Source: a virus
Taxonomy: Duplodnaviria > Heunggongvirae > Uroviricota > Caudoviricetes
DNA: 16,327 nt
Direction: 5' to 3' (one strand)
IMG/VR virus record: IMGVR_UViG_2645728010_000001
In this document: positions 1 through 16,327 of the stretch, piece by piece
How positions within the stretch are numbered: the stretch's first letter is position 1
How the letters are laid out: every line of letters starts with the position of its first letter
Made by a program: the position numbers and the translations under genes
The notes under the pieces: generated by a model
Told to the model about the DNA's origin: nothing
The model's input: only the letters and a program-made list of their open reading frames with translations
Databases searched by the model: none

Positions 1-228
1 TTCAACTTCTCTCATTAGTTAGTGTGGCTTTTAGTCAAGTAAGATGACGTCTTGGTCTCGCTGATGCCTGGCGCTCAATCCAGCGATCAATTTCTTCCAG
101 GTTGTAAAAGCATGGACTGTTATCCCATGGCATACCGTCATGAGCGACATGCTTATATTCCCTTCCTTCCATAAACGATTTTTCCCGGGCCTTTTTTAAC
201 GTACCTTTTTTTATTCCTTTCAGCGCAA

Positions 229-735
229 TTAACTGCTCTTCGGATACATGGCGTTAACTTCTGGCATTTTCATCAACGCTTCAACGATATGTCCGTCGAA
301 TGTTGCCATGTCTTCCTGCAACAATTCCTGTGCGCTAATAACCATATCAACGGTGATGTTTTCACATGTGTCGAACTTAACCATGACAGCGTTCTGTACT
401 TCAGGGGCCAGCTTGTCAAAAGTGACGTTCATCGGATCGGATTCAGTCTCAACCGGGACAAAAGAAGCAGACTCCTCATCCCAGCGGTTTTCCTGCATAT
501 ATTCAGCATCCCATGAATCGAGGGCAGGGCGGGGTATGCCAGGTTTATCCTCGCAGACAATAAATTTATAAGCGCAGTCCTGAGCAGCCGGATAATGTTC
601 CAGGAACTGCCAGTGAAATTTTGCTCGAGCACGGCGTTCGTCGCCAGCTTCAATGGCTGTGGCTACAGCCACAGCGCCTTCTTCCCTTGTTGCCAGTTCG
701 TCAGGAATAGCGGCGCAAATAAAGACTTTACTCAT
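229..735 (-). CDS. hypothetical protein, distal gene of the dicB operon (ydfE-like position)
   Basis: 168-aa ORF, same strand and downstream of ydfD/dicB; balanced composition; plus-strand ORFs overlapping it look like shadows. Product not recognised. Confidence 0.5.
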   Translation of the reverse strand: MSKVFICAAIPDELATREEGAVAVATAIEAGDERRARAKFHWQFLEHYPAAQDCAYKFIVCEDKPGIPRPALDSWDAEYMQENRWDEESASFVPVETESDPMNVTFDKLAPEVQNAVMVKFDTCENITVDMVISAQELLQEDMATFDGHIVEALMKMPEVNAMYPKSS

Positions 736-828
736 TTTGTTTTAACCTCATGACAGATTTAAGGATGAACAAATCCCTGCCATTGCTGGCATATAAGAAT
801 GAAACCGGATATTTATTACGGAACTGTT

Positions 829-1020
829 TTAAAGACCTGCCGGGATTTCGATATTATCCTGGTGAATAACTTTATCGACCGGGTAACAGTTACCGGGAAT
901 TTTCTGTTCGGTTGCTGCAGTCATACACTCCTGCATTGTCCTGTGAACACTGTCTGCAATATCAACTGGCTCTCCGGAAACAAGAAAAACTGTCAGAACA
1001 AGCGCAAATGCTGAATTCAT
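829..1020 (-). CDS. ydfD: YdfD-like small protein (63 aa; K-12 YdfD reported as lysis-inducing)
   Basis: Internal ATG (MNSAFALVLTVFLVSGEP...) overlaps the dicB stop in an ATGA arrangement (translational coupling); 63 aa matches Qin YdfD size and position directly after dicB. Confidence 0.6.
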   Translation of the reverse strand: MNSAFALVLTVFLVSGEPVDIADSVHRTMQECMTAATEQKIPGNCYPVDKVIHQDNIEIPAGL

Positions 1021-1205
1021 TGTGTACATCCTTTTGGCATCAGACGTAAACGAGCCAGCATTGAAACAATGCATATTTTATTTAATAGCTCCCGTTCTTG
1101 TTTTCTCTTGTTAATGGCATCTTCAGTAAATACAGGGTTACTGATAGTGACACCAATTTCAAAACAACCTTCAGACGTATTAACGTTTGGTAATAACGTT
1201 TTCAT
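1017..1205 (-). CDS. dicB: cell division inhibitor DicB (MinC-interacting)
   Basis: 62-aa product MKTLLPNVNTSEGCFEIGVTISNPVFTEDAINKRKQERELLNKICIVSMLARLRLMPKGCTQ matches recalled DicB essentially end to end; lies about 175 nt downstream of dicF as in Qin. Confidence 0.85.
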   Translation of the reverse strand: MKTLLPNVNTSEGCFEIGVTISNPVFTEDAINKRKQERELLNKICIVSMLARLRLMPKGCTQ

Positions 1206-1379
1206 TATCGCGTCCTCAACAATGAATTTTGTGATGCAGTGCCTGGTGCCTCCAGGTGACGTTAACCAGTTAACAATTAACGCCGGATACAGAGAATCCA
1301 CCCATAACACTGTTTTTGGTTTTAACTGTTCCGCGTGCGCTTAGCCGCATTCACCGCATCACAAAATTCACTTTAAAAA

Positions 1380-1432
1380 CGGCGGCAGAGCAGTCACGGA
1401 GTAAAACTGATACCGCCAAACGTCACCAGAAA
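1380..1432 (-). ncRNA. dicF: DicF sRNA (ftsZ-targeting antisense RNA) with 3' hairpin and U-tract
   Basis: Minus-strand sequence UUUCUGGUGACGUUUGGCGGUAUCAGUUUUACUCCGUGACUGCUCUGCCGCC followed by UUUUU matches recalled 53-nt DicF; position between ydfC-like gene and dicB. Ends approximate. Confidence 0.8.
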
Positions 1433-1707
1433 ATTGATAACAGAGGGCGTTGCAGCGGGGTTGTCACTTAAGCGTATGGTCAACCTGACAACTCGGTGTC
1501 CTCAACGGGGAAGGAATAACCCCGCCATACTTACCGCCGCGCCATTTCGCGGGTTGCCACAACCGGAAGCGCACGGTCGAATTAAATTTAACGACACCGT
1601 ACAGTGAGACGAACTTCGCCGTGCGCTTTCGTGTTGTGTGCCTGCTTTTAACCACGTCAGGCGAGGTGGTATCCTTCTTATCCCGAATAACCAAGAAGGA
1701 AATCTAT

Positions 1708-1908
1708 ATGACTAAAGAAGAATTTGTCTCTTATATTTTTGATAAAACGGTTGAAATGTATGCCGCTACTTACGGGTCCTGTAATCCTCTGAATAAACCA
1801 GAGGGGAAAGATGATTTCGACAAAATTTACCGCTTCTTGGAGGACCGCTATATCAAAAGGTTAGAGGACGCAGGGATCAAATCCCCAGTGAAGTCACCAT
1901 TGTCCTGA
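1708..1908 (+). CDS. hypothetical 66-aa protein encoded antisense to the dicB operon
   Basis: ATG preceded by strong RBS (AAGAAGGAAAT, about 6 nt spacing); protein-like composition (MTKEEFVSYIFDKTVEMYAATYG...); 3' end overlaps the 3' end of the convergent 125-aa gene by about 30 nt. Confidence 0.35.
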   Translation: MTKEEFVSYIFDKTVEMYAATYGSCNPLNKPEGKDDFDKIYRFLEDRYIKRLEDAGIKSPVKSPLS

Positions 1909-2254
1909 GAACTTGCAGGACGTCATGATCGTAACTTCCATCCAAACCGCGACGGCAAATTGCTTCTCGTATTACCGGAAGCAGTTCGCTGGAAATCTCG
2001 GTGCATATTTCACCTGATAATACGCCTGGCTCAAGTGAGAATATTGGTGAACTTACGGTCTTGGTCTCGACAGTTTCAGAGTCAGTGCCAACATTATAAA
2101 GCTCAACGAAAGCGGTCTTGATTTTCCGGGCCAGATCTTTTGCTGGCTCGCTTGCAATATCTTTCCCGATTTCTCGCAGCACAGAATGCAATGTATGAGC
2201 TGCTGTTTTCTGTACATCAGACGGTAAATCTTTAAATTCCATCGTCAGCCTCAT
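1877..2254 (-). CDS. hypothetical protein, dicB-operon member (ydfB/ydfC-like position)
   Basis: 125-aa ORF on the operon strand; start overlaps stop of upstream small ORF (ATGA); alternative start MEFKDL at about 2242. Confidence 0.55.
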   Translation of the reverse strand: MRLTMEFKDLPSDVQKTAAHTLHSVLREIGKDIASEPAKDLARKIKTAFVELYNVGTDSETVETKTVSSPIFSLEPGVLSGEICTEISSELLPVIREAICRRGLDGSYDHDVLQVLRTMVTSLGI

Positions 2255-2406
2255 CAGTCAGTGTTTCTGGCTAACCAGCAACGCGCGCCAGATTCGGTTT
2301 TAAACGTTTTGCTTTTGGTATATGTCATCGCGGTGAACGTACCGTCCTGGTTGGGGAACACGCCACATACCAGAGATTCGCTGTTGCCAAGATCGATAGT
2401 ATCCAT
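2254..2406 (-). CDS. small protein, first gene of dicB operon (ydfA-like position)
   Basis: 50-aa ORF from ATG (MDTIDLGNSES...) with GAGG-type RBS; sits directly downstream of the operator palindrome at 2521-2538. Confidence 0.4.
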   Translation of the reverse strand: MDTIDLGNSESLVCGVFPNQDGTFTAMTYTKSKTFKTESGARCWLARNTD

Positions 2407-2520
2407 GCTGACCTCATTTCCCCTTAACGCCGGGGTAGCGGAACTGTTTGCTGAGAACACCGTGCGGTGTCTTGATGGAAAGTAATTTAGAATAACCTAA
2501 CATGAGAGGCAAGTGTTTTT

Positions 2521-2538
2521 TGTTAGATTGATCTAACA
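2521..2538. promoter_or_regulatory. palindromic operator TGTTAGA-N4-TCTAACA in dicB-operon control region (probable DicA site)
   Basis: Inverted repeat tgttagattgatctaaca, extended by flanking T5/A5, between the dicA stop and ydfA-like start; same half-sites as the site at 3032-3049. Confidence 0.5.
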
Positions 2539-2574
2539 AAAAGGGTGGGCGCAACTAATCACTTGAAAAGAATG

Positions 2575-2982
2575 TTATTTTATTGATTTATTTTTACGCG
2601 CTTTAAGCATTTCTTCGAAGAGTTTGTTGAAGTTTTCTACTCTTGCGCGCATTTCAGACAGCAAGGCTTCCTGCTCGGAAGATGGAAGAGCATCGAATAA
2701 TTCGATCAATTCTTTGTGGTTGGGAGTTAGCTCTGTTTCCACATGAAGTTCTTGTGCAGGCACTGGTGCCTTGTCTTCGTCACCAAACATTAGCCATGTA
2801 GGTGAGCACTTCAGAGCATCCGCTAAAGCAAACAATCGTTTTCCGACTGGCTGGGTTTCGTCTCTTTCCCATTGTGAAATTGTGACGTGAGCAACTCCAG
2901 CGAGGCGCGCAGCTTCTCGTTGTGTTAAGCGTAATTCTTTTCGTCGCGCCAGAACTCGCTGGCCTAGGGTTCTTGTATCCAT
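2575..2982 (-). CDS. dicA: DicA-like XRE-family HTH repressor (prophage immunity/division control)
   Basis: 135 aa; N-terminal HTH (LRLTQREAARLAGVAHVTISQWERDET), SPTWLMFGDEDK and C-terminal MRARVENFNKLFEEMLKARK segments match recalled DicA; divergent from a Cro-like gene. Confidence 0.85.
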   Translation of the reverse strand: MDTRTLGQRVLARRKELRLTQREAARLAGVAHVTISQWERDETQPVGKRLFALADALKCSPTWLMFGDEDKAPVPAQELHVETELTPNHKELIELFDALPSSEQEALLSEMRARVENFNKLFEEMLKARKNKSIK

Positions 2983-3004
2983 AGTTAGGTAATTCTAATT
3001 TTTC

Positions 3005-3049
3005 TTGACTTAGGTATCCCGCGCACAATAATGTTAGAAAAGTCTAACA
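3005..3049 (+). promoter_or_regulatory. dicC-type promoter (-35 TTGACT, 16-nt spacer, -10 AATAAT) overlapped by operator TGTTAGA-N4-TCTAACA
   Basis: Hexamers read directly; palindrome tgttagaaaagtctaaca at 3032-3049 overlaps -10/+1; GAGGGGG RBS and ATG follow. Confidence 0.5.
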
Positions 3050-3062
3050 AGAGGGGGCTTTG

Positions 3063-3290
3063 ATGCTTAAAGTTGACGCAATTACTTTTTTTGGCAGCAA
3101 AACAAAGCTTGCCAATGCCGCAGGAGTGAGACTGGCAAGTGTTGCTGCTTGGGGGATACTGGTTCCTGAAGGTCGCGCGATGCGTCTACAGGAGGCATCT
3201 GGCGGGGAGCTTCAGTATGATCCCAAAGTTTATGACGAATATCGTAAGACGAAGCGGGCGGGGCGGTTGAACAATGAAAATCACTCCTGA
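3063..3290 (+). CDS. dicC: DicC/Cro-like small DNA-binding regulator
   Basis: 75-aa ORF divergent from dicA-like gene with shared operators; size and organisation match DicC; my sequence recollection of DicC is imperfect. Confidence 0.6.
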   Translation: MLKVDAITFFGSKTKLANAAGVRLASVAAWGILVPEGRAMRLQEASGGELQYDPKVYDEYRKTKRAGRLNNENHS

Positions 3291-3795
3291 ACAGGCTCGT
3301 GAGGCTCTGGATGCCTGGATATGTCGACCAGGAATGACACAGGAGCAGGCGACGATATTAATCACTGAAGCATTCTGGGCTTTGAAAGAGCGCCCGAACA
3401 TCGATGTTCAGCGTGTCACATATGAAGGTGGCGCGGTTGATCAGCGAGCGCTTAGCGTTAATCGAGTGAAGATATTCGAACGCTGGAAGGCTATCGACAC
3501 CAGGGATAAGCGTGAAAAGTTCACAGCGCTAGTGCCTGCAATTATGGAGGCTATCCGGATTAGTGATTTCAGGTTGTATCGTGAGATCAGTGATGGAAAA
3601 AGTATTACGTACATGATCGCCGGGTTAAATAAAGAATATGGCGATGTGGTGGAATCCGGACTGCTTTTTGCAGATCCTGCCGTTGTAGATCGTGAAACTG
3701 ACGAACTTATAGAAAAAGCAATTGCTTTCAAGCTTGCGTATCGACAGCAATACCAACAAAAAGCTGGATGGAATTATGAGTCTTCTTTTTGCTGA
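3274..3795 (+). CDS. hypothetical early-region protein (possibly YdaT-like, a CII-type regulator)
   Basis: 173-aa ORF overlapping the 3' end of the cro-like gene and the 5' end of the replication gene; assignment to YdaT is by position only. Confidence 0.45.
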   Translation: MKITPEQAREALDAWICRPGMTQEQATILITEAFWALKERPNIDVQRVTYEGGAVDQRALSVNRVKIFERWKAIDTRDKREKFTALVPAIMEAIRISDFRLYREISDGKSITYMIAGLNKEYGDVVESGLLFADPAVVDRETDELIEKAIAFKLAYRQQYQQKAGWNYESSFC

Positions 3796-4741
3796 ACGCC
3801 CACTGGTTATAAACACGCAGCTGGCAATGAAAATCGGCTTAAACGAAGCCATTGTTTTGCAACAACTGCACTACTGGTTGAGAGATACCAACTCCGGTAT
3901 GGAATGTGATGGTGTTCGCTGGATTTATAACACAACGGAACAATGGCTGGAACAGTTCCCATTCTGGTCAGAGTCAACGTTAAAGCGCGCGTTTGCAAGT
4001 CTGAAAACGCTGGGGCTTTTGCGTTGTGAAAAGCTCAATAAATCAAAGCGCGATATGACCAATTTCTACACGATCAACTATGGGAGCGAGCTTTTAGATG
4101 GTGGCAAATTGAACGAATCCATCGGTTCAAAATGCGCCGCTCCATCAGGTCAAAATGACACGATGGAAGAGGTCAAAATGAAACGCTCCATTGGTTCAAA
4201 ACGATCCAATGTCATCGGGTCAAAATGGCCTGATGATCTTACAGAGAATACAACAGAGATTACTACAGAGAATAAAAACACTTTTCGTCCGGAAGCTTCG
4301 CAACCGGACCCGCAGACGACTGAACAGGATTTTTTAACCCGGAACTCCGACGCGGTTGTGTTTAGTGCGAAAAAACGCCAGTGGGGTAGCAGGGAGGATT
4401 TGGCGTGTGCGCAGTGGATCTGGGGGCGGATCGTGGGTCTCTACGAACAGGCAGCCAGTGATGATGGCGAGATCATGCGACCAAAAGAGCCTAACTGGAC
4501 TGCCTGGGCCAATGACGTGCGCACAATGCGGATGCTGGATGGCAGAAGCCACAGACAAATTTGCGAAATGTTTGGTCGGGTTCAGCGAGATCCATTCTGG
4601 GTAAAAAACATCATGAGCCCGTCAAAGCTCCGCGAAAAATGGGACGAACTGGTCATCCGCCTGGGACGTTCACCTGTACAGCGTTGTGTTAATCATATTT
4701 CTGAACCGGATACAGAAATTCCGCCTGGTTTCAGAGGATAA
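3776..4741 (+). CDS. phage replication initiation protein (lambda O-like organisation, iterons inside the gene)
   Basis: 322 aa from ATG 3776 (ORF open from 3722); central IGSK-encoding region coincides with five DNA iterons; located after the cro/CII-like genes. Confidence 0.65.
   Translation: MSLLFAERPLVINTQLAMKIGLNEAIVLQQLHYWLRDTNSGMECDGVRWIYNTTEQWLEQFPFWSESTLKRAFASLKTLGLLRCEKLNKSKRDMTNFYTINYGSELLDGGKLNESIGSKCAAPSGQNDTMEEVKMKRSIGSKRSNVIGSKWPDDLTENTTEITTENKNTFRPEASQPDPQTTEQDFLTRNSDAVVFSAKKRQWGSREDLACAQWIWGRIVGLYEQAASDDGEIMRPKEPNWTAWANDVRTMRMLDGRSHRQICEMFGRVQRDPFWVKNIMSPSKLREKWDELVIRLGRSPVQRCVNHISEPDTEIPPGFRG
4121..4280. repeat. putative replication origin: five iterons GGT(T)CAAAA(T/C)G at 23-24 bp spacing plus adjacent A+T-rich ACAGAGAATA repeats
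   Basis: Direct repeats begin near 4124, 4148, 4171, 4194 and 4218; followed by acagagaatacaacagagattactacagagaataaaaaca; lies inside the initiator ORF as lambda ori lies in O. Confidence 0.55.
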
Positions 4742-4781
4742 GTGTTGATTTCAGGTCATGAGGTAATTTTAAGGGGGAGTT

Positions 4782-5141
4782 GTGGCAAAAGTTTTTACAC
4801 AAGAAGAGCGGGAAAAAATTAAAGGGCAGGTGGTGGAACTCGTGCGCCAGAGCGGTCGTGAGACGTTACGGCAACTGGAAGCTAAAACAGGTGCGACTAG
4901 ATATCTGATGAGCGTTCTTGCCAGAGAGCTGGTAGCCAGTGGCGATGTATACAACTCCGGCTACGGGTTATTCCCGTCTGAACAGGCGCGTAAGGACTGG
5001 CAAAACGCCCGCAAAAAACTCTCGAGGGCAAAGGTGAAGAAACCTGCTGTGGTTGATCCGGACCTTATCTGGTCATTATACGTCAAGAGCAGGAGATTTA
5101 TGTGCTGGTTCTCAAATGCACGCTGGCTATTGTGGCTGTAA
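4782..5141 (+). CDS. hypothetical protein (119 aa), possible remnant of a replication-module gene
   Basis: GTG start after AAGGGGGAG RBS; N-terminal HTH-like segment; hydrophobic C-terminal tail; no recognised family. Confidence 0.4.
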   Translation: MAKVFTQEEREKIKGQVVELVRQSGRETLRQLEAKTGATRYLMSVLARELVASGDVYNSGYGLFPSEQARKDWQNARKKLSRAKVKKPAVVDPDLIWSLYVKSRRFMCWFSNARWLLWL

Positions 5142-5345
5142 TGGCAATTTATTGTCTTGTTATTGTTCTTATGGATCACCTTTCTGATTGATTTCATATT
5201 GGAGAGGTAACGGTAGTTAAGTAGAATGGCTGCGGGTGCTTGAGGCTATCTGCCTCGGGCATGAACACCAACGGCAGATAGAGAAAAGCCCCAGTTAACA
5301 TTACGCGTCCTGCAAGACGCTTAACATTAATCTGAGGCCAATTTC

Positions 5346-5558
5346 ATGCTAGACACATGTAGGTTAGCCTCTTACGTGCCGAAAGGCAAGGAGAAGCAGG
5401 CTATGAAGCAGCAAAAGGCGATGTTAATCGCCCTGATCGTCATCTGTTTAACCGTCATAGTGACGGCACTGGTAACGAGGAAAGACCTCTGCGAGGTACG
5501 AATCCGAACCGGCCAGACGGAGGTCGCTGTCTTCACAGCTTACGAACCTGAGGAGTAA
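5346..5558 (+). CDS. mok: Mok-like in-frame upstream extension of hok (modulator of killing)
   Basis: 70-aa ORF in frame with hok from ATG 5346 (MLDTCRLASYVPKGKEKQA-MKQQ...), the same architecture as recalled MokC/HokC. Confidence 0.45.
   Translation: MLDTCRLASYVPKGKEKQAMKQQKAMLIALIVICLTVIVTALVTRKDLCEVRIRTGQTEVAVFTAYEPEE
5403..5558 (+). CDS. hokD: Hok/Gef-family type I toxin (HokD/RelF-like)
   Basis: 51 aa MKQQKAMLIALIVICLTVIVTALVTRKDLCEVRIRTGQTEVAVFTAYEPEE; AAGGAG RBS 7 nt upstream; single TM helix plus conserved C-terminal Hok segment. Confidence 0.85.
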   Translation: MKQQKAMLIALIVICLTVIVTALVTRKDLCEVRIRTGQTEVAVFTAYEPEE

Positions 5559-5626
5559 GAGACCCGGCGAGGGAGAAATCCCTCGCCACCTCTGATGTGG
5601 CAGGCATCCTCAACGCACTCGCACTT

Positions 5627-5655
5627 AACCCGCTTCGGCGGGTTTTTGTTTTTAT
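5627..5655 (+). terminator. rho-independent terminator downstream of hok
   Basis: aacccgc-ttcg-gcgggtt hairpin followed by tttgtttttatttt; an additional perfect 8-bp hairpin (ggcgaggg...ccctcgcc) at 5567-5587 may be the hok mRNA 3' fold-back element. Confidence 0.6.
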
Positions 5656-5666
5656 TTTCAACGCGT

Positions 5667-5696
5667 TTGAAGTTCTGGACGGTGCCGGAATAGAAT
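5667..5696 (+). promoter_or_regulatory. candidate sigma70 promoter for the rem-like gene (-35 TTGAAG, 18-nt spacer, -10 TAGAAT)
   Basis: Hexamers read directly, about 80 nt upstream of the rem-like ATG. Confidence 0.35.
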
Positions 5697-5774
5697 CAAA
5701 AATACTTAAGTAGCGCGCAGGGATAAGAGGGATGGTCCCTTAAAGGGGAGAGCTAATTATCCGGAAGGATTCTG

Positions 5775-6026
5775 ATGATGAACATCGAAGAACTGCGTAA
5801 AAATTTTTGTGAAGATGGCCTCTATGCTGTGTGCGTTGAAAATGGAAATCTTGTTAGTCATTACCGCATTATGTGTTTGCGAAAGAATGGGGCTGCGTTA
5901 ATTAATTTTGTGGATGGTCGAGTGACAGACGGATTTATCTTGCGCGAAGGTGAGTTTGTCACTTCATTACAGGCACTGAAAGAGATCGGAATAAAAGCAG
6001 GCTTTTCAGCTTTTGCAGAAGAATAA
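5775..6026 (+). CDS. rem: Rem-like small protein (function unknown)
   Basis: 83-aa ORF with GGAAGGA RBS; size and position (hok -> rem -> ydfU -> Q) match Qin order. Confidence 0.5.
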   Translation: MMNIEELRKNFCEDGLYAVCVENGNLVSHYRIMCLRKNGAALINFVDGRVTDGFILREGEFVTSLQALKEIGIKAGFSAFAEE

Positions 6027-6092
6027 ACTCATCTACAATCTTGCGCGGGGCTGAACTCCCGCTGAGTAACACCGTGCCACCGGAGAAAACCG

Positions 6093-6371
6093 ATGGCACG
6101 CAACGTAAAATATTACAATTCTGATAATTCGCCCGTTCTTGTCTGCACGCACGAGCGGTATTCTCACGCATTCAAGTCTGAATGGTTCCAACACCCTCCA
6201 TGCACTGAAGAGCAGGCTGAATGGATAATTCAGTGTTACCGCAGGCGCGGATACGAGGTTAAGAAAGCCCTTAGTCTCGACTACCGTCACTGGATAATCT
6301 CAGTCAGATTGCCTTACTCCGAACGCCCACCGCGTCCGTCCCGTACATTCCAGCAACGCATCTGGAGGTAA
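6093..6371 (+). CDS. hypothetical protein (92 aa), possibly N-terminal part of a split ydfU-like gene
   Basis: ATG with GGAGAAAA RBS; stop TAA lies 1 nt before the GTG of the next ORF (GGAGG between). Confidence 0.45.
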   Translation: MARNVKYYNSDNSPVLVCTHERYSHAFKSEWFQHPPCTEEQAEWIIQCYRRRGYEVKKALSLDYRHWIISVRLPYSERPPRPSRTFQQRIWR

Positions 6372-6372
6372 C

Positions 6373-7023
6373 GTGCGGGTATTACTTCGACCTGTTCTGG
6401 TACCGGAACTTGGGCTGGTGGTCGTTAAGCCGGGCCGTGAATCCATGCCGGTATTCCACAATACCCGGGTATCCTGGTGGGCGGTCCGCAATCAGCTGGC
6501 GGACGCGCTACCGGAAGCGGTATTACGTCGCTCGCTGGGATTACCAGCGGAAAAAATCTGCTCGGTGTACCGCGAAAGCGACATCGTACCGGGAGAGCAG
6601 ACCGCCACCAGCATATTGAAACAGCGCACAAAAAATCTTGCACCGTTGCCTCACGCCCACCAGCAACAAAACCCATCACAGGAAAAGACGGTGGTAAGCA
6701 TCACCGTTGATCCAGAGTCTCCGGAATCTTTCATGAAGCTGCCTAAACGTCACCGGTGGGTTAAGGAGAAATACACACGCTGGGTTAAGACACAGCCGTG
6801 TGCTTGCTGCGGTATGCCAGCCGACGATCCGCATCATCTGATTGGTCACGGGCAGGGCGGAATGGGAACCAAAGCACATGATCTCTTTGTTTTGCCTTTG
6901 TGCAGAAAGCATCACGACGAGTTGCATACGGATACCGTGGCATTTGAAGAGAAGTATGGCTCCCAACTGGAGCTGATTTTTCGATTTATCGATCGCGCGC
7001 TGGCAATTGGTGTGCTGGCCTAA
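6373..7023 (+). CDS. DUF968-type protein with C-terminal Cys/His (HNH-like) motif (ydfU-like)
   Basis: 216 aa; C-terminal CACCG...DPHH...H...CRKHHDELH cluster; immediately upstream of Q as ydfU is in Qin. Confidence 0.55.
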
Positions 7024-7040
7024 TTTTGTGGAGTAAGTTG

Positions 7041-7418
7041 ATGCGTGATATTCAGATGGTTCTTGAGCGTTGGGGGGCATGGGCGGCTAATAATCATGAA
7101 GATGTGACCTGGTCGTCCATTGCCGCCGGTTTTAAGGGATTAATTCCTTCAAAAGTAAGATCTCGTCCGCAATGCTGTGACGATGACGCGATGATCATTT
7201 GTGAATGTATGGCTCGCCTGAAAAAAAACAACAGCGATTTACATGATTTATTGGTGGACTATTATGTCGGCGGCATGACTTTTATGGCGCTTGCACGTAA
7301 GCATGGGCGATCTGATTGTTGGGTTGGCAGGATGCTCCAGAAAGCTGAGGGCGTAGTGGAGGGCATGCTGATGGTGTTGGATCTCCGATTGGAGATGGAT
7401 GCTGATTGTTCGAAATAA
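7041..7418 (+). CDS. late-gene antiterminator Q (short, QuuD/phage-82-like type)
   Basis: 125 aa from ATG 7041 with GGAG RBS ([24 protein letters not shown]...); cysteine-rich centre; followed by promoter-like region and intrinsic terminator as PR'/tR'. Confidence 0.8.
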
Positions 7419-7516
7419 TTAAAGGAAAAGTTGCTGTCTGATTTTCATTAGTCTAACATTTTAAATGTTGGAATCGCAACGTAGTTATTATCATATAACA
7501 GCTTATTTCCTGATTT

Positions 7517-7547
7517 AGCCAGCCTCCCCAAAGGCTGGTTTTTTTCT
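7517..7547 (+). terminator. intrinsic terminator downstream of Q (tR'-like)
   Basis: ccagcct-ccccaa-aggctgg stem-loop followed by an 8-T run; oriented for the plus strand. Confidence 0.65.
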
Positions 7548-7573
7548 AATAAGTATCATTTCGGGTGGGGATT

Positions 7574-8098
7574 TTATTGTTTAACCCATAATAGTTCATT
7601 GACATTGAATCCCAACTTTTGAGCGGTACGCACATAGTCTGCTTTTACATTATCTGGAATAGTTTGGGTCCTTGCCAGAATCCATAGGTATTCTCTGTTC
7701 GGACCACTGACAAGAGCATACTTATACTCATCATCCAGTTTGATTACATTATAGCCACCATAGAAGGGGCCAAAAAACGAAACTTTCAACGCTGCAGTTT
7801 TAGTATCTCCAGTAAAGTATGCTTTACCTTCGCTCTCGCTCCATTTGTTTTTCGTTGGATCGTATCCACGGTTAAGTACGCGAATCCCTCCGTCGTTCCG
7901 TTTTTCATAAGTAGCGCTGACCTGTTCCAGACCACGTTCGAACCAGTTCTCGAGGCGAGCTATTTCATACCATTTTCCGAGGTAGCGGTTGGCGTCAAAA
8001 TTTGTAATCGGCTGCACACCTTTAGGTGGTGTCGGAGCCTTACATGCTATAAGAGTGAAAGAGAGTGCAATGCCAGTCAACACAGGCCATAACTTCAT
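7574..8098 (-). CDS. outer-membrane lipocalin lipoprotein, Blc family (diverged)
   Basis: 174 aa; signal peptide with lipobox LIAC; lipocalin motifs NFDANRYLGKWYEIARLENWFERGLE, FGPFYGGYNVI, YLWILART; AGGA RBS. Confidence 0.85.
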   Translation of the reverse strand: MKLWPVLTGIALSFTLIACKAPTPPKGVQPITNFDANRYLGKWYEIARLENWFERGLEQVSATYEKRNDGGIRVLNRGYDPTKNKWSESEGKAYFTGDTKTAALKVSFFGPFYGGYNVIKLDDEYKYALVSGPNREYLWILARTQTIPDNVKADYVRTAQKLGFNVNELLWVKQ

Positions 8099-8290
8099 AA
8101 TAAATCCTGTACTTTTGATAGTTGAGAGTAAGTATGAAAGATAGATGAGTACGACCGATCACTTAAAGAACTTTCCTACTATATTAGGAATAGTCAATAA
8201 CAGAAAAATTGTCAGTGATGAAGCCAGAAAGGCAATTTAGTCCGTGCACTACAAAGTTTATGTGTTAATGAATTAGTCAAGGGGGAGGAA

Positions 8291-8440
8291 ATGATAAAAA
8301 AACCTGTGATTGGGATCAGCGGTTGTTTGGGCGGTTCTGCTGTTCGTTTTGATGGTGGTCACAAAAGAGATGACTTTTTAATGGACAAATTAGTGGAATG
8401 GGTAACATTCAGACCAGTATGTCCGGAAATGGCTATATGA
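8291..8440 (+). pseudogene. 5' fragment of a DUF523-type gene truncated by IS3
   Basis: Strong RBS GGGGGAGG; MIKKPVIGISGCLGGSAVRFDGGHK resembles DUF523 N-termini; ORF stops in a TGA supplied by the IS3 terminal repeat; 49 aa where about 150 is expected. Confidence 0.45.
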
Positions 8441-8467
8441 TCCTACCCACGTAATATGGACACAGGC

Positions 8468-9334
8468 CTAAGCGAGGTTCTGGTTTTCAAATTGTTCCGG
8501 ACTGAGGCCGCCACACCAACTGTGCCGCCGCCACCGATTGTAATCACATTCGATATAATTAAACACCGTTGCCCGCATTATTTCCCGGCTGATAAAGTGT
8601 TCTCCATGGATACATTCCACTTTCAGCGAATGAAAGAAGCTTTCCACGCAGGCATTATCGTAGCAGCAACCTTTTGCGCTCATACTTCCACGCAGATTAT
8701 GCCGCTTCAGTTGCGCCTGATAATCTGCTGAACAGTACTGGCCTCCACGGTCCGTGTGAACGATAACGTTCCGGGGCCTCTTACGCCGCCACAGCGCCAT
8801 CTGCAGGGCATCGCAGGCCAGTTGCGCCGTCATGCGTGGCGACATTGACCAGCCAATAACGGCACGTGACCACAGGTCAATGACCACTGCCAGATACAGC
8901 CAGCCTTCATCTGTACGTAAGTACGTGATGTCTCCTGCCCACTTCTGGTTCGGGCCACTGGCGTAAAAATCCTGCTCCAACAGATTTTCTGACACAGGCA
9001 GGCCGTGTGCGCGGTAGCTGACCGGGCTGAACTTCCGGGAGGCCTTTGCCCTCAGTCCCTGACGGCGCAGGCTTGCCGCCACGGTTTTTACGTTAAAGGG
9101 GTAACCCTGAGCACGCAGTTCATCCGTCAGGCGTGGGGCACCGTAACGCTGTTTTGACCGGGTAAAAGCCGCGAGGACAACGCTGTCGCAGTGTTGGCGG
9201 AACTGCTGACGCGTGCTTATCCTTGTCCGCCGCTGACACCACGTATACCAGCCGCTGCGGGCCACCCGGAGCACGCGGCACATTGCTTTGATGCTGAACT
9301 CAGCCTGATGTTTTTCAATAAAGACATACTTCAT
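8468..9334 (-). CDS. insF: IS3 transposase OrfB (DDE integrase-like)
   Basis: 288 aa; matches recalled IS3 OrfB; overlaps orfA in ATGA arrangement. Confidence 0.9.
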
Positions 9335-9630
9335 TTCAGGCGCTTCGCGAAGTATGTCGCGGCCTTTTGGAGGATAGCCAGCTCTTCATCCCGTTCTGCC
9401 AGCTGGCGTTTGAGACGTGCAATCTCGGTAGACATCTCCAGTTCACGTTCAGAAGACGTCTGCTGATTTTGCTGTTTACTGCGCCAGTTGTAGAGTTGTG
9501 ATTCATACAGGCTGAGTTCACGGGCTGCGGCAGTAACACCGATGCGTTCAGCAAGCTTCAGGGCTTCACTGCGAAATTCAGGCGAATGCTGTTTACGGGG
9601 TTTTTTACTGGTTGATACTGTTTTTGTCAT
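9331..9630 (-). CDS. insE: IS3 transposase OrfA (HTH)
   Basis: 99 aa from ATG ([31 protein letters not shown]...); the ORF track's longer start is an upstream GTG. Confidence 0.9.
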
Positions 9631-9663
9631 GTGAGTCACCTCTGACTGAGAGTTTACTCACTT

Positions 9664-11592
9664 AACAGCGCACAGGCGGCAGCGGCCTCGCAGACTGCAT
9701 CGGCAAACTCCGCGACAGCAGCTAAAAAATCAGAAAACAACGCGAAAAATAGCGAGACAGCAGCAAAGACGAGCGAAACCAACGCAAAGTCCAGCCAGGC
9801 GGCAGCGAAAACAAGCGAAACGAATGCCAAAACCAGTGAAACTGCGGCGAAAAGCAGTCAGGCTGCAGCAGCCGAAAGCGAGAGTGCGGCAGCCGGTTCT
9901 GCGACTTCAGCAGCTGGATCAGCAACTGCTGCAGCTAACAGCCAGAAAGCAGCGAAGACGAGCGAAACTAACGCAAAGTCCAGCCAGACGGCAGCGAAGA
10001 CCAGCGAAACGAATGCCAAAGCCAGCGAAACTGCGGCGAAAAACAGTCAGGATGCAGCGGCCCAAAGCGAGAGTGCCGCAGCTGGTTCTGCAAGTGCGGC
10101 GGCTTCTTCTGCCACTGCATCAGCCAACAGTCAAAAAGCTGCAAAAACCAGTGAAACCAACGCAAAGGCGAGCGAGACTGCGGCGGCTAACTCGGCGAAA
10201 GCATCCGCTGCAAGCCAGACGGCTGCAAAAGCAAGTGAAGACGCAGCCAGAGAGTATGCAAGCCAGGCTGCGGAGCCGTATAAACAAGTTTTGCAGCCGC
10301 TTCCCGATGTGTGGATACCGTTTAACGATTCACTGGATATGCTTGCTGGCTTTTCGCCTGGTTATAAGCAAATAACTGTAGGTGATGATGTTATTAAAAT
10401 GCCATCCGATAAGGTTGTTAGCTTCAAACGCGCATCAGGTGCAACATACATTAATAAATCAGGAGTATTAACCGTTGCTGAAGTTGACGAACCGCGATTT
10501 GAACGAGAAGGTTTGCTGATTGAAGGACAAAGAACCAACTATCATCTTAATTCACTTACGCCATCTAAGTGGGGAGCTACAACAAGTGTAACTATAACAG
10601 AAAGTGGTGTTGATGAGTTTGGCTTTACTTATGGGCGGTTTCAAATAAAGGACGAAAAAATTGGGACAAATACGACAATGAATATCGCTGCGGTTTCAGG
10701 AGGAAGAGGTGTCGATGTTACTGGAACTGAAAAGTATGTTACAACATCATGTCGTGTAAAAAGCGATAGTGCTAATATACAATGTCGTATAAGATTTGAA
10801 AGATATGACGGGTCCGCATATTTTTATCTGGCAGATGCATATCTTAATATAACAGATATGTCCATTAGGAAAACGGGAGGAGGGGCTGCAAGAATAACCG
10901 CCCGAGCGGAGAAAGAATCTAATGGATGGATTTATTTCGAGGTTACATATCAATCTGAAGCTATTGATAATATGGTTGGCTCTCAGATCCAAATTGCTCC
11001 ACCTGTTTCACCTGGAACTTATTTGGGCGGGGAATATTTGGATGTTACGACACCACAATTTGAAGGCGGCTCATGCGCATCATCTTTTATCATTTCCGAT
11101 ACAGTTGCATCAACGCGAGCAAGCGATATTGTTACATTGCCTTGTAAAAATAACATGGCCAGCAAACCTTTAACCTGCATGGTTGAAGTGAATAAAAATT
11201 GGTCTATAGCACCAAATTCCGCGCCTAGAATTTATGATATAACAGGATTTAAAACAAAAGACGACGCTTTTGTTTTTGCATTCAGAAATACAGCAGGTAG
11301 TGTAGGAACTCCATATGTTCAATTTGGTAATCCAATATCATTTCCACCTGGAAATTACCCAAGAAAGATTATCGCTGTATATAGAATAAAAAGCGATGGC
11401 AAGTTTCAGGCTGGCTGCAATGGGGTTTTATCAACACCAGCATCAACAACGTGGAAGAGTGTTAGTGGTGCTACAGGTATAAGGATTGGAGGCCAGACTA
11501 CAGCCGGCTTACGTCATTTATTTGGTTATATCAGGAATTTTAGAATATGGCATAAAGAATTAACCGATGCGCAAATGGGAGAGATAATATAA
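9664..11592 (+). pseudogene. side tail fibre gene stf, 5'-truncated at the IS3 junction
   Basis: Open frame without start codon begins at the IS3 boundary; N-part is repetitive (KTSETNAKASETAAK-type repeats), then EPYKQVLQPLPDVWIPFNDSLDM junction and a low-GC C-terminal domain ending GLRHLFGYIRNFRIWHKELTDAQMGEII. Confidence 0.8.
9766..10200 (+). repeat. tandem 189-bp (63-codon) repeats with 45-bp sub-repeats inside stf
   Basis: Near-identical units starting about 9766, 9955 and 10144; boundaries approximate. Confidence 0.6.
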
Positions 11593-11873
11593 TGCGAGAT
11601 TTAATTATCAAATTCACAGACAAGGCCGACTTTTCGGCCTTTATGAAGAGTGCTGGCTATTATGATGACGAGTCGATGCAGGATGATATTCTTATTGACG
11701 TGATAGGTAACGTGTACAAAGAAACCGGAGAACTTACTGAAGATGGCGAGCCGGTATGTGTTAAGGAAGACGGATATTTTGTAAACGTGCGCATCATTAA
11801 TGATGCAAAAAAATCGTCAATATTCGATAAATACGCGGTTGTTGTTGAGCATCAACTTCGTGGCTGGATGTGA
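11592..11873 (+). CDS. hypothetical acidic 93-aa protein (possible tail-fibre chaperone or accessory)
   Basis: ATG overlaps stf stop (TAATG); no recognised family. Confidence 0.5.
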   Translation: MRDLIIKFTDKADFSAFMKSAGYYDDESMQDDILIDVIGNVYKETGELTEDGEPVCVKEDGYFVNVRIINDAKKSSIFDKYAVVVEHQLRGWM

Positions 11874-11882
11874 GGCAGGAAA

Positions 11883-12587
11883 ATGGCTACATCGACAGTA
11901 ATTCCAGGAGATATCACCAAGCTAAAGGGGGATGTCAGTAAAGCTAAGGAAGATATTTCATCAATTAGCAGAAAAGTATCAACGCTTCAGACTGAGATGA
12001 CCAGTGCAAAGCAGGATATCAGCTCCAGATACACAAAAACTGAAGTTGATAATAAGCTGAAAAACAAAGTGGAAGTGAACGATCTGGAAAGTGGTCGTTA
12101 TGGCGGAGATTTTTATCCACTGACAGGTCGTGAAGCGTTTTATTTATGGAATTTGGCCACGACTACAGCGGCGGCAAACCTTTATCTTAATCCTGACCCT
12201 GCAATTTCGTCTGTGCTGCGGTCAACATCGTCTATCCGCTATAAACATTCAGTAGAGACAATAGATTCAGAGCACGCCGATCTCATTTTCAGGATGCGCC
12301 CTGTGTGGTACAGGTCGCAATGCGAAAATGACAGGCGTGACTGGGGATTCTACGGATTGATTGCCGAGGAAGTAGGAGAAATTGCTCCTCAGTTTGTACA
12401 CTGGCGACCAGCTAACGAAGATGATGCTCCTGAAGCTATTTCCAGCAATGGCCTTGTTGCCGAAGGTGTAATGTACGAACGTCTGGTTGTTCCACTGATT
12501 CACCATATCCAGAAACTGACTGAAAGAGTTGATGAACTTGAGTCAGAATTAAAGTTGTTATTAACTTCCCGAAGCGATATTAGATAA
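11883..12587 (+). CDS. short fibre-like protein: N-terminal coiled coil plus C-terminal intramolecular-chaperone (peptidase S74-like) domain
   Basis: 234 aa; motifs SSIRYKHSVETID, GLIAEEVGEIAPQFV, NGLVAEGVMYERLVVPLIHHIQKLTERVDELESEL resemble the autocleaving C-terminal chaperone domain of phage fibres and tailspikes. Confidence 0.55.
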   Translation: MATSTVIPGDITKLKGDVSKAKEDISSISRKVSTLQTEMTSAKQDISSRYTKTEVDNKLKNKVEVNDLESGRYGGDFYPLTGREAFYLWNLATTTAAANLYLNPDPAISSVLRSTSSIRYKHSVETIDSEHADLIFRMRPVWYRSQCENDRRDWGFYGLIAEEVGEIAPQFVHWRPANEDDAPEAISSNGLVAEGVMYERLVVPLIHHIQKLTERVDELESELKLLLTSRSDIR

Positions 12588-12597
12588 AGGAGGAGTA

Positions 12598-12891
12598 ATG
12601 GATATAACACCTTTTCTTCATGCGCTTTGTGCTGTGGCTGCGCAGACACTGGTTGGTCTTTTTACCGGAAACTGGGCTTATGGGGCGATAGCTGGTTGTA
12701 CGTTCTTCATTGCGCGTGAACACACCCAGGCAGAATATCGCTGGATTGAAATGTTCGGGCATGGCAAGCGGATTAACATGCCGTGGTGGGGCGGTTTTGA
12801 TCCGCGTGTTTGGGATGTGGCAAGCCTGATGGATTTTGCTGTGCCGGTGGTGGCGTGTCTGCTGATCTGGCTGTTGGTTAATCGTGGGTGA
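12598..12891 (+). CDS. small membrane protein (97 aa, about 2-3 TM segments), function unknown
   Basis: Strong RBS AAGGAGG; hydrophobic segments AVAAQTLVGLFTGNWAYGAIAGCTFFIA and FAVPVVACLLIWLLV. Confidence 0.55.
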   Translation: MDITPFLHALCAVAAQTLVGLFTGNWAYGAIAGCTFFIAREHTQAEYRWIEMFGHGKRINMPWWGGFDPRVWDVASLMDFAVPVVACLLIWLLVNRG

Positions 12892-12901
12892 AAAAAGGTG
12901 A

Positions 12902-13021
12902 GCTGTATATGCAACGGAGGAAGAAACCCCGTTGCTGGAAGCCAGGAAAAAGTATCGGGTGTTGCTGAACCGTGTTGATACGTCAACTGCACAGGATATT
13001 GAATGGCCAGCACTGCCGTAG
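12902..13021 (+). pseudogene. orphan 3' end of a tail fibre assembly gene (tfa remnant)
   Basis: Start-less open frame ...[31 protein letters not shown] resembles the conserved Tfa C-terminus, just upstream of pin where tfa lies in Rac/Qin. Confidence 0.45.
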
Positions 13022-13118
13022 GGTAAAACATATAAATTCTATAATTAGATGTATCTTTCCATTTACGGCAAGGAAGGGGGCTTGGAAGACGTAAAGCATC
13101 TCACACCGAGATTATTTT

Positions 13119-13709
13119 TTATATGTCAGGTGTCTGAAGTTTTGCTTTGGCTCTTAAAATGGTTTGCCGCGAGGTTTTGAATTCCCGGGCAATGGCACTT
13201 ATACTTACACCTGACTTAATCCGTTCGAATACCACCTGTTTCTGTTCTTCATTTAACACAGGTGGTCGACCAAAACGTTTCCCTGCGCCCCGGGCTCTTA
13301 CTATCCCGGAATGAGTGCGTTCAAGTAAAAGGTCTCGTTCAAATTCAGCGACTGCTGAAATTACTTGCATCATCATTTTTCCTGTTGGACTGGTCAGGTC
13401 AATGCCCCCCAATGCTAAGCAATGCACTCTGATACCTGTTTCGGTCAGTTGTTCCACTGTTTTCCTGATATCCATTGCATTACAACCAAGGCGATCCAAT
13501 TTTGTCACAATCAATTGATCACCACATTTCAGGCGAGCAAGCAACCGGTTAAAACCAGGACGCTCACTGGTTGCTGCTGAGCCGCTAATGTGTTCTTCGA
13601 TTATTTGCTGAGGTTTGATTTTAAAACCTGCACTTTCGATTTCCCGGCGTTGATTTTCGGTGGTCTGATCCAGCGTTGATATCCGACAGTAAGCAAAAAT
13701 TCGAGACAT
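13119..13709 (-). CDS. pin: serine-recombinase DNA invertase (Pin/Hin/Gin/Cin family)
   Basis: 196 aa; [12 protein letters not shown]...with catalytic-Ser context (CRIST), resolvase fold motifs and C-terminal HTH ([18 protein letters not shown]). Confidence 0.9.
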
Positions 13710-14024
13710 AGTGAGACTCTATACGAAATTGGTGTTCATATCATAATGCATCTCAGAAAATAATTTTGATTATTTTTGTGCATATTTGTATGTACACGTT
13801 CGAAAATAAACGAATGCGTATGCAACCCCGTAATTTTGGTGAGACCCAAAATCGATTTTGTGAAAAATGGCTTTAACTCGGTTTGTTTTTCGAGTTCCAG
13901 GCGGACTCAAGGAAGAAGAATAGTGTTGCGTGTTATTTTAACCAGATTTCAAGTTGTTTGGTCGTGGAAAAGTGGAGCAAAATGTTGTTAAAGTGGAAAA
14001 TGATAAAAAAGTAAGTTAATTATA

Positions 14025-14258
14025 TTACATTTTACCATTTAAATTTTGGTTGTCTTTAAGAACTGATATCGCTGTTTGTAATAATTCTTTGTTATCCAGC
14101 CATGATTTTTTCTTTATGTTTCCTTCAATGTAATCAAGCAATGTTCTGGTATTGATAGGTCTTCCCTGTTTTGCTACTTCCACTACAGCATCCCCTAGGA
14201 TAATTCTTACTTCAGGAAGCTGCGCAGGGAACCACTTTAGGGTGTCTTTTGATTTCAT
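14025..14258 (-). CDS. ydfK: YdfK/YnaE-like small prophage protein
   Basis: 77 aa from internal ATG with AAGGA RBS (MKSKDTLKWFPAQLPEVRIILGDAVVEV...); the longer ORF-track start lacks an RBS; position next to pin as in Qin/Rac. Confidence 0.6.
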   Translation of the reverse strand: MKSKDTLKWFPAQLPEVRIILGDAVVEVAKQGRPINTRTLLDYIEGNIKKKSWLDNKELLQTAISVLKDNQNLNGKM

Positions 14259-15043
14259 GAAGATATTCCTTAAAATATTATTGATTTTCATTGCGATATT
14301 GTATGTCTGATTCAGAATATGTTGACTTATACATCGGTTTTGTCTGGGTTATTGGATATGCCAATCCCTAATTTTATTAGGGCATGACTAAAAATGCTGA
14401 ATATGATAAGGAGAGAAGTGATTATCAGTATGCTGTTCATATAGCCTCGAATTATTAATGTGTTATATATGATATAGTTGACGATTTTTATCTTGGGTGT
14501 TCTTAAAGTTCGTAGATAAACATTGTCGTTTCAGGTATACAGGAATGCTAACAGGTGGCAGCAAAAATCAGGCGGTTTATGGCGCAAGCTGAAGCGGCAA
14601 CTGCAAACTATCTTATGCAGAGACTCTACACGGATTGGGTTTAAAAGTATACATAGATAACAGTTTTTATCTGAAGAAGAAAAATATCAAGGTGATATAG
14701 CCTATATGCCTTTGATGCGGAGGAATGAATGTGATGGGAGTGATGTATCTGAATAGTTGAAAAACCGCAGACACGCCTTATGCAAGAACGTGCTGCGGTT
14801 GGCTGGTAAATTTTTCGATAGTGTGTGTATTGAATGATTTCCAGCCGTTCTTGATTTTACGCATAAATCCATGAAAAAACCACTTATCTGTTGGGGAGTT
14901 TTTTTGGGGCATATATGGGACAGAAATAGGCCCCAGATAGACACTGAGATCGAACTCAGGATGCTTTTTAAAAAATGCAACTATCTGAAAAAACCTAGAA
15001 AACGCCAAGGGAACCACAGGATGGGAAAAAACACCTGTGAATT

Positions 15044-16327
15044 ATGGATTTCCAGTTATATTCGCTCGGCGCAGCGTTAGTGTTTCATGAAATATTTTTT
15101 CCTGAATCATCAACGGCAATGGCGTTAATTTTGGCAATGGGAACCTACGGTGCAGGTTATGTGGCGCGTATTGTCGGAGCATTTATTTTCGGCAAAATGG
15201 GCGACAGAATAGGGCGTAAAAAAGTGCTCTTTATTACCATCACCATGATGGGGATCTGTACCACCTTAATTGGTGTGTTACCGACCTATGCACAGATTGG
15301 TGTTTTTGCCCCCATCTTGCTGGTGACGCTGCGTATTATTCAGGGGTTGGGTGCAGGTGCGGAAATTTCCGGTGCCGGTACGATGCTGGCGGAATATGCA
15401 CCAAAAGGTAAGCGCGGAATTATCTCCTCATTTGTAGCTATGGGAACTAACTGCGGAACCTTGAGCGCAACGGCAATCTGGGCCTTTATGTTCTTCATTC
15501 TCAGTAAAGAGGAACTGCTGGCGTGGGGATGGCGTATACCGTTCCTGGCGAGCGTTGTCGTGATGGTCTTTGCTATCTGGTTACGTATGAATCTGAAAGA
15601 AAGCCCGGTCTTTGAGAAGGTTAATGACAGCAACCAACCCACAGCAAAACCTGCACCTGCTGGTAGCATGTTCCAGAGCAAATCCTTCTGGCTGGCAACA
15701 GGGCTGCGTTTTGGTCAGGCGGGTAACTCCGGGTTAATTCAGACTTTCCTTGCAGGCTATTTAGTGCAGACGTTATTGTTTAACAAAGCAATTCCAACAG
15801 ATGCATTGATGATTAGTTCGATTCTCGGCTTTATGACCATTCCGTTCCTTGGTTGGTTATCCGATAAAATTGGTCGCCGGATCCCGTATATTATTATGAA
15901 TACCTCCGCGATTGTGCTGGCATGGCCAATGCTTTCTATCATTGTAGATAAAAGCTATGCCCCGAGCACCATTATGGTTGCACTGATTGTGATTCATAAC
16001 TGTGCGGTGCTGGGATTATTTGCTCTGGAAAACATTACCATGGCAGAAATGTTCGGCTGTAAAAACCGCTTTACCCGGATGGCTATTTCTAAAGAAATTG
16101 GTGGTCTTATCGCTTCCGGTTTTGGTCCTATCCTGGCGGGTATTTTCTGCACCATGACGGAATCCTGGTATCCGATCGCCATTATGATCATGGCATATTC
16201 AGTGATTGGTTTAATCTCTGCGCTGAAAATGCCAGAGGTGAAAGACCGTGATTTAAGTGCGCTGGAAGACGCTGCGGAAGATCAACCGCGTGTTGTAAGA
16301 GCTGCGCAACCTTCCAGAAGTCTGTAA
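15044..16327 (+). CDS. ydfJ: MFS metabolite:H+ symporter-family transporter, N-terminally truncated at prophage junction (ydfJ-like)
   Basis: 427 aa with MFS signatures (GDRIGRKK, 12-TM-like hydropathy); alignment logic with family members implies about 25 N-terminal residues (start of TM1) are missing; in-frame stop 3 nt upstream of the ATG. Confidence 0.75.
   Translation: MDFQLYSLGAALVFHEIFFPESSTAMALILAMGTYGAGYVARIVGAFIFGKMGDRIGRKKVLFITITMMGICTTLIGVLPTYAQIGVFAPILLVTLRIIQGLGAGAEISGAGTMLAEYAPKGKRGIISSFVAMGTNCGTLSATAIWAFMFFILSKEELLAWGWRIPFLASVVVMVFAIWLRMNLKESPVFEKVNDSNQPTAKPAPAGSMFQSKSFWLATGLRFGQAGNSGLIQTFLAGYLVQTLLFNKAIPTDALMISSILGFMTIPFLGWLSDKIGRRIPYIIMNTSAIVLAWPMLSIIVDKSYAPSTIMVALIVIHNCAVLGLFALENITMAEMFGCKNRFTRMAISKEIGGLIASGFGPILAGIFCTMTESWYPIAIMIMAYSVIGLISALKMPEVKDRDLSALEDAAEDQPRVVRAAQPSRSL

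Follow-up and report, generated by a model that had tools for sequence, protein, structure and literature searches.

Immunity regions of cryptic prophages that keep host-toxic division inhibitors silent are a known case, of which the locus described here is the E. coli B allele. The best described example is that of E. coli K-12, where DicA binds the operator Oc (5'-TTGTTAGTCATAACTAACAA) in vivo, a single A-to-C change in it (CTAACA to CTCACA) abolishes binding, and DicA did not bind at Om or Oa, the two further sites defined by sequence, but at Oc alone; at Oc, DicA represses dicC and has been proposed to be an activator of dicA (PMC3441716). Deletion of dicA in K-12 raises dicBp 22-fold, DicA is again reported to repress dicC, repression by DicA is lifted by the antirepressor Rem, and the published account has three sites, defined by sequence alone (PMC10448788). 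The operators in the dicA–dicC and dicA–dicBp intergenic regions resemble those of lambdoid PR and PL, a likeness that the same article relates at second hand, crediting Béjar et al. 1988 (PMC10448788). Reg-Seq lists the DicA site at dicC as gold-standard and that at dicB as low-evidence, location unknown (PMC7567609). Control of two promoters by a single repressor is, for K-12, an established model (Béjar 1988; Yun 2012; Ragunathan 2023).

The stretch of DNA analysed here, 16.3 kb in length and called the window below, has in common with the Qin (Kim) prophage of K-12 its gene order (dicC divergent from dicA, then dicBp, ydfA to dicF, dicB and ydfD, with rem farther rightward), the TGTTAG-N6-CTAACA hexamers and their distances from dicA, the geometry of both promoters and the site beside rspAB. 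However, its repressor is only 57% identical to K-12 DicA; its distal dicBp site is a perfect palindrome, whereas the right half of this site reads CATACA or CAAACA in K-12-type loci; the central six bases of the operators are free in the window's type and constrained to YYATRR in the K-12 type; and a ydaT-like gene is found in its rightward operon along with replication genes, a set that K-12 has partly lost.

The repressor N-terminal domain is also homologous to that encoded by immC of P22, and DicC belongs to the P22_Cro family. The P22 operators are 18 bp long, with two 7-bp arms around four central bases as in the window's sites, and one P22 repressor acts both at the divergent PR/PRM pair and at PL. 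Nonetheless, the window half-site is TGTTAGA and not of the ATTTAAG type that is the familiar P22 consensus, which sets the locus apart from P22 immunity specificity; the window repressor (135 aa) is without a LexA-like cleavable C-terminal domain; and each promoter region has a strong and a weak site, 49 bp (dicA–dicC) or 36 bp (dicBp) apart, in place of three closely adjacent ones. A lambda-type triplet was likewise not found: with up to 3 mismatches allowed in the outer 12 positions, each side of dicA had no more than two sites, at these same 49-bp and 36-bp distances.

Another cryptic lambdoid immunity region, the PaaR2/YdaS/YdaT switch of the E. coli O157:H7 prophage CP-933P, has analogues of PR, PRM and PL and shares with the window 18-bp palindromes common to the intergenic region and the PL-like promoter, and ydaS/ydaT-type genes lying rightward (PMC8630535). 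It differs in repressor family, in half-site (GTTTAGTAA consensus) and in having a toxin-antitoxin pair after the repressor; binding in CP-933P has been footprinted, whereas for the window allele we infer binding, as well as cooperativity and dicA activation. As with antirepressor-controlled repressors of the Gifsy type and the Rem–DicA pair, the window repressor is short and without a RecA-cleavage domain, and rem is present in the prophage.

The prophage and its palindromes

The 1.1 kb between 2200 and 3300 of the window are 100% identical to E. coli B (REL606, BL21(DE3)), E. coli C and others, and the window is a Qin-like prophage of E. coli B/BL21/C. The BL21(DE3) copy is a degraded prophage adjoining rspAB, and Qin in K-12 is likewise located next to rspAB. 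An IS3 element interrupts the degraded prophage (window about 8300–9630, with the left end also concerned), and truncations or frameshifts affect its genes for tail fibre, exonuclease VIII and integrase, according to the annotation of the identical BL21(DE3) sequence.

The repressor gene (Table 1) encodes a full-length homologue of K-12 DicA (77% positives over 132 of 135 aa, E 4e-55). Its residues 1–71 matched the N-terminal domain of P22 C2 in a phmmer search against PDB (1ADR, 1.3e-18; 2R1J, 3.6e-18), Pfam assigned HTH_3, and a LexA-like cleavage domain was not found by Pfam in the 135-aa protein, whose sequence reads as a P22 C2-type helix-turn-helix N-terminal domain joined to a short helical C-terminal domain. 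The dicC-like gene is adjacent and divergently transcribed. The minus strand also carries a DUF1391/ydfA-like gene and ydfD (dicB and ydfD being annotated in the identical BL21(DE3) sequence), and the plus strand carries replication genes, hokD/sok and rem, to whose product Pfam gave no family. The gene context proposed in an earlier note on this DNA (a dicA-like gene, a dicC-like gene and a DicF/dicB operon) is confirmed by homology, Rfam and the annotation of the identical BL21(DE3) sequence. Within the rightward arm, a sok antisense RNA (Rfam, 115 bits) lies beside a hokD-type toxin gene (5234–5408 and 5346–5558, both on the plus strand).

Table 1. Genes, predicted promoters and candidate operators of the immunity region (window coordinates).
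Feature	Position	Strand	Details
dicB, cell division inhibitor	1017–1205	-	annotation of identical BL21(DE3) sequence; ORF present
DicF sRNA gene	1380–1431	-	Rfam RF00039, 72.5 bits; in dicBp-like operon
Predicted dicBp-equivalent promoter (PL analogue)	2484–2512	-	-35 TTGCCT 2507–2512, 17 bp, -10 TAAATT 2484–2489
Candidate promoter-proximal, weaker operator	2485–2502		TGTTAGGTTATTCTAAAT (minus strand); overlaps spacer and -10
Candidate promoter-distal operator	2521–2538		TGTTAGATTGATCTAACA; about -61 to -44, just upstream of -35
dicA-like repressor gene	2575–2982	-	135 aa; 57% identical to K-12 DicA
Weak Oa-like site	2983–3000		AATTAGAATTACCTAACT (minus strand); 3 mismatches in 12 outer positions
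Predicted dicC-like promoter (PR analogue)	3005–3032	+	-35 TTGACT 3005–3010, 16-bp spacer, -10 AATAAT 3027–3032
Candidate Oc-type operator	3032–3049		TGTTAGAAAAGTCTAACA; abuts -10, covers predicted dicC start
dicC-like gene (P22 Cro family)	3063–3290	+	86% identical to K-12 DicC; Pfam P22_Cro, E 4.9e-12
YdaT-family gene	3274–3795	+	Pfam
rem	5775–6026	+	annotated in BL21(DE3)

A pattern scan of the whole window found TGTTAGANNNNTCTAACA exactly at 2521–2538 (TGTTAGATTGATCTAACA) and 3032–3049 (TGTTAGAAAAGTCTAACA), as the earlier note had reported, with no third match anywhere in the 16.3 kb when up to 2 mismatches were allowed. The chance expectation, even with up to 2 mismatches, was 0.07, and none of 200 dinucleotide-preserving shuffles contained two or more matches. 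Perfect 7-N4-7 palindromes number 8 in the window (about 1.1 expected under a first-order Markov model), the common half-site being confined to these two. Others are located at 654–674, 5568–5585, 5627–5644, 11623–11640 and 13758–13775; several of these five are G+C-rich and terminator-stem-like, and none carries the operator half-site. A chance repeat, or a functionless relic of duplication, would draw on the A+T-rich composition of the region and on nothing else, and it is set against both the expectation and the shuffles given above and the conservation of the sites, in position and sequence, in Escherichia, Citrobacter and Buttiauxella, where the spacer is variable; we give it a negligible probability. 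At 2521–2538 the repeat is lengthened by TTTT/AAAA to 11-bp arms (2517–2542), beyond which T2516 faces G2543 and pairing ends, so that the T5/A5 arms described earlier were roughly right, the fifth position being unpaired.

Predicted promoters and candidate operator sites on either side of dicA

The rightward, dicC-like promoter matched the consensus at 10 of 12 positions in a consensus scan. The palindrome at 3032–3049 begins at the last base of its -10 (AATAAT), so that the overlap with the -10 claimed in the earlier note amounts to one base, and the site mainly covers the start. It is placed at -67 from the dicA ATG, compared with -68 for K-12 Oc, and has identical hexamers; by position and sequence it reads as the orthologue of K-12 Oc (TTGTTAGTCATAACTAACAA). 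The order TTGACT, -10, operator is also that of K-12 (TTGACT-17-TATCTT, followed by TGTTAG...) and of PPompW-type loci.

On the dicA side of this promoter, the weak Oa-like site at 2983–3000 overlaps a -10-like TAGAAT (2992–2997), the putative dicA -10, about 9 nt before the dicA ATG, and its position at -18 is kept in all immunity types. TAGAAT so close to the ATG suggests a nearly leaderless dicA mRNA, and the lambda cI message is also leaderless. The repressor gene paaR2 is another leaderless example (PMC8630535). The function of 2983–3000 is uncertain because the K-12 Oa counterpart did not bind DicA in vivo. Since both the site and DicC are nearly identical in the immunity types designated A and B below, it is a candidate for the preferred site of DicC, which may be analogous to Cro at OR3. 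A middle, Om-like site was sought between the Oc-type and Oa-like sites, where nothing better than 3/6 plus 4/6 was found in the window's immunity type.

Beyond dicA, the minus strand presents in order the distal palindrome (2538–2521), an A-tract, TTGCCT (2512–2507), 17 bp, TAAATT (2489–2484) and CATCAAG; the K-12 counterpart reads TGTTAGCTATAGCATACA, TTGACC-17-TAATCT and CATCAAC, with 2521–2538 aligning with TGTTAGCTATAGCATACA upstream of the TTGACC -35. This leftward promoter was read from sequence, its hexamers matching the consensus at 8 of 12 positions, which is under the threshold of the promoter scan. Its -35, 17-bp spacer and -10 followed by CATCAA recur in K-12 (TTGACC-17-TAATCT), the PPompW type, phiES15 and mEp460, and transcription is predicted to start at about 2476–2477, at the conserved CATCAA. 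An explicitly mapped dicBp start was not found in a literature search, and the predicted start and the RNase III cut 813/814 (which yields the 190-nt DicF) are consistent to about 6 nt only if the numbering of the cut begins at dicBp; the exact start sites at both promoters are predictions.

The earlier note had assigned 2521–2538 to the leader of the dicB operon; it lies instead upstream of the -35 (Table 1). It had also counted two operators, and both exact sites stand, with weaker ones added at 2485–2502 and 2983–3000. The first of these, at 2485–2502, departs from the 14-position pattern at 3 positions, or at 2 if the 12 outer ones alone are counted, lies 36 bp centre-to-centre from the distal site, and has a right arm that doubles as the -10 of the dicBp-like promoter; it appears to be the site positioned to occlude RNA polymerase. 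As the distal site is centred near -52 and could not occlude polymerase alone, repression of dicBp would rest on 2485–2502 or on cooperativity.

The inverted repeat at 2516–2543 could also be read as an RNA hairpin which ends dicA transcripts or stabilises their 3' end, for it is 32 nt past the dicA stop, it folds with -9.6 kcal/mol (z = -7), and no other terminator was found between dicA and the toxic operon. The stem, however, is A/U-rich and is followed on the dicA strand by ACACUUGCC and not by a U-tract, while the K-12 equivalent, at -5.6 kcal/mol (z about 0), is no more stable than shuffled sequence; moreover, the hexamers are conserved while the spacer is variable, and the same hexamers occur at two other positions, at which a hairpin would have no role. 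A hairpin function is, on these grounds, very improbable. An intrinsic terminator in the strict sense was considered for the same repeat and rejected, since the repeat was absent from the terminator scan and has neither a G+C-rich stem nor a U-tract on the dicA strand.

Comparison of related loci

Related loci were collected from species-representative genomes, GenBank phages and IMG/VR; a first IMG/VR profile scan returned almost only identical copies, and scans seeded with the PPompW, phiES15 and K-12 proteins were added. The resulting 264 loci, 255 of which have an intact repressor of 133–137 aa, represent 161 distinct combinations of N-terminal domain and flanks and 28 variants of the N-terminal domain. 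Sites were extracted by anchored position, because de novo choice of the best palindrome per upstream region picked up unrelated palindromes at the beginning of the dicC coding sequence. Four helix-turn-helix types were distinguished: type A, that of this window (LTQREAARLAGVAHVTISQWE); type K, that of K-12 (HTQRSLAKALKISHVSVSQWE); type B, that of PPompW (LSQAALGKLVKVAHVTISQWE); and type E, that of phiES15, whose helix-turn-helix differs (FTQQQLADKVQKSSVSVFKWE).

The motif search across related prophages that the earlier note had suggested shows that the sites hold their position: Oc is at -67/-68 from the ATG across the 161 distinct loci, the distal site follows the dicA stop by about 36–41 nt in types A and K and is farther away in type B, and the proximal and distal sites are spaced 34–37 bp apart in 56 of 57 type-A, 47 of 47 type-K and 42 of 50 type-B loci. 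In type A, TGTTAG and CTAACA are conserved to about 100%, and no columns of the region vary more than the six central bases; at the distal site, too, 46 distinct type-A sequences have conserved hexamers and a variable spacer. Conserved hexamers around a variable centre are the pattern expected of a site bound by a dimer.

When the Oc pattern of each locus was compared with the downstream region of that locus, the mean number of mismatches in 12 positions was 0.12 for type A, 1.72 for type K and 2.72 for type B, against 4.6–4.9 for shuffled sequence and 3.6–4.0 for comparisons of type B with A or K. Type B has CCTTAG...CTAAGG at Oc, with aCTTAGG and yCTTAGG as left arms at its two dicBp sites, so that position 2 changes from G to C, relative to type A, at all three sites. 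The lambdoid phage mEp460, which has a complete sequenced genome, has another recognition helix (VSGSSISLWES) but agrees in architecture, promoter geometry and leader; its Oc is ATTGAG-N4-CTCAAT, its distal site CTTGAG-N4-CTCATC, and its proximal site AATGAG-N4-CTAAAT lies over the spacer and -10 of TTGACG-17-TAAATT. This locus (mEp460_ev081, 1190–1885) looks like a further immunity type of the DicA-style switch.

The helix-turn-helix of DicC is essentially unchanged between types A and B. Since the outer half-site positions differ between these two types, these positions track DicA. In two to three other immunity types, the half-sites appear to change together with the DNA-binding domain of the repressor and not with DicC, a co-variation seen over few independent immunity types (two clear ones and, more weakly, phiES15).

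These comparisons bear on the proposition that the palindromes serve chiefly the Cro-like DicC, with DicA acting elsewhere or only indirectly. It is usual for Cro-type and CI-type proteins to bind the same operators, types A, K and B (DicC proteins 84–92% identical) have the inner TTAG...CTAA core in common, and DicC of O157:H7 represses dicA and influences dicB, according to work cited in PMC10448788. Against this, not only do the outer half-site positions follow the DicA N-terminal domain while types A and B have one and the same DicC helix-turn-helix, but in K-12 DicA binds Oc in vivo, with an effect that is abolished by deletion of dicA (PMC3441716), and deletion of dicC leaves basal dicBp activity unaltered (PMC10448788). 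Operators serving chiefly DicC are accordingly a quite improbable reading, and exclusive use by DicC is not likely; what is likely is that DicA and DicC share the operators, as in lambda.

The locus comparison is the strongest computational support available for one repressor reading both promoters. With regard to the central bases, the K-12-type operator centre is constrained and self-complementary (YYATRR, for example CATA, CATG or TATA), while that of the window's type is free, a difference that may reflect indirect readout separating two repressors with common hexamers.

The proposed switch and the leader of the dicB operon

Both palindromes are very probably operators of the DicA-like repressor encoded between them, in an immunity switch of the Qin lambdoid type. 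That a single repressor serves the two promoters is well supported by sequence comparison and by analogy, because the locus is orthologous to that of K-12 and the half-sites at both promoters co-vary with the repressor helix-turn-helix. The earlier note had put forward the same arrangement, one repressor for the Cro-like gene and the DicF/DicB operon; its core holds on the evidence of K-12 orthology and the related loci, and it is not new.

A repressor dimer on 3032–3049 would cover the -10 end and the start, shutting off dicC and the genes behind it, and by analogy with K-12 would probably also stimulate the weak, nearly leaderless dicA promoter. Occupancy of 2521–2538 and 2485–2502 would exclude RNA polymerase from the promoter of ydfA-dicF-dicB-ydfD, keeping the division inhibitors silent; filling of the weak proximal site would probably be cooperative, repressor being recruited to it by the strong distal one. 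Derepression could come about through the Rem antirepressor or through a flip to DicC.

A single E. coli genome can hold as many as 8 copies of related prophage sequence, and the TGTTAG/CTAACA hexamers are common to the K-12-type and B-strain operators although the DicA proteins are 57% identical, so that cross-repression between co-resident Qin-like prophages is conceivable. We tentatively suggest, as a possibility that is rather doubtful, that the repressors of such prophages act on one another's dicB/dicF operons, tuned by the central bases, and that cooperative or looped oligomers enclose the repressor gene; Oc is 511 bp from the distal dicBp-side site.

The analysis refines the known case in three respects. 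The likely DicA sites at the dicB-operon promoter, the location of which Reg-Seq gave as unknown for K-12, are placed base by base; comparative evidence indicates that the sites follow the DNA-binding domain of the repressor over several immunity types, including that of the viable phage mEp460; and BL21 and its relatives carry a variant with a perfect distal operator. The sites offer clean mutagenesis targets for controlling or removing DicB/DicF expression in E. coli B strains.

A leader of about 70 nt (2406–2477, minus strand) separates the dicBp-like start from the first gene; it is conserved in all immunity types, including those in Pantoea, Erwinia, the Cronobacter phage phiES15 and mEp460, and more so than the operators. 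Its position directly behind a PL-type promoter, in an operon that has no recognisable N gene, suggests that it might be a cis-acting antitermination (nut/put-like) or processing element. A search of Rfam gave no match for the leader at the gathering threshold or at E up to 10, no put annotation for comparison was found in the HK022 record, and RNAalifold predicted a stem of 4 pairs only. A hairpin at 2456–2471 shows compensatory variants of its stem (GACACC/GGTGTT and AATCACC/GGTGATT). A possible H-type pseudoknot at 2420–2440 would combine the stems CGCT/GGCG and CCCC/GGGG; in this structure, which was derived from the same sequences on which it was tested, 90.7% of cells are paired, compared with at most 44% when the partners are slid, four pairs are changed on both sides, and none of 500 shuffles reached the observed score.

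Follow-up and report, generated by a model that had tools for sequence, protein, structure and literature searches.

The window, a stretch of 16,327 nucleotides, is the Qin prophage of E. coli B/BL21, which is defective; according to RefSeq an identical stretch is present in BL21(DE3). This prophage has a frameshifted integrase gene, a partial exoVIII and an IS3 insertion, its lysis and head genes have been lost, and its DUF977 and DUF968 genes are both truncated. The features of the replication region are collected in Table 1. The pR-like sequence at its left end would act as a promoter, from which rightward transcripts would traverse the presumed origin, and no terminator was predicted on the + strand between this sequence and positions 5627-5644. 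The YdaT/cII-like gene and the initiator gene share 20 nt, the 3' end of the former covering the start of the latter.

Table 1. Features of the replication region of the window (positions are those of the whole window).
Feature	Position	Strand	Evidence or remark
Putative pR-like promoter, TTGACT-16-AATAAT	3005..3032	+	Upstream of the cro/dicC-like gene; consensus matches 10/12
YdaT/cII-like gene, 173 aa	3274..3795	+	Pfam YdaT_toxin, E 4e-6; phrog_163 CII-like activator, E 9e-41
O-like initiator gene, 321 aa, 'O-only' type	3776..4741	+	phrog_391 replication initiation O-like, E 1e-91
Five 23-bp dyad-symmetric iterons, core GGTCAAAATG	4120..4235		Presumed N-domain binding sites; copies at 4120-4142, 4143-4165, 4166-4188, 4189-4211 and 4213-4235
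A+T-rich purine-skewed stretch, presumed DNA-unwinding element	4236..4280		2.8 copies of the 12-mer ACAGAGAATACA, at 4241-4274
DnaT-like tail peptide, last 20 residues of the initiator, QRCVNHISEPDTEIPPGFRG	codons 4679..4738	+	Shares 14 of 20 residues with E. coli DnaT (160-179)
DUF977/LygF ('Ren-like') gene, 119 aa, 3'-truncated	4782..5141	+	Pfam DUF977, E 2.5e-14; phrog_142
hok	5403-5558		Downstream of the 119-aa ORF

The O-like initiator, to which a reading of the DNA made from the sequence alone (hereafter the sequence-only reading) had given 322 amino acids, is one residue shorter. An alternative TTG start at position 3722 would extend it to 339 aa; its relatives are annotated from the ATG. 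In the AF2 model of this protein, aa ~10-105 form a winged-helix N-domain, 114-178 a disordered linker, 180-297 a helical C-domain like that of lambda O, and 298-321 a tail that is again disordered. Residues 170-294 aligned with lambda positions 39158-39496 at 36% identity (tblastn, E 2e-16), and the motifs WG..EDL, PNW..WAN.IRLM and SP.KLR.KW are invariant and common to this C-domain and that of lambda O. No solved relative of the C-domain was found by sequence in a profile search. The first 110 residues gave no Pfam match to a Phage_rep_O-type N-domain at E < 0.1. They matched other initiator families (phrog_6493 and phrog_428) and were ~46% identical to the N-termini of staphylococcal phage initiators, and the best Foldseek matches of the N-domain were the N-domain/iteron complexes of staphylococcal plasmid RepA proteins (4pql and 5kbj), although these matches were weak (E 0.01-0.03, 15-18% identity). 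Except for the match of the tail described below, no family was assigned to the initiator by Pfam or NCBIfam.

The arrangement described by the sequence-only reading, namely five iterons followed by an A+T-rich repeat inside the initiator ORF, was confirmed by repeat finding, shuffling and the GC profile. Every iteron unit is an imperfect palindrome (CATYGG-N11-CCRATG), and the units start 23, 23, 23 and 24 nt apart. The core was found exactly in three of them (at 4148, 4171 and 4218) and in the variant forms GTTCAAAATG (at 4125) and GTTCAAAACG (at 4194) in the other two. The bare 10-mer core, searched with two mismatches in the whole window, was not enriched (23 observed against 21.5 expected). 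The phased chain has five copies; 200 dinucleotide-shuffled versions of the gene gave at most three, and this in a single case. Only the phased array is significant, and it lies far above chance. The further statement that the iterons encode IGSK repeats holds for iterons 1, 4 and 5, but not for iterons 2 (SGQN) and 3 (EVKM). With a period of 23 nt, the same core is read in each of the three frames, which shows that the repeat is maintained at the DNA level.

Conservation as iterons in related phages, on which the proposed origin depended, was also found: the iterons are identical in phage HannyBb and are kept in mEp460_4F5, whose O protein shares 71% of its amino acids with that of the window, and the A+T-rich stretch is conserved in both comparisons. 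Mid-gene arrays with a period of 21-24 bp are general in this initiator family, and their sequence varies with the N-domain. The GC content is 0.33 at 4220-4279, versus 0.45-0.63 in the flanks, with an AT skew of 0.40. Both the iterons and the A+T-rich stretch map to the codons of the linker that is disordered in the AF2 model. It is probable that the iterons are bound by the N-domain of the initiator and, by analogy with lambda ori, that the A+T-rich stretch serves as the unwinding element. The likeness to lambda seen earlier, with ori lying within the initiator gene, stands, and the C-domain is homologous to that of lambda O.

The sequence-only reading had also noted that only a 119-aa ORF lies between the initiator gene and hok and that a P/DnaC-like loader is missing, and the three annotation sources agreed with it. 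Pfam detected no P-, DnaC- or DnaB-like gene among 20 ORFs of the window (most of the large ORFs outside the IS3, pinQ, ydfK and ydfJ genes), no match to a loader or helicase was obtained with PHROGs for the seven ORFs of the replication region, and no loader or helicase is listed by RefSeq for the identical stretch of BL21(DE3). As positive control, YdaV and proteins of two relatives (L095 and L097) matched IstB_IS21. Neither the 119-aa protein nor a neighbour turned out to be a loader homologue, the former being a DUF977/LygF protein. It matches the DUF977 profile, which has about 116-134 positions, at aa 1-82/86 only, and its intact relatives are 133-140 aa long. Its native part comprises residues 1-99; the final 20 residues derive from unrelated DNA past a deletion joint at 5078 (window 5078/5077 corresponding to 4920/6282 of HannyBb, L001), where 1361 bp are missing with respect to HannyBb. 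The partial profile match, together with the divergence after residue 99, indicates that this protein is a truncated member of the DUF977 family.

When the intact relatives were compared, as the sequence-only reading had proposed, the loader-less layout was found to recur in complete phage genomes. In HannyBb (45 kb, with a full morphogenesis set) the O-like gene is the sole replication gene, and the layout of HannyBb and the window recurs in PhiR42_1, mEp460_ev081, mEp460_4F5 and PhiR29_1. The initiator is 98-99% identical at the amino acid level in HannyBb, PhiR42_1 and mEp460_ev081, complete genomes with full sets of morphogenesis genes and with iterons identical to those of the window, and a 40-nt spacer separates O from the DUF977 gene in both the window and HannyBb. 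Some relatives with a 93-95% identical O carry a DnaC-like gene (ydaV) 7 nt after it. Derivation of the window by a simple deletion from an O-ydaV-ydaW-DUF977 relative was considered and rejected, since the homology breaks off precisely at the stop codon of O, and the spacers bear no relation to each other; this end point indicates that the ydaV-bearing and the loader-less forms are alternative modules, and not that the latter is a deletion scar. Taken together, the genome comparisons argue firmly that the loader-less state is native and not the result of truncation.

When the only replication gene of a phage is one of the O family, located in the early right operon, the arrangement is known as 'O-only'. 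According to a 2025 survey (PMC12315714, Genome Res), modules of this kind occur in 34 of 314 Enterobacteriales lambdoid phages and their replication is 'not yet understood'; the same survey reports that growth of the O-only phage LLS is aided by RecBCD. Because complete phages carry such a module and LLS is laboratory-grown, the O-only module would support phage replication without a phage loader.

The last 20 residues of the initiator resemble those of the E. coli primosomal protein DnaT. In the pairwise BLASTP comparison (E 4e-8) the similarity was restricted to these residues, which also matched 2ru8, 6aep and 9zbt_D in the PDB and positions 160-179 of the NCBIfam DnaT family. The tail ends in IPPGFRG and contains the conserved DnaT tail pattern ...SEPD..IPxGFRG, the final seven residues of which are 97% conserved in 105 DnaT orthologues. 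It is predicted to be disordered by AF2, and the DnaT tail is reported to be flexible. No similarity to the N-domain, acidic linker or bundle of DnaT was detected in the initiator by Pfam and BLASTP, nor did it match the three-helix-bundle domain PF17948, which was found in E. coli DnaT itself with an E of 4e-21. Since the similarity is confined to the tail and PF17948 is missing, the RAST label 'Primosomal protein I' carried by two relatives (L002 and L004) overstates the kinship. A recent capture of dnaT DNA was rejected because of the many synonymous differences from dnaT. The same tail ends the Rac-type protein YdaU, whose gene lies directly upstream of that of the DnaC-like YdaV, and dnaT immediately precedes dnaC in the host. 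The O protein of LLS also ends in this tail (IPEGFRG), on the different C-domain Phg_2220_C and without a loader. A DnaT-like tail is not mentioned in the accessible portion of the PMC12315714 account of O-only phages, and no paper tying the DnaT tail to phage initiators was found in the part of the literature covered.

The type of tail was compared with the type of loader in 80 loci from different species, 52 of which have DnaT-like (17) or Trp-rich (35) tails, the loader class being defined by a recognisable loader within 6 kb. A lambda-P-type loader accompanied all 35 Trp-rich tails and none of the 17 DnaT-like ones, of which two had a DnaC-like loader and 15 had none (Fisher p 5e-14, the loci being phylogenetically non-independent). 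Clustering at 70% identity gave 11 DnaT-like and 19 Trp-rich clusters, and no cluster contained both classes of tail. The identity of the globular C-domain to that of the window was similar throughout: 62-74% in initiators with P, 65-70% in those with the canonical IPxGFRG and 57-70% in all 17. In this comparison the type of tail predicts the type of loader among the 52 related loci. Variant tails (GFRGY, GWKGA and GFRGAK) also occur in phages. A third class, with RWNxxW tails and without the DnaT tail, was loader-less in five of five cases, and the DnaT tail is therefore not the sole route to loader-lessness. In a DNA-pattern scan of viral contigs for IPxGFRG followed by a stop codon, every match lay at the 3' end of an initiator-like gene, and these genes represent at least five architectures; none of the matches was accompanied by a P-type loader, 24 had an adjacent DnaC-like gene, one had a DnaC-like gene ~7 kb away and 77 had no loader. 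ORFs of 411-445 aa downstream of some DnaT-tailed initiators were considered as DnaB-like helicases and rejected, since Pfam identified them as ParB-HTH proteins.

These observations can be accommodated in the following model. Rightward transcription from the pR-like promoter would express the initiator and traverse the origin. Dimers of the winged-helix N-domain would bind the five dyad-symmetric iterons in the linker-coding part of their own gene, and the resulting nucleoprotein complex would open the adjacent A+T-rich 12-mer array. In place of a phage P-type loader, the flexible DnaT-like tail would recruit a DnaC-type helicase-loader complex. For the window and the complete phages without a loader this complex would be DnaB6-DnaC6 of the host; for some close relatives it would pair host DnaB with a YdaV-like DnaC paralogue from the phage. 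We assign a probability of about 50% to this reading, i.e. that the defective prophage retains an intact O-only initiator and origin unit whose tail recruits a DnaC-type loader complex. The steps that we infer are the binding of the iterons, the unwinding and, most of all, the contact of the tail with DnaB/DnaC. The sequence-only reading had offered two alternatives, and the one in which the initiator's C-terminal domain directly recruits host factors has the better support, with the difference that the signal lies in a 20-residue tail and not in the globular C-domain. We propose only tentatively the generalisation that the extreme C-terminal peptide of lambda-O-type and related phage initiators specifies their helicase-loading system, IPxGFRG being a DnaB-DnaC docking motif for both the restart preprimosome and the loader-less phages. 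In a 2026 paper on the preprimosome, the N-terminal domain of DnaT, not its tail, was proposed as the recruiter of DnaB/DnaC.

The other alternative, a truncated module with a relic origin, draws on the defective state of the prophage, with its many lost or truncated genes (the DUF977 gene among them), and on the relatives that have ydaV right after O. In a related version, a different prophage would provide O-only modules with a loader in trans; the K-12 host used to grow LLS carries the Rac ydaV. For O and ori themselves the relic explanation finds little support: O is full length and, like the iterons, is matched in complete phages that lack a loader, the spacer to the DUF977 gene is that of HannyBb, the homology to the ydaV-bearing relatives stops where an alternative module would begin, and at least 80% of the region is kept in 1587 of 5426 complete E. 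coli genomes. A non-functional relic, or dependence on a loader in trans, is accordingly judged improbable. An unrecognised loader adjoining O is hardly credible. The two candidates, the DUF977/LygF and the YdaT/cII-like proteins, are small and lie on either side of O, both in the window and among the relatives closest to it, but the genes that follow DnaT-tailed initiators vary (DUF977, YfdN/PerC-like, DUF1627, Dam, MT-A70, ParB-HTH), the DUF977 gene of the window is truncated, and Rac-type modules have DUF977 alongside a DnaC-like loader.

The tail itself could act in other ways. It might plug the initiator into the PriA-dependent restart primosome by binding PriA/PriB, so that the origin would be treated like a D-loop or a phiX174-type site. 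DnaT is a partner of PriA/PriB (9ZBT/9ZBU), a direct DnaT-DnaC or DnaT-DnaB contact was not found documented in the literature, and LLS, with the same tail and an O-only module, is the phage helped by RecBCD (PMC12315714). However, in the cryo-EM structures the C-terminal domain of DnaT docks on PriA and the acidic linker on PriB, the tail being mentioned in neither contact, and no similarity to the bundle or the linker was detected in the initiator. The occurrence of the tail upstream of DnaC-like genes (dnaT-dnaC, ydaU-ydaV, O-ydaV), and never with P, would also be left unexplained, and we regard this route as unlikely, though deserving some weight. Less probable still is that the tail binds ssDNA or promotes filaments, stabilising the opened A+T-rich region while loading proceeds through, for example, the globular C-domain or DnaA. 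The sole effect reported for the removal of residues 154-179 from DnaT is on ssDNA binding: the affinity fell twofold, the apparent Kd with dT30 being doubled, and the cooperativity decreased, as seen from the Hill coefficient (PMC4132743). Nevertheless, a generic ssDNA-binding tail would serve P-partnered initiators equally well, and it is absent from 35 of 35 of them, which are Trp-rich instead. Moreover, at least five initiator bodies with no relation to one another retain the near-invariant end of DnaT, as is typical of short linear motifs with a protein docking partner.

If recruitment of a DnaC-type complex by the tail is correct, loader-less lambdoid phages have swapped gene P for a 20-residue mimic of a host tail, and one short peptide may join O-only phage replication and the PriA-PriB-DnaT recruitment of DnaB-DnaC. 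The tail is carried by initiator bodies that have DnaC-like genes or no loader, never a P-type one, and the O-only state concerns about one in nine lambdoid phages in the 2025 survey (PMC12315714). In addition, BL21 is a standard protein-expression strain, and an intact, repressor-controlled origin in it could in principle fire in situ; the gene of a DicA-like repressor lies at 2575-2982.

In the staphylococcal RepA_N plasmids the iterons lie inside the rep gene and the C-domain engages host replication proteins. The RepA proteins of the staphylococcal plasmids pSK41 and pTZ2162 (4pql, 4pt7, 5kbj) have, like the initiator, a winged-helix iteron-binding N-domain, with a weak match, and differ from it in host range, in the C-domain and in their plasmid rather than phage context. 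The ori-O-P module of lambda is similar to that of the window in that ori lies in the initiator gene, with dyad iterons of ~23-bp period followed by an A+T-rich stretch, in its rightward early operon after cro/cII-like genes and in the homologous C-domain. The window differs from lambda in the family of the N-domain, in having five iterons instead of four and of different sequence, in the lack of a P gene and in a tail that ends in IPPGFRG and not in TDWIYGVDL. With LLS and the O-only class the window shares a single O-family gene with no helicase or loader (PMC12315714), whereas the O protein of LLS has HTH_36 and Phg_2220_C domains. The Rac YdaU-YdaV pair and the host dnaT-dnaC pair also include a protein with the DnaT tail, and some relatives with a 93-95% identical O share the O-ydaV order; unlike Rac, the window has no DnaC-like gene, and YdaU combines a DUF1376-type body with a C-domain that is DnaT-like instead of lambda-O-like. 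Finally, the initiator and E. coli DnaT have 70% identity in their last 20 residues, with the IPxGFRG end, but the initiator would be targeted by sequence-specific binding to its iterons and not by PriA/PriB.

The initiator, which has 321 residues and not the 322 of the sequence-only reading, was assigned by PHROGs to phrog_391, 'replication initiation O-like' (E 1e-91); no family was found in Pfam, and RefSeq labels the gene 'hypothetical protein'. AlphaFold2 predicted a winged-helix N-domain (aa ~10-105, block-mean pLDDT mostly 70-89), a disordered linker (aa 114-178), a confident helical C-domain (aa 180-297, pLDDT about 90) and a disordered tail (aa 298-321). The five iterons and A+T-rich repeat read earlier inside this gene were confirmed. 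The array consists of five 23-nt units with spacings of 23, 23, 23 and 24, each unit being an imperfect palindrome (CATYGG-N11-CCRATG), and the core GGTCAAAATG is present in three exact copies and two variants with one or two mismatches. When the gene was shuffled 200 times with its dinucleotides preserved, no five-copy phased chain appeared; the longest chain, of three copies, was seen once. The adjoining 12-mer segment is the most A+T-rich and purine-skewed part of the gene (GC 0.33, AT skew 0.40). Since 23 is not divisible by three, the core is read as different peptides: the previously proposed IGSK repeats hold for iterons 1, 4 and 5, whereas iteron 2 encodes SGQN and iteron 3 EVKM. This indicates that the repeat is maintained on the DNA level and not on the peptide level. 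The start of the gene overlaps a YdaT/cII-like gene by 20 nt, as in phages HannyBb, mEp460_ev081 and PhiR42_1, which suggests translational coupling.

Features of the window and their coordinates
Feature	Position	Strand	Remark
pR-like promoter	3005-3032
YdaT/cII-like/initiator overlap	3776-3795
O-like initiator gene	3776-4741	plus
Iteron array	4120-4235
12-mer array	4241-4274		2.8 copies of ACAGAGAATACA, directly 3' of iterons
119-aa ORF	4782-5141
DUF968/HNH gene	6373-7023		deletion at 6470-6480
Region past Q antiterminator	7574-9639		other genes replace lysis and head regions
Lipocalin gene	7574-8098	minus	in place of lysis/head regions
2-thiouracil desulfurase-family gene fragment	8291-8440		in place of lysis/head regions
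IS3 element	8468-9639		in place of lysis/head regions
Repetitive DNA	9650-10290		many overlapping ORFs, both strands

E. coli B derivatives (BL21, BL21(DE3), C41, C43 and REL-type strains) are 100% identical to window 3776-5200, and at least 80% of the region was found in 1587 of 5426 complete E. coli genomes. In BL21(DE3) the stretch belongs to the Qin prophage, between rspB and ydfI. Among its genes, the integrase is frameshifted, exoVIII is partial, and the tail-fibre genes and ydfJ are truncated; dicB, a DicA-like repressor, a DicC/Cro-like gene, hokD, rem, a Q antiterminator, an IS3, pinQ and ydfK are also present. This gene content indicates that the prophage is defective. The DUF968/HNH gene, partial in RefSeq, lacks about 390 bp with respect to HannyBb (L001 7683 to 8074), and the highly repetitive DNA (e.g. 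repeated KPVKLRRKAVRLQQPKARV) lies within a 5'-truncated 'head spike fiber' pseudogene. The 119-aa ORF, in which no loader had been recognised, is not a loader but a DUF977/LygF ('Ren-like') gene, with a family match over its first 82-86 residues. Homology to HannyBb reaches window 5078 and picks up again at L001 6282; therefore, a 1361-bp deletion removed the 3' end of DUF977 and fused 20 unrelated codons. DUF977 is not a constant neighbour, other DnaT-tailed initiators preceding YfdN/PerC-like, DUF1627, Dam, MT-A70 or ParB-HTH genes.

The truncated module with a relic origin, one of the two explanations offered earlier for the missing loader, thus applies to the 119-aa gene and to the prophage as a whole, but it was rejected for the O/ori unit, because complete phages carry near-identical O proteins and iterons and no loader. 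HannyBb (45,272 bp) encodes terminase, portal, head, tail, lysis and integrase functions. Its genes run repressor, cro-like, cII/YdaT-like, O (321 aa) and DUF977, and its whole-genome annotation contains no helicase, loader or primase. PhiR42_1 and mEp460_ev081 share this order, and all three phages have an O with 98-99% identity to the initiator. Over window 4060-4340, all five iterons are identical in HannyBb and two iteron positions are changed in mEp460_ev081. The layout also holds in more distant O-only phages: mEp460_4F5 (71% aa identity) keeps both arrays with unchanged spacing, and PhiR29_1 (about 44% identity over aa 67-321) has an internal array of a different repeat sequence. The window module is, hence, one of a class already known, though not yet explained, in the literature.

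When the initiator was searched against solved structures, similarity was confined to its last 21 residues, which matched the very C-terminal end of E. coli DnaT (2ru8, 6aep, 9zbt_D). In NCBIfam, the DnaT model was hit over positions 160-179 of its 179. The tail QRCVNHISEPDTEIPPGFRG is identical to the BL21 dnaT product at 14 of 20 residues (pairwise E-value 4e-8), with no alignment between the two proteins beyond it. Across 105 orthologues of DnaT, conservation reaches 97% in the last seven residues (IPxGFRG), above that of the folded C-domain (89%) and the N-domain (79%). Many synonymous positions differ between the O and dnaT tails, indicating that the peptide has been selected and not recently copied. 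The records of mEp460_ev081 and mEp460_4F5 annotate the initiator as 'Primosomal protein I' (DnaT), a label based on the 20-residue tail only and misleading as a family assignment.

C-domains with different tails were aligned, 80 loci (L090-L169) were taken from species-representative genomes, and each locus was searched for loaders within ±6 kb using P-family and DnaC-family references. All 35 loci with a Trp-rich tail (WNxxEAW.., DWIYGVDL, W.EG..) had a P-type loader, the P gene abutting or overlapping the O stop codon, whereas the 17 with a DnaT-like tail (G[FW][RK][GSC] end) had no P-type, two DnaC-like and 15 no loader (Fisher's test counted on loci, p = 5e-14). Clustering at 70% identity gave 11 DnaT-like, 19 Trp-rich and no mixed clusters. 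The seven QDYRAG..F tails (Oxalobacteraceae) all accompanied DnaC-like loaders. The five RWNxxW loci (L120, L121, L122, L129, L142; about 340-385 aa, C-terminal RWN[SKA][IL]W) had neither a P-like nor a DnaC-like gene in the 6 kb searched on either side, lack the DnaT tail, and are a second loader-less type. C-domain identity to that of the window was 62-74% for P-partnered proteins, 65-70% for canonical IPxGFRG tails and 57-70% for all 17 DnaT-like loci; it is the tail, not the globular C-domain, that separates the two groups. L112 and L116 join a window-type N-domain and GGTCAAAATG iterons with a Trp tail and P, so the DNA-binding and loader-specifying ends assort independently. Among these lambda-O-type initiators, the tail class predicts which loader lies next to the gene, and the survey also suggests that the Trp-rich tail may be the P-binding peptide of lambda O.

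The tail also occurs on other initiators. Scanning viral contigs for IPxGFRG-stop gave 119 matches, each of them at the 3' end of an initiator-like gene, and these genes represent five or more architectures; where downstream sequence sufficed, 24 had an adjacent and one a more distant DnaC-like gene, 77 had none, and P-type loaders were absent. The laboratory-grown O-only phage LLS, without a loader, has an O (L171:34213-35067, PQ299149) with other domains (HTH_36, Phg_2220_C), SDASK-type linker repeats and the end ...DTKIPEGFRG. Six O genes whose products are 93-95% identical to that of the window are followed after 7 nt by ydaV, then by a ydaW-like ORF and, in sequences long enough to show it, an ORF of DUF977 size. 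Their similarity to the window ends exactly at the O stop codon; O-ydaV modules are therefore alternatives to the loader-less module, and the two are not related by deletion.

The anatomy, the homologies, the conservation in complete phages, the tail identity and the tail-loader association are observed here; iteron binding, unwinding and the target of the tail are inferred, and the proposed mechanism is as follows. Transcription from the pR-like promoter, with no terminator predicted before 5627, would cross the origin; N-domain dimers would bind the iterons, the A+T-rich 12-mers would then open, and the DnaT-like tail would bring a DnaC-type loader complex, namely host DnaB6-DnaC6 in the window and the phage DnaC paralogue in ydaV-bearing relatives. 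With O and ori intact, the origin may plausibly be active in the decayed prophage.

We give the tail-to-DnaB/DnaC step roughly even odds. The tail-loader association is consistent with it; the literature documents no contact between DnaT and either DnaC or DnaB, and in the 2026 preprimosome structures DnaB/DnaC recruitment is left 'unknown', with the DnaT N-domain put forward as a possible recruiter (PMC13377028, PMC11087952). The main rival is that the tail acts through PriA/PriB. Behind it comes a role in ssDNA binding, which agrees with the only function reported for the DnaT tail, a contribution to cooperativity and, by a factor of two, to affinity for ssDNA (PMC4132743).

What this analysis adds is the mimicry of the DnaT tail and a rule that links tail to loader; neither was found in the literature searched, and both are directly testable. 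A further independent occurrence of the tail is in YdaU (Rac-type phage record MN652886, L003:1228-2016), which aligns with DnaT residues 93-179, its C-terminal domain and tail (37% identity, E 2e-9), ends in ...LPDSAIPPGFRG / ...NTVSLPDSAIPPGFRG and has the DnaC-like YdaV directly 3'. On the host chromosome dnaC lies directly downstream of dnaT, and the ydaU-ydaV gene order mirrors that of the dnaT-dnaC operon.

What the first reader, a model, noticed from the sequence alone, without database searches (positions are those of the whole stretch)
5142..5660. Intact mok-hok module with its own leader and 3' structures
In K-12 the identical-looking HokD (RelF) is the third gene of relBEF without mok. 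Here relBE are absent and hok is preceded by a 260-bp leader with an in-frame mok extension, and followed by a perfect 8-bp hairpin and a separate terminator. That is the architecture of autonomous hok/sok loci, so a functional type I toxin-antitoxin with an antisense Sok RNA (expected on the minus strand around 5300-5400) is plausible.
Basis: partly seen in the sequence, partly recalled or inferred. Interest (0 to 1): 0.45.

Follow-up and report, generated by a model that had tools for sequence, protein, structure and literature searches.

The report
Complete hok/mok/sok toxin-antitoxin cassette
This is an ordinary, complete copy of the long-known hok/mok/sok RNA-controlled toxin-antitoxin cassette, sitting in a defective lambda-like (Qin-type) prophage of an E. 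coli B-type genome; the K-12 relBE-hokD arrangement is the rearranged exception.

Summary
Window 5199-5654 carries a full hok/mok/sok type I toxin-antitoxin cassette. It has a hok promoter and a 169-nt leader that matches Rfam RF01794 at 115 bits (gathering score 59). It has an in-frame mok ORF (5346-5558) and a hok CDS (5403-5558) whose product is identical to K-12 HokD. After the CDS come a 9-bp GC hairpin, an fbi element and a terminator.

Folding reproduces the textbook switch. The full-length mRNA pairs tac with fbi and ucb with the mok SD. The 3'-shortened mRNA pairs tac with ucb and the mok SD with dcb.

The antisense Sok promoter (TTGCCT-17-TAACCT, minus strand 5389-5361) is identical in sequence to the promoter that was mutated in the hokW-sokW study of prophage Sp5. 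That locus is 94% identical to this one.

K-12 homology begins only at 5389, so relBE replaced the whole regulatory leader there.

The leader occurs in 4287 of 5426 complete E. coli genomes. The K-12 junction occurs in 1165. Activity in this strain (transcripts, toxicity, killing after loss) is inferred, not shown.

The parts
5199..5227 (+). hok promoter: -35 TTGGAG (5199-5204, 17-nt spacer) or TGGAGA (5200-5205, 16-nt spacer); -10 TAGAAT (5222-5227)
   Evidence: The promoter scan found TGGAGA-16-TAGAAT. The -10 lies 7 nt before the first position of the Rfam model. GTAGAAT is the commonest -10 among about 110 related loci. The -35 is a minority variant; the majority has TTGCGG.
5234..5650 (+). 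full-length hok (mok-hok) mRNA, about 417 nt, predicted
   Evidence: The 5' end comes from the Rfam model start and the 3' end from the terminator. MFE is -170.3 kcal/mol, z=-7.4. The ends are inferred, not mapped.
5234..5245 (+). tac (translational activator element), GGGUGCUUGAGG
   Evidence: It pairs with fbi in the full-length fold and with ucb in the truncated fold. It is conserved across loci, with compensated changes.
5286..5292 (+). ucb / anti-SD (AAGCCCC)
   Evidence: It pairs with the mok SD in the full-length fold and with tac in the fold truncated at 5595-5600. It is the first helix of the Rfam consensus structure.
5334..5337 (+). mok Shine-Dalgarno sequence, GAGG
   Evidence: It lies 8 nt before the ATG at 5346. 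It is sequestered by ucb in the closed fold and paired with dcb at the base of the target hairpin in the open fold.
5346..5558 (+). mok ORF (70 codons), in frame with hok and sharing its stop
   Evidence: ORF list. The same arrangement occurs in 89 of about 111 related loci and in the annotated K-12 mokC/hokC pair.
5349..5355 (+). sokT target-hairpin loop, containing CUAG (a YUNR-type motif)
   Evidence: This is the loop of the mok SD/dcb hairpin in the open fold. That YUNR loops speed Sok binding is established knowledge for R1 and was not tested here.
5367..5371 (+). dcb (GCCUC)
   Evidence: It pairs with 5334-5338 in the truncated fold and forms a helix in the Rfam alignment.
5361..5389 (-). 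Sok promoter: -35 TTGCCT (5389-5384), 17-nt spacer, -10 TAACCT (5366-5361)
   Evidence: Read from the minus strand. This is the majority variant, found in 57 loci. It is identical to the hokW-sokW locus, and the 'promoter-less' mutagenic primer YO-421 changes exactly these -10 bases (PMC8621323; mapping). The simple consensus scan did not find it.
5278..5354 (-). predicted Sok antisense RNA, about 77 nt: a single-stranded 5' tail over the mok start, then a long terminator hairpin and UUUUCUCU
   Evidence: The ends were transferred from the annotated K-12 sokC, which overlaps the mokC start by 9 nt. The +1 G at 5354 lies 7 nt after the -10. The fold is -30.5 kcal/mol, z=-5.25. No transcript was observed.
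5389..5394 (+). hok Shine-Dalgarno sequence, AGGAGA
   Evidence: Read from the sequence. This is the only upstream element kept in K-12, where similarity starts at 5389.
5403..5558 (+). hok CDS (HokD, 51 aa)
   Evidence: Identical to K-12 HokD. Pfam PF01848 at 82.9 bits. Annotated as hokD in BL21(DE3).
5566..5587 (+). 9-bp GC-rich hairpin with a GAAA loop; probable 3' end-protecting stem of the processed (truncated) mRNA
   Evidence: Folds. The A5570/U5583 pair is G/C in hokW, a compensated change. The role is inferred from the R1 study, in which the last stem-loop of Tr-hok protects against exonucleases (PMC9841398).
5608..5620 (+). fbi (fold-back inhibition element), CCUCAAcGCACUC
   Evidence: It makes 12 pairs with tac, with one bulged C. 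It sits at the same distance after the stop codon in diverged loci, and changes are compensated at tac positions 4, 9, 10, 11 and 12. The window carries a rare C5619T change that gives a G.U pair.
5627..5654 (+). intrinsic terminator of the hok mRNA (7-bp stem, UUCG loop, T run)
   Evidence: Terminator scan and fold.

Best explanation
The region is a structurally complete member of the hok/mok/sok type I toxin-antitoxin family. It is the intact form of the hokD locus and a close relative of hokW-sokW. It is carried as a self-contained cassette of about 440 bp (roughly 5214-5653) between the replication genes and rem in a defective Qin-type lambdoid prophage of an E. coli B-lineage genome.

Inferred mechanism, as established for plasmid R1:
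1. A weak constitutive promoter makes a stable mRNA of about 417 nt. Its 5' end (tac) pairs with its 3' end (fbi), and ucb covers the mok SD. In this form the mRNA is neither translated nor bound by Sok.
2. Slow 3' trimming back to the 9-bp hairpin removes fbi.
3. tac then pairs with ucb. The mok SD moves into the target hairpin, which makes the mRNA both translatable and accessible to Sok.
4. An unstable antisense Sok RNA of about 77 nt, made from TTGCCT-17-TAACCT on the other strand, pairs over the mok start. This blocks mok translation, and with it the coupled hok translation, and triggers cleavage of the duplex.
5. If Sok synthesis stops, Hok is made and damages the inner membrane.

What is shown here: the presence, integrity and conservation of all elements, and the two alternative folds. 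What is inferred: the transcripts, the processing, the toxicity in this context and the biological role.
For: - **RNA family match.** Rfam RF01794 hits 5234-5408 at 115.3 bits against a gathering score of 59. This is comparable to K-12 hokC (118.3), a Rac-phage hok (111.1), hokW (113.5) and an R1-type plasmid hok (87.2).
- **Toxin.** HokD is identical to the K-12 protein. That protein was toxic when expressed (bioRxiv 10.1101/2025.08.07.668861). It belongs to Pfam HOK_GEF.
- **Folds.** The MFE folds give tac/fbi plus ucb/SDmok for 5234-5650, and tac/ucb plus SDmok/dcb for 5234-5595 or 5234-5600. This matches the published model (PMC9841398).
- **Covariation.** The tac/fbi pairing recurs in 28 distinct tac/fbi combinations from Escherichia, Kluyvera, Photorhabdus, Erwinia and others. 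Both-sided changes occur at five positions.
- **Closest tested relative.** The locus is 94% identical over 416 nt to hokW-sokW. That locus was shown to be a type I TA pair in which mutating the sokW -10 unleashes toxicity (PMC8621323). All its primers map exactly to Stx2 phage I (L139), and the Sok promoter region is identical in the window.
- **No disruptions.** None of the 24 differences from hokW, and none of the 17 deviations from the family majority, breaks an element.
- **Prevalence.** The leader is kept in 4287 of 5426 complete E. coli genomes.
Against: - No transcript, processing or toxicity data exist for this copy.
- The Sok -10 (TAACCT) matches only 3 of 6 consensus positions, and the generic promoter scan did not call it.
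- The fbi carries a rare C5619T change, shared by 2 of 69 close relatives. It weakens the tac/fbi duplex from about -21.5 to -18.5 kcal/mol.
- The hok -35 is a minority variant.
- Chromosomal hokA, hokB and hokC loci tested earlier did not give post-segregational killing or rifampicin activation (Pedersen & Gerdes 1999, as summarised in bioRxiv 10.1101/2025.08.07.668861).
- With truncation at 5590-5592, the MFE is a different fold of almost equal energy.
Confidence: 0.85

Rival explanations
1. The cassette is structurally intact but phenotypically silent. It is transcribed and kept repressed by Sok, yet it never delivers killing at a useful level. It is a hitch-hiking remnant in a dead prophage, with no post-segregational killing and no physiological role.
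For: - Earlier tests of intact chromosomal hokA (E. coli C), hokB (K-12) and hokC (ECOR24) found no PSK and no rifampicin activation (summarised in bioRxiv 10.1101/2025.08.07.668861).
- The host prophage is defective: frameshifted integrase, truncated exonuclease VIII, an IS3 insertion and truncated tail genes.
- The fbi and the hok -35 are minority variants.
Against: - All elements are conserved without disruption, and helices show compensated changes. This argues for continuing selection on the RNA.
- The 94%-identical hokW-sokW locus is demonstrably active (PMC8621323).
Confidence: 0.25
2. The cassette works as in the best explanation, but its biological role is the one shown for hokW-sokW. 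Sok disappears on prophage induction, and Hok helps lyse the cell and release phage. Plasmid-style addiction is not the role.
For: - hokW-sokW increased Sp5 release about two-fold and needed RecA (PMC8621323).
- The cassette lies inside the early-right transcription unit, with no predicted terminator between the DUF977 gene and the hok leader.
Against: This prophage looks unable to excise or make particles, so such a role would be vestigial here. In Stx2 phage I the cassette sits at a different place in the genome.
Confidence: 0.15
3. The cassette serves the host or the prophage as an abortive-infection or exclusion device against other phages. Infection shuts off transcription, Sok decays, and Hok kills the cell.
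For: R1 hok/sok on a high-copy plasmid reduced T4 plating and plaque size (cited in PMC8621323). The mechanism needs only what is present here.
Against: The large survey found no enrichment of hok near defence systems. The effect is known only for a multicopy plasmid. Nothing was tested for this copy.
Confidence: 0.12
4. The upstream 'leader' and the hairpins are chance features, or a decayed relic around a lone hok ORF, as in K-12.
For: None beyond the weak consensus match of the Sok promoter.
Against: - The Rfam hit has E=4e-26.
- Fold z-scores are -7.4 and -5.3.
- tac/fbi shows covariation.
- No element is disrupted relative to 69 close relatives.
- The K-12 Qin region, searched the same way, gives no RF01794 hit.
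Confidence: 0.02

Closest known systems
hokW-sokW of Sakai prophage 5 / Stx2 phages (Takada et al. 2021, PMC8621323)
   Same: - 94.0% nucleotide identity over window 5215-5630.
- The Rfam score is the same class (113.5 vs 115.3 bits).
- The Sok promoter region is identical.
- The in-frame 70-codon mok is the same.
- The toxin is 47/51 identical.
- Both are prophage-borne.
   Different: - Four C-terminal residues differ (TAYEPEE vs VDYESEK).
- Six substitutions lie around the mok start and the 5' end of Sok; they are cis-complementary by construction.
- fbi pairs as G.U here and as G-C in hokW.
- The cassette sits at a different place in the phage genome.
- hokW-sokW has been tested experimentally; this copy has not.
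hok/sok (parB) of plasmid R1
   Same: - The same set and order of elements.
- The same two-state mRNA fold.
- The Sok promoter is at the homologous position (TTGCGC-17-TATCCT in the R1-type copy L005, against TTGCCT-17-TAACCT here).
- The same Rfam family.
   Different: - Toxin identity is only 23/51.
- There is an insertion of about 18 nt in the Sok terminator hairpin, and a shorter first hairpin.
- This copy is in a chromosomal prophage, not a plasmid.
- PSK is shown for R1 only.
relB-relE-hokD (relF) of E. coli K-12 Qin prophage
   Same: - The Hok protein is identical.
- DNA identity from 5389 to beyond the terminator is 99.3%, and the downstream rem gene is the same.
- Both lie in a Qin-type prophage with DicF and dicB.
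   Different: - K-12 lacks the hok promoter, tac, ucb, the mok start, sokT, dcb and the Sok -10. The breakpoint lies at the edge of the Sok -35.
- K-12 gives no RF01794 hit.
- In K-12, hokD is the third cistron of a type II TA operon.
- The K-12 junction is present in 1165 of 5426 genomes. The intact leader is present in 4287.
hokC(gef)/mokC/sokC of E. coli K-12
   Same: - mok is in frame and shares hok's stop.
- An annotated Sok overlaps the mok start by 9 nt.
- The Rfam score is 118.3 bits.
- Hok is 41/51 identical.
   Different: - Nucleotide identity is about 76%.
- sokC is 59 nt, because the hairpin insertion is absent.
- In K-12 an IS186 lies just downstream of hokC.

Membership tests
hok/mok/sok type I toxin-antitoxin family | Small (about 50 aa) Hok/Gef membrane toxin ORF | tested here: met
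   Pfam PF01848 at 82.9 bits against a cut-off of 22. The product is identical to K-12 HokD.
hok/mok/sok type I toxin-antitoxin family | A structured 5' leader with the tac/ucb helix, the Sok-terminator-complement hairpin, and the SDmok/dcb target hairpin (Rfam RF01794 covariance model) | tested here: met
   115.3 bits against a gathering score of 59, matching the full model 1-157.
hok/mok/sok type I toxin-antitoxin family | A mok reading frame with its own SD that starts upstream of hok and overlaps it | tested here: met
   GAGG at 5334-5337 and ATG at 5346; the ORF runs to 5558. This arrangement is shared by most relatives.
hok/mok/sok type I toxin-antitoxin family | Long-range 5'-3' pairing (tac/fbi) that locks the full-length mRNA | tested here: met
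   The MFE pairs 5234-5245 with 5608-5620. The duplex is -18.5 kcal/mol, and the pairing covaries across relatives.
hok/mok/sok type I toxin-antitoxin family | Alternative open fold after 3' shortening (tac/ucb, with the mok SD released into the target hairpin) | tested here: met
   This is the MFE of 5234-5595 and of 5234-5600. With ends at 5590-5592 a near-isoenergetic different fold wins. The result is computational only.
hok/mok/sok type I toxin-antitoxin family | A cis-encoded antisense Sok gene with its own promoter and terminator, overlapping the mok translation start | tested here: met
   The promoter TTGCCT-17-TAACCT is at the position homologous to the sokW and R1-type promoters, and the terminator hairpin is followed by a U run. 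This is sequence evidence only. The generic scan missed the promoter.
hok/mok/sok type I toxin-antitoxin family | The Sok RNA is made and is unstable, and it represses Hok; Hok kills when Sok is lost | not testable with these tools
   Shown for the 94%-identical hokW-sokW locus (PMC8621323), and toxicity of the identical HokD protein is reported. Not shown for this copy.
hok/mok/sok type I toxin-antitoxin family | 3' exonucleolytic processing of the mRNA to a truncated active form | not testable with these tools
   A suitable 9-bp stop hairpin lies at 5566-5587, between the stop codon and fbi.
relBEF operon (K-12 type hokD) | relE lies immediately upstream and hokD is transcribed as the third cistron without its own leader | tested here: not met
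   The upstream gene is DUF977. Similarity to K-12 begins at 5389.

The most novel reading that the evidence does not exclude
In this clade the mok frame is the hok frame in about 80% of loci, including this one. Translation from the mok start would therefore make a 70-aa, N-terminally extended Hok rather than a separate leader peptide. The least conventional reading still open is that this long isoform is a second active or differently targeted toxin form. In that case the intact cassette would be active in B-lineage laboratory strains (BL21, REL606) and would affect lysis or phage sensitivity there. Nothing here tests this.
Probability: 0.12. Interest if true: 0.3.

Novelty: already known. 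Interest (0 to 1): 0.12.

Why it matters
It matters mainly for correct annotation. RefSeq marks only the hokD CDS here and leaves mok, the leader and the Sok gene unannotated. A reader who knows only K-12 could therefore mistake the normal state for something special. The comparison shows that the K-12 relBE-hokD arrangement is the derived one. It is cut at the edge of the Sok -35 box and is present in about a fifth of complete E. coli genomes. About four fifths carry at least one intact hokD/hokW-type leader. Widely used B strains (BL21, REL606) carry what looks like a working type I toxin-antitoxin module. This could be relevant to lysis or stress phenotypes, but it opens no new question.

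Tried and rejected
- **Promoter scan.** The generic sigma-70 scan did not call any minus-strand promoter. I did not take this as absence, because the site is identical to the experimentally mutated sokW -10 and is the majority variant.
- **hokW in Sp5.** I looked for hokW in the nin region of Sp5 in the Sakai chromosome and it is not there. I used Stx2 phage I (L139) instead and confirmed it as the studied locus by exact primer matches.
- **Literature.** A search for 'sokD' returned only unrelated papers. The Fozo/Storz review PMC2593563 is not held. Pedersen & Gerdes 1999 could be cited only through papers that summarise it.
- **In-frame mok.** I considered that it might be unusual and rejected this. 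It is the majority arrangement and is also how mokC/hokC are annotated in K-12.
- **R1 mok frame.** I could not settle the frame of mok in the original R1 sequence. The R1-type plasmid copy I fetched has it in frame, and the R1 paper does not state it.
- **Inactivating mutations.** I considered that the copy might be inactivated by point mutations, as reported for some K-12 loci. No element is broken.

Full report
**Where the window comes from.** Window 1-13660 is 100% identical to BL21(DE3) NC_012971.2. The 519-bp finding is 100% identical in many B-lineage and C strains. The BL21 annotation shows a defective Qin-type lambdoid prophage next to rspAB. It has a frameshifted integrase, xisR, a truncated exonuclease VIII, ydfD, dicB, a CI/Cro-type pair and YdaT. 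These are followed by a replication-type ORF, a DUF977 gene, hokD, rem, an antiterminator Q, an IS3 and truncated tail-fibre genes. Rfam also finds DicF at 1380-1431 on the minus strand.

**Checking the observation.** The hok CDS is 5403-5558. Its product is identical to K-12 HokD and is a Pfam HOK_GEF protein.
- An ATG at 5346, preceded by GAGG at 5334-5337, opens a 70-codon ORF in the hok frame.
- The upstream gene is DUF977, not relE.
An intrinsic terminator follows at 5627-5644.
- The '260-bp leader' needs correcting. The Rfam model for the hok leader starts at 5234, 7 nt after a TAGAAT -10 at 5222-5227. The 5' UTR is therefore about 169 nt, and 5142-5233 is spacer plus promoter.

**What it is.** Rfam RF01794 is named 'sok', but the model is in fact the sense-strand hok leader ending at the hok AUG. 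It matches 5234-5408 end to end at 115.3 bits (gathering score 59, E=4e-26). The same search gives:

| Locus | Bits |
|---|---|
| K-12 hokC | 118.3 |
| window | 115.3 |
| hokW | 113.5 |
| Rac-phage hok | 111.1 |
| R1-type plasmid hok | 87.2 |
| K-12 Qin region | no hit |

**The two mRNA folds.** Thermodynamic folding of the predicted full-length mRNA (5234-5650; -170.3 kcal/mol, z=-7.4) pairs the 5' end 5234-5245 with 5608-5620. It also pairs AAGCCCC (ucb) with the mok SD. Shortening the RNA to 5595 or 5600 flips it. The 5' end now pairs with ucb (5286-5292), and the mok SD (5334-5338) pairs with dcb (5367-5371). That hairpin's loop (5349-5355) carries CUAG. This is the closed/open switch described for R1 (PMC9841398). 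With ends at 5590-5592, a fold of almost equal energy appears in which the 5' end pairs locally with 5253-5260. This resembles the metastable hairpin described for the nascent RNA.

**Evidence from relatives.** I fetched 53 loci from species-representative genomes and 80 from viral contigs. In 28 distinct tac/fbi combinations the duplex is found about 45-50 nt after the stop codon. Both-sided changes occur at tac positions 4 (U:A to C:G), 9, 10, 11 and 12. Similarity between loci in different prophage backgrounds typically starts at 5214-5222 and ends at 5645-5660. The unit therefore behaves as a discrete cassette of about 440 bp with its own promoter and terminator. mok shares hok's frame and stop in 89 of about 111 loci, and also in the K-12 mokC/hokC annotation. 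The in-frame extension is thus normal.

**The antisense gene.** On the minus strand the sequence reads TTGCCT (5389-5384), a 17-nt spacer, TAACCT (5366-5361), and six more bases to a G at 5354.
- The K-12 sokC annotation starts 9 nt inside mokC. This corresponds to 5354 here.
- Transferring its 3' end gives 5278, so Sok would be about 77 nt.
- The extra 18 nt relative to sokC come from an insertion that lengthens the terminator hairpin.
- The RNA folds into a free 5' tail plus a long hairpin followed by UUUUCUCU (z=-5.25).
- The generic promoter scan did not call this site. However, TTGCCT-17-TAACCT is the majority variant among relatives.
- It is also the very site studied experimentally. In hokW-sokW of prophage Sp5, the 'promoter-less' construct was made with primer YO-421. 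That primer changes TAGGTTAG to CCGGCTCG, which converts the -10 from TAACCT to GAGCCG. The change made the locus toxic, and sokW in trans partly rescued it (PMC8621323).
- All primers from that paper match Stx2 phage I (L139) exactly. The wild-type sequence under YO-421 and under the hokW probe YO-597 is identical in the window.

**Is anything broken?** I compared the window with 69 unique close relatives. It deviates from the majority at 17 positions, and none disrupts an element.
- The only rare change inside an element is C5619T in fbi. It turns the G2-C pair into G.U and takes the duplex from about -21.5 to -18.5 kcal/mol.
- The stop-hairpin difference from hokW (A5570/U5583 against G/C) is compensated.
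- The hok -35 is a minority variant but keeps TTG.

**Relation to K-12.** Similarity to the K-12 relE-hokD-rem region starts at 5389. K-12 keeps only the hok SD, the CDS and the 3' elements. The promoter, tac, ucb, the mok start, the Sok target and the Sok -10 are replaced by relBE and neighbouring genes. This is the 'genetic rearrangement' attributed to Pedersen & Gerdes 1999 (PMC7232551; PMC12214031). The K-12 junction is present in 1165 of 5426 complete E. coli genomes. The intact leader is present in 4287, with a median of two copies.

**How it most likely works, and how sure.**
- *Shown here:* all family-defining sequence and structure elements are present, conserved and able to form the two alternative folds.
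- *Inferred from R1 and hokW-sokW:* constitutive transcription of a locked mRNA, slow 3' trimming, refolding, Sok binding at the mok start, and Hok-mediated membrane damage when Sok is lost.

I put 0.85 on this being a canonical hok/sok cassette that works by this mechanism. The main reservation is that intact chromosomal hokA, hokB and hokC loci gave no post-segregational killing in earlier work. The cassette may therefore be intact yet phenotypically quiet (0.25, not exclusive). Its role is open. It could be addiction to the prophage, a helper of lysis at induction as for hokW, or phage exclusion. In this dead prophage an induction-linked role would be vestigial.

**Novelty.** The family, its mechanism, the truncated nature of K-12 hokD, intact hokD homologues in other strains, the enrichment of hok in prophages and a functional near-identical prophage copy are all published. 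The finding is a correct reading of an ordinary, already known locus.

Noticed in passing
window 1380-1431 (-): A DicF sRNA (Rfam RF00039, 72.5 bits), with dicB and ydfD annotated downstream in the identical BL21 sequence. This marks the prophage as Qin-type.
   Followed up: partly
window 5541-5544 (+): The Tyr47 codon of hokD is UAC followed by G, within the context CUUACGAAC. This is the UACG context in which low-level TadA A-to-I editing of hokD mRNA (Tyr to Cys) has been reported in K-12 (PMC12214031; sequence).
   Followed up: no
window 5619 (+): A rare C-to-T change in fbi, shared by only 2 of 69 close relatives. It replaces the G2-C pair of the tac/fbi lock with G.U. Whether it loosens the lock is untested.
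   Followed up: partly
window 5214-5653: Similarity to hok cassettes in unrelated prophage backgrounds starts and stops at nearly the same points. The unit behaves like a self-contained 'moron' with its own -10 and terminator. The -35 region lies at or beyond the left boundary and varies between backgrounds.
   Followed up: partly
window 5141-5654: No terminator is predicted between the DUF977 gene and the hok leader. The hok terminator (5627-5644) stands in the early-right transcription unit ahead of rem and Q. Read-through from the prophage early promoter and a barrier effect on downstream genes are both possible.
   Followed up: no
window 5667-5696 (+): A promoter-like site, TTGAAG-18-TAGAAT, just after the hok terminator and upstream of rem (5775-6026).
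   Followed up: no
L020, L025, L058: Very short contigs (275 bp, 431 bp and 2995 bp) carry E. coli-type hokD DNA at about 90-96% nucleotide identity to the window. They are filed under Acinetobacter idrijaensis, Xanthomonas pisi and a 'Candidatus Scatousia' MAG. They are probably E. coli contamination or mis-binning.
   Followed up: no
L139 80-168 (+): An Rfam sRNA-Xcc1 hit (69.1 bits, gathering score 53) about 2.4 kb upstream of hokW in Stx2 converting phage I.
   Followed up: no
E. coli genome hits to window 5234-5402: The hok leader, mok and Sok region carries no annotated feature in RefSeq genomes ('none' under every listed match), although it is present in 4287 of 5426 genomes.
   Followed up: partly

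What the first reader, a model, noticed from the sequence alone, without database searches (positions are those of the whole stretch)
6093..7023. ydfU-like region split into two ORFs that overlap in different frames
The 92-aa ORF ends one nucleotide before the GTG of the 216-aa DUF968 ORF, but the second frame is already open about 75 nt upstream (from about 6298). That fits either two translationally coupled genes or a single ancestral gene split by a frameshift. The C-terminal Cys/His cluster suggests a metal-binding nuclease-like fold of unknown role.
Basis: partly seen in the sequence, partly recalled or inferred. Interest (0 to 1): 0.35.

Follow-up and report, generated by a model that had tools for sequence, protein, structure and literature searches.

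The report
Two coupled prophage genes, one internally deleted
These are two ordinary, separate genes of a defective E. coli prophage, not one gene broken by a frameshift; the real lesion is a clean 399-base in-frame deletion that removes the front domain of the second gene, a predicted DNA-cutting enzyme.

Summary
The window is the Qin-type cryptic prophage of E. coli B/BL21 (100% identity). The described ORFs are real: 6093-6371 (92 aa) and 6373-7023 (216 aa, DUF968), joined as GGAGG-TAA-C-GTG. The frameshift reading is refuted. Eight copies differing by up to about 25% in ORF1 protein sequence all have a 92-aa ORF, the same junction and a 348-351-aa ydfU starting at that GTG. ORF1 belongs to a stand-alone phage family (phrog_1212) whose C-terminus is native. 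It evolves under purifying selection in its own frame only. It removes residues 34-166, most of the N-terminal domain. The native start and the complete C-terminal His-Me-finger (HNH) nuclease core, related to YbcO, remain. The allele occurs in natural isolates and on at least 1000 public contigs, so it is not a sequencing error. PGAP calls it a pseudogene in BL21. Everything is already annotated, so interest is low. One curiosity: a second, independent deletion, in 70 genomes, uses exactly the same TA, at the end of the palindrome TACCCGGGTA.

The parts
6082..6085 (+). Shine-Dalgarno-like GGAG, 7 nt before the ATG of ORF1
   Evidence: Read from the sequence.
6093..6371 (+). ORF1, a 92-aa stand-alone gene of unknown function (phrog_1212). 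Residues 1-26 are variable and predicted disordered. Residues 27-92 form a conserved beta-alpha-beta-beta-alpha core.
   Evidence: E 5e-36, profile 1-66 of 66 = residues 27-92; dN/dS 0.13-0.31 in its own frame.
6364..6372 (+). Coupling junction: GGAGG (6364-6368), ORF1 stop TAA (6369-6371) and spacer C (6372), directly before the GTG of ydfU
   Evidence: The junction is identical in 8 diverged copies.
6373..7023 (+). ydfU deletion allele, lacking residues 34-166. It encodes 216 aa from the native GTG start to the native stop.
   Evidence: PGAP marks it as a pseudogene in BL21(DE3). The exact protein is on at least 1000 public contigs.
6462..6471 (.). Perfect 10-bp palindrome TACCCGGGTA. Its last two bases (TA, 6470-6471) are the 2-bp microhomology at the 399-bp deletion junction.
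   Evidence: The same TA is the left breakpoint of a ydfU::tail-fibre fusion in other strains.
6474..6480 (+). CTGGTGG, the surviving copy of a 7-nt direct repeat (7 of 8 bases of Chi) that lies just 3' of both deletion end-points in the intact allele, offset by 2 nt
6469..7011 (+). Region matching Pfam DUF968 (profile positions 7-171 of 171)
6799..6927 (+). His-Me finger (HNH) core, C143..H185 of the 216-aa product (C276..H318 of the full-length protein), fully intact
   Evidence: Conserved columns. Beta-beta-alpha element in the model. hhalign to a YbcO-family protein. Weak HNHc_6 hit.

Best explanation
The region holds two separate genes from the nin-like region (between the replication genes and Q) of a Qin-type defective lambdoid prophage, in the order rem - ORF1 - ydfU - Q. 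ORF1 (92 aa, phrog_1212) ends with TAA inside the ribosome-binding region of ydfU (GGAGG-TAA-C-GTG). Ribosomes finishing ORF1 can therefore most likely restart on ydfU; this coupling is inferred from the sequence, not shown. Intact YdfU (349 aa) has an N-terminal domain of about 190 residues, a flexible linker and a C-terminal His-Me-finger (HNH) nuclease domain related to YbcO. In this lineage a single illegitimate-recombination event removed exactly 399 bp (codons 34-166). It occurred at a 2-bp TA microhomology at the end of the palindrome TACCCGGGTA, next to a 7-nt CTGGTGG repeat. The reading frame, the start codon and the whole nuclease core are kept, but about 70% of the N-terminal domain is gone. 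The product is most likely a decaying remnant. Less likely it is a YbcO-like mini-nuclease that has lost whatever targeting or regulation the N-domain provides.
For: Identity: the region is 100% identical to E. coli B/BL21/C genomes. The gene order is hokD-rem-ORF1-ydfU-Q.

Conserved boundary: strain W409 (99.7% identical) and K-12 both have a 92-aa ORF and a 349-aa ydfU with the same stop/1-nt/GTG junction. The same holds in O157:H7 and in phages PhiR42_1, Evi, Tritos and 689R5.

Deletion: the common prefix is 99 nt and the common suffix 554 nt, with a 2-nt overlap and a 399-nt difference.

ORF1 is a real, separate gene. It matches phrog_1212 end to end. Free-standing homologues of about 66 aa occur in mEp237, Gifsy-1, PY54, phiES15, N15, SPN3UB and others, with the C-terminal PRPSRT-QQ-W motif conserved up to the stop. 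dN/dS is 0.13-0.31 in its own frame and 0.9-2.6 in the other two frames. In the last 72 nt, 12 of 17 variable sites fall on ORF1 codon position 3, which is position 2 of the ydfU frame.

Full-length YdfU matches phrog_96 'HNH endonuclease' over residues 1-349. The window's protein matches only the second half of that profile.

The structure model (pLDDT 85) shows two domains and a beta-beta-alpha element in the C-domain. hhalign aligns YdfU 274-348 with YbcO 17-94 at E 1.8e-5. The literature places DUF968 together with YbcO (PDB 3g27) in His-Me finger group 7 (PMC5714182).

The allele is not an artefact. It is present in many independent complete genomes, including human isolates, in 2 of 119 matching metagenome contigs, and the exact protein is on at least 1000 contigs.
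Against: Translational coupling is inferred from geometry only. No stable RNA structure masks the ydfU start (z = 0.18). No expression data were examined, and in K-12 a strong Rho-dependent terminator lies upstream of ydfU (PMC9160355), so the genes may be largely silent. Nuclease activity has never been shown for any DUF968 protein that I could find. Foldseek against the PDB gave no significant match (best E 1.9), and the profile hit to 3g27 was weak (E 1.4). Whether the 216-aa product folds or acts is unknown. The mechanism of the deletion is inferred from the junction sequence.
Confidence: 0.9

Rival explanations
1. A single ancestral ydfU-like gene was split by a +1/-1 frameshift into a 92-aa and a 216-aa ORF.
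For: The two ORFs abut in different frames, and the second frame is open 25 codons upstream of its GTG.
Against: All 8 diverged copies have the identical two-ORF layout, and ydfU is full length (348-351 aa) from the same GTG. ORF1 matches a stand-alone family over its entire profile, and its C-terminus is conserved up to the stop in unrelated phages. YdfU residue 1 aligns with position 1 of phrog_96. Among the proteins listed by two searches with ORF1, the only one combining ORF1 with ydfU sequence is a 96-aa deletion chimera. Substitution patterns show that only the ORF1 frame is coding upstream of the GTG.
Confidence: 0.01
2. The short ydfU is a sequencing or assembly artefact of this one genome.
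For: None beyond the fact that PGAP flags it as incomplete.
Against: The same 1001 bp are 100% identical in dozens of independently sequenced genomes (REL606, BL21 lines, E. coli C, human isolates H1827/12, MIN14, E100341). The junction occurs in gut metagenome contigs. The exact protein is on at least 1000 contigs.
Confidence: 0.01
3. The 216-aa form is ancestral and the 349-aa form arose by insertion of 399 bp.
For: Short nucleases with only the nuclease core exist naturally next to ORF1 homologues (YbcO, 96 aa, in mEp237 and phiES15).
Against: The N-domain, including the deleted part, is conserved in homologues down to 26-30% identity, with invariant C93 and C118. The short allele is nested within a lineage 99.7% identical to an intact copy. 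The retained residues 1-33 and 167-190 are fragments of the N-domain fold in the model.
Confidence: 0.02
4. The deletion allele is not junk. It encodes a working mini-nuclease (leader plus linker plus HNH core) that is still made by coupling to ORF1 and is maintained by selection.
For: The deletion is in frame. It keeps the native start, the Shine-Dalgarno sequence and every conserved catalytic and zinc-binding residue. The C-domain is separated from the N-domain by a low-confidence linker, so it probably folds on its own. Natural 96-aa YbcO proteins consist of this core alone. The allele is widespread.
Against: An in-frame outcome has a 1-in-3 chance. The allele shows almost no internal variation, so selection cannot be measured. 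It sits in a decayed prophage with an IS3 insertion and lost late genes. PGAP treats it as a pseudogene.
Confidence: 0.3

Closest known systems
YdfU of the Qin prophage, E. coli K-12 (b1560, 349 aa, Pfam DUF968 / phrog_96)
   Same: It is the orthologous gene in the same position (rem - ORF1 - ydfU - Q), with the same GTG start and the same stop. It is about 93% identical in DNA over the shared parts.
   Different: The window's copy lacks codons 34-166 (399 bp), which is most of the N-terminal domain. The Q gene downstream is of a different type: 125-130 aa Phage_antitermQ here, against a 250-aa antiterminator in K-12.
YbcO of prophage DLP12 / phage 82 (Pfam PF07102, PDB 3g27), His-Me finger group 7
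   Same: The C-terminal 75 residues of YdfU align with almost the whole of a YbcO-family protein (hhalign E 1.8e-5). Both lie in the nin region before rusA/Q. In mEp237 and phiES15 the YbcO gene directly follows an ORF1 homologue.
   Different: YbcO is 96 aa with no N-terminal domain or linker. Sequence similarity is remote: the profile search against the PDB gave only E 1.4.
Phage P1 Ref, RecA-dependent HNH nuclease (Pfam PF16786), and the HNHc_6 family (PF16784)
   Same: There are weak matches over the HNH core, residues 135-195 of the 216-aa product.
   Different: Both scores are below the curated cut-offs (17.6 against 26.9; 25.3 against 26.6), so it is not a member. No evidence for RecA dependence.
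phrog_1212 small nin-region proteins (mEp237 gp51, Gifsy-1 STM2620.1n, PY54 ORF47, phiES15 gp17)
   Same: ORF1 residues 27-92 match the whole 66-position profile. Members are free-standing genes packed tightly against the next gene. That next gene is a nuclease in 8 of the 11 contexts checked.
   Different: The Escherichia Qin-type members carry an extra, variable and predicted disordered 26-residue N-terminal extension. The function of the family is unknown.

Membership tests
Pfam DUF968 (PF06147) | Score above the curated gathering threshold (27.8 bits) | tested here: met
   250.4 bits, E 1.3e-74, profile positions 7-171 of 171.
Full-length YdfU architecture (phrog_96; N-domain + linker + HNH domain, 320-370 aa) | Colinear match over the whole profile, including the N-terminal domain with conserved C93/Q94 and C118-W-H-x-D122 | tested here: not met
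   The best stretch of the window protein covers only profile positions 167-334, whereas W409 YdfU covers 1-334. Residues 34-166 are absent.
His-Me finger (HNH) nuclease superfamily | A beta-beta-alpha-metal core with a conserved His general base and Cys/His zinc ligands | tested here: met
   C276, H287, H288, D303, H314 and H318 are invariant or nearly so. The model has strands 285-288 and 306-309 followed by helix 311-319. hhalign to YbcO gives E 1.8e-5. DUF968 is classified in group 7 by PMC5714182. All these residues are present in the window's protein.
His-Me finger (HNH) nuclease superfamily | Metal-dependent nuclease activity | not testable with these tools
   No biochemical report on a DUF968 protein was found in the papers searched.
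P1 Ref / RecA_dep_nuc (PF16786) | Score above the gathering threshold (26.9 bits) | tested here: not met
   17.6 bits, E 0.0043.
phrog_1212 (ORF1) | Significant full-length match to the family profile, as a stand-alone ORF | tested here: met
   E 5.4e-36, profile 1-66 of 66. Free-standing homologues occur in at least 10 phage lineages.
Frameshift-split pseudogene | Similarity to one longer protein continues from the upstream ORF into the downstream ORF across a change of frame | tested here: not met
   Each ORF matches its own family from end to end. The boundary is identical in 8 diverged intact copies. The ydfU frame upstream of the GTG shows no coding constraint.
Translationally coupled gene pair | Upstream stop within a few nt of the downstream start, with the Shine-Dalgarno sequence inside the upstream ORF | tested here: met
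   GGAGG-TAA-C-GTG, invariant in 8 copies.
Translationally coupled gene pair | Downstream translation depends on upstream translation | not testable with these tools
   This needs reporter fusions. The predicted RNA fold around the junction is no more stable than shuffled sequences (z 0.18).

The most novel reading that the evidence does not exclude
ORF1 (phrog_1212) could be a dedicated partner, such as an inhibitor, adaptor or specificity subunit, of the nucleases of the phage nin region. It sits immediately upstream of YdfU, YbcO, NinG or an RNase_T exonuclease in 8 of 11 phage contexts. The naturally truncated YdfU of E. coli B would then be a still-active mini-nuclease working with it. 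In addition, the TA at the end of the TACCCGGGTA palindrome in ydfU could be a true recombination hot spot, perhaps a quasi-site for the prophage's own PinQ invertase, that has repeatedly pruned this prophage.
Probability: 0.12. Interest if true: 0.4.

Novelty: already known. Interest (0 to 1): 0.12.

Why it matters
It matters little. Both genes and the short allele are already in RefSeq, as 'hypothetical protein' and as 'DUF968 domain-containing protein' or pseudogene. The practical value is a corrected annotation for the most widely used protein-expression strain. BL21/REL606 ydfU is an in-frame internal deletion allele that keeps its native start, not an N-terminally truncated fragment and not a frameshifted gene. 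The 92-aa ORF upstream is a real, conserved gene. If anyone studies DUF968 nucleases, E. coli B offers a natural N-domain-deletion mutant for comparison with K-12.

Tried and rejected
- **NCBIfam:** nothing useful for ORF1 or YdfU.
- **PDB sequence searches:** a single sequence gave only spurious zinc-finger hits. The profile gave only 3g27 at E 1.4.
- **Foldseek of the YdfU model against the PDB:** no match below E 1. HNH-containing proteins (Cascade-HNH, IscB, Cap5) were among the top hits but were not significant.
- **Foldseek of the ORF1 model:** nothing significant. R3H domains scored about E 0.8, which I do not rely on.
- **Promoter and terminator scan of 5200-7600:** counts were within two standard deviations of the shuffle expectation and told nothing about this gene pair.
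- **RNA fold around the junction:** not different from shuffled sequences.
- **PinQ quasi-site idea for the recurrent TA breakpoint:** the ydfU site resembles gix/hix half-sites only loosely (recalled consensus, not tested). The junction is not at the centre of the best-looking pseudo-site. No inverted partner site was found in the tail-fibre locus. This is left as unexplained.
- **Metagenome scan for further junction types at the same TA:** it found 116 intact copies, 2 copies with the 399-bp deletion, one copy cut by a contig end and one unrelated chance match of the 21-mer, but no third junction.
- **'Toxin to Rem' label on ORF1 in two phage records:** no supporting literature was found. 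Rem is published as an antirepressor of DicA.
- **Count of genomes with the deletion junction:** the tool joins the two flanks of intact copies into one 'place', so I can only bound the count at roughly 46-85 of 5426 complete genomes from the ranking.

Full report
**Observation**

The two ORFs exist exactly as described: 6093..6371 (ATG, 92 aa) and 6373..7023 (GTG, 216 aa). The junction reads GGAGG(6364-6368)-TAA(6369-6371)-C-GTG(6373). The frame of the second ORF has a TAA at 6295-6297 and is open from 6298, with no possible start codon before the GTG. An open run of 25 codons is expected by chance about 30% of the time (my arithmetic). The 216-aa product is a strong DUF968 match (250 bits). 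It also has weak, sub-threshold matches to HNHc_6 and to the P1 Ref family.

**Where the window comes from**

The region is 100% identical to E. coli B (REL606), the BL21 derivatives, E. coli C and several human isolates. In BL21(DE3) the annotated gene order is:

- dicB and the dicA-like and dicC-like regulators;
- ydaT-like and DUF977 genes;
- hokD, rem, a 'hypothetical protein' (ORF1) and a 'DUF968 domain-containing protein, incomplete, missing N-terminus' (pseudogene);
- antiterminator Q, a lipocalin gene, a truncated ybgA-like gene, IS3, tail-fibre remnants and pinQ.

It is therefore a Qin-type defective lambdoid prophage.

**The frameshift hypothesis fails**

In strain W409 (99.7% identical) and in K-12 W3110 (about 93%), the same 92-aa ORF is followed, after stop plus one base, by a 349-aa ydfU starting at the same GTG. 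I then read six more diverged copies: O157:H7 and phages PhiR42_1, Evi, Tritos and 689R5. With the window these make eight copies. In all eight ORF1 is 92 aa, the junction is ...CTGGAGG TAA C GTG, and ydfU is 348-351 aa except in the window, where it is 216 aa.

ORF1 matches a stand-alone phage family, phrog_1212, over the whole 66-position profile (residues 27-92, E 5e-36). Full-length YdfU matches phrog_96 'HNH endonuclease' from position 1 to position 334. Free-standing ORF1 homologues of about 66 aa occur in mEp237, Gifsy-1, PY54, phiES15, N15, SPN3UB, Klebsiella, Edwardsiella and Erwinia phages. Their C-terminal motif PRPSRT(F/Y)QQ(R/K)(I/M/V)W is conserved right up to the stop.

Two database searches with ORF1 returned almost only proteins of 90-92 aa or about 66 aa. 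The only listed protein that combines ORF1 with ydfU sequence is a 96-aa chimera of ORF1 residues 1-53 and the last 43 residues of YdfU, from a deletion in another genome.

Pairwise Nei-Gojobori estimates give dN/dS of 0.13-0.31 in the ORF1 frame and 0.9-2.6 in the other two frames. In the last 72 nt of ORF1, which is the stretch where the ydfU frame is also open, 12 of 17 variable sites fall on ORF1 third codon positions. These are second positions of the ydfU frame, so that frame is not coding there.

**What is really unusual: a 399-bp in-frame deletion**

Aligned with W409, the window's ydfU shares a 99-nt prefix and a 554-nt suffix, with a 2-nt overlap, and it lacks exactly 399 nt. The junction is the TA at window 6470-6471.

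- Intact left side: ...ACCCGGGTA|CTGGTGGAGCC...
- Intact right side: ...GCTGAATTA|TCCTGGTGGGCGG...

The event therefore used a 2-bp microhomology. The TA ends a perfect 10-bp palindrome, TACCCGGGTA. A 7-nt repeat, CTGGTGG (7 of 8 bases of Chi), follows both end-points, offset by two bases. Recombination between the 7-nt repeats themselves would have removed 401 nt and broken the frame, and that is not what happened.

At the protein level, residues 34-166 are lost (349 - 133 = 216). The native start, Shine-Dalgarno sequence and stop are kept. PGAP's description ('missing N-terminus') is thus imprecise, because this is an internal deletion.

The allele is real. It occurs in many independent complete genomes. 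By position in the hit rankings I estimate roughly 46-85 of 5426; the tool cannot give an exact number because it joins the flanks of intact copies. It also occurs in 2 of 119 metagenome contigs that carry the left flank. The exact 216-aa protein is recorded on at least 1000 contigs under the RefSeq-style name 'DUF968 domain-containing protein'.

**What the proteins are**

A search of 1.84 billion cluster representatives found 96 relatives at E <= 1e-30 and 331 at E <= 1e-10. Many are full length, 320-370 aa, and 26-58% identical. In an alignment of 33 of them the invariant or nearly invariant residues fall in two groups:

- C93, Q94, C118, W119 and D122 in the N-terminal part;
- C276, H287, H288, D303, P308, H314 and H318 in the C-terminal part.

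AlphaFold2 on this alignment gives a confident model (mean pLDDT 85) with three parts:

- an N-domain of about residues 1-190, containing a beta-hairpin (105-118) and a helix (119-125) that carry the C118-W-H-x-D motif;
- a low-confidence linker of about residues 190-250;
- a C-domain (250-349) with a beta-beta-alpha element: strands 285-288 and 306-309, helix 311-319.

Profile-profile comparison aligns YdfU 274-348 with residues 17-94 of the 96-aa YbcO-family protein of mEp237 (probability 78%, E 1.8e-5; Pfam YbcO). The only PDB sequence hit of the profile is YbcO 3g27 (E 1.4). Jablonska et al. 2017 place DUF968 and DUF1364/YbcO together as group 7 of the His-Me finger superfamily and name YdfU explicitly (PMC5714182). 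Curtis et al. 2014 describe DUF968 proteins as a DNA-binding N-terminal part fused to a zinc-finger HNH motif (PMC4118853).

Structure searches against the PDB gave no significant match for either model. The nuclease assignment therefore rests on sequence motifs, profile homology and the literature, not on a fold match or on biochemistry.

The deletion removes about 70% of the N-domain, including the hairpin-helix element. It leaves residues 1-33 and 167-190 as orphan fragments, followed by the linker and the entire nuclease core.

The ORF1 model has a disordered tail (residues 1-26) and a compact beta-alpha-beta-beta-alpha core (pLDDT about 88) with no significant structural neighbour.

**How it most likely works**

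- **Shown:** two genes, an invariant stop-start junction with the Shine-Dalgarno sequence inside ORF1, and an intact HNH core.
- **Inferred:** ydfU is translated by ribosomes that terminate on ORF1, which is ordinary termination-reinitiation coupling. YdfU is a metal-dependent nuclease of the phage nin (recombination and DNA metabolism) module. The N-domain supplies substrate binding or regulation.

The truncated product is most likely a remnant in a decaying prophage. A still-active, YbcO-like mini-nuclease cannot be excluded, and I give it about 0.3. In K-12 a strong Rho-dependent terminator is reported upstream of ydfU (PMC9160355), so expression may be low in any case.

**Comparison with the known, and novelty**

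This is YdfU of Qin with an internal deletion, next to a conserved small nin-region gene. Both are in RefSeq. Nothing here is a new kind of system, and I rate it as already known with low interest.

**Side observations**

- In 70 complete genomes (for example CUVET18-1530) the first 99 nt of ydfU are fused in frame to nt 2029 of a Qin-type tail-fibre gene. The fusion again uses a 2-bp TA microhomology at the very same TA. Two independent deletions therefore share one end-point at the end of the palindrome. I could not show a mechanism. A hairpin-promoted event and a PinQ quasi-site are both possible, and a search for an inverted partner site found none.
- The gene immediately after an ORF1 homologue is a nuclease in 8 of 11 phage contexts: DUF968 twice, YbcO twice, NinG three times and an RNase_T exonuclease once. 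This is suggestive, but the nin region is rich in such genes anyway.

Noticed in passing
window 6462-6471; L019 2934-2950; L020 2492-2510: The TA at the end of the palindrome TACCCGGGTA in ydfU is the left end-point of two independent deletions. One is the 399-bp intragenic deletion seen here. The other is a large deletion that fuses ydfU codons 1-33 in frame to a Qin-type tail-fibre gene. It has the same 2-bp TA microhomology and is present in 70 of 5426 complete genomes. This may be a recombination hot spot; the mechanism is unknown.
   Followed up: partly
window 6093-6371; L004 2504-2997, L005 2504-3318, L007 2501-2991, L013 1501-2636, L014 1504-2348, L015 966-2200, L017 1492-2296: Homologues of the small ORF1 protein (phrog_1212) sit directly upstream of a nuclease gene (YdfU/DUF968, YbcO, NinG/Rap or an RNase_T exonuclease) in 8 of 11 phage contexts, usually 0-3 nt away or overlapping. 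This could reflect a functional pairing, or only the position in the nin region.
   Followed up: partly
full-length YdfU residues 93-125 (L002 3620-3718); deleted in the window: The N-terminal domain of intact YdfU has its own conserved C93-Q / C118-W-H-x-D122 motif on a predicted beta-hairpin plus helix. This resembles a second, possibly degenerate, zinc or His-Me-like element. It has no Pfam model (Pfam DUF968 starts at residue 160).
   Followed up: partly
protein P0382 (another genome); proteins P0144, P0188, P0189, P0186, P0254, P0124: Other chimeras involving this locus exist in public data. One is a 96-aa fusion of ORF1 residues 1-53 to the last 43 residues of YdfU. Others fuse the YdfU N-domain to tail-fibre, tip-attachment J or portal fragments. 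ydfU is thus a frequent end-point of prophage-pruning deletions.
   Followed up: partly
window 5775-6026: The gene just upstream of ORF1 is rem. It has been shown experimentally to encode an antirepressor that relieves DicA repression of the dicBF operon (J Bacteriol 2023, PMC10448788). Two phage records instead label Rem 'antitoxin' and ORF1 'toxin to Rem'; I found no support for that label.
   Followed up: partly
window 5234-5558 and 1380-1431: Rfam finds a complete sok antitoxin RNA (5234-5408, + strand, 115 bits) overlapping the start of the hokD/mok reading frame (5346-5558). It also finds DicF sRNA (1380-1431, minus strand, 72 bits). Unlike K-12, this prophage has no relBE between the regulatory region and hokD.
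   Followed up: no
window 7026-7418: Similarity to K-12 stops at the end of ydfU. The antiterminator here is a short Phage_antitermQ protein (125-130 aa; PGAP starts it at ATG 7041, while ORF listing gives TTG 7026), whereas K-12 Qin has a 250-aa antiterminator. This is a mosaic joint right after ydfU.
   Followed up: no
window 7574-9630: A lipocalin (Blc-like) gene lies on the minus strand (7574-8098). A ybgA-like (2-thiouracil desulfurase family) gene is cut after about 49 codons (8291-8437) by an IS3 element (about 8468-9630). Beyond it, the lysis and head genes of the prophage are missing and only tail-fibre remnants and pinQ remain.
   Followed up: no

Follow-up and report, generated by a model that had tools for sequence, protein, structure and literature searches.

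The window analysed here, a 16,327-nucleotide stretch of DNA, is a Qin-like defective prophage of E. coli B/BL21 that carries an intact gene for a Blc-family lipocalin on the strand opposite to late transcription. We think it likely that the product is a working lipid-binding envelope lipoprotein of a second Blc lineage, here called Blc2, whose gene was captured by a lambdoid phage, probably together with the tRNA 4-thiouridine desulfidase gene rudS, and is carried as cargo that is expressed in the lysogen and benefits the host. Phage-borne blc as such has already been described. The gene is annotated as 'lipocalin family protein' in RefSeq and 'Lipocalin Blc' in phage records, it belongs to PHROG 2809, which carries the annotation 'unknown function', and, of the 19 infant-gut lambda phages studied by Mathieu et al. 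(2020; PMC6969025), more than 50% have blc, a bacterial lipocalin, listed as a moron. Any novelty attached to the gene by an earlier reading of the sequence alone (hereafter the sequence-only reading) therefore falls away and, as a discovery, an annotated and widespread gene that is already listed as a frequent lambda moron carries little weight. What we add is the second Blc lineage, the probable co-capture of rudS and evidence of selection on the lipocalin.

The open reading frame runs from an ATG start to a TAA stop, is intact and occupies exactly positions 7574-8098 of the minus strand (Table 1). Its product matches Pfam PF08212 (Lipocalin_2) over residues 35-174 (E = 7.5e-43; 146.4 bits against a cutoff of 24), NCBIfam PRK10477, 'outer membrane lipoprotein Blc', over residues 1-174 (312.6 bits against a curated cutoff of 267) and the solved chains of E. 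coli Blc over residues 20-174 (approximately 60% identity, E = 8e-67), and it is identical (100%) to ECD_RS08030 of BL21(DE3). The lipocalin motif G-x-W-Y-E-I/V-A at the start of strand A is present as G41-K-W43-Y44-E45-I-A47, as is the conserved arginine near the end of the barrel (R143), and G41, W43, Y44, E45, A47 and R143 are invariant across 42 aligned homologues. An AlphaFold model computed from the 42-sequence alignment recovers the lipocalin fold, and the Blc structures 1qwd, 3mbt and 2aco are its first PDB matches, followed by plant TIL and ApoD. Since this model is of moderate confidence (mean pLDDT 65), the fold assignment is carried by the sequence match to solved Blc. On these grounds the gene encodes a Blc-family lipocalin with a predicted eight-stranded beta-barrel (calycin) fold. 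The sequence-only reading had called a complete Blc-type lipocalin with a lipoprotein signal at this position, and both parts of that call hold, given the Pfam, NCBIfam and PDB matches and the LIAC lipobox described below.

Table 1. Features of the blc locus, with positions in the window, strand and basis of assignment.
Feature	Position	Strand	Basis or detail
Antiterminator Q gene, 125 aa as annotated (ORF from TTG at 7026)	7041..7418	+	Pfam Phage_antitermQ, E 8e-51; RefSeq WP_001204787.1
Intrinsic terminator, tR'-like, 9-bp stem and U7 run	7517..7546	+	Terminator scan; fold
blc2-type lipocalin lipoprotein gene, 174 aa	7574..8098	-	ORF, Pfam, NCBIfam, PDB; RefSeq WP_000780584.1 'lipocalin family protein'
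Signal peptide with lipobox L-I-A-C	8042..8098	-	Codons 16-19 at 8042-8053, Cys19 at 8042-8044; read from sequence
Divergent blc/rudS intergenic region	8099..8290		Aligned with six phage alleles and six chromosomal Blc2 loci
Shine-Dalgarno AGGA of blc	8105-8108	-	6 nt before ATG
-10-like CATACT(TAC), candidate for blc	8131-8136	-	Alignment
AATATA/TATATT block	8180-8185		In blc/rudS intergenic region
rudS remnant, first 49 codons (TudS/DUF523 + DUF1722, tRNA 4-thiouridine desulfidase)	8291..8437	+	RefSeq pseudogene '2-thiouracil desulfurase family protein'
IS3 copy cutting rudS	8438..9665	-	Pfam rve/HTH_Tnp_1; RefSeq 'IS3-like element IS3 family transposase'; junction analysis

The N-terminus of the lipocalin reads MKLWPVLTGIALSFTLIAC and is followed by Lys, which places the lipobox at L16-I17-A18-C19; L16, A18 and C19 are invariant among the 42 homologues. 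According to the '+2 Asp' rule of lipoprotein sorting, an aspartate directly after the cysteine is a signal to avoid Lol, and lysine carries no such signal. Residue +2 of the phage lipocalin is Lys and not Asp, and by this rule the protein is predicted to be sorted to the outer membrane. Upstream of the gene, the element CATACTTAC of the E. coli B prophage aligns with a conserved CTACACTTAA of the chromosomal Blc2 loci approximately 35 nt before the ATG, and the 1H12 allele has AATACTTAC in its place. The chromosomal CTACACTTAA resembles an RpoS-type (sigma-S-like) -10. As a consensus scan found no sigma-70-type site above threshold upstream of blc, it is the alignment that places the promoter, and we regard the -10-like element as a suggestive candidate for a promoter belonging to blc itself.

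Across 7420-8460, identity to BL21(DE3), REL606 and further B derivatives is 100% and, in the annotated BL21 chromosome, the prophage is flanked by rspB on one side and by ydfJ/ydfI on the other. The lipocalin gene lies 155 bp downstream of the antiterminator gene Q, on the opposite strand. Between the two genes, approximately 100 nt past Q, lies an intrinsic terminator that is canonical on the plus strand only and whose fold (-14.9 kcal/mol, z = -3.5) was matched in stability by none of 200 shuffled sequences. By analogy with lambda pR'-tR', this terminator may be the tR'-type target of Q antitermination and, with Q and the terminator both on the plus strand, late transcription would cross blc in antisense. 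The earlier description of the gene as phage cargo placed after Q and against late transcription is thus upheld, with Q ending at 7418 on the plus strand and blc on the minus strand. Divergent from blc stands the remnant of rudS. We located the left junction of the IS3 copy that cuts this gene by comparison with an intact rudS allele, homology to which ends at approximately 8437-8439, and an inverted-repeat search at the IS3 ends returned no match. The far end of IS3 is truncated near 9665, where it abuts a tail-fibre gene deleted at its 5' end, and the window lacks the lysis genes, the head genes and most of the tail genes.

In intact relatives the layout is Q, blc on the minus strand, a 319-aa rudS (DUF523 + DUF1722), a 243-aa AraC/YdeO-like regulator gene and then holin, endolysin and Rz. 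This arrangement is found in phages 1H12 and IdasGreatGrand and in all four E. coli chromosomes sampled, in which the surrounding backbones differ (DLP12-like, lambda-like and Qin-like). The slot between Q and lysis to which the sequence-only reading assigned the gene accordingly exists in these relatives; in the window itself no lysis cassette follows, owing to the IS3 copy at 8438 and the deletion of the lysis and head genes. Among the described counterparts is the infant-gut lambda moron, represented by gp65 of phage 1H12 ('Lipocalin Blc'), which is the same gene with 95-97% protein identity and the same layout, and from which the E. coli B prophage differs in being defective, in having rudS cut by IS3 and in having lost its lysis and head genes.

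The gene is common. Of 5426 complete E. coli genomes, 1135 contain its coding sequence; coverage reaches at least 80% in 1042 of these, and identity is nearly always at least 95%. Deposited records of lambdoid phages contribute 12 further occurrences, and IMG/VR viral contigs at least 166. The best 80 of these 166 or more contigs all have the 174-aa frame intact, with just seven protein alleles in total, Q adjoins blc in 79 and the whole four-gene module is present in 58; the AraC-like gene is broken in 12 and rudS in two of the same 80. With a RefSeq annotation, presence in roughly one E. coli genome in five and publication as common lambda cargo, the gene has to be regarded as ordinary. As morons do, blc stands between functional modules of a phage genome, and viable phages carry it. 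It is also of bacterial origin and its composition is unlike that of its surroundings, with a GC content of 43.6% against 47% for Q and 49-59% across the 1.2 kb before Q. Our literature search found no experimental or functional study of a phage lipocalin beyond the listing of Mathieu et al. (2020), and no reported phenotype for phage Blc.

The sequence-only reading had also proposed that the gene is diverged from the chromosomal blc of E. coli and was horizontally acquired, and both proposals are supported. The phage lipocalin shares 59% identity with the core Blc of the same strain, which is encoded in the order frd-ampC-blc-sugE, and 73-80% with Blc of Enterobacter, Leclercia, Buttiauxella, Huaxiibacter, Raoultella and Cedecea. 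By synteny, Blc proteins fall into two lineages, one linked to frd/ampC/sugE/ecnB (in E. coli, Salmonella, Citrobacter and others) and the other, Blc2, without this linkage; both are present in Buttiauxella izardii. A neighbour-joining tree unites the phage alleles with 100% bootstrap support and nests them within the Blc2 clade with 96% support, apart from the E. coli lineage. On this phylogeny, phage blc is a horizontal acquisition from the Blc2 lineage of other Enterobacterales, and its derivation as a drifted copy of E. coli Blc was ruled out, the gene being a second paralogue of a lineage absent from the E. coli core genome. E. coli Blc (PDB 1QWD, 2ACO and 3MBT) and the phage protein are nonetheless alike in family, length and type of lipobox and align without a gap over 174 residues; they differ in paralogous lineage and in location, the frd-ampC-sugE locus as opposed to a prophage, and BL21 has both copies.

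We examined 12 chromosomal loci, defined as those with a blc 73-80% identical to that of the phage. In 11 of these 12 loci, blc2 and a string of genes whose last member is rudS are divergent; at the remaining one, in Cedecea, the regulator is present and no rudS was found within 5 kb. The string between blc2 and rudS consists of an mlrA-like MerR regulator gene and/or a transthyretin-like (HIUase) gene, and the chromosomal rudS genes are 71-74% identical to that of the phage. Chromosomal Blc2 proteins are the closest relatives of the phage lipocalin, and their -10-like block lies equally far from the start codon; the difference is that blc and rudS are directly adjacent in the phage, with neither the regulator nor the transthyretin-like gene between them. 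Because the phage carries both genes and blc2 adjoins the rudS string at most of the chromosomal loci, we infer from synteny that blc and rudS were probably captured together from one chromosomal locus, with loss of the intervening regulator. The two phage genes are also alike in their atypical composition (GC 43-44%, GC3 37-41%). The closest chromosomal orthologues have a GC3 of 57-76% as against 41% in phage blc and synonymous sites are saturated, which indicates that the true donor lineage is unsampled. Enterobacter was ruled out as the direct donor for the same reasons, its GC3 being off by 16-35 points with synonymous sites saturated. Of the second gene, the intact 319-aa version from phage 1H12 (gp66, 'RudS_vir') has been expressed and is active on tRNA s4U (Jamontas et al., 2024; PMC11417400). 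The same study reports that E. coli is without RudS and that RudS genes lie in light-responsive operons controlled by MerR/LitR regulators (PMC11417400).

Blc is expressed under stress and in stationary phase and binds lysophospholipid (lyso-PE) with nanomolar affinity, and haem/porphyrin has been proposed as a ligand in addition to lysophospholipid (PMC8177097). We compared the ligand pocket, defined as the 19 positions that PMC8177097 lists as lying 4 A or less from the ligand in E. coli Blc, between the two proteins and found 18 of 19 residues identical in the phage lipocalin, the nineteenth being K77R, against an identity of 57% outside the pocket (hypergeometric P = 8e-4). Selection is evident among the phage alleles themselves, between which dN/dS is approximately 0.1-0.2 and ranges from 0.06 to 0.29; the two main allele groups are separated by up to 21 synonymous and 5-7 non-synonymous differences. 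In the decayed E. coli B prophage, blc has stayed intact despite the loss of rudS and of the genes for lysis and head. Purifying selection thus maintains the gene even in a decaying prophage, which argues for some benefit to the host. The E. coli B allele, which occurs in 34 of the best 80 of at least 166 viral contigs, carries the substitutions R52W, G65E and P145Q. Arg52 is nearly invariant and lies beside the pocket residue Phe53, and R52W could weaken lipocalin function in the E. coli B strain.

Taken together, the sequence and comparative data are consistent with the following course of events. A lambdoid phage would have taken up the gene, probably with rudS, from an Enterobacter-like stress locus into the cargo site that the Q/pR'-tR' region and the lysis genes flank. 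In the lysogen, blc would be transcribed from its own promoter, and after induction it would be opposed by Q-dependent late transcription. Such expression, antisense to the late operon, suggests that the gene serves the host cell (lysogenic conversion) and not virion production. Export of the precursor would be followed by lipidation at Cys19 and cleavage after Ala18, and, given the Lys rather than Asp that follows the cysteine, Lol would deliver the lipoprotein to the outer membrane, on its periplasmic face. There its beta-barrel cup, with a pocket essentially as in E. coli Blc, may bind lysophospholipids, fatty acids or similar amphiphiles and so contribute to envelope lipid housekeeping in stationary phase or under stress.

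We weighed three other explanations against this one. The gene might be a neutral passenger that does nothing in the lysogen and owes its persistence to linkage with a recombining block around Q and the late promoter. The block of Q, blc, rudS and the AraC-like gene does move as a unit across backbones, the adjacent cargo genes are often broken, R52W in the E. coli B allele changes a nearly invariant residue and the scan for promoters found none at its threshold, all of which would suit a passenger. We nevertheless consider this explanation unlikely, since a gene without function would not be expected to combine dN/dS values of 0.06-0.29, a reading frame intact in all of the best 80 of at least 166 viral contigs and in a heavily deleted E. 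coli B prophage, and a ligand pocket conserved at 18 of 19 positions.

A second explanation grants the lipocalin a function but ties it to that of its neighbour. According to this proposal, Blc2 and RudS form a coupled module against near-UV and photo-oxidative damage, in which RudS erases the UV-sensitive s4U of tRNA and Blc2 clears damaged (oxidised or lyso-) lipids from the outer membrane, and lambdoid phages brought the pair from an Enterobacter-type light-responsive locus to E. coli, which is without either gene. The divergent linkage of blc2 to the rudS string in 11 of 12 chromosomal loci and the immediate adjacency of the two genes in the phage fit such coupling, as do the light-responsive MerR/LitR operons in which RudS is found, its absence from E. 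coli and the activity of phage RudS (1H12 gp66) on tRNA s4U (PMC11417400). Linkage is not function, however; the MerR-type regulator that would couple the genes is lost from the phage, blc persists without rudS in the window and in other contigs, and no Blc is known to be connected with light or with lipid peroxidation. We therefore hold a coupled module to be decidedly improbable.

Least probable of all, with only a slim chance of being correct, is superinfection exclusion or receptor masking, the role suggested by the sequence-only reading. The lipoprotein would then bind, from within the periplasm, a receptor of the outer membrane and so stop competing phages from adsorbing or their DNA from entering. 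The gene does encode a predicted outer-membrane lipoprotein in a prophage and is positioned for expression in the lysogen, envelope cargo is frequent in such phages (Bor/Iss; membrane proteins among lambda morons, PMC6969025) and another temperate phage (Morganella phage IME1369_01) took up a lipocalin independently, but scans of the lipocalin, RudS and the AraC-like protein gave no match to a PADLOC model (E <= 0.01), the protein retains 73-80% identity to chromosomal housekeeping orthologues with 68 invariant columns in common, a Blc pocket kept at 18 of 19 positions gives no sign of a new binding surface, capture probably brought in the gene together with an unrelated stress gene, rudS, that shared its chromosomal locus, and our literature search found no paper tying lipocalins to exclusion. 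The role suggested earlier is thus unsupported, and the pocket, the linkage to the host stress gene rudS and the PADLOC result together point to retention of ordinary Blc function rather than to a new anti-phage role.

Phage lipoproteins that do act on receptors offer a comparison. Llp of T5 and Cor of phi80 and N15 are small phage-encoded outer-membrane lipoproteins without a lipocalin fold that inactivate FhuA; phage Blc, by contrast, shows no similarity to defence models and keeps its lipid-binding pocket. Parallels in position are offered by Bor/Iss of lambda, NmpC of DLP12 and Lom, which are outer-membrane cargo in late-region slots expressed in the lysogen but have unrelated folds and functions. 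NmpC is a porin whose gene stands after Q on the opposite strand, and Bor/Iss confers serum resistance; Bor/Iss is found in the same prophages as blc. The predominance of membrane proteins among lambda morons was noted by Mathieu et al. (2020; PMC6969025).

As the phage lipocalin is a second paralogue, approximately 21% of E. coli strains, BL21 included, carry two Blc proteins. The second copy is relevant to studies of Blc function, to blc knock-outs in B strains and to Blc-derived fluorogen-binding tools. A strain-variable 'Blc' protein has been recorded by proteomics in STEC (PMC9731836), and this might be the prophage copy. Lipocalin cargo also extends to Morganella phage IME1369_01, in which a Blc 50% identical to the one described here is encoded between the lysis and terminase genes.

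The lipocalin gene of the window has rudS, which codes for a tRNA 4-thiouridine desulfidase, as its divergent neighbour. The intact rudS product of phage 1H12 is the RudS_vir protein assayed in PMC11417400, and the same study notes that RudS is absent from the E. coli chromosome; the enzyme is therefore supplied to this species by prophages of this type. In E. coli B, rudS has been destroyed by IS3. The far end of this insertion lacks about 30 bp of its terminal repeat and abuts a 5'-truncated tail-fibre gene. This structure indicates a deletion adjacent to IS3, in which the AraC-like gene was lost together with the lysis and head genes and most of the tail genes.

The third cargo gene, retained in relatives with the intact module (phage IdasGreatGrand and the chromosomal prophages L086-L089 have equivalents of the 1H12 copy), encodes a regulator whose nearest matches are YdeO/GadX (NCBIfam E 2e-32, below the cutoff). 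Its GC content is very low at 31%, and it is split or frameshifted in several prophages. Prophages of EHEC carry AraC-like regulators of acid resistance or the T3SS (PatE/Psr), of which this gene may be a counterpart.

Features of the window and of related loci (L002, phage 1H12; L171, Morganella phage IME1369_01)
Feature	Location	Strand	Remarks
DicF sRNA	window 1380-1431	-	Rfam, 72.5 bits
sok antitoxin RNA	window 5234-5408	+	Rfam, 115 bits; overlaps hokD leader
DUF968 (ydfU-like) gene	window 6469-7023	+	immediately upstream of Q; N-terminally truncated in BL21 annotation
Lipocalin codon 52	window 7943-7945	-	Trp in E. coli B allele
rudS remnant (TudS/DUF523 + DUF1722)	window 8291-8437	+	divergent from blc
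IS3 copy	window 8438-9665	-	one end intact (8438), within rudS
Tandem repeat, 189 bp	window 9751-10185	+	2.3 copies, 83% matches
rudS, intact	L002:6873-7832		gp66
AraC-family regulator, 243 aa	L002:8151-8882	+	third cargo gene of intact module
Blc-like lipoprotein gene	L171:4001-4516	late strand	50% identity

The lipocalin itself is a distinct allele in E. coli B. Its Trp52 adjoins the pocket residue Phe53; at least 90% of 42 homologues have Arg here, as does the other main allele of the phages. G65E and P145Q are likewise peculiar to this allele, which is common, being found in 34 of the 80 best viral contigs among at least 166.

On bacterial chromosomes, blc2 has a conserved neighbourhood in Enterobacter, Leclercia, Buttiauxella, Huaxiibacter and Raoultella (loci L005 and L007-L016), where genes for an mlrA-like MerR regulator and a transthyretin/HIUase-like protein, together with rudS, run divergently from it; the regulator or the transthyretin gene is missing in some species. 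The Cedecea locus (L004) departs from this pattern: after the regulator come SnoaL, SDR, amine oxidase and DUF1365 genes and a cyclopropane-fatty-acid-synthase-like gene.

The Blc-like lipoprotein of Morganella phage IME1369_01 is a second, independent phage-borne case. Its gene is flanked by the lysis genes on one side and the gene for the small terminase subunit on the other, in a cargo slot and a temperate phage that both differ from those of the lambdoid blc. Separately, a metagenome-assembled genome labelled 'Candidatus Nanosynbacter' includes a 2.1-kb contig (JARKOR010000135.1) with Q-blc-rudS at 97% identity; this contig is almost certainly part of an E. coli prophage that was assigned to the wrong bin.

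Elsewhere in the window, sok and DicF are RNAs that we would expect of a Qin-type prophage. A full-length DUF968 gene (349 aa) is present in the close relative L089. The 189-bp tandem repeat, which contains nested periods of 42 and 21 bp, lies within the 5' portion of the truncated gene for the tail fibre ('head spike fiber domain') and gives rise to numerous overlapping spurious ORFs on both strands.

Follow-up and report, generated by a model that had tools for sequence, protein, structure and literature searches.

A truncated IS3 element at a BL21-specific deletion in the Qin prophage of Escherichia coli BL21(DE3)

Genes and features of the locus

The whole stretch of 16,327 bp that was analysed, hereafter the window, matched the BL21(DE3) chromosome with 100% identity over its full length (NC_012971.2, 1580299-1596625, reverse complement), and represents Qin, the cryptic lambdoid prophage that E. 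coli BL21(DE3) carries at the rspB-ydfJ site. The RefSeq annotation of the matching region lists rspB and a truncated ydfJ as flanks, together with the Qin genes dicB, ydfD, hokD, rem, Q, stf, tfa', pinQ and ydfK. The features discussed below are collected in Table 1. Apart from IS3, annotation and Pfam searches revealed only a lipocalin gene and a DUF523 fragment between Q and stf, confirming a first-pass annotation of the window which had found no lysis, terminase, head or tail genes in this interval.

Table 1. Features of the BL21(DE3) Qin window (positions in the window; a dot marks features with no strand).
Feature	Position	Strand	Evidence or remarks
Junction of the second BL21-only deletion, CGGATAC microhomology	241-247	.	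2,095 bp lost: xis 5' end, most of exo
Junction of the third BL21-only deletion, TA microhomology	5077-5078	.	1,363 bp lost: DUF977 3' end, methyltransferase fragment, queH
Antiterminator Q gene (Qin)	7026-7418	+	Pfam PF06530, E = 8e-51; RefSeq annotation
blc-like lipocalin moron gene	7574-8098	-	Pfam Lipocalin_2, E = 7.5e-43
ybgA-like DUF523+DUF1722 gene, 5' fragment (49 codons), interrupted by IS3	8291-8437	+	Pfam PF04463
ATA, the copy that remains of the IS3 target-site duplication (3 bp)	8435-8437	.	Comparison with REL606 and E308
IS3 remnant (nt 32-1258 out of 1258)	8438-9664 (1,227 bp)	-	Alignment to K-12 IS3A and the REL606 copies
IS3 orfB (insF, DDE transposase domain), intact	8468-9334	-	Pfam rve, rve_2, HTH_21; identical to REL606 copy
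IS3 orfA (insE), intact	9331-9630	-	Pfam HTH_Tnp_1; ORF list
TA microhomology at the deletion junction, join between 9664 and 9665	9663-9664	.	blastn overlap, junction sequences, REL606 sequences
stf pseudogene: codons 151-792, without their own start codon	9664-11592	+	REL606 comparison; RefSeq

The 49-codon ORF matched positions 1-45 of the 141 of Pfam PF04463 (2-thiouracil desulfurase/DUF523, E = 9e-12) and corresponds to codons 1-49 only of a two-domain YbgA-like protein of about 319 aa; in E308, where it is uninterrupted, the gene has 960 nt (319 codons plus stop), and a full-length gene of 960 nt is also present in phage Lambda_2E9. Its stop codon, TGA at 8438-8440, is supplied by the intact right terminus of IS3, as had been recognised from the sequence. 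The insertion site reads GGCTATA[IS3]ATAGGGCTG in REL606, and the uninterrupted E308 gene reads GGCTATAGGGCTG. It had also been suggested that the Blc/DUF523 segment may have been brought by the IS. This is ruled out by more than 1,000 E. coli genomes and 12 phage records, which have the gene order Q, blc, ybgA-like without IS3; blc occupies the same position with no IS3 in E308 and in Lambda_2E9, where the module sits between Q and the holin gene. Judged from the genomes compared, blc and the ybgA-like gene make up a common lambdoid moron module.

The closest known counterparts of the IS3 copy in the window belong to the IS3 group of the IS3 family, such as K-12 IS3A-E and the REL606 copies. 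A complete IS3 has two imperfect inverted repeats of about 39 bp (5'-TG...CA-3'), overlapping orfA and orfB in -1 frame with a DDE (rve) domain, and a 3-bp flanking target duplication. The remnant shares the DDE (rve) domain, the frameshift arrangement, with orfA and orfB overlapping by 4 nt and a RefSeq CDS labelled 'programmed frameshift', and the right inverted repeat, complete at 8438-8476; in contrast to those copies, nt 1-31 of the left repeat are missing from it, as is the 3-bp duplication, and it is not a complete element. The left repeat has lost 31 of its 39 bp (33 bp, if the shared TA is counted as stf), including the terminal TGATC, and its remainder is 8 nt long (TAAGTGAG). The flanks read ATA and ACA, in agreement with the absence of a target-site duplication expected by the first-pass annotation, which had also placed the orfA-side end about 30 bp short of the repeat and running into an internal stf codon. 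Over the 1,227 bp, the remnant shows no mismatch with the first of the two REL606 IS3 copies described below, one with K-12 IS3A and two with the second REL606 copy (positions 45 and 1059). The first REL606 copy served as reference for the left terminus, where K-12 IS3A is a poor one (annotated as 1255 bp, with the first 3 bases different).

The IS3 match ends at 9664, and the following base enters codon 151 of the 792 of stf in frame. The 3' part of stf is 100% identical to REL606 (L004 31326-33255) within a continuous 792-codon ORF, and RefSeq labels it a pseudo-CDS 'missing N-terminus'; both this and the DUF523 fragment are presumably dead pseudogenes. Promoter and terminator scans of the window at 9450-9900 and of the intact IS3 end of REL606 gave none at either, a result with no bearing on a loss of the orfA promoter. 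According to established IS3-family biology, the remnant would be unable to transpose as a unit, because the end needed for transposase binding and cleavage has been lost; it would still encode intact OrfA and OrfAB, and should remain a substrate for homologous recombination.

The same locus in other E. coli B strains

The prophage flanks of REL606 and E308 are the same as those of the BL21(DE3) Qin, and REL606 carries the same IS3 insertion at full length (1258 bp) with an ATA/ATA target duplication. Such an element, with both terminal repeats and a 3-bp duplication, had been named beforehand as an observation that would refute the first-pass reading; it exists at the same insertion in REL606, and not in the window. 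Downstream of it, REL606 retains the remaining part of the ybgA-like gene, the lysis cassette, the genes from cspI to gnsB, a second IS3, J in truncated form, lom, and stf at its intact length of 792 codons. The second IS3 lies 7,554 bp downstream of the first in the same orientation, has no target duplication (AAT vs ATT) and abuts the truncated J (J'). The REL606-like gene content is also found in ATCC 11303 and E308, and the BL21 arrangement is therefore the derived state.

When the window was compared with REL606 by blastn, three collinear blocks were obtained, with net losses of 2,095, 1,363 and 10,070 bp; the corresponding overlaps were 10, 2 and 2 bp. The Qin of REL606 and ATCC 11303 and that of BL21 have in common the rspB-ydfJ site, the IS3 in the ybgA-like gene and 99.98-100% identity in the retained segments; they differ by these three losses, which took from BL21, among others, most of exo, queH, ynfQ and ynfN. 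The largest one is located at the IS3/stf join. The comparison with intact relatives, suggested at the outset, thus defined the deleted interval as IS3 nt 31/32 to stf codon 150/151, running from the 3' part of the ybgA-like gene to stf codons 1-150 and including an HTH gene, the lysis cassette, cspI to gnsB, the second IS3, J' and lom. By contrast, two consequences attributed to this deletion did not hold. The terminase/head/tail block was not removed by it, since the region that begins beyond gnsB and extends into the 5' part of J, beside the second IS3, is already absent in REL606 and ATCC 11303; nor did it immobilise the prophage, since REL606, which does not have the BL21 deletion, already shows a frameshift in the integrase gene.

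Origin of the 10,070-bp loss

The sequence TA is present at both REL606 breakpoints with no further homology, and the deletion endpoint is 31 bp inside IS3, not at its tip. Moreover, the two sibling deletions found only in BL21 (2,095 bp with a 7-bp, and 1,363 bp with a 2-bp microhomology) have no IS at either end. An endpoint inside the IS and two siblings formed with no IS favour IS-independent illegitimate (microhomology) recombination as the most likely mechanism, and one loss of 10 kb would be the most parsimonious explanation. The comparisons show that IS3 inserted in the ybgA-like moron gene of the phage, with duplication of ATA, long before laboratory domestication, an insertion common to REL606, other B strains and wild isolates; that the ancestral B also carried the second IS3 abutting the truncated J, marking an older loss of the terminase/head/tail genes; and that, in the BL21 pedigree only, a net 10,070 bp between IS3 nt 31/32 and stf codon 150/151 were lost, with a join at the 2-bp TA. 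As a whole, we consider quite probable a reconstruction in which this last step took place with no contribution of the IS.

The final sequence does not tell how many events took place, nor in which order, and a two-step route would lead to the same result. In this case, homologous recombination between the two direct IS3 copies would first have removed 7,554 bp (ybgA' to gnsB), and a separate illegitimate deletion of 2,516 bp would have started at nt 31/32 of the left repeat and taken away J', lom and stf codons 1-150; the reverse order is possible as well. The recombination step would leave the arrangement ybgA'-IS3-J', which several present-day B stocks and wild isolates do have: a single IS3, with the two junctions exactly 1,258 bp apart, is found in E. 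coli B CP115178, in 'C' CP029371, in H1827/12 and in about 15 other genomes. This state arose at least two times, as the transposase of H1827/12 is of the second-copy type and that of B CP115178 of the first-copy type at both variant sites, and the allele pattern of the CP115178 copy is exactly that of BL21. On the other hand, the route requires two events instead of one, and its intermediate was observed in no BL21-family genome. In addition, the crossover would be confined to the 168-199 bp nearest the left end, about 15% of the element, because allele C at position 1059 of the second IS3 is ancestral in B, as deduced from the same protein (WP_085947771) in ATCC 11303. The differences between the two copies at positions 45 and 1059 only down-weight this route, which we regard as possible, though rather unlikely.

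An involvement of the transposase appears improbable. In an abortive IS3 transposition, possibly stimulated by SOS or UV, the DNA would have been nicked or broken at the left terminus, and resection would have taken 31 bp of the IS on one side and several kb on the other before rejoining at the TA microhomology. The closeness of the endpoint to the IS terminus and the intact orfA and orfB would be consistent with such a break; however, sibling deletions with like microhomology and no IS nearby make the IS unnecessary, and no other IS3 copy with the same truncation was found among 5,426 genomes. The distance of only 31 bp from the IS terminus may be a coincidence, or a hint of a nick made by the transposase.

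In deletions mediated by an adjacent IS, the IS end is left intact and the deletion starts exactly at the terminus. The first-pass annotation had proposed an event of this kind, associated with IS3. What stood of this proposal is that a real deletion abuts an IS3 lacking one terminal repeat; the IS-mediated mechanism did not, in view of an endpoint 31 bp inside the IS, of the 2-bp microhomology and of the two sibling deletions free of IS. Like the adjacent deletions known for IS1 and IS150, the one in BL21 lies beside an IS, and one copy of the target duplication has been removed; no duplication is seen in the window. Unlike in those, the terminus is not exactly preserved but deleted. Intramolecular transposition would preserve the IS end, of which 31 bp are gone here; moreover, the region from terminase to J was already absent in the parental state, represented by REL606, and a second IS3 lay inside the deleted interval. 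We therefore judge it very unlikely that the structural region was lost in one step by a classical IS3-mediated adjacent deletion.

The identical 60-bp left junction (IS3/stf) was present only in BL21-family assemblies, 32 in number, and the right junction in 72 genomes, with REL606, B, ATCC 11303 and wild isolates among them. IS copies are classic sites of misassembly, and a collapse of the repeat at this locus affects at least one BL21 assembly deposited as 'complete' (CP081489), but the probability of an artefact is negligible, because the same junction recurs in all 32 assemblies, and its stf side is unique sequence. Inversions mediated by IS3 through the remnant had been suspected from four BL21 assemblies with distant junctions; the one inspected, CP081489, turned out to be a collapsed scaffold, in which ybgA' adjoins wbbD, and stf' adjoins a truncated gene for a GTP-binding protein (probably tufB), and which yet contains both junction sequences; the inversions were accordingly rejected.

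The deletion in the BL21 pedigree and its meaning

The truncated IS3 at the BL21 Qin deletion is a real but ordinary feature, and most likely one already catalogued. The differences between BL21 and REL606 were reportedly catalogued in 2009 by Studier, Daegelen, Lenski, Maslov and Kim (J Mol Biol 394:653), who are said to have ascribed 16 large deletions of the BL21 lineage to two UV treatments. The 10-kb Qin deletion, likewise multi-kb and specific to the BL21 lineage against REL606, is probably one of this set. Under a uniform model, the 16 deletions reportedly counted would lead to an expectation of about 0.1 deletions in Qin; with caveats applied, three are only mildly unusual. A full-text literature search outside Studier et al. 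2009 returned only indirect mentions of the BL21 Qin deletion, and a passage of PMC3149613 credits to Studier 2009 a UV-caused BL21 deletion at the mod genes.

It is conceivable, although doubtful, that the three BL21-only deletions in the ~30-kb Qin are footprints of an abortive activity of the prophage triggered by UV/SOS, with breakage of the prophage or at an IS3 end, and not independent accidents. If so, cells rid of the killing functions of Qin, the Q-dependent lysis cassette for example, would be enriched among the survivors of heavy irradiation, and erosion of the IS3 end would be one signature of this activity.

Losses of this kind are not restricted to BL21. In the long-term evolution of populations derived from REL606 (2014, PMC4173774), prophage remnants were strongly over-represented among large deletions, and Qin-like deletions were reported in 6 of the 12 populations. 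The prophage and the background are the same, and remnants were frequently lost, with or without IS recombination; however, those deletions started from REL606, whereas the one in BL21 is independent, earlier and belongs to another pedigree.

For general biology the finding has little import, but it is a clean case for learning to distinguish a deletion that lies beside an IS from one brought about by a transposase. The direct IS3 pair in the Qin of the ancestral B recombines recurrently, and B stocks therefore differ at this locus; moreover, some deposited 'complete' BL21 assemblies are collapsed at the IS3 repeat. For users of BL21(DE3) the value is that of a practical record: its Qin is devoid of the lysis cassette, cspI, gnsB, lom, queH and most of exo, all of which are kept by REL606 and other B strains, and one of the five IS3 matches in its genome is a one-ended remnant, which would be immobile as a unit and still encode transposase and be able to recombine with the other copies.

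The truncated IS3 copy and its neighbours in Qin

The entire 16,327-bp window is identical to positions 1580299-1596625 of NC_012971.2 (BL21(DE3)), reverse complement, and in megablast searches region 8100-9900 gave 100% full-length matches solely to E. coli BL21-family chromosomes. By RefSeq annotation the window belongs to the cryptic lambdoid prophage Qin, bounded by rspB and truncated ydfJ, with the gene order xis, exo', ydfD, dicB, cI/cro-like genes, ydaT-like, DUF977, hokD, rem, DUF968', Q, lipocalin gene, '2-thiouracil desulfurase family' pseudogene, IS3, tail-fibre pseudogene 'missing N-terminus', small tail-fibre genes, tfa', pinQ and ydfK (primes mark truncated genes). The DUF968 gene is 5'-truncated in every B strain examined (1050 nt in E308, an E. 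coli strain with an uninterrupted ybgA-like gene), an older decay event with no relation to IS3.

The alignment with K-12 IS3A was unbroken, with one mismatch. It starts at the right terminus (…GGGTAGGATCA) and breaks off abruptly at TAAGTGAGTAAAC…, upstream of orfA. Only the final 8 nt of the canonical left repeat, TGATCTTACCCAGCAATAGTGGACACGCGGCTAAGTGAG in REL606, remain in the window, and 31 bp are gone, or 33 bp with the ambiguous TA counted as stf. The elements described in the first-pass annotation were all confirmed: the truncated left end, the abutment on stf and the intact right end, whose TGA (8438-8440) closes a 49-codon ORF (8291-8437) matching positions 1-45 of Pfam PF04463 (2-thiouracil desulfurase / DUF523). 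As it had expected, no target duplication was found around the remnant, the flanking triplets being ATA and ACA. Neither orfA nor orfB is damaged, and Pfam finds HTH_Tnp_1 and rve domains in them. Since synapsis and cleavage in the IS3 family require both terminal repeats, the remnant should no longer transpose as a unit; in principle, it can still encode OrfA/OrfAB and act as a recombination substrate. The K-12 IS3A copy carries GCC at the three bases expected to be the canonical left-terminus TGA and, thus, may also be without a perfect left tip.

On the other side of the junction, 9664-11592 is an open frame with many Ala/Ser/Thr/Lys repeats, annotated as an N-terminally truncated fibre; the ORF listing of the window showed no in-frame ATG, GTG or TTG before 10291, and this stf fragment is a pseudogene. 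The following segment resembles a Pin-invertible fibre segment in decay, unlike the tfaQ arrangement of E308 and K-12.

Between the end of Q and the IS3 insertion point lie 1,018 bp that recur in 1,148 E. coli genomes, in most cases alongside a full-length 'YbgA family' gene, and in 12 phage records. In phage Lambda_2E9, which is complete, Q is followed by blc (minus strand), the ybgA-like gene, a hypothetical gene, holin, lysozyme and Rz. Lambdoid phages widely carry the blc/ybgA-like pair as a moron placed between Q and the holin gene; the pair's IS3-free occurrence in Lambda_2E9 and its wide distribution in E. coli rule out that it had been brought in by the IS, as had been suggested as a possibility. 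The REL606 Qin also has queH, and thus two predicted enzymes related to modified nucleobases in one prophage.

Coordinates of the features in the window and in the compared genomes
Feature	Sequence	Position	Remarks
Deletion 1	window	241-247	lost: xis 5' end, most of exo
Deletion 2	window	5077-5078	lost: DUF977 3' end, methyltransferase fragment, queH
DUF968 (ydfU-like) gene	window	6373-7023	upstream of Q
blc-like lipocalin and ybgA-like DUF523+DUF1722 (2-thiouracil desulfurase family) genes	window	7574-8437	divergent pair
Same pair	Lambda_2E9 (L008)	3656-5332	
IS3 remnant	window	8438-9664	1,227 bp, minus strand
Segment downstream of stf'	window	11592-13709	93-codon ORF; 234-codon tail-fibre gene with Peptidase_S74 chaperone domain; 97-codon ORF; 111-nt tfa fragment; intact pinQ invertase
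IS3 copy 1	REL606 (L004)	20031-21288	1258 bp
IS3 copy 2	REL606 (L004)	27585-28842	full-length; same orientation as copy 1, 7,554 bp downstream
stf	REL606 (L004)	30877-33255	792 codons
Single IS3	E. coli B CP115178 (L005)	14031-15288	
Single IS3	H1827/12 (L007)	7773-9030	estimated from annotated CDS and junction match, not located directly
IS3A	K-12 MG1655 (L002)	1730-2984	annotated at 1255 bp

The REL606 arrangement and the deletions of BL21

The two IS3 ends were told apart with 60-bp probes, one centred on each junction. The right junction (ybgA'/IS3) was found in 72 genomes, including REL606, several other B stocks, ATCC 11303, NCTC10537 and wild isolates from humans, poultry, pigs and seawater; the left one (IS3/stf), at 100% identity, in only 32, every one BL21-family by name or genome size (BL21, BL21(DE3), C41/C43, BLR, NEB Express/T7 Express and BAP1 among them).

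In REL606, IS3 copy 1 is full length and flanked by ATA/ATA, and the uninterrupted gene of E308 reads GGCTATAGGGCTG at the insertion site; thus, it is a textbook simple insertion. Beyond it lie the 3' part of the ybgA-like gene, an HTH gene, essD, ydfR', rrrQ, rzpQ, cspI, ynfQ, ynfN, gnsB, a small ORF and IS3 copy 2, followed by J without its N-terminus, lom and stf, a single uninterrupted ORF that RefSeq/PGAP breaks into several partial features that overlap, some of them placed on the opposite strand. Since ATCC 11303 and, for the unaffected parts, E308 share this content, BL21 represents the derived state.

Compared by blastn, the window and REL606 share four collinear blocks (99.98-100% identity), whose offsets give net losses of 2,095, 1,363 and 10,070 bp, with junction microhomologies of CGGATAC (7 bp perfect, 9/10 overall), TA and TA, respectively. 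The first two deletions have no IS at their endpoints. The third spans IS3 nt 31/32 to stf codon 150/151: the REL606 breakpoints are …ctcactTA/GCCGCGTG… on the left and …GCAGCTA/acagcgcac… on the right, and the BL21 junction is …ctcactta/acagcgcac….

Older events at the second IS3 copy

IS3 copy 2 of REL606 links the region downstream of gnsB (GGTGAAT/) straight to the interior of J (/ATTTTCAG), with no target duplication (AAT vs ATT), and the corresponding sequence of E308 runs on into nohQ-like and terminase genes. The IS3/J' junction is common to 29 genomes, wild isolates among them, and is therefore an old, natural event; copy 2 marks an earlier loss of terminase, head and tail genes. Thus, comparison with relatives did define a deleted interval, but not of the extent previously proposed: the structural region was already missing when BL21 lost its 10,070 bp. 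Neither did this deletion immobilise the prophage, since the integrase is frameshifted already in REL606 and Qin was immobile beforehand.

A third state, in which a lone IS3 separates ybgA' from J' and exactly 1,258 bp lie between the two junctions, is present in E. coli B CP115178, 'C' CP029371, H1827/12 and ~15 other genomes. It arose by homologous recombination of one IS3 copy with the other, at the cost of 7,554 bp, lysis cassette included. The copies differ at positions 45 and 1059, numbered from the right end: B CP115178 and the BL21 remnant are copy 1-type at both, H1827/12 has a copy 2-type transposase, and the copy 2 allele is ancestral in B, as shown by ATCC 11303. Because different alleles were retained, this recombination arose at least twice. 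B stocks are polymorphic, with two copies in REL606, ATCC 11303, NCTC10537, AS19 and B-DolR, and one in B CP115178 and most of its drug-resistant derivatives.

At this locus the repeat has collapsed in the 'complete' BL21(DE3) assembly CP081489 (NZ_CP081489.1; L009, L010): the IS3 body is missing, with ybgA' running into wbbD and a truncated GTP-binding-protein gene (probably tufB) into stf'. In CP083273, CP083274 and CP084683 the two junctions are likewise far apart, probably by the same collapse, and the structure of these assemblies is not to be trusted.

Origin of the 10,070-bp deletion

We favour IS-independent illegitimate recombination as the process that would have caused the 10,070-bp loss, because the IS3 terminus is itself lost, the join is a 2-bp microhomology and the two sibling BL21-only deletions in Qin have equivalent junctions with no IS nearby. 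Studier et al., in 2009, reportedly named two UV treatments as the cause of 16 large deletions in the BL21(DE3) lineage. PMC3149613 cites Studier et al. 2009 for a deletion at the mod genes that was caused by UV.

BL21 could also have been reached in two steps, by recombination between the IS3 copies and a 2,516-bp deletion, and the end product alone is compatible with either route; this one, however, demands a crossover within the ~15% of the element that borders its left end, and the single 10,070-bp event is more likely. A transposase-made nick at the IS3 left end, followed by resection, is possible, although IS3 is almost inactive in B (PMC7881107). Such a nick is not needed to account for the data. 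The adjacent deletion suggested at first was right about a deletion and a dead IS end but wrong in its mechanism class: when such deletions arise by intramolecular transposition, the IS terminus is kept and the deletion begins exactly there.

The IS3/stf structure is most likely among the genome differences catalogued in 2009. The 10,070-bp loss is lineage-specific and arose in the laboratory era, in a strain that has been studied intensively; it agrees with the instability of Qin already known from B (PMC4173774).

What the first reader, a model, noticed from the sequence alone, without database searches (positions are those of the whole stretch)
11592..13021. Three-gene cassette wedged between the tail-fibre gene and an orphan tfa 3' end
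Where Rac/Qin-type prophages have tfa directly after stf, this window has a 93-aa acidic ORF, a 234-aa protein combining a coiled coil with an autoproteolytic intramolecular-chaperone-like C-terminal domain, and a 97-aa membrane protein, followed by a start-less fragment that looks like the last ~39 codons of tfa. This reads as a module replacement that swapped the usual Tfa chaperone for a different fibre-maturation set plus a membrane moron. A stand-alone short protein carrying this chaperone-type domain in the tfa slot is unusual; the membrane protein could be an exclusion or immunity factor. All three are uncharacterised as far as I can tell.
Basis: partly seen in the sequence, partly recalled or inferred. 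Interest (0 to 1): 0.65.

Follow-up and report, generated by a model that had tools for sequence, protein, structure and literature searches.

The report
Tfa-independent side-tail-fibre accessory gene module
The three small genes are real and intact, but they are a common, mobile accessory set that travels with one type of phage side-tail-fibre tip in many E. coli prophages and active phages, stranded here in the defective Qin prophage of E. coli B; none of the three has been studied experimentally.

Summary
The window is the Qin prophage end of E. coli B/BL21(DE3). It holds three intact ORFs (93, 234 and 97 aa) between the stf 3' end and a start-less tfa fragment, next to pinQ. The S74 prediction and the tfa-fragment prediction both hold.

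The "unusual local swap" reading does not hold. The same block, stf tip, p93, optional S74 protein, p97 and tfa scar, recurs in active lambdoid phages. It is also seen in about 127 IMG/VR loci. Phage 21 and Nissle 1917 carry it without the middle gene. T1-like lytic phages carry it without p97. Among complete E. coli genomes, 13% carry p93+p234 and 34% carry p97.

- **p93** always follows this lectin-tipped Stf and is start/stop-coupled to it. I read it as the Stf partner, probably a chaperone, but it has no known chaperone fold.
- **p234** is an exchangeable short fibre with its own self-cleaving chaperone domain. Its N-terminal motif is shared with an alternative 343-aa fibre.
- **p97** is a conserved three-helix membrane protein of unknown function.

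Here stf is beheaded by IS3, so the fibre set is probably a relic. I found no experimental work on any of the three. Interest is moderate.

The parts
8468..9639 (-). IS3 transposase ORFs (insE/insF-type). The insertion or deletion removed the 5' part of stf and the upstream late genes.
   Evidence: ORFs. RefSeq 'IS3-like element IS3 family transposase' at the equivalent BL21(DE3) position, followed by a stf pseudogene 'missing N-terminus'.
9646..11592 (+). stf 3' remnant: Ala/Ser/Lys-rich 21-nt and 189-nt repeat shaft, then a GTA-head-spike-fibre-like domain and a Laminin_G_3 (ConA-like) C-terminal domain. This is the receptor-binding tip type that the cassette travels with.
   Evidence: Open frame from 9646. 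Repeats. NCBIfam NF048003 E=4e-14 and Pfam Laminin_G_3 E=2e-5 (25.0 bits, below the 27.6-bit gathering cut-off), residues numbered from 10291. phrog_1419 'tail protein' E=1e-183. Against phage Stfs the shaft is 86-100% identical (lambdoid phages), the tip core 44-58% and the last ~20 alignment columns 83-100%.
11592..11873 (+). p93: small acidic alpha/beta protein and constant partner of this Stf type. Inferred to be an Stf assembly or partner protein.
11883..12587 (+). p234: short fibre protein. It has an N-terminal motif MATSTVIPxDITxLKG, heptad-like coiled-coil repeats, a ~50-aa fibre-tip-like segment and a Peptidase_S74 intramolecular chaperone domain from S116 (SSIRYK).
   Evidence: Pfam PF13884 above cut-off. 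PDB hit 8hqz_d. PHROG matches to the C-terminal ends of long tail fibres, and of residues 1-32 to the N-termini of phrog_4563 and phrog_19752. N-terminal motif shared with the 343-aa HannyBb fibre and the Drexlerviridae 225-aa protein. S116 conserved in 57 of 63 and K121 in 61 of 63 homologues.
12598..12891 (+). p97: conserved three-helix membrane protein with invariant motif REHTQAEYRWI..FG.GKR.NMPWWGGFD.R.W. Function unknown.
   Evidence: phrog_1443 E=3e-58. 579 homologues, none with Pfam or a name. Invariant columns. AF2 pLDDT 92.5. No PDB fold or sequence match. No PADLOC hit. AGGAGG 6 nt upstream of the ATG.
12902..13021 (+). Start-less 3' fragment of a tfa (Caudo_TAP) gene: a recombination scar that forms the right edge of the module.
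   Evidence: Caudo_TAP positions 95-130/131, E=6e-14. Homology to K-12 tfaQ begins at 12910. The same fragment sits 14 nt after the p97 stop in most IMG/VR loci and in phages and genomes.
13119..13709 (-). pinQ DNA invertase. It is adjacent to the module but has no detectable crossover sites bounding it.
   Evidence: ORF, annotation. No gix-like site or AAACCNNGGTTT core in the window. No long inverted repeats flanking 9600-13200.

Best explanation
The region is the distal end of a horizontally mobile side-tail-fibre module used by lambdoid phages. Without p97, it is also used by T1-like lytic phages. Here it is fossilised in the defective Qin prophage of E. coli B.

The module consists of:
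1. An Stf whose tip is a GTA-head-spike-fibre-like domain plus a ConA/LamG lectin-like domain. No full-length tfa lies in the stretches inspected around the module.
2. p93, a small acidic protein that is translationally coupled to stf and always present. I infer it is the cognate folding or assembly partner of this Stf tip, the functional stand-in for Tfa. It is not a member of any known chaperone family.
3. An optional, exchangeable middle gene. Here it is p234, which I infer to be a short trimeric fibre. Its own C-terminal S74 domain would drive trimer folding and then cut itself off at about S116, leaving a ~115-aa coiled-coil stalk with a small tip. The conserved N-terminal ~15-25 residues would dock it to the Stf/p93 assembly, giving a second, swappable receptor-binding branch.
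4. p97, a conserved three-helix inner-membrane protein translated from the same late transcript. Its role is unknown. My best guess is an envelope-directed function, such as masking a surface receptor or excluding superinfection.
5. A tfa 3' scar left by the ancestral recombination that replaced a Tfa-type module.

Shown: gene content, domain assignments, synteny, modular breakpoints and prevalence. Inferred: every physical interaction and every function. In this window stf has lost its virion-attachment end to IS3, so no fibre can be built.
For: Identity and context:
- 100% match to BL21(DE3)/REL606 Qin.
- The junction with the K-12 sequence lies inside tfa.

The module recurs:
- PhiR49_1 and IdasGreatGrand carry stf-p93-p234-p97-tfa'.
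- HannyBb, a 106-kb plasmid and strain PSS-04 carry a 343-346-aa S74 fibre in the middle slot.
- Phage 21, 4A7 and Nissle 1917 carry stf-p93-p97.
- Drexlerviridae KarlJaspers and swan01 carry LTF-p93-S74 protein.
- Among 127 IMG/VR loci, the gene just upstream of p97 is p234-type in 54, 343-type in 36 and p93 in 28.
- A third divergent p93 class fills the slot where tblastn missed it.

Modularity:
- About 280 E. coli genomes match only part of the query; the partial hits listed cover p93 plus the first ~25-65 nt of p234, so a breakpoint lies just after the N-terminal motif.
- The Stf tip core is 44-58% identical while the downstream genes are 84-96% identical.

p234 as a self-chaperoned fibre:
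- S74 above the Pfam cut-off.
- SSIRYK, with S116 and K121, is conserved across homologues.
- Match to the chaperone region of the DT57C-type LTF.
- Residues 30-116 align with the fibre region preceding the chaperone domain in PHROG tail-fibre families.
- The alternative 343-aa protein has the same N-terminus, a different body and a canonical S74 domain.

Precedent: branched LtfA/LtfB fibres in DT57C (PMC4728585, PMC10713586), and proximal/distal fibre subunits in BASEL phages (PMC11990801).

Operon structure: overlapping or closely spaced genes with a strong SD, and no internal promoter or terminator calls.
Against: - No physical evidence exists for any interaction. The multimer modelling that could test docking was not available.
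- The mature part of p234 is very small for a receptor-binding fibre.
- BASEL authors annotated the homologue as 'putative lateral tail fiber chaperone'.
- Side tail fibres are dispensable for plaque formation in lambda PaPa (PMC11990801). Presence in plaque-forming phages therefore does not prove the module is functional.
- p97 is highly conserved while the neighbouring receptor-binding genes vary. It also occurs away from fibre genes in Aeromonas phages and in an Aeromonas chromosome. Its tie to the fibre module may be only positional.
Confidence: 0.6

Rival explanations
1. p234 is a stand-alone, trans-acting chaperone that folds the Stf tip. It would be a Tfa replacement, as the first reader and the BASEL annotation suggest, and would not be part of the virion.
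For: - The S74 domain is a chaperone domain, and the gene sits in the tfa slot.
- No S74 or Caudo_TAP match was found in the Stf C-terminal 433 aa.
- Homologues are annotated 'putative lateral tail fiber chaperone' or 'chaperone of endosialidase'.
Against: - The same Stf type and p93 occur without any middle gene in phage 21, 4A7, Nissle 1917 and at least 26 IMG/VR loci.
- The middle slot alternates between p234 and a 343-aa protein that has a different body, its own S74 domain and only the N-terminal motif in common.
- Residues 30-116 of p234 align with fibre segments upstream of the chaperone domain in long fibres.
- From established knowledge, characterised S74 domains (K1F endosialidase, T5 pb1) act in cis on the polypeptide they are cleaved from.
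Confidence: 0.2
2. p97 is an autonomous moron. It would be a prophage-expressed inner-membrane protein that gives the lysogen superinfection exclusion or another envelope phenotype, unrelated to fibre biology.
For: [quoted passage not shown]
- It is present in 34% of E. coli genomes, often in several copies.
- It sits after unrelated receptor-binding genes: a P22-like tailspike, a P2-like fibre, between two tailspikes, and after GpJ-like proteins.
- It also occurs away from fibre genes and in a non-phage Aeromonas locus.
- It is absent from the lytic Drexlerviridae versions of the module.
Against: - No promoter-like or terminator-like signals flank it, and it starts 10 nt after the p234 stop behind a strong SD. 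It looks co-transcribed with the late genes.
- No PADLOC, Pfam or NCBIfam match.
- About 24-28 invariant residues across genera suggest a conserved enzymatic or binding function rather than a phage-specific blocker.
- It is encoded in Aeromonas phages of more than 230 kb, next to a putative helicase/terminase gene.
Confidence: 0.3
3. The three ORFs are decayed remnants. For example, p234 could be the 3' piece of a once longer fibre gene, with no function in any context.
For: - The prophage is defective and stf is truncated by IS3.
- p234 matches the last 237 positions of a 1385-position PHROG profile.
- IS elements interrupt the cassette in other strains.
- Deletion variants exist, such as L080.
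Against: - The same start, RBS spacing and N-terminal motif are kept in homologues of 221-269 aa, including those of about 45 lytic phages.
- The catalytic motif is conserved.
- All three ORFs are intact and 84-97% identical to those of plaque-forming phages.
Confidence: 0.05
4. The segment is, or was, a Pin-invertible host-range switch like Mu G, P1 C or e14 P. The cassette would be one of two alternative fibre-tip sets.
For: - pinQ lies directly downstream.
- An invertase also follows the module in phage HannyBb and in many IMG/VR loci.
Against: - No gix-like site with up to 3 mismatches, and no AAACCNNGGTTT core with up to 1 mismatch, anywhere in the window.
- No inverted repeats bracket the segment.
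- All module genes are on one strand, with no oppositely oriented alternative set.
Confidence: 0.03

Closest known systems
Lambda/Rac/Qin Stf-Tfa module (Tfa = Pfam Caudo_TAP)
   Same: Same genomic slot: distal end of the lambdoid tail operon, next to pin in Qin and Rac. Same Stf shaft. The module still ends with the last ~37 codons of tfa.
   Different: The Stf tip is a GTA-spike-fibre-like domain plus a LamG lectin-like domain. No complete tfa is present. It is replaced by p93, which is unrelated in sequence and has no known chaperone fold, plus an optional S74 fibre and p97.
Branched L-shaped tail fibres of T5-like phage DT57C (LtfA/LtfB) and T5 pb1, which carry a C-terminal intramolecular chaperone
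   Same: p234's chaperone domain is most similar to this group (8hqz_d; SGIEYK against SSIRYK). The precedent is a second fibre protein, encoded just downstream, that joins the first fibre to add a receptor specificity (PMC4728585, PMC10713586).
   Different: p234 is far smaller: about 115 aa when mature, against hundreds. The primary fibre here has no match to the S74 domain in its C-terminal 433 aa. An extra small protein, p93, lies between the two genes. Attachment has not been demonstrated.
Endosialidase (K1F) C-terminal intramolecular chaperone, MEROPS/Pfam Peptidase_S74
   Same: Pfam match above the cut-off. The Ser...Lys(+5) motif is conserved. The domain is C-terminal and followed by a helical tail.
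   Different: It sits on a 234-aa stand-alone protein rather than on a large spike or fibre. Autocleavage has not been tested.
BASEL Drexlerviridae lateral-tail-fibre locus (e.g. KarlJaspers Bas06 genes 0037-0035)
   Same: Same three-gene order of LTF, p93 homologue (51% identity) and S74 protein (about 60% identity).
   Different: These are lytic T1-like phages with no p97, no tfa scar and no pin. The authors state that the role of these fibres 'has never been directly demonstrated' (PMC8594841).
Gin/Pin/Cin invertible fibre segments (Mu G, e14 P, P1 C)
   Same: A Pin-family invertase gene lies immediately next to fibre-tip and fibre-assembly genes.
   Different: No crossover sites, no inverted alternative gene set, and all genes on one strand.
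Phage-encoded membrane exclusion proteins linked to receptor-binding genes (T5 Llp, phi80/T1 Cor, HK97 gp15, T4 Imm). Cited from general knowledge, not tested here.
   Same: p97 is a small membrane protein, often encoded right after receptor-binding genes.
   Different: No sequence or fold relation was found. p97 is not a lipoprotein. It stays conserved while the adjacent receptor-binding proteins vary. It is also found outside fibre loci.

Membership tests
Peptidase_S74 intramolecular chaperone domain (p234) | Sequence match to PF13884 above the curated threshold | tested here: met
   27.5 bits against a cut-off of 22, residues 116-172, profile positions 1-57 of 58. PDB hit to the chaperone region of 8hqz_d, E=2.7e-6.
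Peptidase_S74 intramolecular chaperone domain (p234) | Catalytic Ser with Lys five residues downstream at the start of the domain | tested here: met
   S116-S-I-R-Y-K121. S116 is conserved in 57 of 63 homologues and K121 in 61 of 63. It aligns with SGIEYK of the T5-like fibre.
Peptidase_S74 intramolecular chaperone domain (p234) | C-terminal position, directly after a trimeric fibre or spike segment of the same polypeptide | tested here: met
   The domain occupies residues 116-234. Residues 30-116 align with the fibre region upstream of the chaperone domain in phrog_454 and phrog_1699, and heptad-like repeats fill residues 12-65. Trimer state is not tested.
Peptidase_S74 intramolecular chaperone domain (p234) | Autoproteolytic release after folding | not testable with these tools
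   Needs expression and SDS-PAGE or mass spectrometry of wild type against S116A/K121A mutants.
Tail fibre assembly protein Tfa (Caudo_TAP, PF02413): the 12902-13021 fragment | Full-length domain with a start codon | tested here: not met
   Only profile positions 95-130 of 131 are present, after an in-frame stop and with no ATG or GTG. RefSeq marks it as a partial pseudogene. It is a fragment, not a gene.
Tail fibre assembly protein Tfa (Caudo_TAP) or another known fibre chaperone: p93 | Sequence or fold similarity to Tfa/gpU/gpG, gp38 or gp57A | tested here: not met
Moron (autonomous prophage gene unit): p97 | Own promoter and terminator flanking the gene | tested here: inconclusive
   Consensus scans found no sigma-70-like site just upstream of p97 and no intrinsic terminator in 11400-13800. 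The gene starts 10 nt after the p234 stop with AGGAGG. Consensus scans are weak evidence.
Known anti-phage defence or exclusion proteins: p93, p234, p97 | Match to a PADLOC model | tested here: not met
   No families at E<=0.1 for any of the three.
Gin/Pin invertible fibre segment | Pair of inverted ~26-bp crossover sites bracketing the segment, with an oppositely oriented alternative gene set | tested here: not met
   No gix-like match with up to 3 mismatches, no AAACCNNGGTTT core, no bracketing inverted repeats, and all genes on the + strand.
Branched (two-protein) lateral tail fibre, DT57C LtfA/LtfB type | Second fibre protein encoded downstream, with a conserved N-terminal attachment region and a variable receptor-binding body | tested here: met
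   The N-terminal motif MAT(S/V)T.IP.DI..LK is conserved between p234, the 225-aa Drexlerviridae protein and the 343-aa HannyBb fibre, while the bodies differ. A genomic breakpoint lies just after the motif.
Branched (two-protein) lateral tail fibre, DT57C LtfA/LtfB type | Physical attachment of the second fibre to the first in the virion | not testable with these tools
   Needs virion proteomics, cryo-EM or multimer modelling. Only monomer prediction was available.

The most novel reading that the evidence does not exclude
Two unrecognised protein families ride on this common module.

- p93 would be a new class of tail-fibre assembly or adaptor protein. It would replace Tfa for lectin-tipped side fibres and provide the docking platform for plug-in short S74 fibres.
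- p97 would be a small inner-membrane protein with an enzyme-like invariant motif, carried by a third of E. coli genomes. It would act on a conserved envelope pathway, for example masking glycan receptors so that progeny are not trapped, or excluding superinfecting phages.
Probability: 0.25. Interest if true: 0.65.

Novelty: new variant of a known kind. Interest (0 to 1): 0.38.

Why it matters
This module sits in laboratory and probiotic workhorse strains (BL21(DE3), REL606, Nissle 1917). It is also in the classical phage 21 and in BASEL reference phages, yet all three accessory proteins are annotated only as hypothetical or generic.

If p93 is the chaperone for lectin-tipped Stf, and the S74 mini-fibres are plug-in second receptor binders, that gives a compact, Tfa-independent toolkit for retargeting lambda-type particles. 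It would also explain part of the host-range mosaicism of temperate coliphages.

p97, present in a third of E. coli genomes, would be a new envelope-active phage protein if it turns out to change adsorption or surface glycans.

If none of this holds, the locus is simply an ordinary mosaic tail-fibre region in a dead prophage.

Tried and rejected
- **Invertible segment.** I searched for gix-type sites and bracketing inverted repeats and found none. Rejected.
- **Defence system.** PADLOC was negative for all three proteins.
- **p97 as holin or lysis gene.** Its neighbours in the Comamonas and IMG/VR loci had no lysis-related Pfam or PHROG hits. Lambdoid lysis cassettes lie elsewhere. Not supported.
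- **p97 strictly linked to receptor-binding genes.** This looked promising. It was weakened by Aeromonas phage and chromosomal contexts.
- **Fold searches.**
  - p97 against PDB (Foldseek) gave nothing below E=2.
  - The afdb50 library was unavailable.
- **Profile against PDB sequences** for p93 and p97 gave nothing.
- **Fusions of the p93 domain to larger proteins.** The search of 1.8 billion representatives found mainly stand-alone forms of about 85-125 aa, plus short acidic-stretch matches in three very long proteins.
- **Literature.**
  - BASEL papers, DT57C papers, a lambda Stf engineering preprint, an APEC prophage orf6/orf10 paper and two virion-proteomics papers (swan01, vB_EcoS-B2) were checked.
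  - None characterises these proteins or reports them in virions.
- **First homologue search** failed for lack of a queue slot and was repeated.

Full report
**1. What the window is**

- A megablast of 10291-13120 gives 100% identity over the full length to E. coli B derivatives (BL21(DE3), REL606, C41/C43 and others).
- RefSeq annotation of BL21(DE3) places the stretch at the right end of the cryptic prophage Qin. The gene order is:
  - Q antiterminator, a lipocalin gene and an IS3 element;
  - a stf pseudogene 'missing N-terminus' ('phage head spike fiber domain-containing protein');
  - a hypothetical protein, a 'tail fiber domain-containing protein' and a second hypothetical protein;
  - a partial 'tail fiber assembly protein';
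  - pinQ, ydfK, ynfT and a truncated ydfJ.

**2. Checking the observation**

- p93 is acidic, with pI 4.45.
- p234 matches Pfam Peptidase_S74 above the gathering threshold at residues 116-172. It has weak coiled-coil-family matches at both ends.
- Its only relative among solved structures by sequence is the C-terminal chaperone region of a T5-like L-shaped tail fibre, 8hqz_d.
- p97 is a membrane protein with a confident three-helix model, pLDDT 92.5.
- The frame 12902-13021 matches only the last 36 positions of the Caudo_TAP profile, at E=6e-14.
- DNA identity to K-12 Qin (98.9%) starts at 12910, inside tfaQ at about codon 155, and runs to the end of the window. Nothing upstream of that point matches K-12 Qin.
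- In K-12, tfaQ follows stfQ directly.

**3. The cassette is not a local oddity**

tblastn against phage genomes finds the same gene order in several settings:

| Arrangement | Where |
|---|---|
| stf-p93-p234-p97-tfa fragment | Plaque-forming lambdoid phages PhiR49_1 and IdasGreatGrand |
| 343-346-aa S74 fibre in place of p234 | HannyBb (followed by an invertase, as here), a 106-kb plasmid, strain PSS-04 |
| Middle gene absent | Classical phage 21, phage 4A7, Nissle 1917 |
| LTF-p93-S74 protein, no p97 | About 45 lytic Drexlerviridae, including BASEL phages KarlJaspers and PeterMerian; annotated 'putative lateral tail fiber chaperone' |

- In 127 IMG/VR loci carrying p97, the gene immediately upstream is p234-type in 54, the 343-aa type in 36 and p93 in 28.
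- In most of those loci the tfa fragment begins exactly 14 nt after the p97 stop, and pin follows in a subset.
- Loci where tblastn missed p93 contain a third, divergent p93 class in the same slot.
- Among 5426 complete E. coli genomes:
  - 719 carry p93+p234 at 80% coverage or more;
  - 1869 carry p97, with a median of two copies;
  - only 74 carry this exact Stf-tip allele together with the cassette.
- In strain AST205 the same cassette lies in a Rac-type prophage.

The tfa scar is thus an inherited edge of the module, not a trace of a recent event in strain B.

**4. Anatomy and modularity**

- The Stf remnant has an Ala/Ser/Lys-rich repeat shaft. It then has a GTA-head-spike-fibre-like domain (NCBIfam NF048003) and a Laminin_G_3 lectin-like end.
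- Compared with phages whose p93, p234 and p97 are 84-96% identical to the window's, the shaft is 86-100% identical in the lambdoid phages. The tip core is only 44-58% identical, and the last ~20 alignment columns are 83-100% identical.
- About 280 further E. coli genomes match only part of the query. The partial hits listed cover p93 plus the first ~25-65 nt of p234, which places a recombination breakpoint right after a conserved N-terminal motif.
- That motif, MAT(S/V)T.IP.DI..LK, is shared by p234, the 225-aa Drexlerviridae protein (61% identity overall) and the 343-aa HannyBb fibre (21% overall, different body).
- The 343-aa protein also ends in a canonical S74 domain. It resembles the C-terminus of the S16 long tail fibre and, weakly, T4 gp34 knob repeats.
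- In p234 the S74 start motif S116-S-I-R-Y-K121 is conserved, with S in 57 of 63 and K in 61 of 63 homologues.
- Residues 30-116 align with the fibre region preceding the chaperone domain in PHROG tail-fibre families.
- Gene junctions indicate one transcript with translational coupling: a TAATG overlap, a 9-nt gap, and a 10-nt gap with AGGAGG.
- The consensus scans found no promoter just upstream of p97 or of p234, and no terminator-like site anywhere in 11400-13800.

**5. p93**

- It is a narrow family: 53 representative clusters among 1.8 billion proteins.
- The full-length matches are stand-alone proteins of about 85-125 aa.
- It has no Pfam, NCBIfam or PADLOC match.
- The AlphaFold model has pLDDT 82. 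It is an alpha/beta sandwich with a less confident C-terminal tail that ends in a conserved R-x-W.
- It follows this Stf type in every context inspected, whether or not the middle gene or p97 is present.
- I therefore infer that it is the Stf tip's cognate partner, probably an assembly chaperone or adaptor. This is an inference from position and coupling, not a family membership.

**6. p97**

- 579 homologues were found, none with a Pfam domain or a name.
- About 24-28 columns are invariant across Enterobacteriaceae, Aeromonas and Comamonas. They are concentrated in REHTQAEYRWI..FG.GKR.NMPWWGGFD.R.W.
- No solved fold or sequence relative was found.
- It often lies directly after receptor-binding genes of unrelated phage types:

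| Position of p97 | Context |
|---|---|
| After the tailspike | P22-like phage JEP4 |
| After an S74-bearing tail fibre | P2-like prophage in Leclercia |
| Between two tailspikes | Salmonella |
| After GpJ-like proteins or a DUF4376 protein | Comamonas and IMG/VR prophages |

- It also occurs elsewhere:
  - among head and neck genes of an Aeromonas podovirus;
  - next to a putative helicase/terminase gene in an Aeromonas jumbo phage;
  - in a non-phage Aeromonas chromosomal locus near lipid A acyltransferase genes.
- Its strong conservation next to highly variable receptor-binding proteins argues against a receptor-specific blocker.
- Its function stays open. An envelope-directed role is my best guess, at roughly 0.3.

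**7. Interpretation**

- The best-supported reading is a mobile, Tfa-independent side-tail-fibre module.
- p234 fits a short, self-chaperoned, plug-in fibre better than a trans-acting chaperone for Stf. There are three reasons:
  - the Stf/p93 pair exists without it;
  - the slot is exchangeable with a different fibre that shares only the N-terminal motif;
  - p234 carries a fibre-like segment ahead of its own chaperone domain.
- The nearest precedents are the branched LtfA/LtfB fibres of DT57C (PMC4728585, PMC10713586) and the proximal/distal fibre subunits described for BASEL phages (PMC11990801).
- BASEL's authors note that the role of Drexlerviridae lateral fibres 'has never been directly demonstrated' (PMC8594841).
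- In this window the stf 5' end and all upstream late genes have been lost to IS3. The fibre components are therefore relics. Whether p97 is still expressed is unknown.

**8. Rejected ideas**

- **Pin-invertible switch.** Rejected: no crossover sites, no bracketing inverted repeats, and all genes on one strand.
- **Known defence system.** Rejected: PADLOC was negative.
- **p234 as a decayed gene fragment.** Rejected: the start and N-terminal motif are conserved in homologues of 221-269 aa, including those of lytic phages.

**9. Verdict**

- The arrangement is common and already sequenced and annotated many times. The three proteins are uncharacterised as far as the searchable literature shows.
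- I rate it a new variant of a known kind (a tail-fibre accessory module), of moderate interest.

Noticed in passing
window 8468-9664: An IS3 element abuts the stf remnant. Upstream of it lie a truncated 2-thiouracil desulfurase-family gene and a lipocalin gene. The whole lysis, head and tail region of Qin, between the Q antiterminator and the middle of stf, is missing in E. coli B.
   Followed up: partly
window 9706-10239: The stf shaft is built from 21-nt periodic repeats nested in two 189-nt tandem copies that are 85% identical. They encode Ala/Ser/Lys/Thr-rich repeats.
   Followed up: no
L012 5001-5309 (Aeromonas rivipollensis chromosome): A p97 homologue (57% identity) sits in a non-phage chromosomal neighbourhood. 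Its neighbours are a pirin gene, a RIO1 kinase gene and two lipid A acyltransferase-family genes. This hints that the family has a cellular, envelope-related origin.
   Followed up: no
L017 1181-4297; L018 1398-6777; L009 1842-4288: p97 homologues lie immediately after, or between, receptor-binding genes of unrelated phage types: a P2-like fibre with S74, two pectate-lyase tailspikes, and a P22-like tailspike. The pattern is recurrent but not universal.
   Followed up: partly
L080 ~4100-4500 (IMG/VR): A deletion variant of the module keeps only the last ~35 codons of the 343-aa S74 fibre between p93 and p97. This shows ongoing decay or rearrangement of the middle slot.
   Followed up: no
L002 8350-9561 (strain AST205); NZ_CP135658.1 (strain TUM10008): In other strains the same cassette is interrupted by insertion sequences: an IS3-family element between p234 and p97, and IS1 within the p93/p234 stretch. 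In AST205 the cassette lies in a Rac-type prophage whose pin gene has an internal stop.
   Followed up: no
one search hit list (phage collection): p93 homologues were reported in records named as Campylobacter (8) and Listeria (2) phages. This is unexpected for an enterobacterial fibre-module protein. It may reflect mislabelled or contaminant records, or real transfer.
   Followed up: no
window 12678-13031 (- strand): A 117-aa ORF on the opposite strand overlaps p97 and the tfa fragment. It is not annotated in RefSeq and was not searched for homologues. It is probably spurious.
   Followed up: no
L007 and L014 (phage 21, Nissle 1917), just after p97: In the phage 21-type arrangement, the sitABCD iron/manganese transporter operon lies directly downstream of p97 on the opposite strand. 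The module's right edge is therefore a cargo-insertion hotspot.
   Followed up: no
window 15044-16327: ydfJ is truncated at its 5' end at the prophage junction, as annotated in BL21(DE3). The listed ORF start at 15044 is an internal ATG.
   Followed up: no

Follow-up and report, generated by a model that had tools for sequence, protein, structure and literature searches.

The side tail fiber gene (stf) in a 16,327-nucleotide stretch of tailed-phage DNA (IMG/VR record IMGVR_UViG_2645728010_000001; hereafter the window) turns from GC-rich to A+T-rich partway along its reading frame, with a short palindrome at the junction. What does this break represent? An earlier note, made from the sequence of the window, had taken it for the constant/variable junction of a horizontally exchanged receptor-binding module. 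Here, we asked where the break lies, what stands on either side of it, and whether exchange, amino acid composition, or DNA inversion best accounts for it. See Table 1 for the coordinates of all features.

Table 1. Features of the stf locus (window coordinates)
Feature	Position	Strand	Description
IS3 copy	8438–9664 (left edge approximate)	−	InsE and InsF ORFs 8468–9639; RefSeq annotation; adjoins truncated stf
stf remnant	9664–11592	+	Residues ~151–792 of a 792-aa lambdoid side tail fiber; RefSeq pseudogene "missing N-terminus"
Shaft	9664–10293	+	GC-rich (0.56), repetitive, Ala/Ser/Thr/Lys/Glu-rich
GC change-point, 2-log-unit support interval	10272–10371	.	Best position 10279; DNA homology boundary 10292–10294 lies inside
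ATAAAC-AA-GTTTTG	10280–10293	.	Codons for YKQVL; chance 4+2+4 palindrome, not a recombination site
Adapter, 83 aa	10294–10542	+	QPLPDVWIPFNDSLDM...PRFEREGLLIEGQRTNY (QPLPDVWIPF...LLIEGQRTN); common to all phage families with the module
Central beta-sandwich domain	10543–11139	+	GTA head-spike-fiber type (galectin/ConA-like); variable among alleles
C-terminal beta-sandwich	11140–11589	+	LamG/pentraxin/CBM40-like; most allele-specific part
93-aa protein	11592–11873	+	phrog_1361, E = 1.3e-44; start overlaps stf stop (TAATG)
Second (distal) fiber, 234 aa	11883–12587	+	N-terminal 20–25 aa conserved, body short and variable, C-terminal Peptidase_S74 chaperone
Hydrophobic protein, 97 aa	12598–12891	+	Function unassigned (phrog_1443); last cassette gene in lambdoid carriers
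tfa 3′ remnant, 112 nt	12910–13021	+	RefSeq annotation; right boundary of alternative cassette
pinQ serine recombinase	13119–13709	−	No site links pinQ to the junction

stf is a truncated pseudogene in a defective prophage

The window matches BL21(DE3) and other E. coli B strains at 100% identity and is their defective Qin prophage. The stf frame encodes the peptides quoted in the earlier note, EPYKQVLQPLPDVWIPF from 10273 and GYIRNFRIWHKELTDAQ at the C-terminus. The phrog_1419 profile matches the frame with an E value of 1.9e-299 over profile positions 150–793 of 793 only; the first ~150 are deleted. E. coli strain C carries an intact 792-aa copy, WP_112843490.1, relative to which the deletion in the window spans 2514 bp. 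The lost part, codons 1–150, encodes the N-terminal virion-attachment domain. Pfam PF08400, which describes this N-terminal domain, is absent from the window copy, and is present in the intact strain C allele as well as in P0003 and P0004, with C-termini 96–100% identical to the window. The BL21 stf is a 5′-truncated pseudogene and is dead, having lost 150 codons at its start to the ~2.5-kb deletion next to IS3. Its pseudogene status is absent from the earlier note.

An IS3-mediated adjacent deletion was considered as the cause of the truncation. One end of the IS3 copy in the window is short of its final 31 bp, terminal inverted repeat included, while the same end is intact at the strain C locus (L010). 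We rejected this mechanism because the IS3 end is itself missing. The K-12 alleles StfR and StfQ have no blastn similarity to the window shaft or module at E ≤ 1e-8. What they have in common with the window is limited to the 3′ end of tfa and the pin region, and they are therefore of no use for mapping the left junction.

The compositional break extends to synonymous sites

A two-segment likelihood scan of the ORF placed the GC change-point at 10279, with GC falling from 0.570 on the left to 0.396 on the right and a log-likelihood ratio of 25.4. None of 1000 codon shuffles reached this value (mean 2.6, maximum 11.2), and the sharp break described in the earlier note is real. The low-GC tract extends beyond 11592, through the next gene and a half, to ~12150. 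The N-terminal part likewise proved to be GC-rich (0.57) and repetitive, with a 189-nt tandem unit present in 2.3 copies at 9751–10185 (83% matches), and the shaft as a whole has a strong A>T skew.

Such a break could in principle be a mere by-product of amino acid composition, where an Ala-rich coiled shaft meets an Asn/Ile/Lys/Tyr-rich beta domain in a vertically inherited gene, with no horizontal exchange. Composition does account for part of the change. GC2 goes from 0.68 to 0.47, a fall explained by the abundance of Ala, Ser, and Thr in the shaft, GC1 drops from 0.53 to 0.46, and a T5-like carrier of the module has almost no break (0.426 vs 0.400). However, GC3 also falls sharply from 0.486 to 0.266 (Fisher p = 5e-8), and the GC of four-fold degenerate sites from 0.444 to 0.254 (p = 5e-4). 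The break thus goes beyond an amino acid effect, as synonymous sites shift too. The abrupt onset of DNA homology across phage families, a tract nearly identical in a virulent phage, and the range of N-termini to which the module is joined, all described below, also speak against vertical inheritance, and we consider composition as the whole explanation very improbable.

The break is the edge of a module found in unrelated coliphages

DNA homology to T5-like phages, phage 21, and lambda-like phages begins abruptly at 10292–10294, the positions that correspond to match starts at query positions 193, 93, and 95. The module downstream of this boundary is fused to at least six unrelated N-terminal contexts: lambdoid (PF08400), T5-like, Drexlerviridae, Nonagvirus, rV5-like, and P2-like. 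The P2-like carrier has an N-terminus of PF12571 and PF03406, and the rV5-like carrier is a 1479-aa fiber. The break is the left edge of a horizontally exchanged module, and this part of the earlier note is borne out.

A 470-nt tract at 10537–11006 is 98% identical at the DNA level to the virulent T5-like phage IrisVonRoten, with flanks that differ mainly at third codon positions, a pattern that is the signature of a recent recombination patch. Further mosaic breakpoints are found at ~10543 and ~11139. The GC content of the module is 0.396–0.403 in the window, IrisVonRoten, XY3, and JenP1, while the GC upstream of it varies from 0.43 to 0.56. The distant rV5-like version has a GC of 0.478, which is not low, so a constant 40% GC does not hold for the module in general; only in closer relatives does it retain a composition of its own.

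A junction query matched 1734 genomes and a module query 1481, with the whole module found in only 74. About 1400 E. coli genomes match solely the adapter part of the module. An initial search count of 5192 genomes was too high, as its query had included 65 nt of IS3.

An adapter and two lectin-like domains follow the shaft

The adapter is the most conserved part of the family, with pairwise identities of 0.70–0.89 among 40 alleles. These first 83 codons after the break are the most conserved and allelic variation starts only at ~10543; the break is the shaft/adapter boundary and not the constant/variable boundary that had been proposed. The adapter is also the likely substrate for homologous recombination. 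Homology, fold, and synteny also make it a candidate docking or trimerization segment.

The central domain matches the NCBIfam model NF048003 (GTA_spike_fiber) above its cut-off, at 52.2 bits against 36 (E = 1e-13), with residues 286–487 aligned to profile positions 1–181 of 182. The C-terminal domain has a conserved end, IRIGGQTT..RHLFG.IRNFRIWHK.LTD, and a partial match to Pfam PF13385 (Laminin_G_3; profile positions 82–149 of 151, residues 568–638 of the 643-aa translation) that falls below the gathering score at 24.0 bits against 27.6 (E = 4.8e-5). We also searched solved structures by sequence with the module and found nothing at E ≤ 1, so the fold assignment rests on predicted models. 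These show a jelly-roll beta-sandwich of two sheets, which can be superposed on LG/LNS, pentraxin, or CBM domains. The models are monomers of a probable trimer and are of moderate confidence (pLDDT 68.8 and 75), with the adapter poorly modeled at low pLDDT. The concanavalin/LamG-like signature reported earlier is upheld by the predicted fold but not by the Pfam gathering score.

It is possible to read the C-terminal beta-sandwiches as a polysaccharide depolymerase of the ConA-like glucanase/lyase type, which would digest a surface glycan rather than just bind it as a lectin. Against this, the top matches are non-catalytic binding modules, namely CBM40, LG/LNS, pentraxin, galectin, and the receptor-binding domains of clostridial neurotoxins, and neither Pfam nor NCBIfam identified a glycoside hydrolase or lyase family. 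The IrisVonRoten homolog has also been described as galectin-like and related fibers as non-enzymatic (PMC11990801). An enzymatic role is unlikely, and we prefer the lectin-like assignment.

The term receptor-binding module needs correction. The stf product is probably not the only tip that binds a receptor but a proximal fiber with lectin-like domains on its side; a distal fiber is encoded two genes downstream (see also PMC11990801).

The junction palindrome lacks the marks of an inversion site

Each Din-family crossover site covers 26 bp, with a 2-bp core flanked by a pair of 12-bp half-sites (..AAACC) in inverted orientation. In Mu and e14, these sites sit within the tail fiber genes, where constant and variable parts join. 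In the window, a serine invertase is encoded 1.5 kb downstream, and the junction itself carries a short palindrome, previously described as hix/gix-like. These features would suit a tail fiber segment that is, or once was, invertible, with the junction as a crossover site and the adjacent PinQ as its invertase, as in Mu G, P1 C, and e14 P.

The letters of the palindrome are indeed present, but no more often than chance would give. The string AAACNNGTTT has a single match in the window, where 0.45 would be expected, and at least one match was found in 72 of 200 shuffles. In the motif, 2 bp separate the AAAC arm from the GTTT arm, compared to 4 bp in real gix/pix sites. With a half-site matrix built from the Mu gix and e14 pix (K-12) sites, it scores −10.9 bits, compared to +30 to +35 for real gix/pix sites, and ranks 499th of 16302 positions; the best score anywhere in the window is 12.8 bits. 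Conservation among stf alleles had been set in advance as a check, and the motif is not conserved: PhiR63_1 and HannyBb carry AAATATGTCTTA in its place, and XY3 carries CAAGGACTTATT.

A partner site is also missing. Allowing up to one mismatch, AAACCNNGGTTT has no match in the window, and the inverted repeat search found none that involves 10270–10300 or connects the junction to the pin region. The repeat TTGGTTTGGGAGAAGG, published as the target of PinQ (PMC12529663), is absent from the window with up to three mismatches allowed. There is no oppositely oriented alternative stf/tfa set, as all cassette genes are on the + strand. Furthermore, pinQ faces the cassette, unlike gin and pinE, which face away from theirs. 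A tblastn search using a Gin sequence recovered only Mu-like phages. The earlier note had judged a functional inversion pair unsupported, and we agree; we give almost no credence to an inversion origin of the junction.

The module is probably part of a larger tip cassette

The gene for the 93-aa protein lies directly 3′ of the module in every family examined, including lambdoid, T5-like, Drexlerviridae, Nonagvirus, rV5-like, and other prophages. Homology, fold, and synteny make its product a candidate assembly factor or adaptor. The distal fiber was aligned with those of PhiR63_1, HannyBb, IrisVonRoten (gp24), XY3, and JenP1, and its match to PF13884 is above the cut-off (27.5 bits against 22, residues 116–172). 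The classical Stf-Tfa pair is absent, with only the tfa 3′ remnant present and three other genes between this remnant and stf. Rightwards from 12910, the window is 98.8–98.9% identical to K-12 Qin and K-12 Rac by blastn, and the same comparison detected no K-12 DNA similarity to the left of this position.

Taken together, we consider it very probable that an A+T-rich tip cassette circulating among unrelated coliphages was joined to a GC-rich lambdoid Stf shaft at 10292–10294, and that homologous recombination carried out the exchange. The cassette would span 10294–12909 and comprise the adapter, two lectin-type beta-sandwiches, the 93-aa protein, and the second fiber with its S74 domain, followed by a small membrane protein in lambdoid carriers. 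It appears to have taken the place of the classical stf C-terminus and tfa, of which the last 112 nt are left. Recombination most likely took place in short conserved stretches that bracket the domains, namely the adapter, the TPQ.EGG..ASSFII...TRASD linker, and the RNFRIWHK end, and would not have involved site-specific inversion. The GC break would then arise because the shaft is of lambdoid composition and rich in Ala codons, and the cassette retains the low GC3 of its gene pool (~0.26–0.31, a level also seen in T5-like and other virulent coliphages). In these siphoviruses, lateral-fiber loci are hypervariable from beyond the 5′ end of their first gene (PMC8594841).

In intact relatives, homology, fold, and synteny suggest that the protein is a proximal lateral fiber whose two lectin-like domains would touch glycans of the cell surface (O-antigen, LPS, or capsule). 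Assembly or docking of the distal fiber would be aided by the adapter or the 93-aa protein. The RcGTA head spike fiber binds capsular polysaccharide (PMC10218006). The BL21 remnant could be at most a recombination donor.

Comparison with known tail fiber systems

A close parallel is the Tequintavirus IrisVonRoten (Bas32). Its Gp22 was modeled as a proximal fiber, with the distal fiber Gp24 attached to a galectin-like domain at the Gp22 C-terminus (Humolli et al. 2025, PMC11990801). Gp22 and the window stf have the adapter and central lectin-like domain in common, with ~75% amino acid identity over the module. Gene order is also the same, with Gp22, Gp23, and Gp24 corresponding to the fiber, the small protein (92 aa in IrisVonRoten), and the distal fiber with its S74 chaperone. 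However, the IrisVonRoten anchor and shaft are T5-type and not lambdoid, its C-terminal LamG domain is another allele, its distal fiber is T-shaped and 574 aa long compared to 234 aa in the window, and its fiber gene is functional while the window copy is truncated.

The window also resembles lambda Stf/Tfa, K-12 StfR-TfaR (Rac), and StfQ-TfaQ, as intact alleles have PF08400 and the J-lom-stf gene order, and it has the same Qin position beside pinQ, ydfK, and ydfJ as K-12 StfQ-TfaQ. Unlike in those systems, the tip and the Tfa chaperone are swapped for the adapter, lectin domains, 93-aa protein, and second fiber. The Din-family segments (Mu G/Gin, P1 C/Cin, and e14 P with PinE, PinQ, or PinR) are similar in having a tail fiber junction that joins alternative C-termini near a serine invertase. 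The window lacks their 26-bp crossover site, inverted pair, and inverted gene set, and the exchange would have taken place between genomes and not within one.

T-even distal fiber loci swap adhesin modules between conserved motifs, as Tetart et al. 1998, cited in PMC12529663, reportedly described, and Haggard-Ljungquist et al. 1992 and Sandmeier 1994 reportedly described horizontal transfer of fiber genes among P2, Mu, lambda, and T4. As in those swaps, conserved linkers bracket the variable receptor-binding domains, and modules cross the divide between temperate and virulent phages. The families and folds are different, however, as the window has two lectin-type beta-sandwiches on a proximal fiber in place of a gp37/gp38-type tip. 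With the RcGTA head spike fiber (NF048003), the likeness is the above-cut-off match of the central domain; the window protein is a tail fiber and not a head spike, only one domain is matched, and overall identity is low.

Implications for tail fiber evolution

The GC break is a case of ordinary phage mosaicism, which is known biology, and our understanding of tail fiber evolution is unchanged by it. The locus does offer a worked example at nucleotide resolution of how a fiber gene is put together, its shaft, adapter, and two lectin-like domains each having a history of its own, and a false lead is removed, as there is no inversion switch at the junction. It also places, in the defective prophage of the most widely used protein-expression strain, a domain near-identical to that of a virulent T5-like phage. 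The breakpoints at 10292–10294, ~10543, and ~11139 are natural splice points that could guide the design of fiber chimeras with new host ranges.

A wider proposal is speculative, and we think it has well below an even chance of being right. The adapter and the always-adjacent 92–93-aa protein may form a universal plug-and-socket, acting both as a docking interface and as a DNA recombination linker, by which at least six coliphage groups (lambdoid, T5-like, T1-like, Nonagvirus, rV5-like, and P2-like) would swap complete branched tips, each made up of the lectin domains and a dockable distal fiber. If so, virulent phages could draw their tips from defective prophages such as Qin in E. coli B and C, which would serve as standing reservoirs; the 98% identical tract in IrisVonRoten suggests this.

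Identity of the locus and the B-lineage deletion

A genome search matched positions 9600–12900 at 100% identity to BL21(DE3), REL606-type, and other E. coli B derivatives, and in NC_012971.2 this region is the Qin prophage, adjoining pinQ, ydfK, and ydfJ. RefSeq labels the stf ORF as a pseudogene, [quoted passage not shown] and an IS3 copy immediately abuts it. In E. coli strain C, the gene at the homologous locus is intact (792 amino acids), with lom and a J fragment upstream of it. Comparing window 9640–9670 with the strain C locus (3800–3900 and 6367), we found that the B lineage is missing 2514 bp, spanning the last 31 bp of IS3 (terminal inverted repeat included), J', lom, and the first 449 nt of stf. 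The B-lineage stf is therefore a dead remnant, a status missed by an earlier note made from the sequence alone. Both peptides quoted in that note are found in the frame-1 translation. A canonical IS-adjacent deletion was ruled out as the source of the truncation, since the IS3 end itself is gone. Inside the prophage, just before IS3, are a lipocalin (Blc-like) gene and a truncated 2-thiouracil desulfurase (YbgA-like) gene, cargo that is not in the examined part of K-12 Qin (~8.7 kb of 20.5 kb).

Features of the stf locus, in window coordinates
Feature	Coordinates	Strand	Remarks
Lipocalin and truncated YbgA-like genes	7574–8440	− (lipocalin)	cargo
stf pseudogene	9664–11592	+	
Tandem repeats in shaft	9751–10185		189-nt unit
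GC change-point	10279		support interval 10272–10371
Junction motif	10280–10293		ATAAAC-AA-GTTTTG
Adapter, 83 aa	10294–10542		most conserved segment, 0.70–0.89 pairwise identity
Tract shared with IrisVonRoten	10537–11006		about 6277–6746 in IrisVonRoten
Central domain	about 10543–11139		variable
Linker	about 11038–11170		conserved, TPQ.EGG..ASSFII..TRASD
C-terminal domain	11140–11589		variable; ends in conserved RHLFG.IRNFRIWHK.LTD
Second fiber gene	11883–12587		234 aa
Hydrophobic protein gene	12598–12891		97 aa, phrog_1443, GC 0.52
tfa 3′-end remnant	12910–13021		112 nt
pinQ	13119–13709	−	
Palindrome	13842–13867		CCCAAAATCGATTTTG

The compositional break marks the start of a conserved adapter

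We located the GC change-point in the ORF using a two-segment likelihood scan. GC is 0.570 to its left versus 0.396 to its right, with a log-likelihood ratio of 25.4 that none of 1000 codon shuffles reached (shuffle maximum, 11.2). Amino acid content accounts for part of the break, since the repetitive lambdoid shaft is made of Ala/Ser/Thr/Lys/Glu repeats, and GC2 accordingly drops from 0.68 to 0.47. The break shows equally at synonymous positions: GC3 is 0.486 to the left and 0.266 to the right (p = 5e-8), and four-fold degenerate sites go from a GC of 0.444 to 0.254 (p = 5e-4). The sharp break reported in the earlier note thus holds, and the low-GC tract extends beyond the stf stop codon through the whole next gene and part of the following one. 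On the coding strand of the shaft (9751–10200), the excess of A over T is also extreme (AT skew up to 0.66), because the repeat codons there are rich in GCA, AAA, GAA, ACG, and AGC.

DNA searches revealed an abrupt edge of homology at the change-point. The T5-like phages IrisVonRoten, KS_S14, mar004NP2, SPLA5b, and PMBT29 match the window over 10294–11138, the match to phage 21 and lambda-like phages begins at 10292, and many E. coli prophages match from 10292 rightward only. We then mapped segments using a conservation profile over 40 alleles, window-by-window DNA identities, and the pattern of genome matches. The most conserved segment is the adapter immediately following the break, and ~1400 genomes match it alone out of the module. 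Thus, the break marks the shaft/adapter boundary and not, as had been proposed, the constant/variable junction, which lies ~250 nt further on.

The module is mosaic and widely shared

From QPLPDVWIPF onward, the module protein sits behind at least six unrelated N-terminal architectures, including lambdoid Stf (Pfam PF08400), Nonagvirus JenP1, Tequintavirus, Drexlerviridae XY3, a P2-type fiber (PF12571 and PF03406), and the 1479-amino acid fiber of rV5-like FFH2. Module GC stays at 0.396–0.403 in closer relatives regardless of upstream GC (0.43–0.56); therefore, the break is conspicuous only when the module joins the Ala-rich lambdoid shaft. This coliphage fiber module is also present, at up to 90% DNA identity, in GenBank records OR848352.1 and OR849447.1 ("Listeria phage LM 4-14-1"), OR850771.1 ("Salmonella phage S.Inf 5-2"), and MG065654.1 ("Campylobacter phage C15"). 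These short or oddly named records are probably mislabelled or contaminated entries.

Sequence comparison shows that module alleles are mosaics of adapter, central, linker, and C-terminal units. The central domain shares 98% DNA identity (9 mismatches in 470 nt) with virulent IrisVonRoten (MZ501075.1), and this tract is present in Qin of both E. coli B and C. On either side, the adapter and linker diverge from IrisVonRoten at roughly every third-codon position. IrisVonRoten was isolated on K-12 in Basel, and K-12 is without the module, so the phage did not acquire the tract from its isolation host. The C-terminal domain is a rarer allele: only 74 of 5426 genomes contain all of it. At 11485 the sequence returns to the lambdoid type, with 89–94% identity to PhiR63_1 and a strain S7 prophage. 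Such a patchwork would be expected from repeated homologous recombination within short conserved linkers.

A sequence search found no solved structure related to the module. The central domain scores 52 bits against the NCBIfam GTA head-spike-fiber model (cut-off 36), and the extreme C-terminus scores 24 bits against Pfam Laminin_G_3, below the cut-off of 27.6. The NCBIfam domain is defined by the RcGTA head spike fiber, a protein that binds capsular polysaccharide (PMC10218006).

Downstream genes and the right boundary

A conserved 92–93-amino acid protein follows the module in every carrier examined, and in the window, the ATG of its gene overlaps the stf stop codon. A second fiber gene follows in most carriers, encoding 234–574 amino acids with the first 20–25 residues conserved, a varied body, and a C-terminal Peptidase_S74 intramolecular chaperone. 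The window copy is a minimal form, consisting of a coiled N-terminus and then the S74 chaperone; nearest in type is the 245-amino acid protein of XY3, whereas sister lambdoid phages have 343–346 residues and IrisVonRoten a T-shaped protein of 574. In lambdoid carriers only, the cassette ends with a hydrophobic protein without a Pfam match, which could be a lysogenic-conversion or exclusion factor.

The cassette's right end falls inside what is left of a classical tfa gene. Rightward of this point, through pinQ/pinR and beyond, identity to K-12 Qin and Rac is 98.8–98.9%, which suggests a shared, recently homogenized Qin and Rac right arm; both K-12 prophages carry ordinary stf-tfa pairs. Taken with the left homology boundary, this right end indicates that the whole exchanged unit is 10294–12909.

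Receptor-binding domains like these often move horizontally (PMC11990801), and an earlier BASEL paper described these loci as hypervariable downstream of the first gene's 5′ end (PMC8594841). From synteny, the BASEL papers' accounts of fibers, and RcGTA capsule binding, we infer that in intact relatives the fiber protein is the proximal side fiber, its predicted lectin-like domains contact surface glycans, and the adapter and 93-amino acid protein are putative assembly/docking factors for the distal fiber. It is possible, though rather doubtful, that these two serve as a connector across phage families, for both docking and recombination of branched fiber tips.

The junction motif is not an inversion site

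The earlier note described a hix/gix-like motif at the junction. We built a half-site matrix from real sites of Mu (TTATCCAAAACC-TC-GGTTTACAGGAA) and K-12 e14, which have a 2-bp core between AAACC and GGTTT. The AAAC and GTTT of the window motif have just 2 bp between them, which puts the half-site spacing off by 2 bp. Against scores of +30 to +35 bits for real sites, the junction reaches −10.9 bits (rank 499 of 16302), and no site in the window exceeds 12.8 bits. Chance expectation for AAACNNGTTT is 0.45 occurrences, and AAACCNNGGTTT was not found in the window with one mismatch allowed. The motif simply encodes YKQVL; PhiR63_1 and HannyBb have AAATATGTCTTA in its place, and XY3 has CAAGGACTTATT.

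PinQ, ~38% identical to Gin-type invertases, is reported to invert the K-12 e14 P segment in trans at TTGGTTTGGGAGAAGG repeats, blocking phage T2 adsorption (PMC12529663). That target was not found in the window with up to 3 mismatches. No inverted repeat joins the junction to the pin region, in agreement with the earlier view that a functional inversion pair is unsupported, and the cassette holds no alternative inverted gene set, all its genes being co-oriented. On these grounds of spacing, score, repeats, target, and orientation, we reject the junction as an inversion site. The palindrome upstream of pinQ, in its promoter region, scores 0.8 bits on the gix/pix matrix and is possibly an operator or relic site.

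Relation to known tail fiber mosaicism

The family is already present in PHROGs (phrog_1419), NCBIfam, and the BASEL analyses, and the exact sequence is found, and annotated, in dozens of finished lab-strain genomes. The feature is known in kind and would not surprise a specialist. Our analysis adds a nucleotide-level breakpoint map, placement of the GC break at the beginning of a conserved adapter and not of the variable region, the nearly identical tract shared with IrisVonRoten, and the structure of the B-lineage deletion. As in classic tail fiber mosaicism, the exchangeable receptor-binding domains at this locus are flanked by conserved linkers, and exchange extends across the divide between temperate and virulent phages.
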